Positions 1 through 64,000 of a stretch of 64,000 nt of DNA are shown piece after piece. Under the pieces are notes generated by a model. That model saw only the letters and a list, made by a program, of their open reading frames with translations. It did not search any database and was not told where the DNA came from. The stretch is taken from assembly GCA_042408215.1 (NCBI GenBank), contig JAYFMW010000003.1:475264-539263 (forward strand). Reading direction: 5' to 3'. The number at the start of each line of letters is the position of its first letter. Positions within the stretch are counted from its first letter, which is position 1. Position numbers and translations under genes: made by a program. The DNA comes from Microcoleus sp. GTDB lineage: Bacteria > Cyanobacteriota > Cyanobacteriia > Cyanobacteriales > Microcoleaceae.

Positions 1-80
1 CCAACACGGCTAGCGCGGACAATACAATGAGATCTAAAATCAGAGCTGGATGAAGTATCAACTTTGCGATACTCCCGCTG

Positions 81-578
81 TTGATCGAGGTGATCCATTT
101 AAACTTACACACAATATTGTCACAAGGTGGTAACTTGAGCGCGATCGAATATCAAATGCACGTAGAACAAGCAGTAGACACACTCAAAGCGGATCTCCCG
201 ACGCTTTTTGAGCAAGACATCAGCTACGACATCTACACAAAAGATGTCTATTTTCAAGACCCTGTTAACAAATTTAAAGGAAAAATCAACTACCGGATTA
301 TCTTTTGGACTCTGCGATTTCACGGTCAACTATTTTTCACCGAGATTTTCTTCGACCTCCACGACGTAACTCAGACAGCCCCTGATACTATTCTGGCAAA
401 TTGGACTGTTCGCGGGGTATTGCGCGTTCCCTGGAAAGCTCGGATATTCTTCAACGGCTATTCTACTTACAAGCTGGATGAAGACGGCTTAATTTACCAA
501 CATATCGACACCTGGGACAGAGAACCAGGAGAGATTTTAAACCAGTTTTTCCGCAAGGGAGAAGCAATCAATAAGTAG
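81..578 (+). CDS. DUF2358 / SnoaL-like (NTF2-fold) protein
   Basis: Motifs YDIYTKDVYFQDPVNKFKG and GYSTYKLDEDGLIYQHIDTWD are typical of DUF2358; true start may be downstream (e.g. ATG at 156). Confidence 0.8.
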   Translation: MIEVIHLNLHTILSQGGNLSAIEYQMHVEQAVDTLKADLPTLFEQDISYDIYTKDVYFQDPVNKFKGKINYRIIFWTLRFHGQLFFTEIFFDLHDVTQTAPDTILANWTVRGVLRVPWKARIFFNGYSTYKLDEDGLIYQHIDTWDREPGEILNQFFRKGEAINK

Positions 579-630
579 AAGGAAGAAGGAAGAAGGAAGA
601 AGGAAGAAGGAAGAAGGAAGAAGGAAGAAG
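578..630. repeat. Heptamer tandem repeat (GAAGGAA)n, STRR-type
   Basis: About 7 direct copies visible immediately after the stop codon. Confidence 0.9.
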
Positions 631-752
631 ACTTATGCAGAAAGCTTTTTAGTCATCCGTATTTTACGTTAAATTACGTGGATTTGCTGAACTAAAAATT
701 AACCTATATTTATTGGTAAAGTTCATTATTAAACGTAAAATGTTTTTCTGTT

Positions 753-785
753 AGCTCCCAGACTTCTTAAAGAAGTCTGGGAGCT
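753..785. terminator. Perfect 16-bp inverted repeat between convergent genes (possible bidirectional terminator or palindromic repeat)
   Basis: AGCTCCCAGACTTCTT-A-AAGAAGTCTGGGAGCT, with T-rich tracts nearby. Confidence 0.5.
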
Positions 786-816
786 GGGTATTCTTTTTTT
801 TTAACCCGTCGATCGC

Positions 817-2301
817 TTAATTAGCCGAACCTAAAATCAAGCCCGATCGCGCCGGCAGCATCAATTCTAAATGCCGAGTTTCCCCTTCACCTTTCCAAAC
901 AAACTCACCTTGACCAAACAGCAATTTATCGTGAGGAGATTTCACACTTCGGCCGCGCTCAGTGACCGGCGCCTCAAAGCTAATATTTGCAGATTCCGTC
1001 GCAACATTGACAGCAATAACTATTTCCTCATCCCCCAAAATTCTAGCAAAAACATAAACCGTTCCCTCAGCCAACAAAATTTGGTACGATCCAGTGCGGA
1101 GAGCGCAGTATTTGTGCCGCAAAGCGATCAACTGCTTGTGGTAATCTAAAACATCAAGTTCCCAATCAGATTCTAAGGGAAAACCGCGACGGGAATCTGG
1201 ATCGAGAGCACCGGGTAAACCAACTTCATCACCGTAGTAAATGCTGGGAGCTCCGGGAAAAGTTAACAGCAGCAAAGTAGCGAGTTCAACGCTCTTTTTG
1301 TCACCTCCAGCAATTGTGATTAACCTCGCGGTATCGTGACTCGCTAACAAATTTAGTTGAGTTAGCTGTATTTCCCAAGGATACAATTCTAAAACATCCT
1401 GAATTTTGTCGCCGTACTCCTTAGCAAAAAGCGGCGGATAGGGACGGTAAGAACGACCTTCAATTTGAGCTAAATCCACTCGATCGCCCGCAGCAAAAGC
1501 AATAGTCGGCCCAGCAAAAAGATAATTCATCACCCCGTCAAATTGAGTACCGTCGAGCCATTCCCTCCCATCCTCCCAGACTTCGCCCACAATGTAAGCT
1601 TCGGGATTAATTGCTTTAACTCGTTCTCGAAATTCCTGCCAAAATCCTGGTGTTTTAATTTCAAAAGGAACATCTAGCCGCCAGCCGTCGATACCGAATT
1701 TAATCCAGTATTCGGCTATTTCCATGATATATTCTCGCACTTCTGGATTGTCGTGATTGAATTCAGGAAGTGCTCGATTTCCGTCCCAACCGACATAATT
1801 AGCTGGCAAATTGCCATCGTAAGCAGATAGCGGCCAGCCTTCTATTTTAAACCAATCCAACCAGGGAGAATGGGGGCCGTTTTCGAGGATGTCGTGGAAG
1901 AAGAAAAAGCCCCGGCTGGCGTGGTTAAATACGCCGTCGAGGACGATTTTGATGTTGCGAGCGTGGGCGGCATCTAGAAGCTCTTTAAAAGCCGGATTGC
2001 CGCCCAACATCGGATCGACTTGATAGTAGTCGTGGGTGTGGTAGCGGTGATTGCTGGCGGATTGAAAAATCGGGGTAAAGTAAATGGCGTTAATGCCTAA
2101 ATCTTGCAAGTAGTCTAGCTGTTCCATCACGCCCCACAAGTCGCCGCCTTTGTAGCCTTGCAGGGTGGGGATTTCGTGCCATTCTTCCCACATGAAGTTT
2201 TGCAGCAGGCGTTTGCGGGGCTGTTTGCTTTTGGCGAAGCGATCGGGGAATATTTGGTAGAATACCGCGTGTTTAACCCAGTCCGGTGTTTGAATTTGCA
2301 T
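817..2301 (-). CDS. Glycoside hydrolase family 13 (neopullulanase/cyclomaltodextrinase-like)
   Basis: PDWVKHAVFYQIFPDRF, VLDGVFNH, IDGWRLDV, IVGEVW, LLASHD and IYYGDEVG GH13 motifs. Confidence 0.93.
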   Translation of the reverse strand: MQIQTPDWVKHAVFYQIFPDRFAKSKQPRKRLLQNFMWEEWHEIPTLQGYKGGDLWGVMEQLDYLQDLGINAIYFTPIFQSASNHRYHTHDYYQVDPMLGGNPAFKELLDAAHARNIKIVLDGVFNHASRGFFFFHDILENGPHSPWLDWFKIEGWPLSAYDGNLPANYVGWDGNRALPEFNHDNPEVREYIMEIAEYWIKFGIDGWRLDVPFEIKTPGFWQEFRERVKAINPEAYIVGEVWEDGREWLDGTQFDGVMNYLFAGPTIAFAAGDRVDLAQIEGRSYRPYPPLFAKEYGDKIQDVLELYPWEIQLTQLNLLASHDTARLITIAGGDKKSVELATLLLLTFPGAPSIYYGDEVGLPGALDPDSRRGFPLESDWELDVLDYHKQLIALRHKYCALRTGSYQILLAEGTVYVFARILGDEEIVIAVNVATESANISFEAPVTERGRSVKSPHDKLLFGQGEFVWKGEGETRHLELMLPARSGLILGSAN

Positions 2302-2760
2302 AGAATCCTCGTAGCTTGCTATGGCTTAGGCTACTGTAGCTCATGTTGCTCCTGGATCTAGCTTGTGGTAGAAAGCCATTGGGTATTTCAACTCCACTTC
2401 GACTTCGCTCTGTTACCGTCTTTTTGGCTTCACTCTGTTACCGCGTTTTTTTAAATCGCCATAATTTATTGATGAGTATTTCAACTCCACTTTGACTACC
2501 CTTCGGCTACGCTCAGGGGGGTCTGCTGTCGTGACCGTCTTTTGCTCTGTTACCGTCTTTTTTTTAGTTTTTTTTAGGTGCCATAATTTATGGCTGGGTA
2601 TTTTAACTCACACTTCGGCTTCGCGAGCGTGACCGGTTCGGTTTCGCTCTGTTACCAAACTTCCTCCTGTTACCAAACTTCCTCCTTTCCCCCCTTGTCA
2701 AGAAGTCCTCACCATCAGACACTGGACTTGGAGAGTTCATCGGCCCCTGGAGGAAGTACC

Positions 2761-4050
2761 TTGAAAAGAGTCTTAGCCATCATTCTCGGTGGCGGTGTAG
2801 GCACCCGCCTCTACCCCCTAACCAAACTGCGAGCCAAACCCGCAGTTCCCCTCGCTGGTAAATATCGCCTCATCGATATTCCCGTCAGCAACTGTATCAA
2901 CTCAGAAATACTCAAAATTTACGTCCTCACCCAGTTCAACTCGGCATCCCTGAACCGCCACATTGCTCGTACCTACCAATTTTCCGGCTTCACAGAAGGA
3001 TTTGCTGAGGTACTGGCGGCCCAGCAAACTCAGGAAAACCCTGACTGGTTTCAAGGGACAGCCGATGCAGTTCGTCAGTATCTCTGGATGCTAGAAGACT
3101 GGGACGTCGATGAATACTTGATTCTTTCAGGCGATCATCTCTACCGCATGGACTACCGGAAGTTTGTAGAGAGACACCGCGAAACTAACGCCGACATCAC
3201 CCTCTCTGTTTTACCAATGGACGAGAAGCGGGCCTCGGATTTTGGTTTGATGAAAATTGACGATAATGGTCGCATTGTTTCTTTTAGCGAAAAGCCAAAA
3301 GGCGATGCGCTCAAACAAATGCAGGTCGATACTACTAAATTGGGATTGACACCGGAACAAGCCAAGGAAAGTCCTTACATTGCTTCGATGGGGATTTATG
3401 TCTTCAAAAAAGAGGTTCTGATTAAACTGCTTAAAGAATCCCCTAACCAAACTGATTTTGGCAAAGAGATTATTCCGGCATCTTCAAAAGACCACAACGT
3501 TCAAGCTTATTTATTTGACGATTATTGGGAAGATATCGGAACGATTGAGGCTTTTTACGATGCTAATTTGGCGCTGACAAAACAGCCTCAGCCGCCTTTT
3601 AGTTTCTACGATGAAAATGCTCCAATTTACACTCGCCCACGTTTCTTGCCACCGACTAAGCTGTTAGATGCTAGCGTGACGGAATCGATTATTGCTGAAG
3701 GTTGTATTCTTAAACAGTGCCGGATCGACCATTCTGTGTTGGGAGTTCGATCGCGCATTGAAGCCGGATGTACAATTCAAGACTCTCTGCTGATGGGTTG
3801 TGACTTTTACGAAGCCGACGCCGAACGACATTCTAGTTTAGAAAACAGTGGCGTCCCTCTCGGCATCGGTGCAGATACTACAATTCGTCGCGCGATTGTG
3901 GATAAAAATGCTCGCATCGGCCGCAATGTTCAAATAATTAATAAAGACCGAGTGGAAGAAGCCAATCGCGAAAGCGAAGGTTTTTACATCCGCAGTGGCA
4001 TTGTTGTAGTGCTGAAAAACGCCACGATTCCCGATGGAACTATCATTTAG
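2761..4050 (+). CDS. glgC: Glucose-1-phosphate adenylyltransferase (ADP-glucose pyrophosphorylase)
   Basis: [50 protein letters not shown]; likely TTG start at 2761 with a GGAGGA element upstream (ORF is open from 2590). Confidence 0.97.
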
Positions 4051-4136
4051 TTATTAGTCATTAGTCATTAGTCATTAGTCATTAGTCATTAGTCATTAGT
4101 CATTAGTCATTAGTCATTAGTCATTAGTCATTAGTC
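4050..4136. repeat. Heptamer tandem repeat (TTAGTCA)n, STRR-type
   Basis: About 12 direct copies following the glgC stop; the same family recurs at ~10520, ~19710-19850 and ~21080-21280. Confidence 0.92.
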
Positions 4137-4345
4137 AGAATCAAAAATTCGGCGTGCATAAGTGCCTTTATTGAATCTTGCCTTCTGCATAAGTGCCTTC
4201 TCCCGAAAGCAAGCTTTCTGCGTTAGGTAGTCCTTAGTTCTTGAATTTTAAATCTGTTGGCTGCTGACCGGTGACTGATGATAAATGATTTTTAGTTAAT
4301 GAATAATCAGCAATGAAAAATCACCAATGACCAATGACCAATGAC

Positions 4346-4549
4346 TTAGTAAGGGGCGGTCTGTGTTACAGTCGGCTGTGATACGGACAGCTTCGAGCTC
4401 TTGCGTCTGGCGAATAGCTTCTGAGTCTTGTATTTGCGATCGTAGCACTGCTGACAAATGCGCTGCCCGCTTCTAAGCACAACACAACTCTCGGAATTGT
4501 GTTTCCAATCGTCGCAGCAGCCGCAAGGCCAACTTAGCAAATAATTCAT
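4346..4549 (-). CDS. Small hypothetical protein with two CxxC-type motifs (possible zinc ribbon)
   Basis: MNYLLSWPCGCC...RICQQCYDRKY; 67 aa; no recognised family. Confidence 0.35.
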   Translation of the reverse strand: MNYLLSWPCGCCDDWKHNSESCVVLRSGQRICQQCYDRKYKTQKLFARRKSSKLSVSQPTVTQTAPY

Positions 4550-5387
4550 GATAGTAGCACCACAGTAGCGTTGCAAAGTTCTTAAGATACTATCTATCCT
4601 ATCTTAATTACACTGAGGGTGTGTGTGTTCTAGTTAACAGACAACTGAAAGATTATGTTATATGATGTTGACCGCTATCTCGACCGAGGCTGAAAAAAAG
4701 TGAAAGCGCAGCCGCTTTCCTCACCTTTTTTTGGCTTTGACTCGTGCTAATACTTGGCAGAAATGCTCAAGGGAATCCTGATGAAATAGCCCGGAAAATC
4801 AAGCAGATTACATGGCTGGTCTCTACTGATATTAAAGCCCAGCAAATTGACCGATGTGTAGCAATTTTAATTGTTAACCAACGAAGGGATTTATCCGTGA
4901 GAGGAATTCTCAAATCTCAAATCTCAAATCTCAAATCTCAAATCGCCTGACTCACAGAGGGGAAGCAAGGGCAGCCACTTACCCTCTGGGCTCCTCAACC
5001 CTTCGGGAACAGAAATGCCGACGGACTATAACTCCTCCCGGTCACTGACCGCGATCGGCGCAGGCTCGCCCAACGACTGCGTTTATCCGCTCGCGTAGTC
5101 GAAGGGCGAGCGGGTAAACGCAGTCGTTGTGTCGAAGTGTCGGAGCAAGGGTTTTATTCTCAAAAATTGACAAGCTCTTTCTTGTAGGTGCGGAAATTGC
5201 GATCGAAAGCCCAGCAACAACCGAACTCGATCGAGTCCAAACCTTTGATAACCTATAATTTGGATCAGATGCCACAGGCACTTTCGCCCCGGCATCAAAC
5301 TTATTCGCGATCCTATTAATTTGGGATTTTATGCTTTCTAACAACTAACAACTAACAACTAACAACTAATAAAGAGGAGATAGATTA

Positions 5388-6401
5388 ATGGCTGCAACTG
5401 ATTTTAAAGACTATTACGCAATTCTGGGACTCACCAAAACCGCCAACACTGATGAGATTAAAAAAACTTTTCGCAAACTAGCCCGAAAATATCACCCGGA
5501 TATGAACCCTGGTAACAAAGAAGCCGAAGCTCGTTTTAAAGAAGTTAACGAAGCCTACGAAGTTTTGGCAGACCCAGAAAAACGCCAAAAATACGACCAA
5601 TACGGTCAATACTGGAAGCAAGCTGCCGCGACTCCAGGCGGATGGCCAGGCGGGGGCGGTACTGCTGTAGACTTTGGTGGCGTTGACTTCAGCCAGTACG
5701 GCAGTTTTGATGAATTTATCAATGCGTTGCTTGGCCGGGCGGGCGGTGCTGGTGCCGGTGCTGGCCGCAGCGGGAAATGGAATTACAGCAACTACCGCAG
5801 TACCTCCGGCGGGCCGACTGGTTTTGGCGGATTTGAAGATTTTGCGGGCTACGAAAACCGCGCCACCAGCACTTCTCTCGACACCGAGGTTGCTATTTCC
5901 CTGACTCTGGGGGAAGCATTTCGTGGGACTTCCAAGGGAGTCGCCACTGGCGAAGTTTCGATTCCCGCGGGAGTGAAAACCGGCAGCAAAATTCGGGTAA
6001 AAGGCAAAGGTCAAGTTGACCCGTACACGAAGCAGCATGGAGATTTGTACCTAAAATTAGAAGTTTTGCCTCACCCTTTCTTCCAGTTTGAGGGAGAGAA
6101 TTTGGTCTGCGAAGTGCCGATAACTCCAGATGAAGCGGTGCTGGGAGCATTGATTGAAGTGCCGGCTCCAGAAGGTATGATTACTGTAAAGTTTCCAGCG
6201 GGGATTCGTTCTGGTCAGTCTTTGCGATTGCGGGGCAAAGGATGGCCGAAACCGAAGAAAGATGAACGCACTGATTTGTTAGTCAAAATTGCGATCGTGC
6301 CGCCGAAAGAACTCACCACTGTCGATCGCGAGTGCTACGAAAAAATCAAGACAAATCGTACTTTTAATCCTCGCAGTAATCTCAACCAAATGCTGCTTTA
6401 A
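5388..6401 (+). CDS. Class B DnaJ / CbpA-like co-chaperone (J domain + C-terminal domain, no zinc finger)
   Basis: KDYYAILG...RKYHPD J domain, G/F-rich linker, DnaJ_C; RBS AGGAG upstream. Confidence 0.93.
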
Positions 6402-6563
6402 ACGAGCTAACATTGGTCACACCCAAATCCTCGCATTTCTGAAAAATTCAAGAGGGACACAACAAGGCTGTGTCCCTAGTTCGTGCAGCGCTGTCATTTG
6501 CCAAAAACCCTGTTAACAAGTCAAGTTTGATTCGCCCCTAATTTGCAGTTTCAAACCAGACGC

Positions 6564-6851
6564 TCAAGATTCTTCGCTAGCTCTTATCTCAGTAAGTTGG
6601 CTATCGTGTATGATCTCGGTTTTAAATTCGTTAGCTCCGTCGTTCTCTAGCTTTTTGATGTAGTCGGTCGATTTTTTAACAGTTTCCTCTCTACTGTTAT
6701 AGGGGCCATAGAGGTGGGTACTCTTGGGCGAATCTGTACGAACTTCTAACCACCACTCGCCCTGTCGATTTCTGCTACTGCTAGCAGGTTTAGCTAGCAC
6801 CCACAAGGCAAGCAAAAACAGACCAAACATAACAACTGGAAATTCAAGCAT
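6564..6851 (-). CDS. DUF1816-like small protein with N-terminal hydrophobic segment
   Basis: WWLEVRTDSPKSTHLYGPY motif, paralogous to the neighbouring ORF. Confidence 0.65.
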   Translation of the reverse strand: MLEFPVVMFGLFLLALWVLAKPASSSRNRQGEWWLEVRTDSPKSTHLYGPYNSREETVKKSTDYIKKLENDGANEFKTEIIHDSQLTEIRASEES

Positions 6852-6971
6852 ATTTACCTCTGGGAAAATTTAAGTAGTTCCTACCATTCTCAATTTACCA
6901 GGGCCACGGGAGCGATCGAATCGTCCTAAATGCTGATTTGAACCCGATATTTTTTGACAGTTGCTACACTC

Positions 6972-7265
6972 TTAAGCAGCAACACCATCTAACTGTTCGC
7001 TATCGCAAAGGGTGAGTTCCGAAGGCTGACACTGTTGGATGCGGATGCTAAGCCTCTGGGCTCCTTCGCTTTCCAAGTCTTCGATGTAGCCCGGAGTATT
7101 AGTTGAGGCTTCTTTGTCGCTGTCAAAAGGGCCAAAATAGTAGGTACAGCGGGGCAAATCTGTGACAATTTCTACCCACCATTGCTCTTGTCTCCTGCGG
7201 CGGCGAGGCGCTGCAAGCAGGCACAAGGCTATGAAGTAGATACAGAATAGATAAAATCCGAGCAT
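6972..7265 (-). CDS. DUF1816 family protein with N-terminal hydrophobic segment
   Basis: WWVEIVTDLPRCTYYFGPF...PGYIEDLESEGA...CQPSELT signature; likely start ATG 7265. Confidence 0.8.
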   Translation of the reverse strand: MLGFYLFCIYFIALCLLAAPRRRRRQEQWWVEIVTDLPRCTYYFGPFDSDKEASTNTPGYIEDLESEGAQRLSIRIQQCQPSELTLCDSEQLDGVAA

Positions 7266-7401
7266 ATTTTTTCTGTCGTAGGGCCATCGGTATTGTAAAA
7301 CTTCATTAAGATTGTAAGCATCAATAGACGATTGTAGTATCATATAGTCAGGAGGGTCTAATGAGATAATTATTGCGCTTGTTAAAAAATGGAGAGTCTG
7401 A

Positions 7402-8616
7402 ATGCAACTAGCAGAAAGACATATCATTAAATCCACCGAGAATCGTTTTGTTGAAATTGACGGATTAGCCTTTAAATCCAAAAATTTGTACAATGCTGCT
7501 AACTACGTGATTCGCCAAAACTTCCTATACGGATGGGGATATCTGAATTACAACAAAATGGCTCAGTTGATGAAATCTCATCAAGCATATAAGGCATTAC
7601 CAGCCAAGGTAAGTCAACAAATATTGATGATATTGGACAAGAATTGGCAAGCTTTTTTTGAAGCCGTTAAAGCTTACAATATTGAGCAAACAAAATTTAC
7701 TGGTAGCCCAAAGTTACCCAAGTACAAAGATAAAGTCAAAGGTCGGAATATTCTCGTCTATACGATTCAGGCGATTAGTAGCAAGCAATTGAAGAAAGGA
7801 ATTATCAAGCTGTCCGGGACTAATATTTTAATTAAAACCAAAATAAAACCAGAGCAAATTTGTCAAGTTAGGTTAGTTCCTAAGTGTGATTCTTATGTAA
7901 TTGAGGTAATTTATAATGAGCCGGAGTCCACCATTGATGAAAATCAGAAAGAATTAGTAGCTAGTATTGATTTAGGATTGAATAATTTAGTGGCGCTAAC
8001 TTCAAATCAGCCGGGATTTGTCCCTTTACTGATTAACGGGCGACCATTAAAATCAATTAATCAATTTTACAACAAGCGTAAAGCGCAGCTACAATCTCGA
8101 TTAAAAGAGAGTCGCAAAACCTGTAGAATTCAGCGCTTGACTCGTTGTAGAAACCAAAAAATCGATAATTACTTACACCAGGCCAGTCGTTCTATTATCA
8201 ATCTTTTAAGATCGGGAAAGATTGGGACTCTGGTAATAGGGAAAAATGTGCAATGGAAAAACCAGATTAATTTGGGGAAACAAACTAATCAGAACTTCGT
8301 AACAGTTCCTCATGCTCGATTGATTGAGATGTTGGAATATAAGGCTGTATTGGTTGGAATCAAAGTGATTGTACAGGAAGAATCATATACTTCTCAATCT
8401 AGTTTCCTAAATTTAGATCCAATTCCTGTCTACGGGAATAGTGATGCCCAGAAACAGGGATTTAGTGGCAAACGAATTAAGAGAGGATTGTACAAAACAT
8501 CCTGCGGTCAATTAATTAATGCCGATGTTAATGGGTCTTACAATATTATGCGAAAAGCAATCCCAAATGCCTTGTGCAATGGGATAGGTCGTGGGCGTAG
8601 TTCAGCCCGTGGTTAA
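7402..8616 (+). CDS. tnpB: RNA-guided endonuclease TnpB (IS200/IS605/IS607-associated), no adjacent tnpA
   Basis: MQLAERHII...SKNLYNAANY N-terminus; RuvC motifs SIDLGLNN (D), VQEESYTS (E) and INADVNGSYNI (D) are intact. Confidence 0.92.
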   Translation: MQLAERHIIKSTENRFVEIDGLAFKSKNLYNAANYVIRQNFLYGWGYLNYNKMAQLMKSHQAYKALPAKVSQQILMILDKNWQAFFEAVKAYNIEQTKFTGSPKLPKYKDKVKGRNILVYTIQAISSKQLKKGIIKLSGTNILIKTKIKPEQICQVRLVPKCDSYVIEVIYNEPESTIDENQKELVASIDLGLNNLVALTSNQPGFVPLLINGRPLKSINQFYNKRKAQLQSRLKESRKTCRIQRLTRCRNQKIDNYLHQASRSIINLLRSGKIGTLVIGKNVQWKNQINLGKQTNQNFVTVPHARLIEMLEYKAVLVGIKVIVQEESYTSQSSFLNLDPIPVYGNSDAQKQGFSGKRIKRGLYKTSCGQLINADVNGSYNIMRKAIPNALCNGIGRGRSSARG

Positions 8617-8961
8617 TCCGCTCGAAGTAAAAAAGAAAGGGGAGGGACTTAATGCCTCCCATGTCATGCAATAAATGACTATACTTTTACAAGCTATGCC
8701 GTGGCTATTGATTTTTTGAAATATATCAAAGTAACTTGGTGGCTGAAATCAACCTCTGTGCAGATTTTGAGCCGATCGAGAATTCTCCTAAAATATTCGG
8801 CAAAATACGCCAGAATATGGTAGGGACACCGGCCTGCCGTGTCCGCCCAAAAACAAAACCCGCCGGTGCGGGCCTCTTTGACAACATACTGATAACACTT
8901 GCTAACTGAAAAATTCAGAGCAAAAAACCTCACCCTAGGGCCACCGGCATGCCGTGGCCGC

Positions 8962-9717
8962 TTACCGCTTGCTTTCGGGGAACTGATCTATGCCAGCCCA
9001 ACCGTAAAAAACCAGCTCGTCGTTTTGGACTCGACACCTGTCTACTCGCAGTTGAGTGCCTTCGAGAGCAAATTTGTCTAAGTCTAGCAAGTTATTTACA
9101 TGAGCAATTAAGGCTTTGCCCAAGTCGGCGGCTTGCTCGTCACCTCCATAAGTAACGCTGACAAATTGAATTTTGCGCCGCTCTTCTACTTGCAATTGAG
9201 CTGTAATATCTATGTTGACAGGTTCGCTGGCATTGCCGACTGTAATCTCTGACTGAAGCCGAATCGATTTGTCGGCGCCGAAGCTGACTTCAGTGTTTTG
9301 AAAGTGCAGAGATTGTTCTTGGTAATTCAGTCTCTGGAGTTTTTCAACTACAAAAGGTGTATTGAATGAGGTGGTTAAATCTGACTGACTTAAGACTATT
9401 CTCATGTTCGCCTGGGTAGGCTGTCGCAATTTCACTTTTCCTGCAAAAATCGCCCCAAAATCAATTGAGAGTGCTTGCAGGTAGAGTTCCATCACTTCGA
9501 TGCGGAGGCCGTTGTACATCAACATACCTTTGCCCACGAAGTCGAAACCGTCGATGCTTCCCTGTAATAGTTTGGCCACAGGTTCGACTCGGATGTTGGC
9601 TTCGGCCTTTTCCGAACGTTTGAATAAGGCCGCGATCGCAGCTCCTGCTACTTTGCTGACAAGGCGATCGCCACTTTGACCTTGAAAGGATGTACCGCTA
9701 AACAAAGCTGCTACCAT
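8962..9717 (-). CDS. DUF2993 / LmeA-like phospholipid-binding protein
   Basis: EPVAKLLQGSIDGFDFVGKG...LSQSDLTTSFNTPFV pattern typical of cyanobacterial DUF2993. Confidence 0.75.
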   Translation of the reverse strand: MVAALFSGTSFQGQSGDRLVSKVAGAAIAALFKRSEKAEANIRVEPVAKLLQGSIDGFDFVGKGMLMYNGLRIEVMELYLQALSIDFGAIFAGKVKLRQPTQANMRIVLSQSDLTTSFNTPFVVEKLQRLNYQEQSLHFQNTEVSFGADKSIRLQSEITVGNASEPVNIDITAQLQVEERRKIQFVSVTYGGDEQAADLGKALIAHVNNLLDLDKFALEGTQLRVDRCRVQNDELVFYGWAGIDQFPESKR

Positions 9718-9934
9718 TGATTCGTTTGCTGATCTACAGTCGCCATTATAACCTCTTATTAAGAAATGTTAAAATAGCTTGTGCTTATTCACATCATAAG
9801 CAGATATTATTTTCTGGGTGTGGATGGAAAACAACACTTTGACCCAAAGACACTTCCAGACTTCGACTACGCGAGCGTGCGCGGTTCCTGAGCGTAGTCG
9901 AAGGGTCGAAGGGAGTGCGCCACATTTTTGAATT

Positions 9935-10528
9935 TTAAAGGCTCAGGGGGGTGCCTGCTTTGCAAGTGCGATCGAGCAATGCGCCATCCCAAACGGTTTG
10001 TTCGATCGTAGCGCAAAGCAAATTAGCTCCCGTCAGGTTAGCGCCACGCAGTACGGCTCCATTCAGGATAGCTTCTTCCAAGTCCGCTCCCGACAAATCA
10101 GCGCCGGACAAATTGGCATTGCTCAAATCTGCGTGGTGCAAAATTGCCCTAGCCAAATTCACAGCCCGCAAATCAGCGCCCCGAAAATCGACACCGCTCA
10201 AATCCAAATTCCCGATCGACACCCCTGCTAGAAAGGCTCCCCCAAAACTGGCGTCGCACAGTTGAGCATTCGTGAAGGAAGCTCCCCGCAAGTCAGCATT
10301 GCGAAAATCTGCGCCTCGCAAGTCTGCGCCGCTCAAATCTGCGCCCCGGAGGTTGGCTCGCAGTATCGCCCGCTGCAAATTTGCACCGGCGAGATTGGCT
10401 CCTGTCAAGTTGGCTTGAGACAAATCGGCATCAGCTAGTTCGGCTCCCGATAAGTCAGCGCCAGCTAAATGATAGCCGGCTAGCATTTTAATTTTGCCTT
10501 GGCAAATGGCTTCTATGTCATTAGTCAT
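9935..10528 (-). CDS. Pentapeptide repeat protein
   Basis: Continuous A(D/N)LxG pentapeptide repeats. Confidence 0.95.
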   Translation of the reverse strand: MTNDIEAICQGKIKMLAGYHLAGADLSGAELADADLSQANLTGANLAGANLQRAILRANLRGADLSGADLRGADFRNADLRGASFTNAQLCDASFGGAFLAGVSIGNLDLSGVDFRGADLRAVNLARAILHHADLSNANLSGADLSGADLEEAILNGAVLRGANLTGANLLCATIEQTVWDGALLDRTCKAGTPLSL

Positions 10529-10618
10529 TAGTTATTGGTCATTAGTTATTGGTTATTGGTTATTAGTCATTAGTCAGCAGTCAACAATCCACAATCAACA
10601 GTCCACAGTGAAGTTATT

Positions 10619-12031
10619 TTAAAATGCTGAAGTTACGGAGGGAGAGCGATCGCCCAAATCCTCCAACCACACATTAGGCAGTTGGCTGGGGCGGCTCGGT
10701 AACTCCATTAAACCCATTTCTGTCAGCCTGACTACATTACCGAGGGTTTCGACCAAGGCTGGATCGAAGCTCGTGTCACTGATTTCCCGGCATTTTTCCC
10801 AAGCTGCTGTCAAACTCAAAGCTGGACGATCGCCTCGCGCTTGAGTTAGCTCTTGAAAATAAGCGATTAACCCCAAAATCCGGGAAGCAATCGGTATCTC
10901 TGCGCCTCGCAAACCCTCTGGCTTGCCGCTGCCGTCCCAGTGTTCGAGTTTATGCTTGACAATTTCGGCGACAGGTGCTAGTTCCGGCATTGCTTGCAGG
11001 AGTTGGGAACCGATGAAACTGCGATCTCGCCAAAATGCCAGAGTCTGTTGGTCGAATTGATCGGGGGTGCGATCGAACACCTGATTCGGGGCCGAAACCA
11101 AGCCGACTCGAAACAGCAATCCCGCCAACCGCAGCCGCCGTAATTGCAAAGCCGGCAAATCCAAAAGTTGACCCAAAGTTTCCGACAAAGCCGCCACTTG
11201 CAAAGACGCGGTGGGATTTGCGGTATCGCGTTCATCCACGCGCTGGGCCATCCGTAGAAATGCTTGAAGTTTATTGGCGTTCAAATTGCGACTGACGCGC
11301 AAAGCTTGACCTTCTAATTCCCACAATTCTCTAGTTTGGCGGTTAATGGCCACCAGTTGCTGCTGAGAACTTTGGAGGTAAGTCACAATCCGCGTGACGA
11401 CACCGCTAATGTCAGCAAGGGGCGGGCCGACTGTGGTGAGGATTTCTTGGTGAATTTGCAGTAATTTGTCTGCGAGATGGCGATCGTAATGTCGCGTTTG
11501 TTCTATAAAAATTTCTGCCGCCGCCGACACCAAAGACTGGTCAAAGGACCACAAACCGTAGAATTTTCGCTCTGTATCTACTTCTGGCTTACCTTCGGGC
11601 AGGTATTCTGTGTGCGAAAGTTCGCGACAAAGCACCATTGCTTTGTAGGTTGGGGCGAGGATAATTAGATTCCATTCTTCGACTATGGGGTCGATCGGAT
11701 CTAGATTTACTAAAGATACATTTTCTAGTTGACCGGTTTTGTGGGTAGCAAAACCGCTATCGGCTACTGCGCCGATGACAACGCACCGAGACGCATTAGC
11801 AATATCCAGGTAGCGATCGGCTTCTTGCAAATACCATTTTCCCTGCTGGAATGTCACCAAAACCAGGGGTTTGACGGCGATATCGTCCCCGGCACTGGTT
11901 TGCAAGATGTGGTCTTCTAGGGCGTGACACAGGGCTACCAGGGTATTTTTGAAGTAAACCCCGTAGCTAGAAGGCAGTTTTCCGTCGGGAAGTGTAGCTT
12001 GTAGTCTGGCGAGAGTTGATTCTGGATTCAT
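10619..12031 (-). CDS. DICT sensory domain + HD-GYP-like domain protein
   Basis: YGVYFKNTLVALCHALED / FQQGKWYLQEADRY / EEWNLII (DICT); EHWDGSGKPEGLRGAEIPIASRIL (HD-GYP-like). Confidence 0.85.
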   Translation of the reverse strand: MNPESTLARLQATLPDGKLPSSYGVYFKNTLVALCHALEDHILQTSAGDDIAVKPLVLVTFQQGKWYLQEADRYLDIANASRCVVIGAVADSGFATHKTGQLENVSLVNLDPIDPIVEEWNLIILAPTYKAMVLCRELSHTEYLPEGKPEVDTERKFYGLWSFDQSLVSAAAEIFIEQTRHYDRHLADKLLQIHQEILTTVGPPLADISGVVTRIVTYLQSSQQQLVAINRQTRELWELEGQALRVSRNLNANKLQAFLRMAQRVDERDTANPTASLQVAALSETLGQLLDLPALQLRRLRLAGLLFRVGLVSAPNQVFDRTPDQFDQQTLAFWRDRSFIGSQLLQAMPELAPVAEIVKHKLEHWDGSGKPEGLRGAEIPIASRILGLIAYFQELTQARGDRPALSLTAAWEKCREISDTSFDPALVETLGNVVRLTEMGLMELPSRPSQLPNVWLEDLGDRSPSVTSAF

Positions 12032-12225
12032 TAACAAAACACGGTGCCGGCTCTTAATTCATTGTAGCGGGCGATCGGACTTCTGAATCAATCAATCAAT
12101 TTTAGATTTTAGATTTTAGATGAAAAAATTGGAGAAAAGGTGCGCCTCGGCGCACCTACCGGATAGATAGGCAAGGGTATTTCCTAGGTCTCTCAAAGCT
12201 TTTTCCGGTATAAAACAACTTTGTT

Positions 12226-12429
12226 TTATTTACCTTTCGACTCAGAAACATCTGCAATCAAATCGTCTTTATCAACTTTCGGGACAAAATCAGGGCGTTC
12301 TTTCGATTCCCAACCGGGGGGGCGCTTGGAGTTGTACCATGCAATGGAGCCGATACTAACAGCGGCAATAAATCCCACAACAAGAACTGCTATTGGAATC
12401 GTTAGGTTGCTATCTACCATTTGGTTCAA
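12226..12429 (-). CDS. psb35: Small single-TM protein, probable photosystem II assembly factor Psb35 family
   Basis: VVGFIAAVSIGSIAWYNSKRPPGWE..RPDFVPKV matches my recollection of this conserved cyanobacterial family. Confidence 0.6.
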   Translation of the reverse strand: MNQMVDSNLTIPIAVLVVGFIAAVSIGSIAWYNSKRPPGWESKERPDFVPKVDKDDLIADVSESKGK

Positions 12430-12664
12430 ATCCTGATTAACTCTACTTTTGTATAATTTTAAGTGCTAATGGCGTTTTGTCGATCTACCTGAAGACTGAA
12501 AAAGTGAGTAAATTGCCGTCAATCGATTTGAGATTTGGGATTTTAGATTTTAGATTGGAGAAAGTGACCCCGTCCTGATTCCTCGAAGGAATGAATCTTG
12601 GGGCTTCTACCCTGGATGCTTTCGGTCATAATGTTGAGATGTTGGAAATTGGAGGGCTAATTTT

Positions 12665-15600
12665 ATGCCGTTGGGGACAATAGCATTGCTGTTGGCTGCT
12701 AGTTTTGGTCTGGGTGCTTTACCGCTGACTCGATGGATGGTGCGAGTGTTGGCCGGCAAAGATTTGAGGGCGCTGGGCACGGGGAATGTTGGCGTGTCGG
12801 CTGCTTTCATTCACGGGGGAAAGTTAGCGGGAATTGCTGCGGTGTTGGCGGAAATTGCCAGAGGTATTATACCAGTTTTGGCTGCGCGATTTTGGTTCCC
12901 GGATCAAAGGGCGATCGCCCTTACCCTGTTAATTCCTCTAGTTGCGGGCCGATCGGCGATCGCCCGTGGAGGAGGTGTCACCAACGCTGTTTGGGGTGTT
13001 TTGGCATTTTCCCCGCCGGTGGCTGTCACATCGGGCATTTCGGGGCTACTGGTGTGGAGTTTGGCTGAAGTTGTGTGGGGTAAGGGCGATCGGGCGAGGC
13101 TGTTTGCTACCCGTTGCGGATGTCTGAGCACCCCAATCTGGGTTTGGGTGTGGCGGCAAAATATGGCAGAATTTTTAGCAGCAGCAGGATTAGCCTTGTT
13201 ATTAACAGCAATTAATCTCAGTCAGGGTGATGATATGGCTTTCTCTAAATCGGAACAATTGCTTTCTCTCGATGACTCGTTAGATGCTAAAGTCTGTGGG
13301 GATAAAGCTGCAAAATTGTCTCAACTGAAACGAGGAAATTTTAATGTACCGCCCGGTTGGATATTATTAAAAGAATCGGGCATCGGGAATCGGAAATCGG
13401 GCCTAGAAAATCGAAAATTGAGAATGGGGTCTTCAGAAAACAGTGAAAATTTATCAATCCCTAATTCTTTAATCGAACATCTAAAATCCCAAATCCCAAA
13501 TCGGATGATTGTGCGATCTTCTGCTGCGGGAGAAGACGGCGATATTAGTTCGGCGGCTGGACAATATCAAACCATTGGCCCAGTTTTCACTGAAACAGAA
13601 TTGAGCAATGCAATTAATAGCTGTCGCCAGTCTTATTGGACTTCCGAAGCAGTTGCTTACCGTCGCCAGCGACAATTACCCGATACCCAAATGGCTGTAT
13701 TAATTCAGCCTTATATTGACAGCAAAATTGCCGGAGTCATGTTCAGCCGCAATCCTTTAGACGGCGGTTCCCAGGTAATTATTGAAGCTTTACCGGGAGG
13801 AGCAGAATCAGTTGTCGGCGGACAATTTACTCCGGTGCATTTAGAAATTGATTTTAGTACATCTGAATCATTAGAACAAAGTTTAATTGAAATAGGACTT
13901 AACCCGGTGGTTGAGTCAAGTCAAAACCCGGAGGTTGAGTCAAGTCAAAACCCGGAGGTTGAGTCAAGTCAAAACCCGGAGGTTGAGTCAAGTCAAAACC
14001 CGGAGGTGGAGTCAAGTCAAAACCCGGAGGTTGAGTCAAGTCGGAGGTTGAGCGAAGTCGAAACCCCGGAGGTGGAGTCAAGTCAAAACCCGGAGGTGGA
14101 GTCAAGTCAAAACCCGGAGGTGGAGTCAAGTCAAAACCCGGAGGTGGAGTCAAGTCAAAACCCGGAGGTTGAGCGAAGTCGAAACCCGGTTTCTTTGTCG
14201 GAGTGCATCCAGGATTGTGAAATTAAAACTAATTCAATTATTGATAAATCCATTGTAGCAGAATTAGTAAAACAAGCGCAAGCAATCGAAGCATTTTTTC
14301 ATGGAATACCCCAGGATATTGAGTGGAGTTGGGATGGCGAAAAACTATGGATTTTGCAAAGTCGCCCGATTACTAATTTGCAGCCTTTTTGGACGCGAAC
14401 TATTGCAGCAGAAGTGATTCCAGGTGCAATTCGTCCGCTAACTTGGTCGATTAATCGCCCGCTGACTTGCGGGGTTTGGGGGGAAATATTTAAGGTGGTT
14501 TTAGGCGAGAGAGCAGCTAATTTAAACTTTAATGAAACTGCAACTTTGCTGGGTTCTCACGCTTATTTTAATGCGACTTTGTTGGGCGAAATCTTTCGGA
14601 TGATGGGATTACCTGAGCAGGGTTTGGAATTTTTGCTGAGAGGGCAAAAAATGGGCAAGCCGCCTTTGGGGAAGATTTTGCCCTCTTTGCCCGGTTTGTG
14701 GCGTCTGGTGCAGCGGGAGAGGGCGCTAAATGCAGAATTTAAGGGCGATCGTACTTCTATTTTCCTCCCCGCACTGGAAAGTTTGCAGAAGGAAGAAGGA
14801 AGTTCAGCAACAGATTATGTAACGGATTTAACGGATTTAACGGAATTGTTGGAGAGAGCAGAGCAAATTCAGGAGTGGCTGAAACCGATTACTTACTACA
14901 ATATATTAGGTCCGATCGGGCTGGCAATTCGTAAAGCAATTTTTCGCGTTTCCGATGAATGGCTGGACAATGACAGCGCTCCTGAAATCGCATCGGTGCG
15001 AGCTTTACAGCAGTTAGCCCAAAAGTTGCGACAAGCTGCGATTTCGCAATCTGACAAAACTATTTCCTTCGCACAATTAACACAGGTATTTGAAGAAAAT
15101 TCGGCTCTGCTTGCAGAGTTTGAAAAGTGGCTTAATACTTACGGATATTTGAGCGAAGTGGGGACGGATATCGCTGTTCCTACTTGGCGAGAACAACCGG
15201 AAACTTACCAAAAACTGTTAGTAAATATGGCGACAAAATCCGCTGTAAATAATTTAGTCGAAAAGCGTGAATTGCCCTTGACTTTTTGGCAGAAGTGGCG
15301 ATTGGATAAATGTCAGGAGCGAGCTACAGTCAAAAACGAGATTAGCCAAGTTTACGCCCGGTTGTTGGCTCATTTGCGCTGGACTTTTTTGGAGATAGAA
15401 GCTGGCGGCTTAGCAATGGAGGTATTTCAGGAAGCTGGGGATATCTTTTATTTAGAATTTGGGGAGATTCAGCAGTGGATACGGAGCGGTGCTAGTGTTT
15501 CGTTTCAGGATACAATTAGGGAAAGGCGCGAACAGTTAAAAGCCGATCGCGATCGCCCGATTCCCCCTGTAGTCTACGGCAATCTGCTGCCAAATTCTCA

Positions 15601-15949
15601 GAAAAGGTCGATCGAACCAGCCACATCCGAAACTAACATCATGCAGGGAATTCCCGCAAGTATCGGCCGTGTCGAAGGCTTTGTCAAGATTTGTCGCACC
15701 GTGACCACAGATTTAGGAGAAAATGCGATCGTAGTAGTCCCATACACCGACGCAGGTTGGGCACCGCTGCTATTAGGAGCAACAGCAATTATCGCCGAAG
15801 TTGGCGGCCAACTATCTCACGGAGCAATTATCGCCCGCGAGTACAAAATTCCCGCAGTGATGAATATTTCCGAAGCCACAACTCGCCTGCGAGACGGTCA
15901 AAAAGTCCGAGTAGACGGCTATCTCGGCACCGTAGAATTGCTGGAATAA
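12665..15949 (+). CDS. PlsY-like acyltransferase domain fused to PEP-synthase-type ATP-grasp and His-swivel (PEP-utiliser) domains
   Basis: DLRALGTGNVGVS (PlsY-like), IVRSSAAGED, PQDIEWSWDGEKLWILQSRPIT, GGQLSHGAIIAREYKIPAV. Confidence 0.88.
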   Translation: MPLGTIALLLAASFGLGALPLTRWMVRVLAGKDLRALGTGNVGVSAAFIHGGKLAGIAAVLAEIARGIIPVLAARFWFPDQRAIALTLLIPLVAGRSAIARGGGVTNAVWGVLAFSPPVAVTSGISGLLVWSLAEVVWGKGDRARLFATRCGCLSTPIWVWVWRQNMAEFLAAAGLALLLTAINLSQGDDMAFSKSEQLLSLDDSLDAKVCGDKAAKLSQLKRGNFNVPPGWILLKESGIGNRKSGLENRKLRMGSSENSENLSIPNSLIEHLKSQIPNRMIVRSSAAGEDGDISSAAGQYQTIGPVFTETELSNAINSCRQSYWTSEAVAYRRQRQLPDTQMAVLIQPYIDSKIAGVMFSRNPLDGGSQVIIEALPGGAESVVGGQFTPVHLEIDFSTSESLEQSLIEIGLNPVVESSQNPEVESSQNPEVESSQNPEVESSQNPEVESSQNPEVESSRRLSEVETPEVESSQNPEVESSQNPEVESSQNPEVESSQNPEVERSRNPVSLSECIQDCEIKTNSIIDKSIVAELVKQAQAIEAFFHGIPQDIEWSWDGEKLWILQSRPITNLQPFWTRTIAAEVIPGAIRPLTWSINRPLTCGVWGEIFKVVLGERAANLNFNETATLLGSHAYFNATLLGEIFRMMGLPEQGLEFLLRGQKMGKPPLGKILPSLPGLWRLVQRERALNAEFKGDRTSIFLPALESLQKEEGSSATDYVTDLTDLTELLERAEQIQEWLKPITYYNILGPIGLAIRKAIFRVSDEWLDNDSAPEIASVRALQQLAQKLRQAAISQSDKTISFAQLTQVFEENSALLAEFEKWLNTYGYLSEVGTDIAVPTWREQPETYQKLLVNMATKSAVNNLVEKRELPLTFWQKWRLDKCQERATVKNEISQVYARLLAHLRWTFLEIEAGGLAMEVFQEAGDIFYLEFGEIQQWIRSGASVSFQDTIRERREQLKADRDRPIPPVVYGNLLPNSQKRSIEPATSETNIMQGIPASIGRVEGFVKICRTVTTDLGENAIVVVPYTDAGWAPLLLGATAIIAEVGGQLSHGAIIAREYKIPAVMNISEATTRLRDGQKVRVDGYLGTVELLE
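13901..14195 (+). repeat. In-frame 24-bp tandem repeat (AACCCGGAGGT(T/G)GAGTCAAGTCAA; NPEVESSQ), about 12 units
   Basis: Directly visible; terminal units contain GGTTGAGCGAAGTCGAAACC, similar to the intergenic repeat at ~63885-63916. Confidence 0.92.
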
Positions 15950-16062
15950 ACGGAAAGAAAAATGTAAAAATTCATACATTCTGTAGGGGCGGGTTCCACC
16001 AACAATAATTGCCCAAAACAAACAATCTCGCAAACCCGCCCCCACCCCACAAAAAACCTTTC

Positions 16063-17793
16063 CTAAGCCTTTAAGAAATTCTGGACAACATAGTTCCCTA
16101 CATTTCTACCAGAACTCAAACCATCTACATTAGCACTCATGAAATGGATGCCTCCGTAAATGCGACTCATGCCCGATTCATCAGCCGCTTGGCCAAAGTT
16201 TTCATAAGTTCGCAAACTATTGATAGACTTATCTCCCTTGTCCCCAAAGCCAAAATCCGAACCAAATACAGAGTTCATAACAGCCTCTCCTGCACCGCTA
16301 AAGGTACTGTGTCCCGACATATACTCCGGGAAAGGCGGAGTAGTTAGCAGTGGCTGCCACTGAGGGTCGGCTGTGGTGTTAGGATTATTGTCTTTGTCAG
16401 CTTGGCTGATAGCTGTGATGGGCCGCCAGAAGTTGTATTGATACTTGGAATCCCAGCAGATAATAGCTGCATCGGCGAGGGCAATATTTAGCAGGGCGAA
16501 CAACCGGGCGCAATCTTCCAGGGAGTTACCCGTGAGGGCCGATACATCTTCGGCGATTTGGTTCCAGTGGCCCGGAGGCGCAAACGTACCTGCGCCGTTA
16601 GCCCAGAAGTTGCCGATCTCAGCTTGATCAGGGGTGCGCGTGAGACTGTCAATTTTGCCGATTTCTTTGACGTAGTTCAATTCCTCTGCGTACTTGGCGC
16701 TGTCGAGGGCGGGGGGGCCCGACGGGCGAAATTGAGAACCGCTAGTCATCGCAAAGGGAGTAACCTCCGGCCACTGCGGCGACAGCCCTGGGGCAAAATC
16801 GGGGGGAGTCGGAACCCAACTGCCGGGGTCGGTTTTGGGGATGTACTCCACGACTTTGCTGGCGCCGTCTGTACTCCGCCAAGCGATAATTTGGTCGGCA
16901 ACTTGCTGTCCGAGGGCGATACCGTCGTCTTTGGATTTCCCGTCGGGGATTTTGGCTAAAGACGATGTGTATGCTTCATTGAATTTGACCGCTTGGGCTG
17001 GATAAACGCTGACTAAGACGCGGTGGGCTGCGGCGGCTGTGGCGGCTTCTTCTGACGCGCCTGCTGGTGCATCTATGTTGACCCGGTAAGGGCTATATTT
17101 TTTACTAATAGAGTTAACAGCATCGTAAATAGCTGCGTGAACCATTGCCATGTTGCGGGAGGCTAGGGGAGGTGCGGTGCTGTCTGTCCGCACGGCGTCG
17201 AGTAAGCTGGCGTTCCAGTCTGTGACGGGGTTTCCTGATATGTGAGTTGTGAAGTTGTTGCGGTTGATGGTGCTACTGTTGACTCCTGGTAATACTGCTA
17301 AGAATTCACCCGTGAGTTTGTCTTGAATTACGGTGCTGTTGCTGTTAGCGCCAGTGCCTGGTTGGATGTTTAAATCTTCAAAGGTGAGACCGTCGAGCAA
17401 TCGAATTTTATCATTGCCGTTGCTGAAGTCGGCGATGTAGTCGGCTGTGGCTACAGTTGAGCCGCCACTGCGTTTAGCAATGGCAAATATATCATCGCCT
17501 TCGCCACCGGTGATGCTATCGCTGCCTGCGCCGGCGTAAATGGTGTCGTTCCCGGAGTTGCCGGAAATTACGTCGCCGCCTTTGCCTCCCCAGATGATGT
17601 CGTCGTCTGCACCACCGAATATCGTATCGTTGCCTTGGTCGCCACAGATTTTGTCTTTGCCTGTATCGCCTTCGATGAAGTCGTCTCCGCTATTGGCGTA
17701 AATTATGTCGTTGCCATCCAAGCCGTTAATTCTGTCTGATTCGGACGTTCCTTGGAGATAGTCAAATTTGGCAGTACCTGTGATGGATGTCAT
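16063..17793 (-). CDS. RTX/Ca-binding repeat protein fused to a vanadium haloperoxidase/PAP2-superfamily domain
   Basis: GGxGxD-like nonapeptides at the N-terminus; KYQYNFWRP, PEYMSGHS and SRIYGGIHF motifs. Confidence 0.88.
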   Translation of the reverse strand: MTSITGTAKFDYLQGTSESDRINGLDGNDIIYANSGDDFIEGDTGKDKICGDQGNDTIFGGADDDIIWGGKGGDVISGNSGNDTIYAGAGSDSITGGEGDDIFAIAKRSGGSTVATADYIADFSNGNDKIRLLDGLTFEDLNIQPGTGANSNSTVIQDKLTGEFLAVLPGVNSSTINRNNFTTHISGNPVTDWNASLLDAVRTDSTAPPLASRNMAMVHAAIYDAVNSISKKYSPYRVNIDAPAGASEEAATAAAAHRVLVSVYPAQAVKFNEAYTSSLAKIPDGKSKDDGIALGQQVADQIIAWRSTDGASKVVEYIPKTDPGSWVPTPPDFAPGLSPQWPEVTPFAMTSGSQFRPSGPPALDSAKYAEELNYVKEIGKIDSLTRTPDQAEIGNFWANGAGTFAPPGHWNQIAEDVSALTGNSLEDCARLFALLNIALADAAIICWDSKYQYNFWRPITAISQADKDNNPNTTADPQWQPLLTTPPFPEYMSGHSTFSGAGEAVMNSVFGSDFGFGDKGDKSINSLRTYENFGQAADESGMSRIYGGIHFMSANVDGLSSGRNVGNYVVQNFLKA

Positions 17794-18108
17794 TGGTATA
17801 ATTTGATTTTTTGTATTAACTAGCTAAAACTATTAGCAGTTATAAATGCTAAGACCTGTTAGCTGGCAATTTCATATTAGTAAACTTTCGGGTTAGTTAG
17901 GAAACATCGCACCGTAACTTAATTAAATCTTTAGTATTTAACGGGTTTTTATGATTTTTTTTCGCTGTAAATATGCGTATAAATACGGTCATCAAAACTA
18001 ATTTAAATACTGCATATTTGTTAAATACTTACAATAAAACTGTTTTTTTAATGTTTAGATAAATACAGGGCGATCGATCTATCCCCGCCGTAGGGACAGG
18101 GCATTGCC

Positions 18109-18305
18109 TATTAGTGTCAACTTAACTTCTAACCCAGTCACAGACTGCTGTTTGACTATTAAGCCCAGATCCCCCCTAACCCCCCTTAAGAAGGGGGGGA
18201 TAAGAGTTCGATCAAAGTCCCCCTTCTTAAGGGGGATTTAGGGGGATCTAGACTTAGGTAAAAGCGAGAGATACCAAGGGTTTCAGGCTTAAGTTGACAC
18301 CAATG
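18109..18305. mobile_element. MITE-like element with CATTGGTGTCAACTTAA-type TIRs and 9-bp TSD, inside a GTAG palindrome
   Basis: TATTAGTGTCAACTTAA...TTAAGTTGACACCAATG; GGCATTGCC duplicated at 18100-18108 and 18306-18314. Confidence 0.8.
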
Positions 18306-18403
18306 GGCATTGCCCTGTCCCTACTTGATCAACCTGGAATACGCTGTATGTTTTTGATTACCATAAAAGGAGCGTATTGTGTAACTAAATAAGTAAATAT
18401 TTA

Positions 18404-19624
18404 TTAAGCACTTCTCAAGGCTGCGATCGGGTCGAGTTTGGCGGCTTGGCGGGCGGGGATCACGCCGAAGAAGAGGCCGACGCCACCGGATACACTGACT
18501 GCAAGGGCGATCGCCACTGGGGATATTCCAGCTTGCAGGGGAGTGAAATTACCTAGGAGCAAAATACCGGTGACACCTACGCAAGTGCCGACTAAGCCCC
18601 CGGCGGCGGATAAAATCACAGCTTCGACAATAAATTGAAACAGGATATCTTGTTGGGATGCTCCGATCGCCTTTCTGAGCCCAATTTCCTGAGTGCGTTC
18701 GCTGACGGACACCAGCATAATATTCATAATACCAATTCCGCCGACTAATAGGGAAATGCTAGCAACAGCAGTTAACATAATAGTCAGAGCGCCGGAAATT
18801 GCACCCATTCTTGCCATTAAATCTTTCTGATTTCTAACAGTAAAGTCATCTTCTGTGGTAATTTTGTGTCGCAATCTCAGCAGGTTTTCTACCTGAAATT
18901 GAGCCGCCTCCATTTGCGATTCATCTTTAATAGAAATAAACAGCGAGGTGACAGCTAAACCGTAGGGAGATGTCCGCCCGACAATCCGGTTTGCCATTGT
19001 GGCGATCGGCACTGCGGCGGAATTGTCATAATTCGTGCCAAAAGATGTGCCTTTTGGTGCCAATACTCCAATTACTTTAAGACTGACATTTTTAATCCGT
19101 ATCTGTTCGCCCAAGGGATTTGTATTGCCAAAAAGTTTCTCGGCTAATTCTGAACCGAGAACCACAACTTGGTTACTTTGTTTGACATCAATATCTGTCA
19201 AAAACCGCCCTTTAGCCATTTCAAACTTTCGGACTTCCAGAAATTCGGGAATCGTGCCAAAAATGAGAGCCGAAACATTTTTGTTGCTGTAGCGAACTAT
19301 TTCGGAACTATTAAGTTCTGCTGAGACACCTTGAACCGAAGGGACTTGAGTGGCGATCGCCTTTGCGTCTGGTAGTACGAGGGTTTGAGGCGCATTTGAG
19401 ATGGCATTTCGCCTAGCGTTAGGTACTCCAGCCCTGACGATTAATACATTTGTACCGAGGGATTGAACTTGTCCCGCTACAAATTTTTGAGCGCCTTCTC
19501 CAACTCCAATCATCGCAATCACTGAGGCGTTGCCGACAATCATCCCAATCATTGTTAAACTACTGCGGGTTTTGTTAGCTAGTAGGGTTTGACCGGCCAT
19601 TTTGACGCTTTCAATAAAATTCAT
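18404..19624 (-). CDS. ABC transporter permease, MacB/FtsX family
   Basis: ANKTRSSLTMIGMIVG and SLLVGGIGIMNIMLVSVSERTQEIGLRKAIGA; likely start ATG 19624. Confidence 0.93.
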   Translation of the reverse strand: MNFIESVKMAGQTLLANKTRSSLTMIGMIVGNASVIAMIGVGEGAQKFVAGQVQSLGTNVLIVRAGVPNARRNAISNAPQTLVLPDAKAIATQVPSVQGVSAELNSSEIVRYSNKNVSALIFGTIPEFLEVRKFEMAKGRFLTDIDVKQSNQVVVLGSELAEKLFGNTNPLGEQIRIKNVSLKVIGVLAPKGTSFGTNYDNSAAVPIATMANRIVGRTSPYGLAVTSLFISIKDESQMEAAQFQVENLLRLRHKITTEDDFTVRNQKDLMARMGAISGALTIMLTAVASISLLVGGIGIMNIMLVSVSERTQEIGLRKAIGASQQDILFQFIVEAVILSAAGGLVGTCVGVTGILLLGNFTPLQAGISPVAIALAVSVSGGVGLFFGVIPARQAAKLDPIAALRSA

Positions 19625-19855
19625 AATTTGGGAATGGGGAATTGGGCATCGGGCATCGGGCATTGGGCATTGGCCAAAGAGGGAATTGGTAATTGAAACC
19701 AACAAATAACCAATGACTAATGACTAATGATTAATAGACCTCTCCTAAAAAGATAGCGAAGAACAGGCATCCTGCCTGTTCCACAATAATTATGGGAGAT
19801 GTCTAATGACTACTGACTAATGACTACTGACTAATGACTACTGACTAATGACTTC

Positions 19856-21073
19856 TTAAGCACTTCTGAGTGCAACGATCGGGTCTAGTTTAGCAGCTTG
19901 TTTTGCGGGTACAATGCCGAAAAATAAGCCGATGCTGCCGGAAACGCCGACTGCAAGGGCGATCGCCACTGGGGAAACACTAGCTTGCAGAGGAGTGAAC
20001 GCACCTACCAAAAGCACGCCACCGATACCGAATCCAGTGCCGATCGCACCACCAGCCGCCGACAAAATCACAGATTCAATCATAAACTGAATTAGGATAT
20101 CTTGCTGAGAAGCTCCGATCGCCTTTCTGAGTCCAATTTCCTTAGTACGTTCAGTAACAGAAACCAGCATAATATTCATAATCCCGATGCCGCCGACAAA
20201 CAGCGAAATTGCCGCCACGAAAGCCAACATCAACGTCAAAGCCTCAGTAATACTGCCCAAAGTCTTCATTAAATCTTTCTGATTTCGGACAGTAAAATCA
20301 TCCTCCTTAGTAATTTTGTGACGCAACCTGAGCAGATTTTCTATTTGAAATTGAGCGGCTTGCATCATAGTTTCATCTTTGATGGAAACCGAAATAAATG
20401 TGACTTTTGTACCGTAGGGAGACGTTCTACCTACGATGCGATTTGCCATTGTTGTCAGCGGCAAATAAACGTTCATATCTTGATTGTCACCAAAGCTGGA
20501 ACCCTTTGCCTGCATGACCCCTATCACTTGAAAAGTCGAATTTTTGATGCGGATATATTGACCAATTGGCGGTGTATTACCAAACAATTGTTCTGCTGCT
20601 TCTGAACCTAAAGCTACTACATTTTCTTGTCTTTCTAAATCGAGTTTGTTTAAAAAACGACCTTGACCAACATCAAAGCTTCTGACTGTCAGAAATTCTG
20701 GGGTAGTTCCGACAATGGAAGATGAGACATTTTTGTTACGATAGGTAACGAGTTGACTATCATTGAGACTGGGTGCGACTTCTTGGACAGAAGCAACTTG
20801 AGATGCGATCGCATCTGCATCTTCCAACACCAATGTCTGGGGCGGAATCACGGGGCGAGTTTGTGCTTCTGGACTTCCGGGAATAATAAATAGCAAGTTT
20901 GACCCCAGAGAGTTAACTTGTCCCTCGATAAATGTTTGAGCTCCTTCGCCGATGCCAATCATCGAAATTACGGAAGCATTACCGATGATAATTCCTAACA
21001 TCGTCAAGCTACTGCGAAGTTTGTTTCCCATCAAAGTTGTGACGGCCATTTTGACGCTTTCAACAATGTCCAT
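19856..21073 (-). CDS. ABC transporter permease, MacB/FtsX family (paralog)
   Basis: Same MacB permease motifs; clearly similar to the downstream gene. Confidence 0.93.
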   Translation of the reverse strand: MDIVESVKMAVTTLMGNKLRSSLTMLGIIIGNASVISMIGIGEGAQTFIEGQVNSLGSNLLFIIPGSPEAQTRPVIPPQTLVLEDADAIASQVASVQEVAPSLNDSQLVTYRNKNVSSSIVGTTPEFLTVRSFDVGQGRFLNKLDLERQENVVALGSEAAEQLFGNTPPIGQYIRIKNSTFQVIGVMQAKGSSFGDNQDMNVYLPLTTMANRIVGRTSPYGTKVTFISVSIKDETMMQAAQFQIENLLRLRHKITKEDDFTVRNQKDLMKTLGSITEALTLMLAFVAAISLFVGGIGIMNIMLVSVTERTKEIGLRKAIGASQQDILIQFMIESVILSAAGGAIGTGFGIGGVLLVGAFTPLQASVSPVAIALAVGVSGSIGLFFGIVPAKQAAKLDPIVALRSA

Positions 21074-21279
21074 AGTTTTTAGTCATTAGTCATTGGTCAT
21101 TAGTTATTAGTCAGTAATTATTAGTTATTGGTCATTAGTCATATCATGTCCGCGTCAATAAACGTAAATTATGTAAGGCGGTTTCACCCGTATCTATGCT
21201 TTAAATCCAGGATATTTGTAAACCCGCCCTGCCACAGCTAATGACTAATGACTAATGACTAATGACTAATGACTAATGA

Positions 21280-23148
21280 CTATTTCTGATTCTTGATAAT
21301 ATCCTCCAGCTTTTTACCTGGAGGAAGTTCGGTAAAAACCCGATCGCCCGCTTTTGCACCCTCTAAAATCTGAATCTTATTACCAATAGTCGAACCAATC
21401 GTAACTGGCTGAAACTTCGGCTGTTTTTTCTCATCGGGAATCAACACACCAGTTTGACCTTTATTAGTCACAATTGCCACAGTCGGCACAACTAAAGCAT
21501 TGCTCAACTTTTGACCAACAAATCTCAAATCTACGTTCATCCCCGACTGCAACAAATCTTTGCCCGTGTCAATGGCTACGCGCACTTGAAATAGCGTCAC
21601 ATCCCGTTCTTTAACTGCTTCTGGTGCAATCAATTTAACGCGACCTTTAAACACCTTATCTGGATAAGCATCAGCGACTATTTCAACTACTTGACCCGGT
21701 TTAATTTGACTGATATCCGCCTCCGGCACTTTCGCTAAAACTTCCACATCTCTTGCTAGAGCCACAATCGATGTTGAAGTTGCCGAAGTAGCATCCGATG
21801 CCGAAGTTGCCGGAGTCACAAAAGCTCCTTGAATAGCATACCTTTGGGTAATCACTCCAGCAAAGGGAGCGCGAATTTTAGTATCTTCTAGCTGCACTTC
21901 TTGATAGTGGACTTGAGCTTGGGCTTCGGCTAAGTCAGCTTTAGCTTGAGCTATTTCTTCCGGGCGAGAGCCATTTACTTGTACTGCTAATTGGCTTTTT
22001 GCTTCAGCAACTGCTGCTTCAGCTTTAGCTATTTCTTCTGGACGATTGCCGTTTTCTACTTGTGCTAATTTGCTTTTGGCTTCGGCAACTTCTGCTTCGC
22101 TTTTAGCAATTTCTTCCGATCGCGTCCCGTTCTGCAATTGCTTCAATCCTTGGCTCTCGACTTCAACAGCAGCTTGCAGTTGCTGGATTTGCGACAGCCG
22201 ATTTTCTTGCAGTTGTTGCAGACGTCTTTCGGATTCAGTTAATTTAGCTTGGGCAGTACGATTTTCTTTAATTAATTCATCCAGTTTATCTTGAGCCAGA
22301 GCACCTTCTTTTACTAATGACCGATTGCGTTCCACACGTTGAGCTGTGAGTTCGGCTTGGGCTTTACTCGATTCAATTTGGGTTTGTGCTTGGGCAATTT
22401 CTTGTTTTAAACTACCCGTTTGAGCATCTGCTAAACGAGCCTGAGCTTGGGCTAATCGAGCTCGCCCTTGGCTGACTTCTTCCACGCGGGTGCCGGCTCG
22501 CAGTTTTTGCAAGCCGGCTTGAGTTTGCTGCAAGCGGGATCTGGCTCCTGCGACTTCTTCAACGCGACTCCCGGCTTGGAGTTGGGCGAGACTGGCTTCG
22601 GCTTGATCTAAGCGCGCTTGAGCACTGGCGATGTCTTCCGATCGATTCCCGGCTTCGATTTTGGCAAGTTTGGCTCTAGCGCTAGCCTCGCGGGCTTTGG
22701 CTTGAGCGAGTTGGGCTTCTACGTCGCGACTTTCCATGCGAGCAATAATTTGTCCTGCTTGGACTTTATCGCCCTGTTCGACAAATAATTCTGCGATCCG
22801 CCCGGAGCCTTTGGGGCTGAGATTCACGCGCTGTACGGGCTGCACCGTGCCGCTAGATGTAATCCGCACGGTGAGGTTTTGCGATTCCACCGGGACAGTC
22901 ATGGTGGCGATCGCATCTACTTTCGGCTGCGATTTACTATTTACTATATATATGGTGGTCGGCACAGCTAGCAACCCGGCTGCAACCAGCCCAAGAGCCC
23001 ACCGATTCGGCTTCGGCGCGAGTTTCTTGGGGGACTGCTTTTGGGGGGTTTTGGCATCCGCAATCTGGGTATCTACGGTCTTGGTGTTTACAGCCTTAGT
23101 CTCTTCCACCTTGACCTGAGCTGCTTGCTTTTTGGGGCTAACGATCAT
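21280..23148 (-). CDS. Periplasmic adaptor / membrane fusion protein (HlyD/MacA family) with long coiled coil
   Basis: N-terminal TM, VNLSPKGSGRIAELFVEQGD lipoyl-like motif, repeated GxRxEE heptads, IRAPFAGVI; start uncertain (ATG 23148 chosen). Confidence 0.9.
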   Translation of the reverse strand: MIVSPKKQAAQVKVEETKAVNTKTVDTQIADAKTPQKQSPKKLAPKPNRWALGLVAAGLLAVPTTIYIVNSKSQPKVDAIATMTVPVESQNLTVRITSSGTVQPVQRVNLSPKGSGRIAELFVEQGDKVQAGQIIARMESRDVEAQLAQAKAREASARAKLAKIEAGNRSEDIASAQARLDQAEASLAQLQAGSRVEEVAGARSRLQQTQAGLQKLRAGTRVEEVSQGRARLAQAQARLADAQTGSLKQEIAQAQTQIESSKAQAELTAQRVERNRSLVKEGALAQDKLDELIKENRTAQAKLTESERRLQQLQENRLSQIQQLQAAVEVESQGLKQLQNGTRSEEIAKSEAEVAEAKSKLAQVENGNRPEEIAKAEAAVAEAKSQLAVQVNGSRPEEIAQAKADLAEAQAQVHYQEVQLEDTKIRAPFAGVITQRYAIQGAFVTPATSASDATSATSTSIVALARDVEVLAKVPEADISQIKPGQVVEIVADAYPDKVFKGRVKLIAPEAVKERDVTLFQVRVAIDTGKDLLQSGMNVDLRFVGQKLSNALVVPTVAIVTNKGQTGVLIPDEKKQPKFQPVTIGSTIGNKIQILEGAKAGDRVFTELPPGKKLEDIIKNQK

Positions 23149-23361
23149 AACCGACTCACCTAATTTAATCTCAGGATTACTTTTAAGGTAAAATTTTTGC
23201 TGATGCTTGGCATCGTCTTTGAGACTCATCCGATCGGGTGATTTTAAAAAAAGTTCCCCAACCAGCATCTATAAAGAATTATAGCTAATTTTTGCAACTT
23301 ATTAAAAAATGTTAAGTTTTCTCAGCTAAAAGAGCTGGGATCGAACAAGTGCGATCGACGA

Positions 23362-23514
23362 GGCGTGTTTTCTCGATCCGGAGATCCCCCCTAACCCCCC
23401 TTAACAAGGGGAGTAGGGGAGTAGGGGGTGTGGGACAAGATCACTCTTGCGTCCCCCTTCTTAAGGGGGATTTAGGGGGATCTGAATCTGATTGTCAAGG
23501 CAAGAAAACACGCC
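23362..23514. mobile_element. MITE-like element (GGCGTGTTTTCT TIRs) enclosing the CCCCCTTAAGAAGGGGG-type hairpin core
   Basis: GGCGTGTTTTCT at 23362 / AGAAAACACGCC at 23503; internal core shared with other repeats in the window. Confidence 0.6.
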
Positions 23515-23671
23515 CTAGGGCTGGATTTTTTGAAGATTGGGGCGTTCCGGGGGCGGCGATCGGTAAACTTGGGTTGAGGCCACGCACTCTGTAACGGCGT
23601 CCTTGCTCAAAAACGAGTCGCTTAACAGGTTAAAATATTTGCCAATCGCGTAAAATTCACTCGATCGTAAA

Positions 23672-24091
23672 ATGAATCTTCCTCAAAGCGTTACAATTCT
23701 GGCAATTTTACAGCTAATTAGCGCAATCTTCAGTCTCCTTGACGGCTTGTTGATATTACTTTTTGCAGGCATTTTTGGCGGGCTTGGTGCTGTTGTCGGC
23801 GGGGCGAAAGTGGGAACTGTAATCGGCGGCTTTATTGCAATTTTTGCCGCGCTCAGTCTGATTTTAGGCCTCATCTCCTTAGTCTTAACTTGGGGTTTGT
23901 TTCAACTTAAAACTTGGGCTTGGACGGGAACGTTAATTGTTCACGTCATCGCCATAATCGCACAGTTGGCCAAAATGTTGGGTAGTGCTGGTACTGCGGT
24001 CAATTTTTTAACTCTTGGTTTTGCGATCGTTTGCATTTACTACCTGCTGCGGCCGGATGTTAAACAGGCTTTTGCGATCTCATCCGATTAG
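23672..24091 (+). CDS. Small multi-pass membrane protein of unknown function
   Basis: About four hydrophobic segments; PQSVTILAIL...WGLFQLKTWAW...YYLLRPDVKQAF. Confidence 0.8.
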   Translation: MNLPQSVTILAILQLISAIFSLLDGLLILLFAGIFGGLGAVVGGAKVGTVIGGFIAIFAALSLILGLISLVLTWGLFQLKTWAWTGTLIVHVIAIIAQLAKMLGSAGTAVNFLTLGFAIVCIYYLLRPDVKQAFAISSD

Positions 24092-24196
24092 TAATTAATT
24101 GAATTGCGGCGTTGCAGTTTTCCAATAATTAGGAATTTTATCAAAAAAAAACGTTTTGACCGATAATAAAAGGTTGTCCAATATCAAGAAAGTCCC

Positions 24197-25213
24197 ATGA
24201 ATACACAACAAGCCACAGATTTAATTAACCAACCAATTCGAGTAGGCGTGCTCGGCTACGGCGGACTCGGCCAAGCCGCCGCCCGGTTACTCGCTCCCAA
24301 ACGCGAAATGCTCTGGGTAGCCGCCGCCGATCAAAAAGGTTACGCTTATGGCCCAGAAGGCTTAAATTCCCAGAAGTGTGAGGCAATTTACAAGTCTCAA
24401 GGTTCATTAGGTTATTTGGAATCAGCGGGAATTTTGAGCGATCGCAGTATTCAAGAACTCATCCAAACAGCCCAAGGAGTAGACGGCTATTTCCTAGCAT
24501 TACCAAATCTTCCCAACACATTCATGGCATCTGTAGCCAGACAATTTATCGAATCCGGCTGGAAAGGAGTATTAGTTGATGCCATCAAACGCACCAGCGC
24601 CGTCGAACAAATTCTCGCCATGAAATCCGAACTCCAAGCAGCAGGAATTACCTACATGACAGGCTGCGGTGCAACACCTGGGTTACTCACAGCAGCAGCA
24701 GCATTAGCCGCTCAAAGTTACGCAGAAGTGCACAGCGTTAAAATCACCTTTGGAGTCGGAATTGCCAATTGGGAAGCCTACCGAGCCACCATTCGCGAAG
24801 ACATCGCACATTTGCCCGGTTATGATGTACCGAAAGCTCAAGCCATGTCTGATGCAGAAGTGGAAGCGCTGTTAGATACCACCAACGGTTTATTGAAGCT
24901 GGAAAATATGGAACACGCCGATGATATCATGTTGGAATTGGCGGGAATTTGCGATCGCGATCGAGTCACAGTCGGCGGCATCGTCGATACCCGCAATGCC
25001 AAAAAACCCCTGAGCACGAACGTCCAAATTACCGGCCGCACCTTCGAGGGCAAAATCTCAACTCACACCTTTACTTTAGGCGACGAAACCAGCATGGCAG
25101 CGAACGTTTGTGGCCCAGCTTTCGGTTATCTGAAAGCAGGTATCATGCTGCAAAGAAAAGGCATTTCTGGCTTATTCACCGCCGCCGAAATCATGCCTCT
25201 ATTTGTCAGGTAA
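24197..25213 (+). CDS. bioU: (S)-8-amino-7-oxononanoate synthase BioU (NAD(P)-binding, biotin synthesis)
   Basis: GVLGYGGLG Rossmann motif, [19 protein letters not shown] and [10 protein letters not shown], as in cyanobacterial BioU. Confidence 0.82.
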
Positions 25214-25786
25214 TACCAATTTAATGGGTCGTTGCACAGATCTCGATCCCCCTAAATCCCCCTTAAGAAGGGGGACTTTGAGAAGAATCTTGTCCCACCC
25301 TTATTAAGGGGGGCTGGTAATACCAATTTAATGGGTCGTTGCACAGATCTCGATCCCCCTAAATCCCCCTTAAGAAGGGGGACTTTGAGAAGAATCTTGT
25401 CCCACCCTTATTAAGGGGGGCTGGTAATACCAATTTAATGGGTCGTTGCACAGATCTCGATCCCCCTAAATCCCCCTTAAGAAGGGGGACTTTGAGAAGA
25501 ATCTTGTCCCACCCTTATTAAGGGGGGCTGGTAATACCAATTTAATGGGTCGTTGCACAGATCTCGATCCCCCTAAATCCCCCTTAAGAAGGGGGACTTT
25601 GAGAAGAATCTTGTCCCACCCTTATTAAGGGGGGCTGGTAATACCAATTTAATGGGTCGTTGCACAGATCTCGATCCCCCTAAATCCCCCTTAAGAAGGG
25701 GGACTTTGAGAAGAATCTTGTCCCCCCCTTATTAAGGGGGGCTAGGGGGGATCAGATTCTATGCAGCCTCATAAAAAATTGGTATA
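25209..25786. repeat. Tandem array of five 107-bp units of an ATACCAATTT-ended MITE-like repeat (only the last copy complete)
   Basis: Units start at 25209, 25316, 25423, 25530 and 25637; single copies occur at 38457-38601 (inverted) and 62763-62907. Confidence 0.92.
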
Positions 25787-25808
25787 AGCTAAAAATCATC
25801 GTCCTGGA

Positions 25809-26080
25809 CGCACTCTAACCCAAGAAACCGGGTTTTTTGTGAGAATACTGGTTATAGCCTTTAATATCGGTAAAAACCCGGTTTCTGACCACCCCGCACT
25901 CTAACCCAAGAAACCGGGTTTTTTGTGAGAATACTGGTTATAGCCTTTAATATCGGTAAAAACCCGGTTTCTGACCACCCCGCACTCTAACCCAAGAAAC
26001 CGGGTTTTTTGTGAGAATACTGGTTATAGCCTTTAATATCGGTAAAAACCCGGTTTCTGACACCCCGCACTCTAACCCAA
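25809..26080. repeat. Tandem array of three 86-bp units containing AGAAACCGGGTTTT...AAAACCCGGTTTCT hairpins
   Basis: Units start at 25809, 25895 and 25981, with a partial unit at 26066. Confidence 0.9.
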
Positions 26081-26213
26081 ATAAGAATAGTTGAGATTTT
26101 TGATTTTTACTAGATCGCGGTTAAACTGTATTAATTGGTTTACTAAAAATTGTTTTCGAGACGCAGAATAATCAGTAACAATCTGGTTAACTAAAACATG
26201 GAGATAAGTAATC

Positions 26214-26696
26214 ATGGCAGAAGTTGAAGTTCTTGTAGAGAGTTTGTGGGAACTTGATGAGGATCAGCTAGAAGCTCAGCTAGGCGATCGTGCACAAGCC
26301 ATAGGGGATGATGTTGCTGGACGTGGAGCAAAAGGGGTAGACCCAGCTTCCTTGGAATCTATTGATGTCAACGTTGCGGCTAGAGCATCCATCGATCCAA
26401 GATTGCTAGATGCTGGTCGCCAGCTTTTCGATCGCATAAACCCCTTAGCTTACGAACTTATGTGCAAACCCCTCGGTGGAGACAATGCAGAGACTCAGAA
26501 GATTTTAGATGAAACAATCAATCAGAACTATACCAAAGCGGCTGGGATGTTGGCTCCTGTTTTAGTCAGTGGACTTGGGTTAGCTCCTGTCCTTGCTACT
26601 CTTCTTGCAACTTTAATTATCAAAAAGATTGCAAATACGGGTGCTACAGCAATTTGCGAGACTTGGGAGAAAACTTTAGCAAAACCCGCAAGCTGA
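26214..26696 (+). CDS. Hypothetical 160-aa protein with acidic N-terminus and C-terminal hydrophobic hairpin
   Basis: GGAG upstream; AAGMLAPVLVSGLGLAPVLATLLATLII hydrophobic stretch; convergent with the caspase cluster. Confidence 0.8.
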   Translation: MAEVEVLVESLWELDEDQLEAQLGDRAQAIGDDVAGRGAKGVDPASLESIDVNVAARASIDPRLLDAGRQLFDRINPLAYELMCKPLGGDNAETQKILDETINQNYTKAAGMLAPVLVSGLGLAPVLATLLATLIIKKIANTGATAICETWEKTLAKPAS

Positions 26697-26720
26697 GTTA
26701 TTTACAAAGATTGGTAATAC

Positions 26721-26830
26721 AGTCCTGGACGCACTCCGACTCCTCGAAACCGGGTTTTTTACCAAATCTGCGCGCTGTAACGCATCTTCTCGCAAAAAAC
26801 CCGGTTTCTGACCACCCGTGCGTCTAGGAG
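26721..26830. mobile_element. MITE-like element with AGTCCTGGACGCA-type TIRs
   Basis: AGTCCTGGACGCAC...GTGCGTCTAGGA; the same ends flank 38305-38397. Confidence 0.6.
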
Positions 26831-27028
26831 TATCATAAAAACTCTGTGAGGCGATCGCACTTTTGTACTCATATCGTTTCTGGTTGTACCGGAATGATTT
26901 AACCGCAGAGAACACAGAGGACACAGAGGGAGAGAATAGAGATCTGAATAATTCCGATGCTACCGGATTTGATATCAGAGGTTTTGTCGGGCGATCGCAC
27001 TTATCTACCCATATTTGCTGCTACGGCG

Positions 27029-30000
27029 TTAAAAACTTTTATCTTTTCCAACTACTTTTGGCACATCGTCGCATAGGCGGCGATCGCTCTTACTAACATT
27101 GGGGTTATTCTGCAAATAGTCACGCACGCGATCGCAACCTTGTTCCAGTAGTTCATCGATTCCTCCTATCCGCCACAACTTAGCAGTGCCGTCCTTGCCA
27201 AGAGTAGCCATTAAGTTGCCATCAGCACTAAGACTTATATTAGTGACTTCGCCTTGATGTTGAGCTTTGAAAGTAGTCAATAATTTTCCTGACATATCCC
27301 ATACATGGATATCAGAGATAGCATCGCCGCCCACACCGATGTTCGCACTAGCTAATAAGTTACCCTGAGTATTAAGACCGATACTATTGAATGTGTTCCC
27401 AGCACCTTTAAACTTAACTAATTCCTTTCCTATCCCAGCCCCCAATTCACTTAAGAAGATATTGCCTCGATCTTGTGGGAACAAGTCGGTAGGTAGTGAA
27501 TTCGCCACTAACAGCCTGCCATCGGAGCTAAAACCAATAATACGCCTAGTTTCACCCAACTTATCGTTAGGACTTACCTTGTCGGGCAAGATTTCCCAGG
27601 TTTTATTATTCAAATTAAACAGATGGATAGTACCATCATTCTCCACGACAGCCAATTGCTTACCATCAGGACGAAAAATAAGCTGGCTAATTGTTTTTTC
27701 AAAATTTCGGGATTTATACAACTCCTTCCCATTCGTGTCCAACAGGCGAATCGTACTATCTTTACCAACTGCCGCCAATTGCTGACCATCAGGGCTAAAA
27801 ATGATTTGACTAATTTTGCCTTGAAAATCTACAAATCGCTTCAACTCATTAGCATTCAAATCCAACAGACGGACAGTGCCATCACTCTCTAAAACAGCTA
27901 GTTGCTTACCATCTGGACTGATGCTGATACTTATTAAGTTCGGAATTTTGCTTAACTCTACCACTGGCTTGTTCTCTATTTCCCACAAGCGAATGGTATG
28001 ATCGTTACCTCGACTCGCAACTTGTCTGCCATTAGAGCTAGAAATAACCTCACGAATACTACCTTGATGGCCTTTAAGTTCAAATTGCAATGCTTGAGAC
28101 AAACTTGATTTAATCGAAGAAGGATCATAAACATCAATAATACCATCACCCTCTTGACCGATAATCAGATGACTACTGGCATCAAAAATGATACTTGAAG
28201 CTCTGCTTATACGTGTAAAATCATTCCACGATTTATCATCTAAACTTCCAAAGTACGCACTACTCATGTCCGCTCCAAAGTCAGCTGCCAAGTGTTGACC
28301 ATCAGGGCTGAAAACGAGATTGCCAAATAATGTCAAGTGAAAATTTTTGAACTCCGCCAACTTCTTCCCCGACACAAAGTCTGACAAGCCGAGGGTATCG
28401 TTAGATTGGGTAGCTACAACTAGCTGGTTGTTGGAGTTAAAGCTAATACTACTGAAATTGTCTTGAGATTTTTTTAATAGCTTTGGTTCACTTTCCGATA
28501 AGTTCCACAGGTAGATAGTCATTGCATAACCCGTCTTAATTCCCCCATTTACATAGGCTACAAGCTGCTTACCATCAGGACTGAACCTGAGCCCACGGTC
28601 ATATACATGGGAATATGTAGACTGTGGAATAGAGGCTACAAACTTTGGTGGCTCTTCTTGTTTTCCTTCTGAGTTCCACAGGCGAACTGTCCCTTGCTCG
28701 TCAATGGTTGCTAATAAGCGACCATCCCGATCAACATCAAGTGTTACTTTACCTTTATGTCCTGAAAATACTTTGGATAGTTTTTGTCCATTCAAGTCTT
28801 GTAAGCGGACAATACCATCATTTCCTGCTGTAGCAATCAGTAACGTACCATCAGGCGTAAAAAACATCTTATTCAAGTCTTGAGGCACTTCTATGCGGTT
28901 ACGTTCTTTAGCTACATAGAATACCTTTCGCAAAGTTTGTAACACTTGAGGTTGAAGCTCAGTGTCTGGTTTTAAAAATGGTAGCTTACTTTCTGGCTTG
29001 AATAAGGATAAGTATCCAGGCCAATCTTTAAGATATTTCTGTGCTCGTAAGCTATCAAGCAACGCATTTAACTCTTGGTTGGGTAAGTTTGCTTCTGCGG
29101 ATAGTCTAGTAGCCCTGATTTGACCTATCAGTGCATTTCTCTCTCCAATCAAAGAAAATACTAAACCTGTACCTAACCCCAGCATTACGCCTAATGCAAT
29201 GCTCCAATTCCGACGAGTATTAAAGCTTTTTCGCCCGACACTGCGCCGCACAAACTCCGCTTCTAATTTGTTCAGCCAGTTGTCCTGGGAATTGAGCTCC
29301 TTTTTGAGCAAATCAAGACGTGGGTTAGCATTCCAGAGATATTCTGCCTGTTGCTGGCTTTCCCACTCTTCAGCGGCAGGTGTCAACCGCCGTTGCAAAA
29401 GTAAACTCTCTTCATTCTCCTGTTTCCACCTCAGCAGCTTTTCCCACCCCCGCACCAAAGCATCATGGGCCGGTTCCACATAGGGATTCCCCTCCGCATC
29501 TTGCCCTTTCACTAACAACCTGGCTGTGCTAAAATGCTCAATTACTTCTTTAACTAAACTATTTCGATCGGGCGGATATTCCAATTCCGATAACGGGACT
29601 TGTCTACGCGCTAACTCACCCCCACCCAGGGCTACCATCCGCAACATCACATCACGAATAACGTGGCTATAAGCTGGATTTTCTTGAACTAGCACCTGAT
29701 ATTCCTCATCAGCTCTTTGAGTCAGTGATAGGATTACTCCTCCCAAGTCTTGATAATCTTCTTGAGTCAGCGCCCGGTCAATTGTTATACCTTCGTTTCC
29801 TGCATCCCATTGTCGCTTTAAATACTTGAGATAAAGTTCGCTCAAAGCAAAAGACAGCAGGGGCAATGCTCCCGGCATATCCGCCACTTCATTAATTAAT
29901 TGTTCTACTAAATCGTGGGGTTGAAAATACATTACCCGTGTTTCTGCGGGTTTCTCAATCGCTTCCCTCAAATCCTTTCGTGTCATCGCGGGGACCATAA

Positions 30001-31471
30001 ATCGTCCGTTGAGCCAACGACCTTTAAGCACTGTATTTCCTACGTTATAGCCTGTGGGGATAAACTGTAAGCCAGCATCTCTAACTTGGGCTTCAAAGTC
30101 AGAACGTAGGCTTAACACTACCCGTAATTTATCCCGATGGGCGTTAATTGCTTTAAGTATTTGTTGGAAAAATTCCTTGCGCTCATCCTCATCTTGACAG
30201 AGTGTAATTATCTCTTCGCTTTGATCGATAAAGATTAATAACTGGGAATTGGGATGATTTTTAGCCAAAACCGCAATACTTTGACTCAGAGTTTTTTGTT
30301 TATTTTGTAATTCAATTTTGGGTAATTGGGCATCAACAAGGGCATTATTCAAGGCTTGAAAAGGTGTTTCTCCGGGGCGGATTGGTGATATAATACACCA
30401 TTTGTCGCTTTTTTCCTGTTTCAATTTAGGAATTAATCCGGCTTTTACCAAACTGGATTTACCTGAACCCGAAGCACCCAAAACCACTGTTAGAGGATTA
30501 GTTTTGACAATATTTTGTAACTTTTCTATTAGTTCGTTTCTACCGAAAAACAGTTTGTTGTGTTCCTCTTCAAACGGTAACAAGCCGCGATAGGGATTTT
30601 TGGAAACATCTAATGGTGGTGCTGGAGGTAGATTTAGCGCGTGTCCTGGTGTCAGGAAAATGTACTCGCCTTTATCGTGTTTTTTGAGGGAATGAATCCC
30701 TGGCGTCTGACGGATCGCACGAGCTTCTGTGGCAATTTCAATGCGATCGCGCAAATACACATAGAGATCGGTTGCCGTAATTACACCATCTCCCGCAGGC
30801 TTACCGGGTGCTGCTGGTGGAAAAGCATCGGCTTTACCCTCAAGTGCTTCTATCAACGCATAAGCAAAGGGTGAATGGCTTCCAATTTGTCCGCGATCGT
30901 CTTTCAGGTTAAAAGCATCCCATGCAGATTGATCGTGGGAAGCCGAAGTTAGAACTTGCCATGCTGGGTCTTGAATGAAGCGATCGTAGCGTTCTTTGTG
31001 GATCGTACCTAGTTCGATCGGAATCGCTTTGCGTAGACTTGACCAGCGAAAAGCACCCGCAAAACAACAGTCAAGAATACCTAAAAAGTGACGACAGGGA
31101 AGTTGAAGCAAGGCTTTATTCACCTCTGACATCGGCAGGTAAGTGCTAACATTGCCCAAGCGAGCACCTGGAGGAATCAGATAGCCTTCGGGGCCATCCT
31201 CGCCATTGAGAGCAATCCCATGTCCAGCATAGTAGAAAAGAAAGCGATCGCCCTTTTGAATTTGTTGTGGCAATTCTATCTCTAATACCTGCCGAAGTTG
31301 GCTGAGGTTAGCTGCTTGATTCAGCAGCAGAGTAACATCGTAATGATGCTCGGTTTCGAGGATACGAGCGATTTCTGTCGCATCACTGACAGCAGTTTTA
31401 AGTGAAGAAATACCGTTGTTGTAGTCGTCAATGCCAATGATTAGGGCGTAGCTGTGTTCAAAGTTTGACAT
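27029..31471 (-). CDS. Caspase-like peptidase C14 + STAND (nSTAND1-like) NTPase + TM + WD40 repeats
   Basis: ALIIGIDDY, FYYAGHG (His), ILDCCFAG (Cys); NPYRGL..F, FFGR, GASGSGKSSLVKAG Walker A, IDQSEE Walker B, LPLLSFALSELY, HDALVRGW; many FSPDG...IRLW repeats. Confidence 0.93.
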   Translation of the reverse strand: MSNFEHSYALIIGIDDYNNGISSLKTAVSDATEIARILETEHHYDVTLLLNQAANLSQLRQVLEIELPQQIQKGDRFLFYYAGHGIALNGEDGPEGYLIPPGARLGNVSTYLPMSEVNKALLQLPCRHFLGILDCCFAGAFRWSSLRKAIPIELGTIHKERYDRFIQDPAWQVLTSASHDQSAWDAFNLKDDRGQIGSHSPFAYALIEALEGKADAFPPAAPGKPAGDGVITATDLYVYLRDRIEIATEARAIRQTPGIHSLKKHDKGEYIFLTPGHALNLPPAPPLDVSKNPYRGLLPFEEEHNKLFFGRNELIEKLQNIVKTNPLTVVLGASGSGKSSLVKAGLIPKLKQEKSDKWCIISPIRPGETPFQALNNALVDAQLPKIELQNKQKTLSQSIAVLAKNHPNSQLLIFIDQSEEIITLCQDEDERKEFFQQILKAINAHRDKLRVVLSLRSDFEAQVRDAGLQFIPTGYNVGNTVLKGRWLNGRFMVPAMTRKDLREAIEKPAETRVMYFQPHDLVEQLINEVADMPGALPLLSFALSELYLKYLKRQWDAGNEGITIDRALTQEDYQDLGGVILSLTQRADEEYQVLVQENPAYSHVIRDVMLRMVALGGGELARRQVPLSELEYPPDRNSLVKEVIEHFSTARLLVKGQDAEGNPYVEPAHDALVRGWEKLLRWKQENEESLLLQRRLTPAAEEWESQQQAEYLWNANPRLDLLKKELNSQDNWLNKLEAEFVRRSVGRKSFNTRRNWSIALGVMLGLGTGLVFSLIGERNALIGQIRATRLSAEANLPNQELNALLDSLRAQKYLKDWPGYLSLFKPESKLPFLKPDTELQPQVLQTLRKVFYVAKERNRIEVPQDLNKMFFTPDGTLLIATAGNDGIVRLQDLNGQKLSKVFSGHKGKVTLDVDRDGRLLATIDEQGTVRLWNSEGKQEEPPKFVASIPQSTYSHVYDRGLRFSPDGKQLVAYVNGGIKTGYAMTIYLWNLSESEPKLLKKSQDNFSSISFNSNNQLVVATQSNDTLGLSDFVSGKKLAEFKNFHLTLFGNLVFSPDGQHLAADFGADMSSAYFGSLDDKSWNDFTRISRASSIIFDASSHLIIGQEGDGIIDVYDPSSIKSSLSQALQFELKGHQGSIREVISSSNGRQVASRGNDHTIRLWEIENKPVVELSKIPNLISISISPDGKQLAVLESDGTVRLLDLNANELKRFVDFQGKISQIIFSPDGQQLAAVGKDSTIRLLDTNGKELYKSRNFEKTISQLIFRPDGKQLAVVENDGTIHLFNLNNKTWEILPDKVSPNDKLGETRRIIGFSSDGRLLVANSLPTDLFPQDRGNIFLSELGAGIGKELVKFKGAGNTFNSIGLNTQGNLLASANIGVGGDAISDIHVWDMSGKLLTTFKAQHQGEVTNISLSADGNLMATLGKDGTAKLWRIGGIDELLEQGCDRVRDYLQNNPNVSKSDRRLCDDVPKVVGKDKSF

Positions 31472-31520
31472 ATAGCGAGCCTAAAAAATTTGTAAGAGTT
31501 TGTAGGGGTAGGCCCCCGTG

Positions 31521-32123
31521 CATTGGTTGGTGTCAACAAACAGGTTAAATGCACTCACAGACTGCTGTTTAACCGTTAGATCTAGATCCCCCCTAGCCCC
31601 CCTTAAGAAGGGGGGGACTGGAAGTGGTCAAAGTCAACCCCTACTCCCCTTTTTCAGGGGGCGGAAGTGGTCAAAGTCAACCCCTACTCCCCTTTTTCAG
31701 GGGGCGGAAGTGGTCAAAGTCAACCCCTACTCCCCTTTTTCAGGGGGCGGAAGTGGTCAAAGTCAACCCCTACTCCCCTTTTTCAGGGGGCGGAAGTGGT
31801 CAAAGTCAACCCCTACTCCCCTTTTTCAGGGGGCGGAAGTGGTCAAAGTCAACCCCTACTCCCCTTTTTCAGGGGGCGGAAGTGGTCAAAGTCAACCCCT
31901 ACTCCCCTTTTTCAGGGGGCGGAAGTGGTCAAAGTCAACCCCTACTCCCCTTTTTCAGGGGGCGGAAGTGGTCAAAGTCAACCCCTACTCCCCTTTTTCA
32001 GGGGGGGACTGGAAGTGGTCAAAGTCAACCCCTACTCCCCTTTTTCAGGGGGATTTAGGGGGATCTCGACTCGGCTATAAGCGAGATTTATCAAAGTTTT
32101 TAGGCTGGTTGTTGACACCAATG
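31521..32123. mobile_element. CATTGG(T)GTCAAC-TIR MITE-like element with an internal 43-bp tandem expansion (10 units), inside a GTAG palindrome
   Basis: 9-bp duplication GCCCCCGTG at 31512-31520 and 32124-32132; unit GGAAGTGGTCAAAGTCAACCCCTACTCCCCTTTTTCAGGGGGC repeated over ~31620-32050. Confidence 0.85.
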
Positions 32124-32187
32124 GCCCCCGTGCCTACCCTGTATCCTCTGGGGCGATCGCAGGTGAATAGCCCCATTGACAAAACAC

Positions 32188-34320
32188 CTATCGCGTGAGT
32201 GTGATTTTAATCTCCTTCGTTGTCCACTCCTGACTCGGATCGAAAATTGCTGTTGCACGATAACCCGGAATTTCTGGTTGAGTATCAACATCAGCACCAA
32301 CCGCAGCCAGAAGTTGTCCAAGTGGATTCTCACCACGGGGTAGTGTTGCTGATTTTTGGTCGATTTCTTGATCGAGTGAGGGCAACTCCAGCCAACGAAA
32401 ATCATTCGGTTTGACCGTCGCAAAAACTTTCAAAGTTTCGGCGCCTTTGGAAGATTTTCCATGATCCGGGAGCTTGATTTGAAGCGGAATTAACATTTCT
32501 TGATTGGGATCGAATGGATAAAAAATCCCCTCTGGTATTTGGAGTTGAATGCGGGAAACCGCCCAGTTTGATTCGAGATCCAGCACAGCAACATTCAAAA
32601 CTTGAGAGTAAGTATTTTTAATTCGCAAGAATGCGTACTCACCAGATTTAACAACTAAATTAGTCGGGTCGGGAAATGGCTGCGGTTTTTTAGGCATCCC
32701 TGGTTGCCAGTTTGGTTGTGTGAGTAATTCCACCTCTAGCTTGTTGGTCAAATCAGAAAATTGATTGCTCAACTGTTGAATCGCCTGATATTTTACTAAA
32801 TGTACCAATCGTTTCACTACTTTTTGTGGAGCATCAGAATCCTCAATCTTTAACGCAGGTGTGAGGTTTTCGATCGGTGTACCAATGCAAATCTCATACT
32901 CCCCTTTTTGATTAACCGCAACTTGATAATCTTCCTTTTGTTGTGCATCCACCAGTTTCAACCAGCCATTTCCTGCCAGTGCTGCCTCGACTGCCTTCAA
33001 TGCAGCATCTTCCTGCTCCTTAATAGCTTGATTCAGTTGATTGTCTTTCTCACCAACCTCTTTTTTGAAAAGGCGTACTCCCCGTACCAAATCAACAGGG
33101 GCTGATAGCATCACTGCTTGAGAACCTTGATCAATCTTGTCCTGACGTAGCACTTCAATTACATCTGCCCAGGCATCAGAAGCACCAACTTTTGTAATCT
33201 CAACGATCGCCACTTGCTGGTTTTTCTGGGTAAAATCTGTCGTGCCAAACCCATAGATTGCGAAGCGATAACCTGGACTGAGACCGTTTTCCATCCCTGC
33301 ATCCAGCCGGACTTGTTTGGGGATTTTCTTCGGTTCTGAGCCTGCCTCAGTGACTTCTTCCTCAATTACTTCAAGCACATTCACAGCATATTGTAAAGAT
33401 CCGCGCTCAACTCCGAAGACAAAGCGATCGCTCTCGCCCACCAGCATTGGCATCTGCTGAGGGAACTTGCTTTGAATTTTCGCACTGATGCGATCGTGCA
33501 ATGTTTTGTACGTCAATCCTGAAGGGCTACTGGTTAAGGTATCAATCATCCAGTACGTCAGCGCCCCATGTCGCTCCTTACCACTCACCGTATACTCTAA
33601 GGCATACTCGCTAGGACGACAAGCAGCTAGCAATACATAATCTTTAGATTGAGGCAGCCAGTGCCCAGGGGTAATACTTGCAGCCGTTTCATCAGTCAGA
33701 GTCTGCCAGTTTTCGATCAGCTCTTGTCGCGAAGCCACCAAGCTTTCCGAGTCTCGGGGTGCTGTGTCGATTTCTCCAATTCCTCGAATTGCAACATCGT
33801 CGCCACGAGTTGCTTCTCCAGAGTGACAGCTATCCATAATAACTGTGACAATCAACCCTTTGTCCGTCATCCGCTTCAACAGTGTCGCCAATTCCACATC
33901 GCGCAGGTAGCGCCCTCCTTCATTGCCAACATCCATTGGTACAATACCTTCATCAGGTTGGTCATTCCCCTTCAGTTCTGGATAGATGGTTGTCATCCGT
34001 CCTCCATGTCCAGAATAGTGAATGTAAACCTGCTCTCCTGGTTGAGCTATTTCTGTAATGGCATGAAACTGCGCCACAATGTTTTCATAAGTGGGTTCTG
34101 GGTATTTGGTTGCGATCGTTTCAGCGACTTCAGGATTCGGAGAAGTCAGCTTGAAAATCTTTTCAGAAGGAATCTTCAGTGTCTCTAAGAGGTAGCTTGC
34201 TACAAGATTGATGTCACCAAAGCATCCTTTAAGATTCTTGTACAACCGATTCGGCTGATAGCCGTCAATGCCAATTAATAAAGCGTAAATGTTCGGTGTT
34301 TGTTCAGATTTGTCAGTCAT
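32188..34320 (-). CDS. Caspase-family (peptidase C14) protease with long C-terminal region
   Basis: IYALLIGIDGY, LKGCFGD, HYSGHG (His), IMDSCHSG (Cys), LLAACRPSEYA, HGALTY; likely start ATG 34320. Confidence 0.92.
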   Translation of the reverse strand: MTDKSEQTPNIYALLIGIDGYQPNRLYKNLKGCFGDINLVASYLLETLKIPSEKIFKLTSPNPEVAETIATKYPEPTYENIVAQFHAITEIAQPGEQVYIHYSGHGGRMTTIYPELKGNDQPDEGIVPMDVGNEGGRYLRDVELATLLKRMTDKGLIVTVIMDSCHSGEATRGDDVAIRGIGEIDTAPRDSESLVASRQELIENWQTLTDETAASITPGHWLPQSKDYVLLAACRPSEYALEYTVSGKERHGALTYWMIDTLTSSPSGLTYKTLHDRISAKIQSKFPQQMPMLVGESDRFVFGVERGSLQYAVNVLEVIEEEVTEAGSEPKKIPKQVRLDAGMENGLSPGYRFAIYGFGTTDFTQKNQQVAIVEITKVGASDAWADVIEVLRQDKIDQGSQAVMLSAPVDLVRGVRLFKKEVGEKDNQLNQAIKEQEDAALKAVEAALAGNGWLKLVDAQQKEDYQVAVNQKGEYEICIGTPIENLTPALKIEDSDAPQKVVKRLVHLVKYQAIQQLSNQFSDLTNKLEVELLTQPNWQPGMPKKPQPFPDPTNLVVKSGEYAFLRIKNTYSQVLNVAVLDLESNWAVSRIQLQIPEGIFYPFDPNQEMLIPLQIKLPDHGKSSKGAETLKVFATVKPNDFRWLELPSLDQEIDQKSATLPRGENPLGQLLAAVGADVDTQPEIPGYRATAIFDPSQEWTTKEIKITLTR

Positions 34321-34372
34321 TTTTAATTCATTGCTCCAGTGTCTTTTATCGGGTAGGGACACTCCAAAAGCC

Positions 34373-34814
34373 CATAGGTGTCAACTTAAGGTCAAACCCA
34401 GTCAGAGACTGTTGTTTGACTATTAAATCTAGATCCCCCCGCATTCTTGCCCCCTACTCAACCCCTACTCCCCTTAAGAAGGGGGGGACAAGAGTCTTCT
34501 CAAAGTCCCCCTTCTTAAGGGGGATTTAGGGGGATCTAGACTTAGGTAAAAACCAGATTTCTCAGGGCTTTCAGGCTTAAGTTGACACCAATGGGCAGTG
34601 CCCATTAGTGTCAACTTAAGCTCAAACCTAGTCACAGATTGCTGTTTGACTATTAAATCTAGATCCCCCCGCATTCTTGCCCCCTACTCCCCCTTAAGAA
34701 GGGGGGGATAAGAGTCCGATCAAAGTCCCCCTTCTTAAGGGGGATTTAGGGGGATCTAGACTTCGCCTAAAAGCGACATTTATTATGGGTTTTAGGCTTA
34801 AGTTGACACCAATG
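34373..34814. mobile_element. Two tandem copies of the CATTGGTGTCAACTTAA-TIR MITE inside a GTAGGGACAC...GTGTCCCTAC palindrome
   Basis: Copy 1 at 34373-34593, 9-bp spacer GGCAGTGCC, copy 2 at 34603-34814. Confidence 0.82.
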
Positions 34815-34853
34815 GGTCCGGCGCCGTGTCCCTACAGATCGATCGCGAATACA

Positions 34854-35756
34854 TCAAGCCATTTGTGCGCGGGTTTTGACAGCGACAATTCCGTCTGGCT
34901 TCAACCCCTTTTTCTGCTGAAATTCCTTGACGGCTTTATCTGTTGCCGGCCCAAATTCACCATCAGCCCCAACTGCAACGCCAGCCTTTTTCAAGCCTTC
35001 CTGAAGCTTGAGGACATCCGAGCCTTCCATTCTGGGCATCGCTAAGCGCAACGTTCTGGGTTTGTTATCCCACGGCGCTTTAGGAAACCCTGGAGCCGGA
35101 GAGCGATTAAGTGCACCCTCGGTTTGCGGGCCAAAGCCGCCATCCTCGCTAATCTTTGCATTAGGATTGTTCTGATTCCAAAGCTGCTGAAATGCGAGTA
35201 TTGATGTACTGCGAAGATCGATCGTGCCCCCGCCTTGGTAGTCGAAGTGAGGTGGATCGTTCGGTAATGGATTCCAGCCATACCGCATTAAATAAGGTTC
35301 CCAGCCTAGGGCATCTTCAATGTCGATCGCTAACCCAGTTTGGTGGTTGCTGGTTCCTGGTGCAGCTACAGGATTAGAGTTGTTGAAGCGATCGTTATAC
35401 AGCAACATTTGTTGGGCGATCGTGCGGTAAGCAGAGTTCACCTGCATCGTTTGACCTCGATCTTGAATCGCTCTCTGGAGTGCCTGTTTTGCAGGGGCTT
35501 GTACATAGGGAAAGGCTGCATCCAGCAAGTCTACATTCAGGTCATCAAAACTGACAAAAGCATCTGGCATCATCAGTTGCATTTGATAAATTAACTGCTG
35601 GGATAAGCCATTGACCACCGCAGTCGAAGACATGGGTGCATCTCGGAGCAATCCGGGGAAACTGCCTTTAATTTCCAACATATCCCGTTGGACAAATTCT
35701 GCACAGGCTTCGACAATTACAGGTTGATTAAATAGAATATCGCTTGAGTCAGTCAT
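34854..35756 (-). CDS. M15-like zinc peptidase (peptidoglycan hydrolase) with C-terminal peptidoglycan-binding domains
   Basis: VNSAYRTIAQQ, SNHQTGLAID (H-x6-D), DPPH; PG_binding_1-like DGEFGPATDKAVKEFQQKKGLKPDGIV. Confidence 0.85.
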   Translation of the reverse strand: MTDSSDILFNQPVIVEACAEFVQRDMLEIKGSFPGLLRDAPMSSTAVVNGLSQQLIYQMQLMMPDAFVSFDDLNVDLLDAAFPYVQAPAKQALQRAIQDRGQTMQVNSAYRTIAQQMLLYNDRFNNSNPVAAPGTSNHQTGLAIDIEDALGWEPYLMRYGWNPLPNDPPHFDYQGGGTIDLRSTSILAFQQLWNQNNPNAKISEDGGFGPQTEGALNRSPAPGFPKAPWDNKPRTLRLAMPRMEGSDVLKLQEGLKKAGVAVGADGEFGPATDKAVKEFQQKKGLKPDGIVAVKTRAQMA

Positions 35757-35895
35757 GGTTTTCTCCAATTAGTTTGAATTTGGTCATTCCTGGATTCACA
35801 AACTCTATCTCTAGGGCGATGCACACCGCACCTTACCCCCACAGATCTTGTAACAATTGCTTGATTGCGTAATTTAAATTGTTACAAAATCGATT

Positions 35896-36801
35896 TTATA
35901 GTCCCAATTTTTTGAGAGTTTGGGCCCCGACAACACCATCCGCCGTTAGCCCTTTTTGCTTTTGAAAAAGCCGCACAGCACTATCGGTGTCTTTGCCAAA
36001 GAATCCATCTGGTTCGATATTGATTCCTGCTGTTTTCAAAGCTTCTTGTACTTGACGAACATCCTCACCTTGCATCATGGGTTCGGTGAGTTTCAAAGTG
36101 CGAGGTGCTTCTGAGATTGTTTCACCTGTTACTTCTTTGCCTGTTCCTTCATAGGTTAAGAATGACTGCCAGGGTTTTCCCAAAAACAGTGCTCGTTCAG
36201 CCAATCGTCGGCGTGTCAGCCCTAGCCAGGGTTGACCATTTACCTTATTCCACACAGGAAACTGATTGGCTGCTCCTTGATAATCTCCGTTGTTCAACAG
36301 CTTCAGAAGAGTTGAACCTCCAAAACCTTTTCTTCCTGGGCCGACGTTGAAGCAGAAACAAACCAGTGCAGAAAACTGATTGTCATTGAGCTGAAATTCA
36401 ACCGCATCCTCAACATAGGATTCAAATTTTTCTAAATCTCCGCTCAGCAATTCTTCTGCTTGCGTTTGGCTAATGGTCATTCCTGGAAACACATCATTAC
36501 CAGTGTGTCCGTAACCAATTGTCAAAACTCCACCGCCATCATCATAGGCAGTTAGTACACATCCTTCAAAGGTAGTTAGAAGCTTGAAACCTGCTTGATT
36601 GATGTGTCTTGAACCTCTGCGTCCTGCTACATCAGGCGGTTGTTTGTCTGGAGGAGCAATGTTGTATGTTTTAGCCACGCTGAACCGTAAAGCATCAATT
36701 AATGTCTCTATGTCTCCATTAGTTTCGGTAACTTTAACGGCTTGGTCGTTCTCAATTTCGTAGACGCGGCCATCGCCGAAGAGTTCAACTGATCTTGGCA
36801 T
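35896..36801 (-). CDS. GH24 (phage-type) lysozyme with N-terminal extension and C-terminal peptidoglycan-binding domain
   Basis: FEGCVLTAYDDGGGVLTIGYGHT (E-x8-D-x5-T), QFSALVCFCFNVG, GLTRRRLAE; DGFFGKDTDSAVRLFQKQKGLTADGVVG; likely start ATG 36801. Confidence 0.9.
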   Translation of the reverse strand: MPRSVELFGDGRVYEIENDQAVKVTETNGDIETLIDALRFSVAKTYNIAPPDKQPPDVAGRRGSRHINQAGFKLLTTFEGCVLTAYDDGGGVLTIGYGHTGNDVFPGMTISQTQAEELLSGDLEKFESYVEDAVEFQLNDNQFSALVCFCFNVGPGRKGFGGSTLLKLLNNGDYQGAANQFPVWNKVNGQPWLGLTRRRLAERALFLGKPWQSFLTYEGTGKEVTGETISEAPRTLKLTEPMMQGEDVRQVQEALKTAGINIEPDGFFGKDTDSAVRLFQKQKGLTADGVVGAQTLKKLGL

Positions 36802-37103
36802 TTTAGTGTATCCTTTTTGGGAGGTAGATTCGGTCAAAAAAAGCATCCTGAGTATCTCGATGGTGCGTGCGGAGCGTCGCACTGCCCTTCGACGGACGTT
36901 TATGCTGACCGCGTAGTCGAAGTGCTCAGGAACCGCGTCAGCCGAAGGTGTCGACACCGCCATCGAAAGTCTTTCTCTGACGAGTGCTTTTGCTGATTAC
37001 GTCTATTCCGGTATTCCAGAGTAAGTTCCGGAATGTTCGCGAATCTTTACAAAAATTCATCCGCCAAGGCGATCGGCTTACCTAATCTCTCGGCTTCGCG
37101 CAA

Positions 37104-37564
37104 TCAAGGAATGCGAATAATTTGCTCATCAACCCAAAACTTACCCGGTTTTTGCACTTCTCCTTCATCAGTCATCAACAGAGGAGTGCCATCTCGTTTT
37201 TCATGGCCATTTCCGCTGGCAAATTCCAAAGCAATTAAAGGTGCTAAATGTTCTCGCCACAGCACGTAAGAACGGCGATATTTTCCCTGTTATGTGCTGA
37301 AACATTCGGCGCGTAGAACCAGTCAGGAGCTTCTGCCCCTTTTTCCGGTGGCTCAGTTTATCGCCAATAAATGCCAGAATCTTGTCCGATGCAGTAGCGT
37401 CCGTCGGGATGTCGCTGTTGCAAAACAGGCCCGATCGAATCGGTGAGAATTATGCTTTGAGGATGCTCCTGAAAATTTTTCACGAAAGTACCGTCAGACT
37501 CAGGAAGTTGTGTATGATCTGGGAATGCGGGGGGCAGATCTATATCAATTAATGTTTCCGACAT
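37104..37564 (-). pseudogene. Uma2 family endonuclease pseudogene
   Basis: PDHTQLPESDGTFVKNFQEHPQS...GQDSGIYWR* continues as TEPPEKGAEAPDWFY, then frameshifts to RRSYVLWREHLAPLIALEFASG...KPGKFWV and is truncated. Confidence 0.82.
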
Positions 37565-37633
37565 AATTTGATGGCGATCGGAGCTATTGTTAGTTATTTG
37601 ATCATATAGTTGAAGGAACAAGAAAGATTAACC

Positions 37634-38248
37634 CTACAATTCATAACTCTCCTCACCCATACTTCCCAGTTCCCCGCTACCCAGAAACTCTTCCTCCTCT
37701 ACTTCCTCATTAACAGAGTCGAAACTTTCCACCACAAACGGCAAACCAGCAGCCATCAAACCGCGTTGAATGCGATCGTCCGTTTCATCAAACAACACAA
37801 ATAAAGGATGAATAGCCTCAGCTTTATCGCTGAAAATATGCCTGTAACGATGCGGCATCACCCACTCATAATCTTTATCCAGCCAAACCTGACACTGCCG
37901 CCAGCGACCGAGTAACTCAGAAAACTCCTCACCGGGGCGATGAATAAAAATCAAAATTTCCACCCCAATTTTAACTTTCCATTCAGGATCGCACATCAAA
38001 ATCGCCAAATCACAGGGTAAACAAACTGCTTGTCCCGGCGATATACTAGCGCCACTGCTTCGCGCATAGGAAACCCCCTCCCGCAGCCGCACAATTGGCA
38101 AAGGAATCGTAATTAAACTCTCGTTAGCACGGCGGATACTCGGAATCATTTCCATGTAAATCCGATACTTCTTCAGCAGCGCGATCGCGGCAGAAGATTC
38201 GCTGTATTGTGCTAGTAAAGCTTCGTAATGTGATTTTTTAACCGACAT
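37634..38248 (-). CDS. Conserved cyanobacterial hypothetical protein downstream of pilC
   Basis: Long ORF with MIPSIRR...LPCDLAILMCDPEWK...FIHRP and an acidic tail. Confidence 0.75.
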   Translation of the reverse strand: MSVKKSHYEALLAQYSESSAAIALLKKYRIYMEMIPSIRRANESLITIPLPIVRLREGVSYARSSGASISPGQAVCLPCDLAILMCDPEWKVKIGVEILIFIHRPGEEFSELLGRWRQCQVWLDKDYEWVMPHRYRHIFSDKAEAIHPLFVLFDETDDRIQRGLMAAGLPFVVESFDSVNEEVEEEEFLGSGELGSMGEESYEL

Positions 38249-38456
38249 TTTCAATCAAGTAATAGGTAATAGGTAATAGGTAATAGGTAATAGGTAATAG
38301 GTACAGTCCTGGACGCACAGACAACGTAATTGTGTCATTGTTCACTGTGTGTCGCAATCTCAAAGCCTTGTTACACCGTTACAATGCGTCCAGGACTGAG
38401 GTAATAGGTAACAGTCAACAGTCAACTGCCAACAGTCAACTGCCAACTGCCAACTG

Positions 38457-38601
38457 ATACCAGTTTTTTATGAGGCTGCATAGAATCTGATCCCCCCTAA
38501 CCCCCCTTAATAAGGGGGGAACAAGATTCTGCTCAAAGTCCCCCTTATTAAGGGGGATTTAGGGGGATCGAGATATATGCAACGACCCATTAAATTGGTA
38601 T
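38457..38601. mobile_element. ATACCAATTT-ended MITE-like repeat (inverted relative to the 25.2-kb array)
   Basis: Near-identical reverse complement of 25640-25785. Confidence 0.8.
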
Positions 38602-38610
38602 GACTGTTTT

Positions 38611-39738
38611 TTACATCTTTTGAAACACTGCGAACATCGGCAGATACATAGACAGCAAAATCGAACCTACGATACCACCTACCACCACAATCATCAGTGG
38701 CTCTAGCATACTCGTGAGTCCTTTTACAGCCTCTTCCACCTCAGTTTCGTAGAAAGCGCCAACTTTCACCAGCATCTTGTCAAGTTCCCCAGTTTCTTCG
38801 CCAATTGCGATCATTTGAATTGCCAAAGAAGGGAAAACTTTCTGTTCTTGCAAAGCAATACTGATCATGCCGCCGCCTTGAATTTCATTCCTTGCATATT
38901 CGATCGCATTTGAGATGGCCTGATTCCCGGCCACATCTCGCACAATTTCCAAAGAGTTGAGAATCGGCACTCCCGATCGCGTCAGGGACCCAAATATCAC
39001 ACAAAATCGAGCCACAGCCGATTTTTCCAGCAAATCTCCAAAAATCGGCGCCTTCATCATCATCCTATCAACTTGCAGGTGACCTACTGGAGTTTTGTAG
39101 TACATCCCGAATCCAATATTTAGCGCTATAATCACCCCAATAGTTGTCACCTGTTGGATGGGAGGCCAAGCCACACAAAATGCACTAATTGCCAACATAA
39201 ACACCGTAAAAGCCGGCAAATCTGCACCAATATCCTTAAAAATTTTCGCAAAAGTTGGTAGCAGAAATATCGTCATTGCGAAAAAAATCACGATCGCGAT
39301 CGAAAACACAGTCTTCGGATAAGACATCGCCGAATTAATTTCAGCCGACGTCTTATGATTTTTTTCCATCATTACCGCCAGACGGTCTAGGGATTCATCT
39401 AGCACACCCCCGACTTCTCCCGCTGCCACCATACTGATAAACAGTTGGTCAAAAACATCAGGAAACTTCGCCATCGATTCTGCCAAGTTGATCCCCTCTT
39501 GTACGTCAGCATTCATGCTCCTGATCGCTCGTTTCAACTTAGGATTAGAACACTGTTCCTGCAACACAGAAAGACATCTAACGATGGCAACCCCTGCATT
39601 AAACATCGCCGAAAACTGACGAGCAAAAATCGCTAAATCTTTAATGGTAACACTGCTAAAATTGTACTCTATTTCCTCCTGAATTTTCTCAAGACTAAAG
39701 CTGCCTTTAGACTTTTGACCGATCGCATTAGTAGCCAT
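38611..39738 (-). CDS. pilC: Type IV pilus inner-membrane platform protein (GspF family)
   Basis: KDLAIFARQFSAM, AGEVGGVLD, IGEETGELDKML; follows pilT. Confidence 0.95.
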   Translation of the reverse strand: MATNAIGQKSKGSFSLEKIQEEIEYNFSSVTIKDLAIFARQFSAMFNAGVAIVRCLSVLQEQCSNPKLKRAIRSMNADVQEGINLAESMAKFPDVFDQLFISMVAAGEVGGVLDESLDRLAVMMEKNHKTSAEINSAMSYPKTVFSIAIVIFFAMTIFLLPTFAKIFKDIGADLPAFTVFMLAISAFCVAWPPIQQVTTIGVIIALNIGFGMYYKTPVGHLQVDRMMMKAPIFGDLLEKSAVARFCVIFGSLTRSGVPILNSLEIVRDVAGNQAISNAIEYARNEIQGGGMISIALQEQKVFPSLAIQMIAIGEETGELDKMLVKVGAFYETEVEEAVKGLTSMLEPLMIVVVGGIVGSILLSMYLPMFAVFQKM

Positions 39739-39917
39739 ATATTGCCTCTAGAAAATTATGTTGTTTTAGGTGTTATTAGTTATTAGTTATTAGTGACTTT
39801 TTGGTGGTTTGTTCGTAGTTTTTAGCTCTGGGTTTTTGGGAGATTGTTACTAATAACTAATAACCGACAACCAAGAACGAATAACCAATAACCAATAACC
39901 AATAACTAATGACTGAA

Positions 39918-41012
39918 TTAATGACCCCCTGTCTTGGTGCCAGCGGGTGCCGGGCCGATCAAGCGTTCGAGTTCATCTGGCTTAGATGCCTTGGCCATTC
40001 CCGATTCCCAAGTGATTTTACCAGCCTTGTAAAGATCAGATAAAGCCATTTCCATTGTCCTCATGCCCAACTTCGCCCCCATTTGGATTTGGGAGTAAAT
40101 CATTGGAGTTTTCCCCTCCCGGATCAAGTTAGACATAGCAGGAGTATTCAGCATAATTTCCATAGCACAGCAACGGCCGCCGCCAACTTTCACCACCAAA
40201 TTTTGGCTGGCTATTCCCACCAAAGAGTTAGACACCTGGGCGCGAACCTGGGGTTGTTGAATGGGCGGGAACACGTCCAAAATCCGATCGATCGTTGCAG
40301 CCGCAGAATTAGTGTGCAGCGTTCCCATTACCATGTGACCCGTTTCCGCCGCCGAAATTGCCAGACCGATGGTTTCCAAGTCGCGCATTTCCCCCACCAG
40401 AATCACGTCAGGATCTTCCCGCAGAGCAGCCTTCAGCGCATTAGAAAAGCTCTTAGTATCTTCGCCCTTTTGACGCTGGTGAAACAAACTCTTAACATTG
40501 GGAAACACATATTCGATCGGGTCTTCAACTGTCAGAATGTGTTCCGCCCGCGTCCGGTTGACCAGATCCAACAAAGCCGCCATCGTGGTAGTTTTCCCGG
40601 AACCCGTTTGTCCCGTCACCAACAGCATACCTCTGGGTCTTTCCGTCAGATCCCGCAAAATCTGCGGCACGCCTAAAGCATCTGCGTTCGGAATCTTAGA
40701 AGCCAGAGCCCGCATACAAGCAGCCCAAGTACCCCGTTCCCGGTAAACGTTCACCCGGAACCGAGCCAACCCCTTCACCCCGTAAGCGCAGTCGAGTTCC
40801 CACTCCATCTCCAATTGCTTGCGCTGCATATTGTTGAGCATTTGGAAAATCAGGATCTGCACCTCCTCGGAAGACAGGATTTCGCCGAATTGTGGCTGAG
40901 GAGTGAGTTTACCGCTAATTCGGAAGAAAATAGACGCGCCCGCTTGGATGTGTATGTCTGAACCCCCTTTCTCTACCAGACACTCCAGTACGTCTTCAAT
41001 CATCAGACCCAT
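39918..41012 (-). CDS. pilT: Type IV pilus retraction ATPase
   Basis: GQTGSGKTTT, TVEDPIE, ALREDPDVILVGEMRD, GTLHTNSA, SNLIREGK. Confidence 0.96.
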   Translation of the reverse strand: MGLMIEDVLECLVEKGGSDIHIQAGASIFFRISGKLTPQPQFGEILSSEEVQILIFQMLNNMQRKQLEMEWELDCAYGVKGLARFRVNVYRERGTWAACMRALASKIPNADALGVPQILRDLTERPRGMLLVTGQTGSGKTTTMAALLDLVNRTRAEHILTVEDPIEYVFPNVKSLFHQRQKGEDTKSFSNALKAALREDPDVILVGEMRDLETIGLAISAAETGHMVMGTLHTNSAAATIDRILDVFPPIQQPQVRAQVSNSLVGIASQNLVVKVGGGRCCAMEIMLNTPAMSNLIREGKTPMIYSQIQMGAKLGMRTMEMALSDLYKAGKITWESGMAKASKPDELERLIGPAPAGTKTGGH

Positions 41013-41132
41013 AGATATTTCTCCCTAATCAAGTTGATAGTTGATAGTTATTGATCAATTTAACCCAGTTAACAGTTAACAGTTGACAATTAACGGTTAA
41101 CTGTTAACCCTTGACTGTTTTTTGCTGCTGAA

Positions 41133-43142
41133 TCAATCTAGAAAGCGCGGAGTCAAACAGTACGGACAATCCAGCATCTCCGGCTTCAATTCCGCCTGAC
41201 AAGTCTTGCAGGTCAGCCCCTGCTTGCGTTTTGCCTTCAGTTCAGCCTCCAGCCCAGAGTCTGTAAACGTCACCCGCTCGACTTCCTCAAAAGTAGTCGC
41301 GCCTTCCCGTACTAACTGCAAACTGTAAGCCAGCAAGGTTTTCATCCCTTCTTCTACTGCGGCTTCCTTAATTTGCTCTGTGGGAGCACCTTGAGTGATC
41401 AGAGTTTGCAGCCGCTCAGTATTTTTCAGGAATTCGTAAACCCCTACCCGCCCTTTGTAGCCTAGGCCTCCGCACTTCTTACACAGTTGATCCTGTTCTG
41501 CCAGTTCCTTCCTCTGCTCAACTGGTATGGTGTTGGCTTTGTAGACAGTCAGATCCACTTCTTGAGAAGCTGACAGGCCGTAGCGACCGAGTTCGATCGC
41601 AGTAGGCTGATAAGGAATGCAGCATTTGTCACAAACGCGCCGCATCAGACGCTGAGCCAACACACCCAACAAAGCCGCCGACACCATGAACGGTTCTACG
41701 CCCATTTCGTCCAAACGGGCGATCGCACCAGCCGCGTCGTTTGTGTGCAGCGTCGTCAATACCAAGTGTCCGGTCAAAGCAGCTTCCAGAGCCGTTTTCG
41801 CCGTTTCCTTGTCCCGCGTTTCCCCCACTAGCATGACATCAGGGTCTTGCCGCAAAAACGCCCGCAGAATGTTGGAAAAAGTCAAGTCTTTTTCCCGAAT
41901 TACTTGGACCTGGGTAATTCCGGGCAAAGCATATTCGATCGGGTCTTCCGCCGTACAAATGTTAATCGCCGGATCATTCTTTTCCGCCAGAATTGAATAC
42001 AGCGAAGTTGACTTACCCGAACCAGTCGGCCCCGTCACCAAAATCAGTCCGAAAGGGCGGCTGGCAGTTTCTCGAACCAAAGCCAGAGTTTCCTGATCCG
42101 AGATTAACAAACCCAGACCCAACTGAGTGCTGGAACTGTCCAAAATCCGCAGCACAATTTTTTCGCCATAGCGGGAAGGCAAGCTATTTACCCGGAAATC
42201 CACCGTCCGTCCTTCAAATACCCGGCGGATACGACCATCTTGAGCTTGTCTGCGTTCGGCAATGTCCAAATTGGCAATAATTTTGAAGCGAGCAGTAATC
42301 CCTTGCACCACTTGCTTGGGAAAACGGAAATACTCTTGCAGCACCCCGTCCTTCCGCATCCGAATCCGCATGAACTCTTCTTGAGGTTCGACGTGGATGT
42401 CAGAGACCTTTTCGGACAAAGCTTTAGCCAAAATGATGTTGACCGCTTTGATTACAGGAGCTTGCTCTACAGCATTTATGGTGTCAGCTATATCTTCTTG
42501 ATCGGAAGAAACCTCTTCTAAGGAAAGTTCGCCAAAATCTCCCTCCCCTAGGGAGAGCTTTCTCTCCTTTTCGGCTTCAGCTATTTTGGCTGCTATCTTA
42601 ACTTGCTGTTCTTGATAGGCAGAAGTAATGTCCTGATAGTCATCTGGGGTAATCACCCGCCGCTGAAAACTCAAGCTGTGAGGCTGCAAAATCCGCCGCA
42701 AATCTTCTTGAGCGTTGAGATTGTCCGGATCGACCATTGCCACCAAAACCACCGGAGGCTCAGTTTCCGTCTTCGCCACAGGTAGAAACCGACCTTGGTG
42801 ACAAATGTCGATCGAAATCTTTAACCCATCGAGCATCGCTCCGAGCTGCTCGTTAGACATTTGGCTCATCTCCGGGTCAAATGCTTCAACCCCGTACACA
42901 ATCTTGAGTTCAAACATCTGCTGCTTCTTGTAAAGCCGCAGCAATTCAGTCGGCAAAGGCAGCCCGGTAGCAGCTTCTAGTACCTCAGTCAAACGCTTGC
43001 CCGACTTCCGGCTTTCTATTTGAGCTTGCTTCAGTTGGTCGCCGTTGACGTAACCAGACTGAATCATCTTGTTGAGAGCCGGAGAAAAATTGCTCTGAGC
43101 AACTAGCGATGTGGACAGACGCCTCTGGGATGTGTTAGTCAT
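41133..43142 (-). CDS. pilB: Type IV pilus assembly ATPase with cyanobacterial C-terminal Cys motif
   Basis: GPTGSGKS, AEDPIEY, FLRQDPDVMLVGETRD; C-terminal CKTC...CPYC. Confidence 0.96.
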   Translation of the reverse strand: MTNTSQRRLSTSLVAQSNFSPALNKMIQSGYVNGDQLKQAQIESRKSGKRLTEVLEAATGLPLPTELLRLYKKQQMFELKIVYGVEAFDPEMSQMSNEQLGAMLDGLKISIDICHQGRFLPVAKTETEPPVVLVAMVDPDNLNAQEDLRRILQPHSLSFQRRVITPDDYQDITSAYQEQQVKIAAKIAEAEKERKLSLGEGDFGELSLEEVSSDQEDIADTINAVEQAPVIKAVNIILAKALSEKVSDIHVEPQEEFMRIRMRKDGVLQEYFRFPKQVVQGITARFKIIANLDIAERRQAQDGRIRRVFEGRTVDFRVNSLPSRYGEKIVLRILDSSSTQLGLGLLISDQETLALVRETASRPFGLILVTGPTGSGKSTSLYSILAEKNDPAINICTAEDPIEYALPGITQVQVIREKDLTFSNILRAFLRQDPDVMLVGETRDKETAKTALEAALTGHLVLTTLHTNDAAGAIARLDEMGVEPFMVSAALLGVLAQRLMRRVCDKCCIPYQPTAIELGRYGLSASQEVDLTVYKANTIPVEQRKELAEQDQLCKKCGGLGYKGRVGVYEFLKNTERLQTLITQGAPTEQIKEAAVEEGMKTLLAYSLQLVREGATTFEEVERVTFTDSGLEAELKAKRKQGLTCKTCQAELKPEMLDCPYCLTPRFLD

Positions 43143-43409
43143 TTACCTGAATTAACCCGCAGGATACTCCCGTTCTAGCGTCAGGGCACACCACAGGGGG
43201 ATTGCCCGTACCGGGAGAGGAAAGCGGGGCGGGGTGTGTCGCTTTCCAAGGATAAGTCTCTCTTCCGTTCTACCAAACTTACTCAAATCTGTAGGCGCAG
43301 ACTTTTGGTTGAATATGACCGCAGGATGAACAAGTTTTAGAGGATGGATAGTTGCCAGATATGGAGAAATTCATTCCTGAAAAAATCTCTCAAATTCACC
43401 GCAGTTGCT

Positions 43410-43910
43410 TTAAGTCGGGGAACCCGCCCAAGGCACTGCCTTCAGTTCATCAGGTGCGATCCTTAACGGCCAAACTACAATGGCCCGTATCCCCTGAGCT
43501 TCCACAGCATCTGGGAATACTTTTCTGACGCTCAGAGCGCAGCCCTTTTCATCAGTATTTATGCTGAGCCCAAGCTGAGAGTGGCACAATTCTCGCTCCA
43601 CTCTTTTTCCCAAATATTGTGCTTGTTTACCTGGAAGTTGATTGTCTAAGAAAGAACACTTAGACGTATAACTCTCTTCTGTTATGATAACTCGAATCTC
43701 TACCAACTCAGCTTGATAGATAAGTCGCTCAATTAATTGGGCAGTCGGAATTGATGCAAATTTTGGGGTTTCCGAAGCCAAATTAATCTGTTGCTTCCCC
43801 GCCGAATTTTGACCAATTACTAACCAGCCCATCAGGGACACTCTTAAATAATTGATCGTCAGCCCCGAAGCATTATGTCAATAGTTATTAAATTTACAGT
43901 TGCGATTTGC
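43410..43910 (-). pseudogene. Degenerate tnpB 3' remnant
   Basis: LVIGQN...KQQINL...YQAELVEIRVIITEESYTSKCSFLD...GKRVER resembles the C-terminal half of the TnpB at 7402; in-frame stop upstream. Confidence 0.8.
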
Positions 43911-44201
43911 GGTTAACTTTGCGGACAGAATGGATAGAGAGATTGGAATGAAGGCATTAATATTTGGTTCAAATCTCTCAACGCATTGGTTGACCGAAAG
44001 CAATTGGGTCTCTTGCCCCCGGATTCATTCCTTCGTAGACTGACTGACGGGGGAGCCTCTCAAATCTCAAATCTCAAATCCATTGACCTCAGTCCCAAGC
44101 TAGATGATGCTCAAGACACAGTAGATTTGGCTAATTGTTGCCAGAATTTACTGGGTTAAAATCATCTGCTAGAATTGATAGGGTTCTGTAGCGCAGCTTT
44201 T

Positions 44202-45005
44202 ATGATTGAAGAGGAAAAACAGCAGTATCAAGATCCTAACTCAACTGGGGAAACCCCTGAGAGTTCGAGTCAGGCCAGCGAAAATCCAACGGCATCTGCC
44301 AACTCACCAGCCAACTCCAACGCTGCAGCCGATTGGGAGCTAGAACTTGCTCAAGCTTACCAAAGTGCTCAGACCGATCGCACGCCAGAAGCCACATCAG
44401 GGGCGCCTGGCACCGGCAGTGACCGCATCAGCCTGGTGGCTGATGCCCAGGAGTTGTTAAACAAGGAACTGGCACAAGCAATAGATGAAAAAGAGGCTTT
44501 AAAAACTAAGTTGCAAGCCTCGATCGCTCAAATAGAAGATCTGAAAAATCAAAATCTGCGCCTAGCAGCAGATTTTGACAACTTCCGTAGGCGCACGCAA
44601 AAGGAAAAAGAAGAGTTAGATGTACAGGTAAGGTGTGCCACTGTTAAACCGCTGTTGCCAGTAATCGACAATTTTGAGCGTGCTCGATCGCACCTCAAGC
44701 CGCAAACCGACGGCGAAATGAATATGCACAAAAGCTACCAAAGTGTTTACAAGCAAATGGTAGAAGGCCTCAAGCAAATCGGGGTTTCTCCGATGCGCCC
44801 CGAAGGCGAACAGTTTGACCCCAACCTCCACGAAGCTTTGCTCAGCGAACCTACTTCTGAGCACGAGGAAGGAACAATCATCCAAGAATTAGAACGGGGC
44901 TATACTCTGGGCGATCGCGTCTTGCGGCACGCCAAAGTGAAAGTTGCAGCGGCTGGGCTATCCGTGGTAGCCTCAGATGAAAATCCCGATAGTTCGGATA
45001 GTTAA
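44202..45005 (+). CDS. grpE: Nucleotide exchange factor GrpE
   Basis: [48 protein letters not shown]. Confidence 0.96.
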
Positions 45006-45139
45006 TCGGCATACAAGCTACTGCAAGTCCGAGGGATGAAGCAGGGGGTCTGGTTCAAAATAAAGAAACGTTGCAGCGCGATCGTCCCAAAAGTATCGAT
45101 TGCCTCAACGCTTCAAATTGCACACGCTTGAGAGGCGCT

Positions 45140-47260
45140 ATGGGAAAAGTCATTGGGATTGACTTAGGCACAACCAACAGTTGCGTAGCTGTGTTAGAAG
45201 GCGGTAAACCCGTCGTGATCGCCAATTCCGAGGGCGGTCGCACAACTCCGAGCATCGTAGGATTTGGGAAAGGGGGCGATCGCTTAGTAGGTCAACTAGC
45301 CAAGCGACAAGCTGTAACGAATGCAGTAAATACCGTCTACAGCATCAAACGATTTATCGGACGGCGGTGGGAGGACACGGAAGAAGAAAGATCCCGGACT
45401 CCCTATACCTGCATTAAAGGCAAAGACGAAACCGTTAACGTCAAGATTCGGAACAGGGTTCATACCCCCCAGGAAATCTCGGCAATGATACTCCAAAGGC
45501 TGAAGCAGGATGCAGAAGCTTATTTGGGGCAAACTGTCACCCAAGCGGTGATTACTGTTCCGGCTTACTTCACAGACGCCCAGCGGCAAGCTACTAAAGA
45601 CGCCGGTACGATCGCAGGTTTAGAAGTCCTGCGAATCGTCAACGAACCGACAGCGGCCGCCCTTTCCTACGGCTTGGACAAACAAAATATCGAACAAAAA
45701 ATCTTGGTATTTGACCTCGGCGGCGGTACTTTCGATGTTTCGATATTGCAACTGGGAGATGGAATTTTTGAGGTCAATGCCACAAGCGGCAATAACCATC
45801 TCGGAGGGGATGACTTTGACAACTGCATAGTCCAGTGGCTGGTTGAAGCTTTCCGCACTCAAGAAGGCGGTGACCTGTCAACGGATAAAATGGCTTTGCA
45901 GCGCCTCCGAGAGGCTGCGGAAAAGGCGAAAATAGAACTTTCTAACCGGGAATTGACTTCAATTAATTTGCCGTTCATTTCCTCTGACGCTAAAGGGCCG
46001 AAGCATCTGGAAATGGATCTCTCAAGGGCTCAGTTTGAAAAACTGGTGGCTCATTTGGTGCAAGCGACGATCGACCCGGTGACTCAAGCCCTCAAGGACG
46101 GAGGTTTGACGCCGAAAGATATCGATCGAATTATTTTAGTAGGAGGATCAACCCGGATTCCGGCAGTTCAAGAGGCAATTAGCAAGTATTTTGGCGGAGT
46201 GTCTCCCGATAAATCGGTGAATCCTGACGAAGCTGTGGCGGTAGGTGCGGCAATTCAAGCAGGGGTGTTGGGTGGCGAGGTCAAAGACTTGCTGCTGCTG
46301 GATGTGACTCCTCTCTCCCTGGGTCTCGAAACCTTGGGCGGGGTGTTCACTAGGGTAATTGAGCGCAATACTACTATCCCAACTAGCAAAACGCAAATGT
46401 ACAGCACGGCGGTAGATGGGCAAACTTCGGTAGAAATTCACGCGCTTCAAGGCGAACGGGCATTAGTCAAAGATAACAAAAGTCTGGGCAAGTTCCTGCT
46501 CAAAGGCATTCCCCCAGCCCCCCGTGGCGTACCTCAAATTGAAGTTACCTTTGAAATCGATGCCAATGGCATTCTCAAAGTGGCTGCGGTTGACCAGGGA
46601 ACCGGAAAGGAACAAAGCATCCAAATTAGCAGCACGGGCGGATTGAGCGAAACCGAAGTCGAGCGGATGCGCCAAGAGGCTGAACTTTACGCTGATGAAG
46701 ATCTCAAGCGCGCCCAACTGGTCGAACTCAAAATTCAAGCTGACTCGCTGATCTATAATTGTGGTGTCACCTTAAAAACCAATGGGCAATTGCTGGGCGA
46801 CGACCTCAAAGCGGAAGCGAAGCAAGCAGCAGTAGCCTTGCGGGCGACTTCTGCTAAGCCCGACATTACTGGGGATGAACTCGCTCTTCAAATCGAATCT
46901 TTCAAGCAAATGCTGTACTCCCTTGGCTCTGCGGTTTACGATCTGGCCCGCAGCGGAGCAGTCCCATCCTCGACTGCGGTTGAAAGTGAGATGATGCCAG
47001 AAGTAGAGGATGTCGCAGCTACCGATGACAGCATCTTGCTGAAAGAGATCCTTCCCAAGGGTGAGGAGGTGATGGCCCAGGAACCACAGCCGGAACCACA
47101 GCCGGAACCACAGCCGGAACGACAGCCGGAACGACAGCCGGAACGACAGCCGGAACGACAGCCGGAACGACAGCCGGAACGACAGCCGGAACGACAACTG
47201 TCAAAACCAAAACCGATGGTTCCCGAACCTGACGTTGACGATATGAATCCTTTCGTTTAG
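45140..47260 (+). CDS. dnaK: Hsp70 chaperone DnaK (paralog with extended C-terminal tail)
   Basis: [41 protein letters not shown]; start ATG 45140. Confidence 0.97.
47081..47196 (+). repeat. In-frame 12-bp tandem repeat CAGCCGGAAC(C/G)A (QPEP/QPER), about 9 units
   Basis: Directly visible in the dnaK tail. Confidence 0.9.
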
Positions 47261-47390
47261 AAATTCAAACCTAAAAATTAAAAGTTAAATATTCCGATCG
47301 CTCGATCGTTCATTAATTTTTAATTGCAAAAAAGGTGAATAGTTTCTTTTCCGTACTCTTTTTGTTATTTACCTCCAGGCAAGCAGCTCT

Positions 47391-48527
47391 ATGGCCGGCG
47401 ATTATTATGAAATATTAGGCGTTGCTCGCAGCGCAGACAAAGAAGAAATTAAGCGTGCCTACCGCCGCCTAGCTCGGAAGTATCATCCAGATGTCAACAA
47501 AGAATCTGGTGCCGAGGAGCGGTTTAAAGAAATCAACCGCGCCTACGAAGTTCTCTCAGAACCGGAAACCCGCGCCCGCTTCGACCGATTCGGCGAAGCT
47601 GGTGTGACTGGTGCAGCGGCTCCGGGCTTCCAAGACTTCGGCGACAGCTTTGCCGATATTTTTGAAAGCTTCTTTCAGGGTTTTCAGGGAGGGGCGGGCG
47701 GCCAACAGCAACAACAGCAAGGTCGCAGGCGCAGCGGGCCCGTGCGCGGAGACGACCTGCGGCTGGACTTGCGGCTGGAGTTTCGCGAAGCAGTGTTTGG
47801 TGGGGAAAAAGAACTCCGCATCAAGCACCTAGAAACCTGCGAAACTTGCAGTGGTACCGGTGCCAAACCGGGAACTAGACCCCAAACTTGCTCGACTTGC
47901 AGCGGCGGTGGCCAAGTCCGCCGCGCTACCCGCACGCCCTTCGGCAGTTTTACTCAAGTTTCAGTTTGCCCTACCTGCAACGGCACTGGGCAAGTGATTG
48001 AGGACAAGTGCGAAACTTGTGGCGGCCGGGGCCAAAAAGAAGTGATGAAAAAGCTGAAAATTACTATCCCGGCGGGGGTTGACAACGGTACTCGTTTGCG
48101 CGTTTCCAATGAAGGGGATGCTGGCAAACTGGGCGGGCCGCCTGGGGATTTGTACGTGTTCTTGGCTGTGAATGAAGACGCTCTATTTAAGCGGGACGGG
48201 ATTAACGTTAACTCGGAAGTTAAGATTAGTTACTTGCAAGCAATTTTGGGCTGCCGCTTGGAGGTAGAAACCGTAGACGGGCCGACGGAATTGTTGATTC
48301 CAGCCGGAACTCAGCCGAATACTGTTCTGACTCTGGAGAAAAAAGGGGTGCCTCGGTTGGGAAATCCAGTCAGTCGGGGCGACCATTTGATCGCTGTGTC
48401 TATTGATATTCCCACTAAGGTGACGCCAGAGGAGCGGGAGTTGCTGATGCACCTTGCTAAGCTGAAGGGCGATCGTACTGGGAAAGGTGGCTTGGAAGGA
48501 TTTCTGGGACATTTGTTTCAGAAATAA
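47391..48527 (+). CDS. dnaJ: Class A co-chaperone DnaJ
   Basis: J domain HPD, four CxxCxGxG repeats, DnaJ_C. Confidence 0.97.
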
Positions 48528-48727
48528 GTAAGCAAAAAAATGTGTCCAATTGGACACATTTTTTCCCAAAATAATCATCTGTTTCCATCCATCCGTTATC
48601 TCGTTTCCGGTTGCATCGGTATTGTTCAAACAGTCAACAGTTAACAGTCACCTGACGATGCAACCGGAATTGATCTTACATCCGTTACATCCGTTACAGA
48701 ATCCGTTGCCGAACTTCCTTCAGCATT

Positions 48728-49015
48728 ATGAATTCAACATCGACAATTGAAAATCCCCAACCCCCAGATGCTCAGCTCGATCTGCGGGGTACGCCCTGCC
48801 CGATCAATTTTGTCCGTACTAAACTGCGGTTGGAGCAAATGCCTCCGGGAGCAGTTTTGGAGGTTTGGCTGGACGCTGGGGAGCCGATCGAACAAGTACC
48901 TGATAGTCTGAAAATGGAAGGCTACCAGATTCTGCAAACCCAATTTGTGGCTTCTGAGGATAATTCGGGCTTTTTTGCGATGAAAGTGCAGCGACCTGAG
49001 CAGGAAGAAGGATGA
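48728..49015 (+). CDS. TusA/SirA-family sulfur carrier protein
   Basis: LDLRGTPCPINFVRTKL motif. Confidence 0.9.
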   Translation: MNSTSTIENPQPPDAQLDLRGTPCPINFVRTKLRLEQMPPGAVLEVWLDAGEPIEQVPDSLKMEGYQILQTQFVASEDNSGFFAMKVQRPEQEEG

Positions 49016-50201
49016 GCCGGGATTCCTCCTTGATTACGGGTACTGTTGTGGCTGTTCAGGCTAACTTCTATCAAGTGAGGTTAGATCCAGATGTCAGCAC
49101 TGACGGGGAAAATCCTCTCTTGAGCGGATCTGCCAATTCTCCTGTGTACTCGCCGCACTAGACTGAAAAAAATTGGTCAACAAGTGATGGTGGGCGATCG
49201 CGTGGTGGTAGAAGAACCGGACTGGACTGACTGCCGGGGTGTCGTTTCTCAAGTGTTTCCCCGCCAAACAGAACTTAACCGCCCGCCTGTAGCTAATGCC
49301 GATCGCATTCTCCTGGTTTTTGCTCTCACTGAACCGGATTTAGACCCCGCATCATTAACTCGGTTTTTAGTCAAGGCCGAATCTACCGGTTTAGAGGTGA
49401 GTTTGTGTCTCAACAAATGCGATTTGGTCACGGCCGAGCATTTGGAACAGTGGCGCGATCGGCTTTCAAGTTGGGGCTACGAACCCATGTTTATTAGCGT
49501 GCGTAGCGGCTCAGGAATCAACAAGGAAACCGCCACCAACAGTCAAAATGACGTTTTTGCCTCGAAATCGGCTAACCCCACTTTATCAGGGCAAAATAGA
49601 TAGATCCCTTCTGCCTTCTGCCTTCTCTCTCCAAAGTCACCTGCAAGGCAAAATAACGGTAATTTGTGGCCCTTCTGGGGTGGGTAAGTCCAGCTTGATC
49701 AACCAACTGATTCCGGCGCTGAATCTGCGAGTGAGTGCTGTTTCCGGGAAACTCGGCCGCGGGCGACACACGACTCGCCATGTAGAACTGTTTGAACTCC
49801 CCGGTGGCGGGCTGTTGGCCGATACTCCGGGGTTCAATCAGCCGGCACTCGAATGCGAACCGTCTGAGTTAGCGGCATATTTCCCAGAAGCGCGCCAGAG
49901 GCTGGCTTTGGGTAGTTGCCAGTTTAGCGACTGTTCGCACTCCTGTGAGCCTAACTGTGTCGTGCGGGGCGATTGGGAGCGCTACGAGTATTATTTGCAG
50001 TTTCTCTCTGAGGCGATCGTCCGTCAGCAACAAGAGCTAAACTCTAGTAGTGCGGAGGCGAGTTTGAAGCAGCAAACTAAGTCTGATGGTACGCAGCAAT
50101 ATGAACCGAAGCTGCAAACTAAAAAATATCGTCGTTCTTCCCGTCGCGTTGAACATCAGTCGCTGCAAGATATGTGTCAAGACGACTTAGATGAGGTTTG
50201 A
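49012..50201 (+). pseudogene. rsgA: Ribosome small-subunit GTPase RsgA, split over three reading frames
   Basis: 49012-49161 GTVVAVQANFYQV; next frame LLCTRRTRLKK...VGDRV...RPPVAN...NKCD; third frame GPSGVGKSSLIN, GRHTTRHV, DTPG, CQFSDCSH..EPNC. Confidence 0.8.
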
Positions 50202-50255
50202 GGAATTAGTCGATCGCGATCGGTCGATCGGCTCCAGAACAGGGTAAATTAATAG

Positions 50256-50730
50256 GTGACATACTCCCACGCTGACGCAAGCTTACAGCGTGGGCTGCTG
50301 GGCCAATCCAGCTATTGCTTCGGAGGCGCTGAGCTTTGTTTTAAGTCCACGGAATGCCCTACCGCAGACTATGCAATTTCTTACCTTGTACCCTACAAAT
50401 TTTACTGTCCTGGATGAAGTGCTGGCTGATTCGCGCTATCGGACAAACCCGAAGGGAATTTGTATTCATCAAGATGTGCCTACTTACTTTCATGCTGTGC
50501 AACGGAGTCGCTTACCAATAATCATGATGCTACTGGGCAGAGGCTTATCAGACACCAATGAGGGTGAAGTTAACCAATACTATTGTATCAGAAAACCCGG
50601 AAGATTAATACTTTGCTCGTTTCCGACCTGTTCCCCTTCCTCGAGGAAAGCATTGGTCGGGGAAATGTCGTCAACTCGCTCGTAATTCATCTCATCACCT
50701 CCCTTCGGGTAGGTGAGAGGCTTCTTACTG
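50256..50730 (-). mobile_element. ORF-less IS200/IS605-type element (non-autonomous)
   Basis: Minus strand ends GCCCACGCTG...CAGCGTGGGAGTATGTCAC (right-end-like hairpin + TCAC) and begins AAGAAGCCTCTCACCT...AGGTGATGAGATGAATT (left-end-like hairpin). Confidence 0.6.
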
Positions 50731-50817
50731 TTTCAGCTAAAATTAAATGACCTTAAATTTCTTAAAAAAAGTACAACAGAAGTATCAGTTAGCAGGTTAT
50801 GCGGGAGTGAAAATACT

Positions 50818-51603
50818 GTGAATATTCAAGAACTGTTTCAAAAAGGTGGGCCCGCCATGTACCCCCTGTTGGTGCTGTCCATTCTATCTGTAAGTACAAT
50901 TATCGAGCGCTTGTGGTTCTGGGCGAGCCTCCTCACCAAGGAAAAGCAAATAGTCAACCGCATCCTCGATGCCGCTCGCAGCGATTGGGGCGCTGCTAAC
51001 GAGATTGCTAGACAAGCTAACCGACAGCCGATCGGGCGATTTCTGTCTGCACCCCTGCGGCTGTACAATCCTGAACCAGAATTATTTCGACTCGCACTCG
51101 AAGCTGCTGCTGATGAAGAGTTGGCTTCTATGCGCCGCGGCGACAAAATCTTAGAGTCTGTAATTGCTCTGGCTCCTTTGTTGGGCTTGCTGGGAACTGT
51201 TTTGGGTTTGATTAACTCCCTGAGTTCGATCCGGCTGGGCGACATCGGTACTGCGGCAACAACTGGCGTGACTTTGGGGATTAGCGAAGCGCTGATTACT
51301 ACGGCTACTGGGATGGTAGTAGCAATTTTTACCTTGGTGTTTTATCGGATATTTCAAGCTTTTTTGTTTAACCAGGCAAAAATTTTTCGCAAGGCGGGAA
51401 ATGAAATGGAATTGCTCTACAGGCAATACTGGCCTACTGCTAATGCTAAGGGTCGATCTTCGAGTGCTGAAGACAGCAATTCTTCCTTTGGTTCAGATGG
51501 ATTGAACAGGCATTCCCTCAATTCTAAAGAATCTGGAAAAGGGAATCGAGAGCCTAAATTGAAAGGTTCAGATCCGGCGGGCGATTCCACTTCTAATAAT
51601 TAA
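50818..51603 (+). CDS. exbB: MotA/TolQ/ExbB proton channel protein
   Basis: KGGPAMYPL...[28 protein letters not shown]; likely GTG start. Confidence 0.9.
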
Positions 51604-51617
51604 AAAATCTCGAACTA

Positions 51618-52244
51618 ATGAAAATTAATCTAGACACTTCTACTGAAGAAACTCGGATTGAACTGGTGCCTTTAATTGACGTGATCTTTTGCATTCTGAC
51701 GTTTTTTCTGCTGGCGGCTTTACAACTAACTCGCCAGCAAGCGATTAATGTCGATTTGCCTAAAGCCAAAACGGGACAAACCCAGATGCGAGAGATGCTG
51801 ATTGTCAGCATTGACGATTTTGGCCAAACTTATATTGACCAATTACCTGTTAATTACCAACAGCTCGATCGAGTTTTAAAGAGTTTCCAAACCAAAAATC
51901 CTGCGGGGTTGATGGTGCTGTACGCTCCTCAAAATGCTAGATATGCCAAAGTTGTCGAGGTTTTGGACAAATTGCGAGAGGTAGGGGGCGAGCGAGTGGC
52001 CCTAGCAACTCTTCCTAGTTCGGCTTCATCCCCGCAACCAAATCCCTCGTTTCCCAATTCTGGCATTCCCGCCGCACCCCCCACGGGCAATCTGACTCAA
52101 CCGCTACAGTCTCCTGTGGCAAATCCTTTGAACCCTAGCCAACCTCAGTTTCAAGTACCACCGCAGCAGCAACAGTTCAATCCGAATCAGTTTCAATCCC
52201 CTCTACCTGCTCCTGGCCAGCCTAGCAACTCTGGGGCAAATTAG
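51618..52244 (+). CDS. exbD: Biopolymer transporter ExbD with Pro/Gln-rich tail
   Basis: IELVPLIDVIFCILTFF, INVDLP. Confidence 0.92.
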   Translation: MKINLDTSTEETRIELVPLIDVIFCILTFFLLAALQLTRQQAINVDLPKAKTGQTQMREMLIVSIDDFGQTYIDQLPVNYQQLDRVLKSFQTKNPAGLMVLYAPQNARYAKVVEVLDKLREVGGERVALATLPSSASSPQPNPSFPNSGIPAAPPTGNLTQPLQSPVANPLNPSQPQFQVPPQQQQFNPNQFQSPLPAPGQPSNSGAN

Positions 52245-52502
52245 TCATGGGGCCAGGGGCCAGGGGCATGGGGCCAGGGGCATGGGGCATTAATCTGCCT
52301 AGTGACTAATGACTACTGACTAATGACTTCTTCCTTGAGAATTTGGTATAAATGGCTGCAATTATTTTGGTTCCTACTGAGCTTTTTTTCTCTTGACAAG
52401 TAGTTACATTGATATATATGTCTACAGAAGGAACTTTTGTAGGCCGATCGCCATCTCTATCCATAAGTTATTTCTTGCGAAAGATGGCAAATTTGTCAAA
52501 TC

Positions 52503-52520
52503 ATTGTTACCTTTTGTAAT
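52503..52520 (-). promoter_or_regulatory. Possible HLR1 (RpaB) direct-repeat site upstream of nblA
   Basis: Minus strand ATTACAAA-AG-GTAACAAT approximates (G/T)TTACA(A/T)(A/T)-N2 repeats; imperfect match. Confidence 0.3.
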
Positions 52521-52647
52521 ATAGCTAAAGCGAGAAGGGCTTTAGGTCATCCTGAAACCGACTGGCGATCGCAGAAACAATTTACAAATCTGGTTAATCC
52601 AGGTTTGGACTTTCAAGTCACCTTTACTCGTCAAGGAGTCATGCGTC

Positions 52648-52845
52648 ATGAACCAACCAGCAGAATTGTCTTTGGAACAGCAATTTAGCCTGTGTTCCTT
52701 CAAAACACAGGTAAGTGACATGAGCCGCGAGCAAGCCCAGGAGTTTTTGGTCAAGCTCTACGAACAAATGATGCTCCGGGAAACCATGTACCGCCATTTT
52801 CTCAAACACCACTGGGGGCTAGAACCCAACCCGGGCCTTGAATAA
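52648..52845 (+). CDS. nblA: Phycobilisome degradation adaptor NblA
   Basis: LSLEQQF...MSREQAQEFLVKLYEQMM. Confidence 0.95.
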   Translation: MNQPAELSLEQQFSLCSFKTQVSDMSREQAQEFLVKLYEQMMLRETMYRHFLKHHWGLEPNPGLE

Positions 52846-53182
52846 CCTAGAGTCGCAGTCGGCGACCTCCGTCTCTTACTCTGTTCCTGATGTGGAAAGG
52901 AGTTGGGGGTGATGGGGCGTCACTCGAAGGCACTAATCTCAAATCTCAAATCTCAAATAGTCTCGGCAATAGTGCGATCGACTGTCGCAGGAGAGCGCAA
53001 CTATAATTTAGCGCTGGGAGGCTCAAAAATTTGATAATTTTTGAGAATAACTGTAAACTTTTGAACAAATTAATATATTTTTGTAAGCATCGCGCTAGTC
53101 GGACTGCTGAGGGCGACCTCCGACTAGCAAAACCTTCATTTTTTCAAACCCTAGAATTTGCCAGGGTAACTCTGAAAACGAG

Positions 53183-53632
53183 CTATTCCGACTGACGTTC
53201 CAGAATAGCCTCCATCGTGCTGGTCAAGTAATGACCAGACATAATCCCGCTAGAGTAGTAGTAGCGGTTGTCGTCTACGCGGTGGAGGGTATCAAAACCA
53301 GTCCGGCGCAGGCGTTCGTCTCCCAGTACCCAGTAACGCTGCACGATCGACTGGGGAGCGATCCAACCTTCGCCCTCGACGCGGCCCAGTTCGCTGTGCT
53401 GGAGCACAAAAGTATACTGCCGTTCATCGCTGTTGAGGTGTCCTCGGTACTGTAAAATAATCTCTTCGCGATCGCCTCCAGGAAACACGAGCTTCGTCAC
53501 CATACCGAACCAATCTGTTCGGTTCCAGCTCACTAAAGTTTTGCCTTTTACCGTAATTGGCACGCCATTGCGCTCAATCCAACTTCCTTCGAGCGTCCAT
53601 TGGCCTGATTCCATTAAAAACGTGTGAGCCAC
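53183..53632 (-). CDS. Conserved hypothetical protein
   Basis: HTFLMESGQW...GEGWIAPQSIVQRYWVL; continues the anmK operon; GTG start assumed. Confidence 0.7.
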   Translation of the reverse strand: MAHTFLMESGQWTLEGSWIERNGVPITVKGKTLVSWNRTDWFGMVTKLVFPGGDREEIILQYRGHLNSDERQYTFVLQHSELGRVEGEGWIAPQSIVQRYWVLGDERLRRTGFDTLHRVDDNRYYYSSGIMSGHYLTSTMEAILERQSE

Positions 53633-53713
53633 AGTGCTATTCCTATGCTTTTCCTGCTGGCTAAAATGCTGGTGCAACAACGCACAGCCGTTGTCCCTCT
53701 AACCTCTATGCTA

Positions 53714-54934
53714 TCACGCCCCACCGTGCCAACAATAGTTAATTTCCCCTAAAAGTACAGGAGCGATCGCACCAGTAACTTGAGGCAGATTGCCGGGAAT
53801 GCCCCGAACTCGCCATGCGGCCAAAACCGCAAAAGCGATCGCCTCTTTAAAATCTACACTCAAGCCCGCCTCGGAGGTAGTCAACACTTGCACTGGATGC
53901 AATTGAGCTTGTAATCGGCGTTTTAAGTAGAGATTATGGCTGCCGCCCCCGCACAACAAAACTCGATCGGGCATCTGCGGTAAAAAACTTTGGTAACTGT
54001 GGACGATCGAGGCGACTGTCAGTTCTGTCAGAGTAGCCAGCACATCAGCAGGACTGAGGTTGTTACCTTGAGCCTCGACCAGACAACGGTTAAAATAGTC
54101 TACACCAAACAACTCTCGCCCTGTAGATTTTGGCGGTTTTTGGAGGAAGAAATCTTGCTGGAGCCAAGCTTCTACTAAAGCTTGACAAGGAGTCCCAAGG
54201 GCTGCCCAAGCTCCATTTTCGTCGCAAGTTTTAGTTCCACCAGAGAAGTGATCCACTGCCAAATCTAACAGGGAATTTCCCGGCCCTGTATCCCAGCCCA
54301 AGATGCCATCCCCAAGACGGGAAACCTCTGATTTGTGGGTCTTTTCCCCTGTTTCGGTGCAAGGCAGATAGGTTAAATTGCCAATTCCGCCCAAATTTTG
54401 GATGCAGAGATTGCGGTGGGGTTCTGCCAGCAAGTAAGCATCAACTATGGGTACTAAAGGTGCTCCTTGACCCCCGACTGCAATGTCGGCCGATCGAAAG
54501 TTGCTCACAGTAGTAATGCCCGTCAATGCCGCAATTAGAGCGCCCCGCCCTAGTTGCAAGCTGTAACCCATTTCTGCACCGGCGATCGGTCCAGCATCAA
54601 AGCTTTTCCTTTCCGTATTCCCAGCCGGTCGGTGGTAGACAGTTTGACCGTGGGAGCCGATTAATTCTGCTCTACCATATTCTGCTTGAATTGTCAAGGC
54701 CGCAGTCGAAAATTCTTGGGCGATCGCGTCATCTAATTCTGCTAGTTCTGCCATTGACAAAGCTGACCCGCTGCAAACTGAGAGAATTTGCGATCGCATT
54801 TGGTCAGGATAAGGAAAAGTGCGACCACCGACTAATTGCACTTGCAAGTCTGTTTGGGAACCGCACACATCTACTAAAGCAGCATCTATGCCATCCACCG
54901 AAGTGCCACTGATCAAACCAATAATGCGAGTCAT
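53714..54934 (-). CDS. anmK: Anhydro-N-acetylmuramic acid kinase
   Basis: [47 protein letters not shown]. Confidence 0.95.
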
Positions 54935-54990
54935 TCGATTGGAGATTGGAGATTGGAGATTGGAGATTTGAGATTGCGAGTCGGATGGGT

Positions 54991-55722
54991 TTATTTGAGG
55001 TCGATCGTCACAATCACCACAGTAATATTGTCACGCCCGCCCTTCTCCTTAGCTGCTTCAATCAAAGCAGTTGCAGCCCCTTCGCAGGCGCGAATCGACT
55101 TCAGAGGCCCAGCAATCAAAGGATCGGAAAGTTCCTCAGTCAAGCCGTCGCTACACAACAGTAAGCGATCGCCAGGCTTTACGTCCACCGGGAGAATATC
55201 TATTTCACGCAAATCCTCCCGACCCAAACACTGGGACAAAACGTGACGCCAAGGATGATGGCGAGCCTGTTCGGGAGTCAGAGCCTTTCTTTCTACAGCC
55301 TGAGCCACCCAAGTCTGGTCTTCAGTAATCTGTTCCAAGTAAGAGCCATGCAGTCGGTACAAGCGAGAGTCACCGACATTAGCACAGCAAGGCCGCCCCT
55401 GATCCCTAAACACTACGACCACAGCAGTAGTCCCCATATCACCCCGTTCGGGATGGTTGAACTGATCCGTCAAAATTGCTTCATTGGCGATTAAAAAAGC
55501 TTTTTCCAACAACAGCGGAGAATCCTCTGGGCCTTCCCAATGTTCGACCAGATAAGATTGAATCGCCTCAGTAGCAATCCGGCTGGCTTCTTGACCTCCT
55601 GCGTGTCCTCCCATCCCGTCAGCAACTATAAAAAATCGCCCATCCGAGTCGATGTAGTAAGAATCCTGATTTACGGAACGAACTAACCCTGTATCTGTCT
55701 TACCTGCGAAAGAGAGTTTCAT
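54991..55722 (-). CDS. PP2C-family Ser/Thr phosphatase
   Basis: [39 protein letters not shown]. Confidence 0.95.
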
Positions 55723-55865
55723 CTCAAACCTCCAACAGACATCCACCATAGCTGTACTCAGCTTGGTGGTGGGAGGAATGTCTGGTCAATTGTGAAACAT
55801 CCCTTAAGTGTATTTGTGCGTTAGCACAAACAATGAGAGAGACTGTTGAATAATTAACAAATCTC

Positions 55866-56124
55866 TTAAGTACCATAGGAGTAAACGTCCTTTTTGTGAA
55901 TATGTTTGCAAGCTTTGTGGCTAACCCATTGAACCAGCCCATTCTTGGTTGAAATATTAAAATTTCCAGTTGCACTCGATCGCAATTCTCCCAATGTATT
56001 CGCCTACTTTCTTGCCACTGGTAACAACAGCTTTAACAATATCGCCTGTTTGAAAACCAAAGTTAAATTTTGTTCTAGAACAGTGACGATTTGGAAAACC
56101 AAATTTATCAGTACGACATGATTG
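55866..56124 (-). pseudogene. iscB: IscB (RRXRR/HNH OMEGA nuclease) C-terminal remnant
   Basis: Translation QSCRTDKFGFPNRH...FGFQTGDIVKAVVTSGKKVGEYIGRIA, frameshift, then ATGNFNIST...VSHKACKHIHKKDVYSY*. Confidence 0.8.
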
Positions 56125-56318
56125 TTGTACTTACTTAACCTTTGATTGTAAATCGTCTGATGCTACTTCTACCTGAAAAATTTCCGGCGAGCCGAAATCC
56201 AACCTATAAGCTGGATTTCGACCCTAGGACCTAGGGTCAAGATGCTCCCGGTCGGGCCTGGTCATTGGACTACCTTTGATTTAAGAATTCCCCGGCTTCT
56301 AGCCGTGGGGAGTGTCAA
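56125..56318 (+). mobile_element. IS200/IS605-type right end with upstream structured non-coding segment
   Basis: GAATTCCCCGGCTTCTAGCCGTGGGGAGTGTCAA terminal hairpin; internal hairpins CGAAATCCA...TGGATTTCG and GACCCTAGG-A-CCTAGGGTC. Confidence 0.65.
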
Positions 56319-58081
56319 GACATTCTATCCAGGCGATCGAGCCGCTTAAGCAAGCGCAGCAGAACAAAGCCAGTACCCGCAGCTAGCAAAGCCACCACAA
56401 CCGCCGGCCATACTTGATTGCTGACAAACAAGATTGTCGCCGACAAAGTAAAAGCACTCATCAGCAAAGTATAATTAGTTCCCATTTGAACGCTACTAAT
56501 GCGCCGGAGCAAGCGCTCTGTTTCGGCGGAACGGACGCGAATCCGCAAATCTCCTTGCTCTAGTTTGTCAATAGTCTCCTCAATCCGGCGGGGTAAACTC
56601 AAGGCTGTCGAACTCACCTGAGCCGCCTGACGGCCGAGTTCATTAAAAATACTGCTAGTTGTATCAGGGCCATTTCCATTAGTCATAAGCTGCATGGCAA
56701 AAGGTTGTGCCACCTCCATAAAGTTGAACTGCGGATCTAAACCCCGGCCGACTCCTTCGATCGTCGAAAAAGCTCGCATCACAAAAGTAAAGGTAGCTGG
56801 GAAGCGAAAGGGTTGGTTGTAGGCAATATCGTAAAGGTCGTCGGTAATCGCACTCACCGATTGATTTTCAAAAGGCTTGTCCATGAAGTTATCCAGCATA
56901 TACTGGATCGATCGCCGCACCGGACTCATATCACCCGTAGGCACCAAAGCCCCCAGATTAATCAAAGAATCCATAATCCGCTGTCCGTCTTTGGCCGCAA
57001 TGCCGTAGAGCGTCTCCATCAGTCCTTCGCGGACGTTCGACTGAATTTGGCCCATCATGCCGAAATCGTAGAAAATCAGACTTCCGTCAGCACTAACAGC
57101 GATATTACCTGGGTGGGGGTCAGCATGGAAAAAGCCGTCGTTGAGTAACTGCTGCAAATAAGCTTCGGCTCCCTTTTGGGCGATCGACTTGCGATCGATG
57201 CCAGCAGCATCCAAAGCCTCATAGTGGCTAATTTTAATCCCAGGCAGGTACTCCAAAGTCAGCACCCTCGGAGCCGCGTACCGCCAATAAACCCGCGGCA
57301 CCTGCACCCAGTCGCAGTTGCGAAAATTGCGACGAAAAGTATCGGCATTCTTGCCTTCATTGATATAATCAATTTCCAGCCAGAGAATGCGGCAGCATTC
57401 CTCATAAATCCCCATCCAATCTCGGCCGCGGCCCCACTTGGGATGGTTTTGAAAGTAGCGAGCAATCCCCTTGAGAATTTGCAAATCTATCTCAAACAGC
57501 TTCCGAAGTCCAGGGCGCTGCACCTTAACCACCACTTCCGGGCCAGAGTGCAGTTGAGCCTTGTGTACCTGGCCCAAACTGGCCGCAGCCAGTGGCACCG
57601 GGTCAAAACTCTGGTAGAGTTCGTGCACAGTCTTGCCCAAATCCTGCTCAACAATTACCTCTAATTGCTCGTAGCTGAAAGCAGGCACCCTATCTTGCAG
57701 CTTAGAAAGTTCTTCGACATACTCTGCGGGAAACAAATCGGCGCGAGTCGAGAATAACTGGCCTACCTTAATGAAAGTGGGGCCCAAATCCAGGAGAGTT
57801 TCTCGCACCCAGATAGCCTGAAAGCGCCGTCTAGCAACTTTCTTTTCTTCAGTAACGCCTTTCCAGTAGCTCCAATCTTTGCTGTCGAGCCACAGGGAAG
57901 CCAGCCAGAGCAATACGAAGGCCCAAATGTCGAAGAAGCGTCGCCGACGAGAGTATTTTTCGCGGTTCCAGCGATAAGCTTTACTTTTGTAGGATTTGCC
58001 AGCGGTTTTTGGCAAAACGGCATCGCCAGTAAGCTTGGCGTATCGCTGGGAATTAACAGAGTCATCAAGGAGAGCAGACAC
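56315..58081 (-). CDS. AarF/ABC1/UbiB family kinase
   Basis: LGPTFIKVGQ, PLAAASLGQVH, VVKVQRP, FFHADPHPGN, YDFGM. Confidence 0.95.
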   Translation of the reverse strand: MSALLDDSVNSQRYAKLTGDAVLPKTAGKSYKSKAYRWNREKYSRRRRFFDIWAFVLLWLASLWLDSKDWSYWKGVTEEKKVARRRFQAIWVRETLLDLGPTFIKVGQLFSTRADLFPAEYVEELSKLQDRVPAFSYEQLEVIVEQDLGKTVHELYQSFDPVPLAAASLGQVHKAQLHSGPEVVVKVQRPGLRKLFEIDLQILKGIARYFQNHPKWGRGRDWMGIYEECCRILWLEIDYINEGKNADTFRRNFRNCDWVQVPRVYWRYAAPRVLTLEYLPGIKISHYEALDAAGIDRKSIAQKGAEAYLQQLLNDGFFHADPHPGNIAVSADGSLIFYDFGMMGQIQSNVREGLMETLYGIAAKDGQRIMDSLINLGALVPTGDMSPVRRSIQYMLDNFMDKPFENQSVSAITDDLYDIAYNQPFRFPATFTFVMRAFSTIEGVGRGLDPQFNFMEVAQPFAMQLMTNGNGPDTTSSIFNELGRQAAQVSSTALSLPRRIEETIDKLEQGDLRIRVRSAETERLLRRISSVQMGTNYTLLMSAFTLSATILFVSNQVWPAVVVALLAAGTGFVLLRLLKRLDRLDRMS

Positions 58082-58186
58082 TTGGGTTCCTAAATTGCTG
58101 ATTTTATGTCGTGGCTTTGATGGGAAGTAAGAGCGCAGCGTTTTGCGCTCTTGCAGTAAGTCAGTTGTTGGGGGTGAGATTGGCCG

Positions 58187-58522
58187 CTAGGGCAAACTGC
58201 TGCGGTAGCGCTGCAATTCTGACCTCACCAGGGCAACTTCGGCGCGCAGCTCATCAATTGTTGCTTGTAAGTCGGCGGGCTGGGTATCTTGAATGGTGGT
58301 GGTGGTGGTTGCAGTGCCGGTGCGGTGCTGCATCGCTGAGTCGGCTTCTCGATTGGCTCGTTCCACGACTCGATCGGTGAACTGGCGCAGTCGCTGTCTT
58401 TGTTCGGCATCAAATTTGCCGAGTTCCGAGAGAGCGTTGGTTGCGGCGCTTTCTAATTGCTCGTATAGTGCTTCTGCAAGTGCTCTGCCTACAAAAAACG
58501 CATGAACTGGGGGTTTACTCAT
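58187..58522 (-). CDS. Conserved small coiled-coil protein upstream of the ABC1 kinase (DUF6825-like)
   Basis: AFFVGRALAE...GKFDAEQR...DLQATIDELRAEVA. Confidence 0.8.
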   Translation of the reverse strand: MSKPPVHAFFVGRALAEALYEQLESAATNALSELGKFDAEQRQRLRQFTDRVVERANREADSAMQHRTGTATTTTTIQDTQPADLQATIDELRAEVALVRSELQRYRSSLP

Positions 58523-58529
58523 AAAAAAG

Positions 58530-58891
58530 CTCGGTAAGTGCGAAACTCAGAGTCTTTAGACCTGAGAGGGAAACTCTAAGGGGGACTTTAGTCCCCGTCA
58601 ATCCCCTTTCGGGGTTGGAGAGGTATGGTTGCCTCTCCGGTGAGGTATGGTTGCCTCAATCTCCCTTTCCGGGTAATGTTCGCTTCGACCTGGTTATAAA
58701 GGCTTGTTAAGCTTGCAGCACTAACGAGAGTGACTTTAAGTTTGTTTAACTGCAAACGATAGAGCCCAAAACTAGCGTCGCATTCGCCGGTATCGTGACC
58801 TAAATAACGTCTCCTCGCGATCGAGGGGTCTGGTCAGAACAGCTTGCAATTTCTTACAAGCTCAGTGGCGTTGACTCCCTGAGTTCCTGAC
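58530..58891 (-). ncRNA. HEARO-like omega-RNA in an ORF-less IscB-type IS200/IS605 element
   Basis: Minus strand GTCAGGAACTCAG...CTGAGCTTG...CTGACCAGACC...ACGTTATTT..GTCACGATACC..GAATGC..GCTAGTT...CTCT...GTCGAAGCGAACATTACC follows HEARO motif order; terminal hairpin TTTCCCTCTCAG..CTGAGTTTC. Confidence 0.75.
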
Positions 58892-59291
58892 AAAAAATCT
58901 CTGTGTGCTTCCGTAACGAATTATAACTTACTTACCCCTGATGGTGCTTGTTCTCCAAGAAAGAGAGTTGGGGGACGATCGCGATCGCACCCTGAGGGGC
59001 CCAAACCAATCACCTGTTTGAGAGGTGGAGCAGCTTGGGGCGATCGGATGCTGTGGCCGGGCGACGATCGCTTTGGGATGCGATCGCTGGGATGTTGCTA
59101 ATTTCTCGATCGACCTTAGTAAAGTAGCCTATAGATTTAATCAGCTCAAATAGACCGCCCCAAAACTATCGAGGGTTTCACAAATTCATGAGCAATTCAA
59201 ATTCGGAACAGTAATACAAGTTTTTTTGCCTGAGTCTTAAAAATGTGAAATAATTATCTACTGTCTACTTTTTTATAACCCTCAACCTCCC

Positions 59292-59771
59292 ATGAACATC
59301 CGCATCGGCAACGGCTACGACATTCACTGCTTGGTTCCCGATCGCCCCCTCATCCTGGGCGGCGTGAACATTCCCCACGAATTAGGATTATTAGGACACA
59401 GCGACGCAGACGTGCTCACTCATGCTATCATGGATGCAATGCTCGGAGCATTAAGTTTAGGAGATATCGGCCATTATTTCCCACCAAATGACCCCAAATG
59501 GAAAGGTGCTGATAGTTTAGTTTTACTAGAACAAGTCAACCAGTTGATATTAGATAAAGGCTGGGAAATAGGCAATATTGATTCAGTGATAGTGGCGGAA
59601 CGCCCGAAGCTAAAACCGCATATTAATCAAATGCGCGATCGCCTCTCGGACGTCCTCAAAGTAAACCCAGACCAAATAGGTGTCAAAGCCACCACCAACG
59701 AAAAATTAGGCCCCGTCGGGAGAGAAGAAGGAATCGCGGCTTACGCTGTAGTTTTGTTAGTGCTAAAATAG
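59292..59771 (+). CDS. ispF: 2-C-methyl-D-erythritol 2,4-cyclodiphosphate synthase
   Basis: [38 protein letters not shown]. Confidence 0.97.
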
Positions 59772-59815
59772 TTGTCAGGTTCTGACAATTTTCAGCTAAT
59801 TTAGGATTTTAATCT

Positions 59816-60364
59816 ATGCTCGCCGAAAACTTGGAAATCGAAACGCCGATCGACGTTGATATCATCGCCTTAGATAAAGACGATCGGGTAGTCGTGCTCA
59901 TTGAGGTCAAAATCATTCAAGCTCAAGAACCAGCAGCAAAGCAGAGGATTGCTGATTACATGATATCTTGGATGAAAGCTGTGTTAGCGAAGATATCCGA
60001 GCAACGCACCATAATTCCCTATGCTATGTTTGTTGACACCGAACAAATTCTGATTTTCAAATGGGACGGAGTAAACTTATCTGAACCTGTTTGTTCTCTA
60101 AACACTGGTGAGATACTTCGTTATTATGAGCCTGAATTTGGCAAAAAATGGATATTTGAAGATACCATTGAGACGCTGATCCAATCGTGGCTGCATGACT
60201 TAGATTATCATTGGAAATCAGAAATTCCGCCAGCATCGGAACAAATAGCAGCCATCGGTTTGCTGCCGTTACTTGCAGGTGGAACAACAAAATCAGGAGT
60301 GCAATTAGGTGGCAATTTTATATATCGAGACCAACTTTTTGATGACTATTGCTACAGGGCGTGA
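59816..60364 (+). CDS. Hypothetical protein with PD-(D/E)xK-like N-terminal motif
   Basis: DVDIIALD...LIEVK; overlaps the downstream PIN-like gene. Confidence 0.6.
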   Translation: MLAENLEIETPIDVDIIALDKDDRVVVLIEVKIIQAQEPAAKQRIADYMISWMKAVLAKISEQRTIIPYAMFVDTEQILIFKWDGVNLSEPVCSLNTGEILRYYEPEFGKKWIFEDTIETLIQSWLHDLDYHWKSEIPPASEQIAAIGLLPLLAGGTTKSGVQLGGNFIYRDQLFDDYCYRA

Positions 60365-60917
60365 GGCTGAAGCAATTATGTTGCTGCGGGAGTTATCCTC
60401 ATCAGTTCGATTGGTGATACCCAGCATTTGTTACAGGTCGTCTCTGTCGGCTTTAGAGGATGAGTTGAAGCGACAAAACTATTTTCAGCAACAGCTAAGC
60501 CGCCAAATTAGCGAAACAAAGCGAGATGTGACATCCGAACACGCCGCATCTCTATCTTTTCACCTAGAAGAGTCATTTATTTACTATCGCAATCGAGTAG
60601 GTGAAATTAAATTTCGATTGCGTGAAGCAATTTCTCTGCTGTCTAAAAATGCAGAAATGATTGTATTAAATACAGAGATTATCGAAGCAAGCTTAAACAC
60701 AACTTTTATCGCCAAAGACCCAACAGATAATTTGATTCTACACTGTATCCTGAGTCATGCCCGTTTGCACCCCACAGAAACCAAAGTATTTCTAAGCGGC
60801 AATATCAAAGAATTTCGCCAACTTCCTGAAGTTCAAGATGCTTTACAACAGGCTGGAGTGGAAAAGTATTTTTCGCGTACAGAAGACTTTCTCGGTTGGT
60901 TACAATCTCATTCCTAG
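60309..60917 (+). CDS. PIN-domain protein (DUF4935-like)
   Basis: LYIETNFL N-terminal PIN strand, DPTDNLIL, FLSGNIKEF. Confidence 0.75.
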   Translation: MAILYIETNFLMTIATGREAEAIMLLRELSSSVRLVIPSICYRSSLSALEDELKRQNYFQQQLSRQISETKRDVTSEHAASLSFHLEESFIYYRNRVGEIKFRLREAISLLSKNAEMIVLNTEIIEASLNTTFIAKDPTDNLILHCILSHARLHPTETKVFLSGNIKEFRQLPEVQDALQQAGVEKYFSRTEDFLGWLQSHS

Positions 60918-60945
60918 TTGCACGAAAATGGTATAGTAAAAAAAT

Positions 60946-62718
60946 ATGAAAATTTCTATCATGTTACATTCAAAACTGCGATCGCTCATAATTTTACTGA
61001 CAGCAATTGTTACCATAGCCTTGTCTGCGTGCACTCCGGCGCGATCGCAATTAACAAACAGACTCATCGTCCCCACCCCCAGCGGCCCAGCCACCTTTAA
61101 CTACCCCCTAAATCAGTCAGCCTACAGCGTTTTTGGCTATCTCAATGAAGGACTGATCGACGAAAACGGTTTAACATCAGAACTAGAACCCGGTTTAGCT
61201 GAGTCGTGGGAAGTTTCTAAAGATGGCAAAAAGATAGTCTTCACCCTGCGAGAAGGATTGAAATGGTCTGATGGCGAACCGATGACTACGGATGACATTA
61301 TCTTCAGCTATGAAAAGATTTATTTCAACGATCAAATACCCAGTGGTTTGAAAGACACTCTGAGAGTTGGGATGAGCCGCCAATTCCCAAAAATCAAAAA
61401 AATTGATAGTCGTCGGGTTGAATTTTCCGTTGCAGAACCCTTTGCTCCATTTATTAGATATGCTGGGGGAATACCGATTTTACCAGCTCATATTCTACAA
61501 GAATCAATCAGCAATACAGATAGTGAAGGAAAGCCGAAGTTCCTGAGTACCTGGGGAACCGATACAGACCCCAAAAAAATTGTCGGTAACGGTCAATACC
61601 GAATGCTGAGCTATACTCCAAATCAGCGAGTTGTGTTGGAACGCAATCCCTATTTTTGGCGCAAAGATACTCAGGGAAAAGCTCAGCCATACATCCAGCA
61701 AATAGTCTGGCAAATTATCGAAAATAGCGATACTCAACTGCTGAATTTTCGATCGGGTGATTTGGATAGTCTGGACGTCCAGCCGGAAGTGTTTCCGCTG
61801 CTGAAAAGGGAGGAAAAACGCGGTAAATATACGGTGTTTAACGGTGGCCCCGACACGGGCAGTATATTTATGTGTTTCAATCTAAATCAGGGGCGTAATG
61901 CTCAAAATCAGCCCTTTGTAGACCCGATTAAGTCTCGCTGGTTCGCGACTAAGGAGTTTCGGCAGGCGATCGCCTATGGCATCAATCGCGACGCCATGAC
62001 TAACAATATCTATCGCGGACTTGGCGCGCCGCTGCATTCCCCAATTCCAGCCCAAAGCCCGTTCTACCTGTCTCCAAAAGCAGGATTAAAAACTTACAAT
62101 TATGACCAGAAAAAAGCGAAACAGTTACTTTTAAGTGCTGGTTTCAAGTATAATGCTGAAGGGGAATTACTGGATAAGGATGGTAACAAAGTGCGATTTA
62201 CTTTGTTAATGGCTGCGGGTAAAAAAGTTCGGGAACAAATGGGAACGCAAATTAAGCAAGATTTGGGGAAACTGGGGATGCAAATTGATACACAATTTCT
62301 GAGTTTTAACACTTATGTGGAAAAGCTGCGTTTGACTAAAAATTGGGATACTTACCTCGGTGGTTTTACGGGAGGTCTTGAACCGCACAGCGGCTACAAT
62401 ATTTGGTCGGTTAACGGTACATTACACAGTTTTAACCAGGGTCCGCAGGCTGGAGAACCGCCGATTAAGGGTTGGAAAGCGGCTGACTGGGAACAAAAAA
62501 TTGATGACCTTTACGTGAAAGCTTCCCAGGAACTAAACGAGGCGAAGCGCAAGGAACTTTATGCTGAAACGCAGCGGATTATAGCAGAACAAGTGCCGTT
62601 TATCTATATGGTGAATCCCTTGACTTTTGAGGCGGTGCGCGATCGCATTTCGGGAATTAAATACAGTGCGATCGGCGGTGCTTTCTGGAACTTATACGAA
62701 CTAAAAATTACTGAATAG
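60946..62718 (+). CDS. ABC transporter substrate-binding lipoprotein (peptide/nickel family 5)
   Basis: Lipobox LSAC, LAESWE, FTLREGLKWSDGEP. Confidence 0.93.
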   Translation: MKISIMLHSKLRSLIILLTAIVTIALSACTPARSQLTNRLIVPTPSGPATFNYPLNQSAYSVFGYLNEGLIDENGLTSELEPGLAESWEVSKDGKKIVFTLREGLKWSDGEPMTTDDIIFSYEKIYFNDQIPSGLKDTLRVGMSRQFPKIKKIDSRRVEFSVAEPFAPFIRYAGGIPILPAHILQESISNTDSEGKPKFLSTWGTDTDPKKIVGNGQYRMLSYTPNQRVVLERNPYFWRKDTQGKAQPYIQQIVWQIIENSDTQLLNFRSGDLDSLDVQPEVFPLLKREEKRGKYTVFNGGPDTGSIFMCFNLNQGRNAQNQPFVDPIKSRWFATKEFRQAIAYGINRDAMTNNIYRGLGAPLHSPIPAQSPFYLSPKAGLKTYNYDQKKAKQLLLSAGFKYNAEGELLDKDGNKVRFTLLMAAGKKVREQMGTQIKQDLGKLGMQIDTQFLSFNTYVEKLRLTKNWDTYLGGFTGGLEPHSGYNIWSVNGTLHSFNQGPQAGEPPIKGWKAADWEQKIDDLYVKASQELNEAKRKELYAETQRIIAEQVPFIYMVNPLTFEAVRDRISGIKYSAIGGAFWNLYELKITE

Positions 62719-62762
62719 TCAGTAGTCATTAGTTATTGGTGATTAGTTATTTGTTAGCTGTT

Positions 62763-62907
62763 ATACCAATTTAATGGGTCGTTGCACATATCTCGATCCC
62801 CCTAAATCCCCCTTAAGAAGGGGGACTTTGATAAAAATCTTGTCCCCCCCTTATTAAGGGGGGTTAGGGGGGATCAGATGCTATGCAGCCTCATAAAAAA
62901 TTGCTAT
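62763..62907. mobile_element. ATACCAATTT-ended MITE-like repeat
   Basis: Near-identical to the last unit of the 25.2-kb array. Confidence 0.8.
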
Positions 62908-62981
62908 TACCAATTCCCAATTCCCAATTCCCAATTCCCAATTCCCAATTCCCAATTCCCAATTCCCAATTCCCAATTTTT

Positions 62982-63755
62982 ATGCAACCTGAAATCTTAC
63001 AAAAGTTACTCGAATCTGTGGCCGCCGGTGATGTCAGTCCCGCCGTCGCTTTAGACAAACTAAAGCATTTTGACTTTGAACAAGTGGGCGATTTTGCAAA
63101 AATTGACCACCACCGCACTCTCAGAACCGGTTTCCCAGAAGTAATCTGGGGGCCAGGAAAAACCCCAGACCAAATTGTTGAGATTATCGAGGTGATGCGG
63201 GGGCGAAATCCGGCGGTGATGGCGACGCGAATTGAACCGGAAGTTTTCGACCAATTGCAGCAGAAAATACCCGATTTGTGCTATTACCAAAAAGCTCGAA
63301 TTTGTGCAATTTCTCCTAGTTCTCCAACTTCGCAACATCCAGGTAAAGTAACAATTATTAGTGCGGGAACAGCGGATTTACCTGTAGCGGAAGAGGCGGC
63401 AGTTACTGCGGAACTTTGCGGTTTTCAGGTGCGGCGTTTGTGGGATGTGGGAGTTGCCGGCATTCACCGTTTGCTGAGTAATCGCCACGTAATTGCTGAT
63501 GCTGATGTGTTGATTGCGGTTGCGGGTATGGAAGGGGCTTTGGCGAGTGTGGTTGCGGGTTTGGCAAATTGTCCGGTGATTGCTGTGCCGACAAGTGTCG
63601 GTTATGGCGCGAGTTTTGGGGGAATTGCACCTCTTTTAACTATGCTCAATTCTTGTGCGGCTGGTGTTGGTGTGGTGAATATTGATAATGGGTTTGGTGC
63701 GGCAATTTTGGCCTGTCAAATTCTCAGAACCGCTGGTAAATTTGGGGGAAAGTAA
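62982..63755 (+). CDS. larB: LarB / CpmA-like AIR-carboxylase family protein
   Basis: [65 protein letters not shown]; the ORF extension upstream of 62982 is (CCCAATT)n repeat. Confidence 0.92.
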
Positions 63756-63796
63756 CAAACAAACGCGAAACCCAACACTTTACAGCTTGGTAGTCT

Positions 63797-63861
63797 GTAG
63801 GGTGCGTCGCTGCGATATCTTGGATAAAACTTGCTGTATTTCGAGTGGCGACGCACCCTAC
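63797..63861. repeat. GTAG-type REP-like palindrome
   Basis: GTAGGGTGCGTCGC...GCGACGCACCCTAC. Confidence 0.7.
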
Positions 63862-64000
63862 TTATGCTCTATACTGCGGAGCAAAAAACCCGGTTGGTTG
63901 AGCGTAGTCGAAACCCTGCATCAATATCTCTCGGAGATATCCACGATTTTTCGGAGCAACCGGGTTTTTTTTGCCTTAGTTCTAAAGTCATTACCTACAC

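Follow-up and report, generated by a model that had tools for sequence, protein, structure and literature searches.

Five neighbouring genes in a Microcoleus genome, encoding two caspase homologues, a lysozyme, an M15 peptidase and a small hydrophobic protein (hp160), form a genuine, patchily distributed cassette of filamentous cyanobacteria. We give about an even chance to the reading that a membrane-bound STAND receptor starts a two-caspase cascade, that the cascade cuts acidic pieces off the lysozyme, the peptidase and hp160, and that the attacked cell is thereby lysed; the cassette is predicted to provide a bacterial immunity by bursting of the attacked cell.

The window, by which we mean the whole 64,000-nucleotide stretch of contig JAYFMW010000003.1 that was analysed, contains all five ORFs that had been claimed in a first-pass annotation. 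The hp160 gene (160 aa, 26214..26696) lies on the plus strand, matches no family and has an all-helical model. The other four genes lie on the minus strand: a caspase A-nSTAND1-membrane helix-WD40 gene (1480 aa, 27029..31471), assigned by motifs and by Pfam matches to Peptidase_C14, nSTAND1 and WD40; a caspase B gene (710 aa, 32188..34320) with a Peptidase_C14 match and an unannotated C-terminal region; an M15 zinc peptidase with a peptidoglycan-binding domain (300 aa, 34854..35756; VanY/M15 and PG_binding_1); and a GH24 lysozyme with a peptidoglycan-binding domain (301 aa, 35896..36801; GH24 and PG_binding_1). Comparison with homologues led us to revise the starts of the lysozyme (to 36801), the M15 peptidase (to 35756) and caspase B, which most likely begins at the ATG at 34320 within a 724-aa ORF. 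The His-Cys dyads, Walker motifs and hydrolase catalytic residues could all be located and are intact, as had been reported, and the absence of phage structural genes nearby was borne out, with 0 of the 33 other window ORFs matching head, tail or lysis PHROGs (E<1e-12), and a prophage origin or prophage lysis cassette was rejected on this ground. Repeats fill the M15-caspase B and caspase B-STAND gene gaps here and the same gaps are short in relatives; we do not regard the 43-bp tandem repeat between the two caspase genes (10 copies, 31620..32052, no strand) as functional for the cassette. A promoter and terminator scan of the locus performed no better than chance level. The hydrolase genes and that of caspase B are covered by RNA-library contigs (4 runs, 3 studies), one of which spans both hydrolase genes, but contigs alone, with no DNA control, cannot show transcription.

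The grouping of these genes exceeds chance. We counted neighbours within 10 kb at the 26 distinct hp160 loci whose flanks both reach 5 kb or more: a caspase-clan (C14/CHAT) protease is found near hp160 in 26 of 26, caspase B in 23 and a peptidoglycan hydrolase in 20, as against 7.6%, 0.3% and 1.4% respectively of random positions in this genome, searched with the same profiles, though the 26 loci come mostly from one genus, whose genomes are kin, and are therefore not independent. This answers the co-occurrence half of the refutation test proposed in the first-pass annotation, which supposed that the hydrolases and hp160 might not accompany the caspases in other genomes: they do. The closest named homologues are from Microcoleus, and the named records that carry the cassette belong to Microcoleus, Argonema and a Leptolyngbyaceae genome. 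Neither its place in the chromosome nor the order of its genes is constant, and one of the orders (L097) is co-directional; hp160 itself is also present in the heterocystous genus Anabaena. It is found in 14 of 401 genomes, and the N-terminal front piece of the lysozyme in 13 of 401, all 13 being among the 14 that carry hp160. Within the genus, 13 of 36 genomes are positive for hp160 and it was not found in the other 23, most of them more than 90% complete. The cassette is missing from this insertion site in 4 of 5 relatives, and other accessory genes occupy the site in one relative (L150).

The composition of the cassette is modular rather than fixed: relatives have other versions of the STAND-caspase and the peptidase, and of the hydrolases too, or lack them. 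A hydrolase within 10 kb is lacking at 6 of the 26 full-flank hp160 loci, some loci have a CHAT protease only, and at an Okeania locus (L094) hp160 adjoins a GH24 gene that has no front piece. Caspase B is frequently seen apart from these partners: among 12 further loci a hydrolase is found at only 2, while 7 with long flanks have neither hydrolase nor hp160 and 3 stop at contig edges. In most loci hp160 is encoded on the opposite strand to the other cassette genes.

The STAND-WD40-caspase A protein is predicted to be both receptor and initiator protease. It has the layout of a STAND receptor, with an N-terminal effector (caspase A dyad H84/C136), an NTPase (nSTAND1 match, E 4e-104) with intact Walker motifs (Walker A 332-340, Walker B 413-420) and C-terminal repeats. 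Its only hydrophobic helix by hydropathy, residues 758-776 (29144..29200, minus strand), is preceded by basic residues and is predicted to span the membrane; a similar helix is present in 12 of 12 relatives, and its place between STAND and WD40 suggests that the sensor lies outside the membrane, whereas characterised STAND receptors are cytoplasmic. The helix also marks the point at which the WD40 type switches. Across 8 full-length close relatives identity is 83-90% in the caspase and 77-85% in the STAND part, but 21-31% in WD40, so the WD40 part behind the helix is exchanged between close relatives.

Swapping of the sensor at the helix, patchy presence, a site without the cassette in relatives and the lack of prophage context together make up a signature of biological conflict, and it bears on a reading that involves no enemy. 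Necridia, self-killing cells that break trichomes, occur in this group according to PMC13594678, and the cassette could serve development, breaking trichomes in a programmed way (necridia, hormogonia) in answer to an envelope or stress signal. Wall lysis with local peptidoglycan anchoring would suit such breakage, and the RNA-library contigs could mean standing expression. We consider the reading highly improbable: necridia are general in the group whereas no hp160 turned up in 23 of the 36 genomes of the genus, rapid exchange of the sensor is unexpected for a developmental signal, and the accessory status of the cassette (13 of 36 genomes; site empty in 4 of 5 relatives) argues against general necridium machinery.

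Caspase B is predicted to be the executioner protease. Its dyad (H105/C165) is intact, the PADLOC model 'caspase' matches it at E 2e-41, and among solved structures it comes nearest to type I metacaspases (best E 2e-21); no Pfam family was found for its C-terminal 390 aa. Asp36, Asp123 and Asp163, which we take to belong to the specificity pocket, are invariant across 19 aligned rows together with the dyad His and Cys. Behind the catalytic Cys lies a linker with two predicted activation sites, R172-G and R179-G (33784..33807, minus strand), both Arg residues being invariant in 19 of 19 aligned homologues; a divergent homologue outside the alignment (L040) has no such motif. The EACC1-type caspase model NF047832 scores 65.5 and 18, under its cut-off of 140.

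Conserved sites of a similar kind stand in the putative substrates, in that the lysozyme, the M15 peptidase and hp160 carry mutually unrelated acidic N-terminal pieces ending in Arg (or Lys) followed by Gly, Ala or Ser, where cleavage is predicted. The 62-aa front piece of the lysozyme ends at R62-G, ahead of the catalytic residues E79/D88/T94; R62 is invariant in 8 of 8, the piece is present in 27 of 28 distinct lysozyme copies of the loci, and all 27 have the predicted site (26 by scripted motif, one by reading). Searches of viral contigs, phage records and the ESM Atlas gave no match to the piece. The M15 peptidase, whose active-site residues H138/D145/H170 are intact and which matches endolysin PHROG 2649 (E 9e-27), has an acidic pro-piece ending at K30-G. 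Such a pro-piece is present in 31 of 31 M15 copies near a protease (30 fit the scripted motif and the last reads A-R-A-G), as against 2 of 18 copies away from proteases, both of these less than 1 kb from a contig end. On the M15 tree, whose backbone is open, two changes of pro-piece label are needed, and the pro-piece may have a single origin. The pro-piece bears a Cys in all 31; matrix metalloproteases are held latent by a cysteine switch and, by analogy with these, the Cys of the M15 pro-piece and that of the M74 pro-piece may be a switch of this kind, an idea we offer as such. Substitute hydrolases beside the same genes, M74-PGBD-GH19 (3 loci) and C39-like peptidases (2 loci), have R-G ahead of the catalytic domain.

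The third candidate substrate, hp160, consists of an acidic N-terminal piece (residues 1-57, median net charge -8) and a predicted mature part (median -1) with a hydrophobic hairpin at 106-142. The predicted caspase site follows R57 (codon at 26382..26384, plus strand), reading A-R-A here and P/T/S-R-G in most homologues; the Arg is invariant in 14 of 14 divergent homologues. All 23 homologues of less than 70% identity have the motif [RK][GAS] in this loop, as against 27% of other 15-residue windows, though R-G is a common dipeptide and the junction windows were picked after the alignments had been viewed. A hydrophobic 19-mer is retained in 83 of 83 homologues, and hp160 is a predicted membrane effector whose pore role is proposed from hydropathy alone. 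Its model (pLDDT 83, pTM 0.82) is all-helical with no beta strand, and points to a new helical effector family. No Pfam family rises above noise among the 83 members; there is no Pfam match to Pepco, nor to EACC1, which we assume Pfam to include and which was checked across the 83 homologues. Foldseek with two hp160 models gave no match at E<=0.001, and a VIA fold search with two models gave best Z values of 5.2 and 5.1, both ribosomal hairpins and not above noise. In a comparison with Bcl-2/Bid-, colicin- and saposin-like proteins, the hydrophobic hairpin is present in hp160 and no fold match is above noise; saposin-like rows at Z 3.3-3.5, from the first model alone, were not accepted as evidence. 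Gasdermins are beta-rich, and hp160 was rejected as a gasdermin, its model having no beta strand and its conserved site being N-terminal. It was not found in the viral contigs or plasmids searched. As a lead only, the ESM Atlas holds look-alike clusters at 0.96, two of them led by Pseudomonadota.

For hp160 we also weighed a role in setting the threshold of the protease, as a decoy substrate or an inhibitor, with the lysins, themselves caspase-gated, escaping otherwise. A precedent exists in PCi, which, as described in 10.1101/2023.06.23.546230, both inhibits PCaspase and is cleaved by it; hp160 tracks the proteases (26/26) more closely than the hydrolases (20/26) and is mostly encoded on the opposite strand. 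We judge this unlikely, since 83 of 83 homologues keep a long hydrophobic segment behind a strongly acidic removable piece, as an autoinhibited membrane effector would, and hp160 is the sole candidate effector seen at CHAT-only loci.

Activation of the hydrolases and hp160 by the caspases is partly supported by these conserved Arg/Lys-small-residue sites behind the pro-pieces. Non-animal C14 proteases favour Arg or Lys (PMC5756287), and the related bacterial caspase LcCaspase is described as cleaving its own effector between R and G (10.1101/2025.11.14.688446). At the sequence level the cleavage motif of a protease-activated effector module is present, and a protease stands near the effector in 26 of 26 full-flank loci, the dyads being intact in the present cassette. 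One might object that these are mere neighbours in a conflict island, sharing no pathway, with the Arg-Gly pairs being either linkers kept by descent or targets of host proteases unrelated to the cassette; caspase B is indeed frequent without these partners, other accessory genes sit at the insertion site in L150, and one genus supplies most loci. Such an account is very unlikely in our view: a similar site falls at the same functional position in five unrelated partner families, the pro-piece is absent from 16 of 18 M15 homologues away from proteases, and linkage persists despite rearrangement and divergence down to about 35% identity.

The cascade we prefer would run as follows. WD40 propellers outside the inner membrane would pick up a signal at the envelope, for instance a phage that injects or a predator that penetrates, upon which the STAND ATPase would oligomerise and switch on the fused caspase A, as in known STAND receptors. 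Caspase A may then cut the R-G linker of caspase B, which would in turn trim the lysozyme at R62, the M15 peptidase at K30 and hp160 at R57. In what is the weakest step, the 103-aa hp160 fragment would lodge in the inner membrane by its hydrophobic hairpin and, holin-like, could give the signal-less hydrolases access to the wall. Neither the GH24 lysozyme nor the M15 peptidase has a visible signal peptide, yet stand-alone M15 homologues likewise have none, so that a missing signal peptide requires no dedicated pore. The peptidoglycan-binding domains would confine lysis, so that a single cell is lost and the filament is either cut or saved.

The same switch could be aimed elsewhere, at an endobiotic predator: the lysozyme and peptidase would digest its wall, and the fragment of hp160 would open its outer membrane. 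Hydrolases without signal peptides would become active while still in the cytoplasm, the cassette is commonest in the genus from which the window comes, and a predator that docks fits a sensor outside the membrane. Typical antibacterial peptides are cationic, however, and the predicted mature hp160 is not; hp160 is also present in Anabaena, a heterocystous type beyond the reported prey range, and among protease-effector modules that have been characterised it is the host cell that dies. A suitable enemy is known, in that Ca. Cyanoraptor togatus, a Gram-negative predator, is reported to dock, enter the cytoplasm of Microcoleus and spread to neighbouring cells, with 14 of 70 strains susceptible (PMC9385608). 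We consider this target possible but rather doubtful, and set a similarly small chance on the broader proposal that exchangeable outside propellers detect an invading predator and the caspases arm lysins and a pore protein, which would amount to antibacterial innate immunity inside a bacterium.

Lysis of the attacked cell, the outcome we favour, recalls several known systems. In phage holin-endolysin cassettes, endolysins without signal peptides accompany a small hydrophobic protein and holin timing provides control. The present cassette resembles them in its endolysin-type GH24 and M15 enzymes with peptidoglycan-binding domains and its small hydrophobic protein, but differs in being chromosomal, without nearby phage genes and under predicted proteolytic control. 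PADLOC candidate PDC-M35 likewise pairs a protease gene with a small protein whose C-terminal part is hydrophobic, although its protease is trypsin-like rather than a caspase. Of 14 hp160 homologues, 12 have weak matches to the M35B models, the best at E 2e-6. In the reciprocal direction, hp160 profiles score five close Microcoleus M35B sequences no higher than shuffles (2-3 bits, where shuffles reach up to 12.5) and hhalign with these gives a probability of 0.5%, which gives kinship no confirmation; no M35A model matches among the five cassette proteins. PDC-M35 is among the candidates of 10.1101/2024.01.29.577857, whose main text does not name M35.

The closest parallel in design is given by the protease-effector modules of 10.1101/2025.11.14.688446 (alpha/beta-hydrolase-caspase, EACC1-caspase, Pepco, MBL), described as placing a caspase-like protease beside a latent effector, with an R-G site (LcCaspase), a STAND-fused protease and removal of an N-terminal piece (EACC1). 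Unlike these, the cassette has three predicted effectors instead of one, a second caspase and a sensor behind a membrane helix; peptidoglycan hydrolases lie outside the ten effector families of that study, in whose main text 'lysozyme' occurs 0 times. SAVED-CHAT/PCaspase of type III-B CRISPR is similar in its initiator and executioner caspase-clan proteases and several substrates, which are described as a sigma factor, a kinase and an inhibitor (10.1101/2023.06.23.546230), whereas those predicted here are lysins and a hydrophobic protein and the trigger is a STAND-WD40 receptor with no SAVED domain or CRISPR link. No SAVED family appears in the Pfam matches of the cassette proteins (for the STAND protein, the best 25 of 55 families) and no Cas model among their PADLOC matches. 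Bacterial gasdermin systems also set C14/CHAT proteases, some WD40/NACHT-fused, beside a predicted membrane effector, but gasdermins lose a C-terminal peptide where hp160 would lose an N-terminal piece, and the available text of 10.1101/2021.06.07.447441 notes no wall hydrolases with them. The NucA-trypsin conflict systems of multicellular bacteria, known like the cassette from computation alone, combine a predicted protease cascade and a STAND NTPase with effectors that attack peptidoglycan; in alphaproteobacteria an EAD1-fused lysozyme and papain-like peptidases are described as recruited to the trypsin-NucA core (PMC7159879). The cassette has no EAD1, NucA or trypsin, and its hydrolases, unlike theirs, carry pro-pieces predicted to be cleavable. 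We did not find its composition described in the literature searched; the supplementary tables of PMC7159879, PMC8195603 and 10.1101/2024.01.29.577857 may list the loci described here.

Protease-gated defence effectors have so far been nucleases, an alpha/beta-hydrolase and pore proteins, and the cassette points to wall-lytic enzymes held as predicted caspase-cleavable zymogens. To our knowledge the natural substrates of cyanobacterial caspase homologues are largely unknown, and exact candidate substrates with their cut sites can now be named. A 2017 review counted only one orthocaspase characterised biochemically (PMC5756287), and the long-discussed caspase-dependent death of cyanobacteria becomes directly testable. 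The host group forms soil crusts and is subject to predator epidemics (PMC9385608), and whether the cassette serves altruistic lysis or attack on an invader, either would bear on how filaments are defended in multicellular bacteria.

All five open reading frames claimed by the first-pass annotation are found in the window (genome size 7.36 Mb), and the catalytic and Walker motifs described there as intact were borne out by a motif check. Pfam identifies GH24 and a peptidoglycan (PG)-binding domain in the lysozyme (35896..36801, minus strand), VanY/M15 and a PG-binding domain in the zinc peptidase M15 (34854..35756, minus), C14 in caspase B (32188..34320, minus) and C14-nSTAND1-WD40 in a 1480-aa protein (27029..31471, minus), whose C14 domain is here called caspase A and whose single hydrophobic helix (758-776) is preceded by a basic stretch. 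No Pfam family fits the 160-aa hp160 (26214..26696, plus), whose closest named homologues belong to Microcoleus. Start positions were revised from homologues for the lysozyme (36801), M15 (35756) and caspase B (34320), and the genome has one copy each of hp160, the lysozyme, M15 and full-length caspase B. Phage structural genes are absent nearby, as had been stated: 0 of 33 other window ORFs match head, tail or lysis PHROGs.

Repeats, both tandem and palindromic (107 bp x5, 86 bp x3, 43 bp x10), occupy gaps around and inside the cassette (25209-26080, 31620-32052 and 34360-34820), and contigs matched to the window are mostly elements similar to them. A broken reading frame (37040-37621, minus) lies upstream of the lysozyme; sequences resembling it recur elsewhere in this genome and next to a CHAT-hp160 locus (L053). 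A 338-aa dehydrogenase-like gene (24197-25213, plus; weak ELFV_dehydrog match) adjoins caspase cassettes here and in loci L038 and L043 of other genomes; a search of five relatives at E<=1e-50 gave no match, and the gene may travel with the island.

Within the genus, 13 of 36 genomes carry hp160, as do 14 of 401 phylum-wide, and a species-level genome scan gave 45 loci, with cyanobacterial titles in every case but one labelled Sericytochromatia. Profiles made from the cassette genes themselves served to annotate the flanks. Duplicate merging left 62 distinct loci, many truncated by contig ends; within 10 kb, a C14 or CHAT protease lies at 46 of them and a wall hydrolase at 36. The first-pass annotation expected the five families to co-occur, and the neighbourhood survey agrees: where at least 5 kb is available on both sides (n = 26, window counted), a protease is found at all 26 loci, caspase B at 23, STAND at 18, GH24 and M15 at 18 each and any hydrolase at 20, against 7.6% (protease), 0.3% (caspase B) and 1.4% (hydrolase) at random positions in this genome; because the genomes are kin, these counts express linkage and carry no p-value. 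The cassette is flanked by at least five different gene sets, and its order varies: the hydrolases adjoin caspase B or converge on hp160, or all genes are co-directional (L097). Between the genes that border the window's site, four of five relatives have an ABC transporter and lack the cassette; the fifth is rearranged. The cassette is thus a real, accessory unit, and that its genes are mere island neighbours is quite improbable. At the same chromosomal site one relative carries three other accessory genes (L150:2561-5570), one of which, of 515 aa, looks trypsin-like on visual inspection; the site may be a hotspot for conflict systems.

Caspase B occurs in 26 of 401 genomes, and 12 further caspase-B loci, not reached via hp160, comprise two with a hydrolase, seven with long flanks lacking both hydrolase and hp160, and three ending at contig edges. 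CHAT is the sole protease next to some hp160 genes (L053, L054, L089, L093), the STAND partner is C14-fused, CHAT-fused or absent, and LCAT-type alpha/beta-hydrolases accompany some caspase loci (L114:801-2234, L137:7458-8900 and L099:3479-4243 by Pfam; L030:10266-10703 by a similar N-terminus). The loci therefore form a modular toolkit around caspase-clan proteases, in which the five-gene form is the version met most often at the hp160 loci surveyed. The three Pfam-identified LCAT-type hydrolases have one R-G apiece, at residue 193.

The earlier proposal that caspases activate the hydrolases and hp160 gains partial support from conserved sites behind pro-pieces, and can be sharpened to residue-level predictions. 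In hp160, with a predicted cut after R57, a variable loop contains an Arg that 14/14 homologues of 28-36% identity keep, and [RK][GAS] occurs in this loop in 23/23 sequences below 70% identity versus 27% of other windows, the loop window having been picked after the alignment was seen. The stretch N-terminal to the site is acidic (median charge -8), and on the C-terminal side 83/83 sequences have a hydrophobic 19-mer. A model from 83 sequences is all-helical (pLDDT 83, pTM 0.82), with R57 ending a short helix that separates two N-terminal helices from the remainder, and a membrane role is predicted from this masked-hairpin layout; that hp160 is instead an inhibitor we consider improbable. C84 and C148 are invariant in 83 homologues and may serve in a disulfide or in lipidation. 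PADLOC models of PDC-M35B, from a system of trypsin-like protease and small hydrophobic protein, weakly match 12 of 14 hp160 homologues, and the reciprocal comparison gave no match; a complete PDC-M35 pair, with a Phd/YefM-like tail fused to M35B, lies in a Microcoleus-genus genome (L151:839-2082).

R62 of the lysozyme, its predicted cut site, is invariant (8/8). The front piece is present in 27 of 28 distinct copies whose start lies within the locus, and in all 27 the junction consists of Arg followed by a small residue (26 cases by script, one by reading), the lone copy without the piece being a GH24 adjoining hp160 in Okeania (L094); the 13 of 401 genomes with this piece are all hp160-positive. 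Near a protease, 31/31 M15 copies have an acidic, Cys-bearing pro-piece of 33-44 aa ending in [RK]-[GA]; of 18 control copies whose retrieved flanks show no protease, 16 are without it and the remaining two sit less than 1 kb from a contig end. At L131:8151-13881, five PG-binding-domain genes, one a pro-less M15, stand in a run with no caspase near. M15 is substituted by M74-PGBD-GH19 (three loci) or a C39-like peptidase (two loci), with R-G preceding the catalytic domain, or R-S in the Okeania C39. M74-PGBD-GH19, beside caspase B (L043:15652-19638, L055, L137:5692-11091), has R-G before M74 and again in the linker preceding GH19, and may be cut into two enzymes. Caspase B itself has two arginines, R172 and R179, in the linker that follows its catalytic Cys, both invariant in 19/19 aligned copies; a more divergent copy outside the alignment (L040) is without them. 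Its nearest solved structures are type I metacaspases; such proteases are described as favouring Arg/Lys (PMC5756287), and the defence caspase LcCaspase as cleaving its effector between R and G (10.1101/2025.11.14.688446). On the simplest reading, the shared Arg/Lys-small-residue sites would be caspase sites gating zymogens, and the hydrolases are probably zymogens of this kind.

In eight full-length close relatives of the STAND protein, identity to the window's copy is 83-90% for caspase A, 77-85% for STAND and 21-31% for the WD40 behind the membrane helix; at three of these loci other cassette genes are 79-92% identical. The more distant L055 has the reversed pattern (caspase 51%, WD40 70%). 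A hydrophobic helix stands at the STAND/WD40 point in 12/12 proteins compared, and the WD40 is predicted, from hydropathy and charge, to face outside the membrane. An arms race predicts swapping of an outside-facing propeller, which this WD40 exchange would fit, and a conflict-sensor role is described for nSTAND1 proteins (PMC8195603, PMC10907252).

Our best reading, in which we place middling confidence, is that the hp160 fragment would act holin-like and that the unlocked, caspase-gated hydrolases would then lyse the host cell. Host lysis is favoured because death of the host cell is what the protease-effector modules characterised so far bring about and because the hydrolases are endolysin-type. 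Less likely, yet a serious rival, is that the caspase-armed enzymes attack an invading bacterium instead: Ca. Cyanoraptor is reported to penetrate the Microcoleus cytoplasm and then spread along the filament (PMC9385608), whereas mature hp160 is neutral in charge, unlike a classic antibacterial peptide. A part in general necridium formation is very unlikely, since the cassette is patchy and necridia are described as a group-wide trait (PMC13594678).

On this reading the cassette would work in a like manner to protease-effector modules (10.1101/2025.11.14.688446), gasdermin systems (10.1101/2021.06.07.447441) and the SAVED-CHAT/PCaspase cascade (10.1101/2023.06.23.546230), but it lacks their defining effectors or sensors. 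NucA-trypsin systems, with a predicted EAD1-lysozyme (PMC7159879), offer the nearest precedent that we saw described for wall-attacking effectors, on a core that differs from the cassette's; 'lysozyme' and 'peptidoglycan' have no occurrences in the main text of PMC8195603. No account of this composition was found in searches of open-access literature, covered mostly as titles and abstracts, and supplementary neighbourhood tables may list these loci. What is new here is a predicted effector class and a protein family within the protease-effector theme; defence against a bacterial predator, if true, would be categorically new.

Follow-up and report, generated by a model that had tools for sequence, protein, structure and literature searches.

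A conserved gene set in Microcoleus sp. with C14 caspase-like proteases and predicted basic-residue cut sites in a lysozyme, an M15 peptidase and a small hydrophobic protein

The locus described here, part of a 64,000-nucleotide stretch of Microcoleus sp. DNA that was analysed whole (the window), is best read as a conserved cyanobacterial gene set and would be a variant of the protease-effector modules with new effectors. We give about an even chance to the proposal that its C14 proteases cut three neighbouring proteins after a conserved Arg or Lys, freeing a lysozyme, an M15 peptidase and a hydrophobic protein (s160) to lyse the cell. By alignment, the conserved element is one basic residue, followed mostly by Gly, Ala or Ser, which ends an N-terminal segment before the working domain, and in s160, the M15 protein and the GH24 lysozyme it is likely a protease cut site (Table 1). 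The cut-site reading is supported because the residue is kept while its flanks vary and most GH24 control proteins are without the Arg, and the partnership of C14 proteases with s160 because of direct caspase-s160 fusions and gene linkage.

Table 1. Positions in the window of the genes and predicted cut sites (an arrow marks the predicted bond)
Feature	Position	Strand	Remarks
s160, 160-aa small helical protein	26214..26696	+	Predicted membrane effector
GDDVAGRG of s160	26304..26327	+	Insertion mostly confined to Microcoleus-type members; possible accessory site; Arg37 not conserved
s160 Arg57 (V-A-A-R↓A-S)	26382..26384	+	Predicted P1, from conservation
1480-aa C14 caspase, nSTAND1 NTPase, membrane helix 758-776 (predicted), WD40 propellers	27029..31471	-	Predicted sensor-protease
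724-aa ORF, C14 metacaspase-like protease	32188..34362, likely start 34320	-	Best match PADLOC "caspase", E 1.9e-41
Post-catalytic loop A-T-R186-G-D-D-V-A-I-R193-G	33784..33807	-	Two conserved Arg, predicted self-processing sites
M15/VanY Zn peptidase with PG-binding domain	34854..35756	-	Acidic 30-residue N-segment; no signal peptide
M15 Lys30 (L-E-I-K↓G-S-F)	35667..35669	-	Predicted P1, from conservation
301-aa GH24 lysozyme	35896..36801	-	N-domain 3-48, loop 49-68, catalytic 63-209, PG-binding domain; no signal peptide
Lysozyme Arg62 (second Arg of R-R↓G-S)	36616..36618	-	Predicted P1, from conservation; directly before the natural start of free lysozymes

Results

A preliminary description of this DNA had proposed that a D-V-A-x-R-(R)-G motif, shared by three unrelated proteins, marks caspase processing sites. 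The peptides lie where it placed them (GDDVAGRG at 26304-26327, forward; GDDVAIRG at 33781-33804 and PPDVAGRRG at 36613-36639, both reverse), and DVAxR has only these three matches in the six frames of the window. In a check of chance frequency, a mechanical ORF call of the genome gave 5,282 frames, of which 4 contain DVA.RR?G where about 2 would be expected; three of the four fall in the locus against 0.003 expected, an enrichment that is overstated, the pattern having been derived from the same three peptides. As a conserved motif, however, it fails: it was found in 75/120 close and 1/113 distant relatives of s160, in 24/68 close lysozyme relatives and, as DVAxRG, in 5/41 distinct caspase loops. 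Given this poor conservation, we reject DVAxR(R)G in its exact form as what the protease recognises, and the six-letter D-V-A wording is, judged from these alignments, an accident of the lineage. The idea of processing sites common to the caspase and its neighbours nevertheless finds support for the basic residues in their conservation and position, the controls, the fusions and the R↓G precedent; what was wrong was their definition by D-V-A.

Among representatives below 75% identity, the slot is basic in 17/17 GH24 proteins (all Arg, in six different codons), in 15/15 M15 proteins and in 17/17 s160 proteins, counts from alignments anchored on motifs downstream of the slot, in which the script chose a neighbouring basic residue in two rows of the M15 set and one of the s160 set. 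In another set of such representatives s160 had Arg or Lys in 15/15. Across the genome, R/K followed by G/A/S has a background of 7-19% per slot. The slot residue is kept among flanks and linkers that differ in sequence and length, and P1' is not small in every case, Thr, Gln, Pro, Asp and Leu also occurring. Between substrates the choice of Arg or Lys shows no clear co-variation: it is matched in two sibling pairs (L106 R/R versus L108 K/K; L102 and L120 R/R versus L101 and L132 K/K) and discordant in the window, where s160 has Arg and M15 has Lys, and in five listed loci (L005, L007, L008, L020 and L033). Other cargo in related loci has R↓G before its catalytic domain, namely an astacin (L036), C39 peptidases (L069, L103 and L117) and an M74 peptidase (L071).

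Two of the earlier assignments change with this redefinition. The M15 protein had been described as lacking the motif; the reading that it has no site is rejected on account of the conserved Lys30 slot: I-K↓G-S-F stands at residue 30, and the slot is basic in 15/15 divergent relatives and in 28/28 distinct segments. The predicted processing site of the 160-aa protein had been misplaced at Arg37. This residue is Arg in 88/120 close relatives and belongs to an insertion that most distant relatives lack (119/125 rows of the wide alignment are gapped there); it was dropped for Arg57, whose position is Arg or Lys in 120/120 close relatives. The position of Lys40, before Gly41, is basic in 113/120 of them.

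The lysozyme most likely starts at 36801 (M-P-R-S-V-E), a Met kept in 68/69 aligned proteins, which makes a start at 36963 less likely. It matches PF00959 at 152 bits, with E79, D88 and T94 (Glu-x8-Asp-x5-Thr) invariant in 34 sequences, and its structural model aligns with 7m5i (Z 21.0, rmsd 2.0, 148 residues aligned; a T4-type fold). The model (pLDDT 85) shows a folded N-domain and Arg62 in an unstructured loop, the placement of the N-domain over the active site not being fixed by it (pTM 0.60); a fold search matched the catalytic and PG-binding parts and gave nothing for the N-domain. Residue 1 of P22 lysozyme corresponds to residue 64 of the model, and in 24/25 free lysozymes the first residue lies 2-8 positions ahead of the core Ile; the predicted cut at Arg62 would, on this model, leave almost exactly the natural free enzyme.

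An Arg at -8 to -3 before the GH24 core was present in 41/41 N-domain lysozymes versus 5/37 other cyanobacterial GH24 proteins, and a C14 caspase within 8 kb in 28/41 versus 1/37, comparisons whose Fisher p-values overstate independence since family members share ancestry. The controls were unrelated cyanobacterial GH24 proteins with an N-terminal extension of at least 20 aa, drawn from 30 loci and from 40 regions hand-picked among the 150 matches listed (79 more existed), and rows with fewer than 20 residues upstream were removed before counting the 37. In two lysozyme loci (L115 and L117) the Arg is kept and the DNA examined contains no caspase. The N-domain also occurs on amidases (L124-L126) with no caspase nearby and a linker without Arg, and for that reason it may be an adaptor and not an inhibitor. 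In a comparison with 3 of 14 RNA runs, which included no silent control, contigs from relatives extended over the genes for the lysozyme and the M15 peptidase (one of them over 34727-36981); they are no proof of transcription.

Both C14 proteins exceed the PF00656 cut-off and are predicted, by their residues, to be metacaspase-like C14 peptidases with Arg/Lys specificity. His84 and Cys136 are intact in the 1480-aa protein, whose WD40 part lies beyond the predicted membrane helix; the 724-aa caspase has the His119/Cys179 dyad, the acidic S1 residues and the pocket Cys. In the alignment of its relatives (A5) H105, C165, R172 and R179 are invariant, and by alignment to yeast metacaspase the acidic S1 pocket (the Asp of G-C-x-x-D and the Asp before the catalytic Cys) is found in 40/41 distinct relatives. 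The roles given to the S1 pocket residues are in part those described for C14 proteases in PMC5756287, which also describes non-animal C14 enzymes as preferring Arg/Lys. Of the two Arg of the post-catalytic loop, the first is present in 40/41 distinct loops, and hydrophobic-R-[GS] in 37/41. Against the EACC1-caspase model NF047832 the two proteins scored 65.5 and 18.1 bits, the cut-off being 140.

The s160 protein has an acidic N-segment (residues 1-57, net charge -10) and a hydrophobic hairpin near 109-136, with a hydropathy of 2.16 at 118-136; a hydrophobic stretch (KD 1.8-2.3) is present in 24/24 members of a family that counts 491 clusters at 50% identity. PDC-M35B models of PADLOC are matched by 89/113 family members (best E 8.6e-13), and by the s160 of the window itself at E 0.01 only; from these profile matches it is a distant member of the PDC-M35B family. 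The wide family keeps Gly at P1' in 79/125 rows, with P1 changing to Met, Leu or Phe, and the single Met↓Gly relative examined in context sits after a CHAT protease. The domain is fused to C14 caspases (P0285, P0317 and P0370), to CHAT proteases (P0302 and P0341) and to a lysozyme-like protein (P0250); the case for a switch of P1 with protease class comes from a single locus, from five fusions and from the pairing in PADLOC. Two Cys are near-invariant and may reflect an oxidising, exported setting. A structure model built from 12 sequences was unreliable (pLDDT 42.6) and was left out of the fold search. No related solved structure was found below E 0.067, the ESM Atlas matched only unnamed clusters, no Pfam family occurred in more than 5/113 members, and neither the 24 nor the 113 members searched matched the EACC1 domain. 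Searches for non-cyanobacterial relatives among plasmids, phages and metagenomes gave nothing, nor did the search of a phage collection with one relative, and 1/381 genomes of another phylum matched.

A C14 gene stands near s160 in 29/37 loci of at least 12 kb, and the lysozyme N-domain is present in 26/28 genomes carrying s160. Since s160 is missing from 8/34 genomes with the N-domain, the holin-like partner is not always present. In the window s160 lies on the strand opposite to the other locus genes, and gene order and orientation differ between loci; one locus (L042) proved to be a chance match. Some related loci hold STAND sensors, CHAT proteases and an LCAT/PGAP1 alpha/beta hydrolase, and cargo elsewhere includes a subtilase with SLH and M23. 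Among the neighbours examined no phage genes and no secretion machinery were recognised.

Discussion

In the mechanism we propose, the STAND-WD40 protein would sense a trigger and activate its own caspase, and the 724-aa caspase would mature itself at Arg186/Arg193 and cut s160, the M15 peptidase and the lysozyme at sites of a basic residue followed by a small one. The C-terminal hairpin of s160 would then make the inner membrane permeable, as EACC1 does once cleaved, and the trimmed hydrolases would cross it and digest the peptidoglycan. Lysis would in this way follow a holin-endolysin scheme with a caspase in command. The outcome would be the sacrificial death of single filament cells, more likely as abortive anti-phage defence than as developmental necridium formation. 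A fuller version, which we hold only tentatively, extends to filamentous cyanobacteria and sees in them a lysis cassette that is encoded by the host and gated by a caspase. In it, a STAND-WD40 sensor in the membrane would fire a metacaspase that reads one basic-small code on interchangeable pro-hydrolases (GH24, M15, C39, M74 and astacin) as well as on a new family of pore- or holin-like proteins, the cut residue following the class of the partner protease (Arg with C14, Met or Leu with CHAT or trypsin).

Like this locus, a phage holin-endolysin cassette joins a signal-less GH24 muramidase with a PG-binding domain to a small hydrophobic protein. Here, by contrast, no phage genes were seen among the neighbours examined, the N-segments of the hydrolases end in a basic site, and control would be proteolytic. 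There is a close likeness to the protease-effector modules as described by Evans et al. (2025, 10.1101/2025.11.14.688446), EACC1-caspase among them. There too a C14-type protease is linked to STAND/WD40 sensors, by fusion or as a partner, and stands beside a latent effector; an Arg followed by Gly is conserved, in a linker that is predicted to be exposed here; and a small effector carries a membrane-type C-terminal part behind its N-terminal segment. LcCaspase of Lysobacter, which cuts two R↓G sites, forms a module with an alpha/beta hydrolase (Evans et al. 2025); some of our related loci also contain an alpha/beta hydrolase, of the LCAT/PGAP1 kind. Unlike those modules, the present locus has several effectors per protease set and P1' Gly, Ala or Ser, not only Gly, and its GH24, M15 and PDC-M35B-like effectors are absent from the ten families surveyed, as that account presents them. 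None of the effectors in the window is an MBL, alpha/beta hydrolase, Pepco or EACC1 protein, the neighbours being GH24, M15 and a family without a name; the absence of an EACC1 domain also sets the locus apart from the two-gene EACC1-caspase system (Kaur et al. 2020).

The s160 family resembles the B component of PDC-M35 of PADLOC, but here no PDC-M35A gene stands beside it, a C14 caspase takes the place of the partner, and P1 is occupied by Arg/Lys; the genome gave four weak matches to PDC-M35A, trypsin-like sequences of which none is on the contig of the locus, and in its main text 10.1101/2024.01.29.577857 makes no mention of M35. Bacterial gasdermin-protease systems, as described in 10.1101/2021.06.07.447441, likewise free a membrane effector by removing an inhibitory segment at X↓Gly in an exposed loop, with proteases fused to WD40/NACHT sensors; they differ in that here there is no gasdermin, the segment removed would be N-terminal and wall hydrolases are included, the Runella site being Leu↓Gly. 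The Type IV Thoeris caspase and PCaspase (10.1101/2024.10.24.620036) and MaOC1, whose activity needs self-processing (PMC5756287), are also Arg-specific bacterial C14 enzymes that favour small residues around the bond, but in these accounts they are promiscuous or have no known substrate, whereas dedicated substrates are predicted here. That such Arg-specific enzymes may serve as promiscuous executioners with no need of a dedicated substrate (10.1101/2024.10.24.620036) is a point against our proposal.

The same cuts could instead mature hydrolases for export, together with a small protein of the bacteriocin type. These would be directed at competing bacteria or would remodel the wall of the filament itself, and the acidic N-segments would serve as pro-segments or leaders for export. 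The cargo of related loci is of kinds usual among secreted enzymes, and the PG-binding domains, the Cys pair of s160 and the WD40 part of the sensor beyond the membrane helix fit this account; yet the lysozyme, the M15 peptidase and both caspases are without a signal peptide, no secretion machinery was recognised among the neighbours examined, and the STAND sensors, CHAT proteases, alpha/beta hydrolase and PDC-M35B link point to immunity; we consider export unlikely. It is rather unlikely, too, that cutting does occur at these sites while the N-segments act not as inhibitors but as adaptors or tethers, cutting then releasing, relocating or destroying the proteins, safety inactivation included. 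Although the lysozyme N-domain is folded, sits on amidases that have neither caspase nor Arg, and has an uncertain position over the active site in the model, the near-exact free lysozyme expected from the cut speaks against this reading, as does the activation by cleavage in the tested protease-effector modules (Evans et al. 2025).

That no dedicated cleavage takes place, the basic residues being structural or kept by descent and the genes sharing a variable defence island without joint action, strikes us as distinctly improbable. Each family is one clade, the background per slot is appreciable, the original six-letter motif was accidental, and gene order and orientation vary. Against these points, four unrelated families, as well as the astacin, C39 and M74 cargo, have the site at a domain border, the Arg is kept through six codons while flanks and linker length vary, most GH24 controls are without it, and caspases are fused directly to s160.

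Cyanobacterial caspase homologues have been tied to programmed death mostly by correlation, and MaOC1 is the single biochemically studied cyanobacterial enzyme named in a 2017 review (PMC5756287). The literature searched yielded no paper on a caspase-activated lysozyme; in Kaur et al. (2020), lysozyme and papain-like wall peptidases appear only as EAD1-linked effectors of a trypsin-NucA system. The locus supplies three candidate substrates with exact bonds, which, if the proposal is true, would be the first dedicated substrates for cyanobacterial orthocaspases, and peptidoglycan hydrolases and the uncharacterised 491-cluster family would join the protease-activated death effectors. Microcoleus-type filaments break at self-destroying necridia (PMC13594678), and the locus would provide candidate machinery for the sacrifice of single cells in trichomes. 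The Microcoleus-type formers of crusts and mats would then have turned a phage-like way of lysis to their own use, in immunity or in development.

Results

The flagged stretch is part of contig C3, from a 7.36-Mb genome whose nearest relatives, judged by the small protein s160, are Microcoleus records. Its five genes are listed below with the repeats and flanks, and with features of relatives' loci (L-numbers).

Features of the locus and of relatives' loci
Feature	Position	Strand	Length	Remarks
s160	26214-26696	+	160 aa	one of five genes in the flagged stretch
GH24 lysozyme	35896-36801	-	301 aa	peptidoglycan-binding domain; converges on s160; start most likely 36801
M15/VanY peptidase	34854-35756	-		same peptidoglycan-binding domain as the lysozyme; converges on s160
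C14 caspase-like protease	32188-34362	-	724 aa	converges on s160
C14-nSTAND1-WD40 protein	27029-31471	-	1480 aa	one predicted membrane helix, 758-776
Tandem array	25209-25743		107 nt x 5	near-perfect
Tandem array	25809-26080		86 nt x 3.2	near-perfect
Tandem array	31620-32052		43 nt x 10	near-perfect
Palindromic repeats	~34370-34830			related to the arrays
Flank	18404-23268			genes resemble a DevB/ABC exporter set
Flank	38611-43142			genes resemble pilC-pilT-pilB
N-domain-Amidase_2 fusions	L124:9347-10042; L125:9872-10573; L126:61-570
LCAT/PGAP1 hydrolases	L113:2603-4051; L114:6609-8117; L119:3317-4798; L132:12381-13817		480-500 aa
CHAT protease beside s160	L068:10270-12342
Lanthipeptide synthetase	L071:10481-14808			DUF4135 + LANC

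Three tandem arrays flank the locus genes. Among relatives the right-hand junction and the left-hand neighbours vary, which marks the locus as mobile.

The preliminary description had read a shared D-V-A-x-R-(R)-G as a caspase processing site in s160, the 724-aa caspase and the lysozyme. The three peptides do lie at 26304-26327, 33781-33804 and 36613-36639, and are the only DVAxR matches in the window. Across the genome, DVA.RR?G, a pattern fitted post hoc to these same peptides, matches 4 of 5,282 called ORFs where about 2 are expected; three of the four fall in the locus, a striking cluster, but for a fitted pattern. D-V-A is kept in 75/120 close and 1/113 distant relatives of s160, in 24/68 close lysozymes and in 5/41 distinct caspase loops; by this ortholog comparison it is an accidental part of the motif. 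The flagged s160 residue, Arg37, is Arg in 88/120 close relatives and belongs to an insertion missing from most distant ones.

What relatives retain is a basic residue (↓, predicted cut). Arg57 of s160 is Arg or Lys in 120/120 close relatives and its slot is basic in 15/15 representatives with identity down to 33% (VPR↓GG, TPR↓GF, LTR↓AN, ASR↓GV, ETR↓AP), and M15, in which the preliminary description saw no motif, has its own site at residue 30 (I-K↓G-S-F), basic in 15/15 representatives and 28/28 distinct segments; for one s160 row and two M15 rows the site-picking script settled on an adjacent basic residue, the slot being basic either way. In the lysozyme, Arg62 (the second Arg of R-R-G-S) is the sole invariant linker residue, Arg in 17/17 representatives below 75% identity with all six Arg codons used, whereas between P10 and P4' none of the flanking positions is common to more than 8/17. 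Two Arg after the catalytic Cys of the 724-aa caspase are kept in 40/41 and 37/41 distinct loops.

The lysozyme model (pLDDT 85, pTM 0.60) has a folded N-domain (3-48) and an open loop (49-68). An Arg precedes the core Ile by 3-8 residues in 41/41 distinct N-domain GH24 proteins (15/15 dereplicated) versus 5/37 same-order GH24 proteins without this domain and with extensions of at least 20 residues, and a C14 gene is no farther than 8 kb away in 28/41 versus 1/37, contig ends shortening many loci; the 41 form one clade, and p-values of the comparison are overstated. The N-domain is also fused to Amidase_2 in three genomes of one genus, where neither a nearby caspase nor a linker Arg was found. 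It is a mobile, unnamed domain of wall hydrolases.

The s160 family comprises 491 clusters at 50% identity, with near-invariant Gly68, Cys84, Cys148 and Trp151; its members have an acidic N-segment and, in 24/24, a hydrophobic stretch. PADLOC PDC-M35B is matched by 89/113; PDC-M35A matches trypsin-like sequences, the family being assigned via a motif. Domain fusions join s160 to C14 caspases (3 proteins), CHAT proteases (2) and one lysozyme-like protein. Gly falls within the site stretch in 86/113 members versus 32 in the stretch upstream, and is P1' in 79/125; among the P1 residues Met accounts for 32, Leu for 28, Arg for 15, Phe for 9 and Ala for 7. Only one gene from outside the cyanobacteria was seen with its neighbours; it has Met↓Gly and comes after a CHAT protease. 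On thin evidence, this fits a cut site at which P1 tracks the partner protease. Three large proteins (P0250, P0251, P0340) combine a lysozyme-like domain with two or three s160-type repeats; Glu-Ser pairs recur in their linkers, and they may form a sister system of other protease specificity.

In a sample of 401 genomes, 28 have s160, 34 the N-domain and 26 both. Among the eight with the N-domain only, four have a 724-type caspase in the locus, two carry amidase fusions, one has a locus cut off by a contig edge next to a STAND-WD40 gene, and in one no caspase is seen. A C14 gene is near s160 in 29/37 loci of at least 12 kb, and two of the other eight adjoin a CHAT protease; s160 is absent from some hydrolase-bearing loci. 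The exchangeable cargo of these loci repeats the pattern of R↓G directly before the catalytic domain: the astacin has D-V-S-S-R↓G, the C39 peptidases have A-V-P-R↓G or A-A-R↓G, and M74 has G-S-R↓G.

Four caspase loci also hold LCAT/PGAP1 alpha/beta hydrolases with basic-small pairs near the C-terminal domain start. The L068 CHAT protease has V-P-E-R↓G-A-S in its N-terminal segment, which looks like a fused small effector without a Pfam name. L014 to L030 represent a second version of the locus in Microcoleus, in which an SLH-domain subtilase of 775 aa sits upstream of the lysozyme at about 3 kb from s160; several genomes carry both versions. In L071 the lanthipeptide synthetase, accompanied by Nif11-like leader genes, sits directly upstream of the caspases and a broken s160.

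Discussion

In its predicted mode of action the locus resembles published protease-effector modules, but it belongs to none of their four tested families. As precedents, LcCaspase makes two R↓G cuts in its hydrolase and EACC1, once cleaved, makes liposomes leak (10.1101/2025.11.14.688446), a Runella gasdermin is cleaved at Leu↓Gly (10.1101/2021.06.07.447441), and the caspase of type IV Thoeris cleaves promiscuously after Arg (10.1101/2024.10.24.620036). The locus is not an EACC1 system and, despite the PDC-M35B matches, not PDC-M35 proper. The excerpts of PMC8195603, PMC7159879 and 10.1101/2024.01.29.577857 do not describe it, and no report of caspase-activated lysozymes was found in the literature searched, which mostly excludes subscription journals.

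That no dedicated cleavage occurs at basic residues is improbable. R/K followed by G/A/S fills 7-19% of random slots of equal width. Against the cleavage reading count that P1' is occasionally Thr, Gln, Pro, Asp or Leu, that the Arg/Lys choice shows no clear co-variation within loci, and that two lysozyme loci (L115, L117) retain the Arg with no caspase within the locus sequence examined. It is also unlikely that the caspase cuts serve the maturation of exported enzymes; neither the lysozyme nor M15 has a signal peptide. Cuts that release or inactivate the proteins, instead of activating them, are likewise an unlikely reading. The start of free GH24 proteins lies 2-8 residues ahead of the core Ile in 24/25 cases and residue 1 of P22 lysozyme superposes on residue 64 of the model, so that a cut after Arg62 would leave a near-natural enzyme.

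Both caspases have intact catalytic dyads, and the 724-aa protein, which also has the acidic residues and the Cys of the pocket, linked to activity in a review (PMC5756287), is the likelier cutter of the two. Past gene content, the simplest model we infer is that a sensor would trigger the caspase, which would then self-mature and cut s160 at Arg57, M15 at Lys30 and the lysozyme at Arg62; the s160 fragment would breach the membrane, and the wall would be digested from within.
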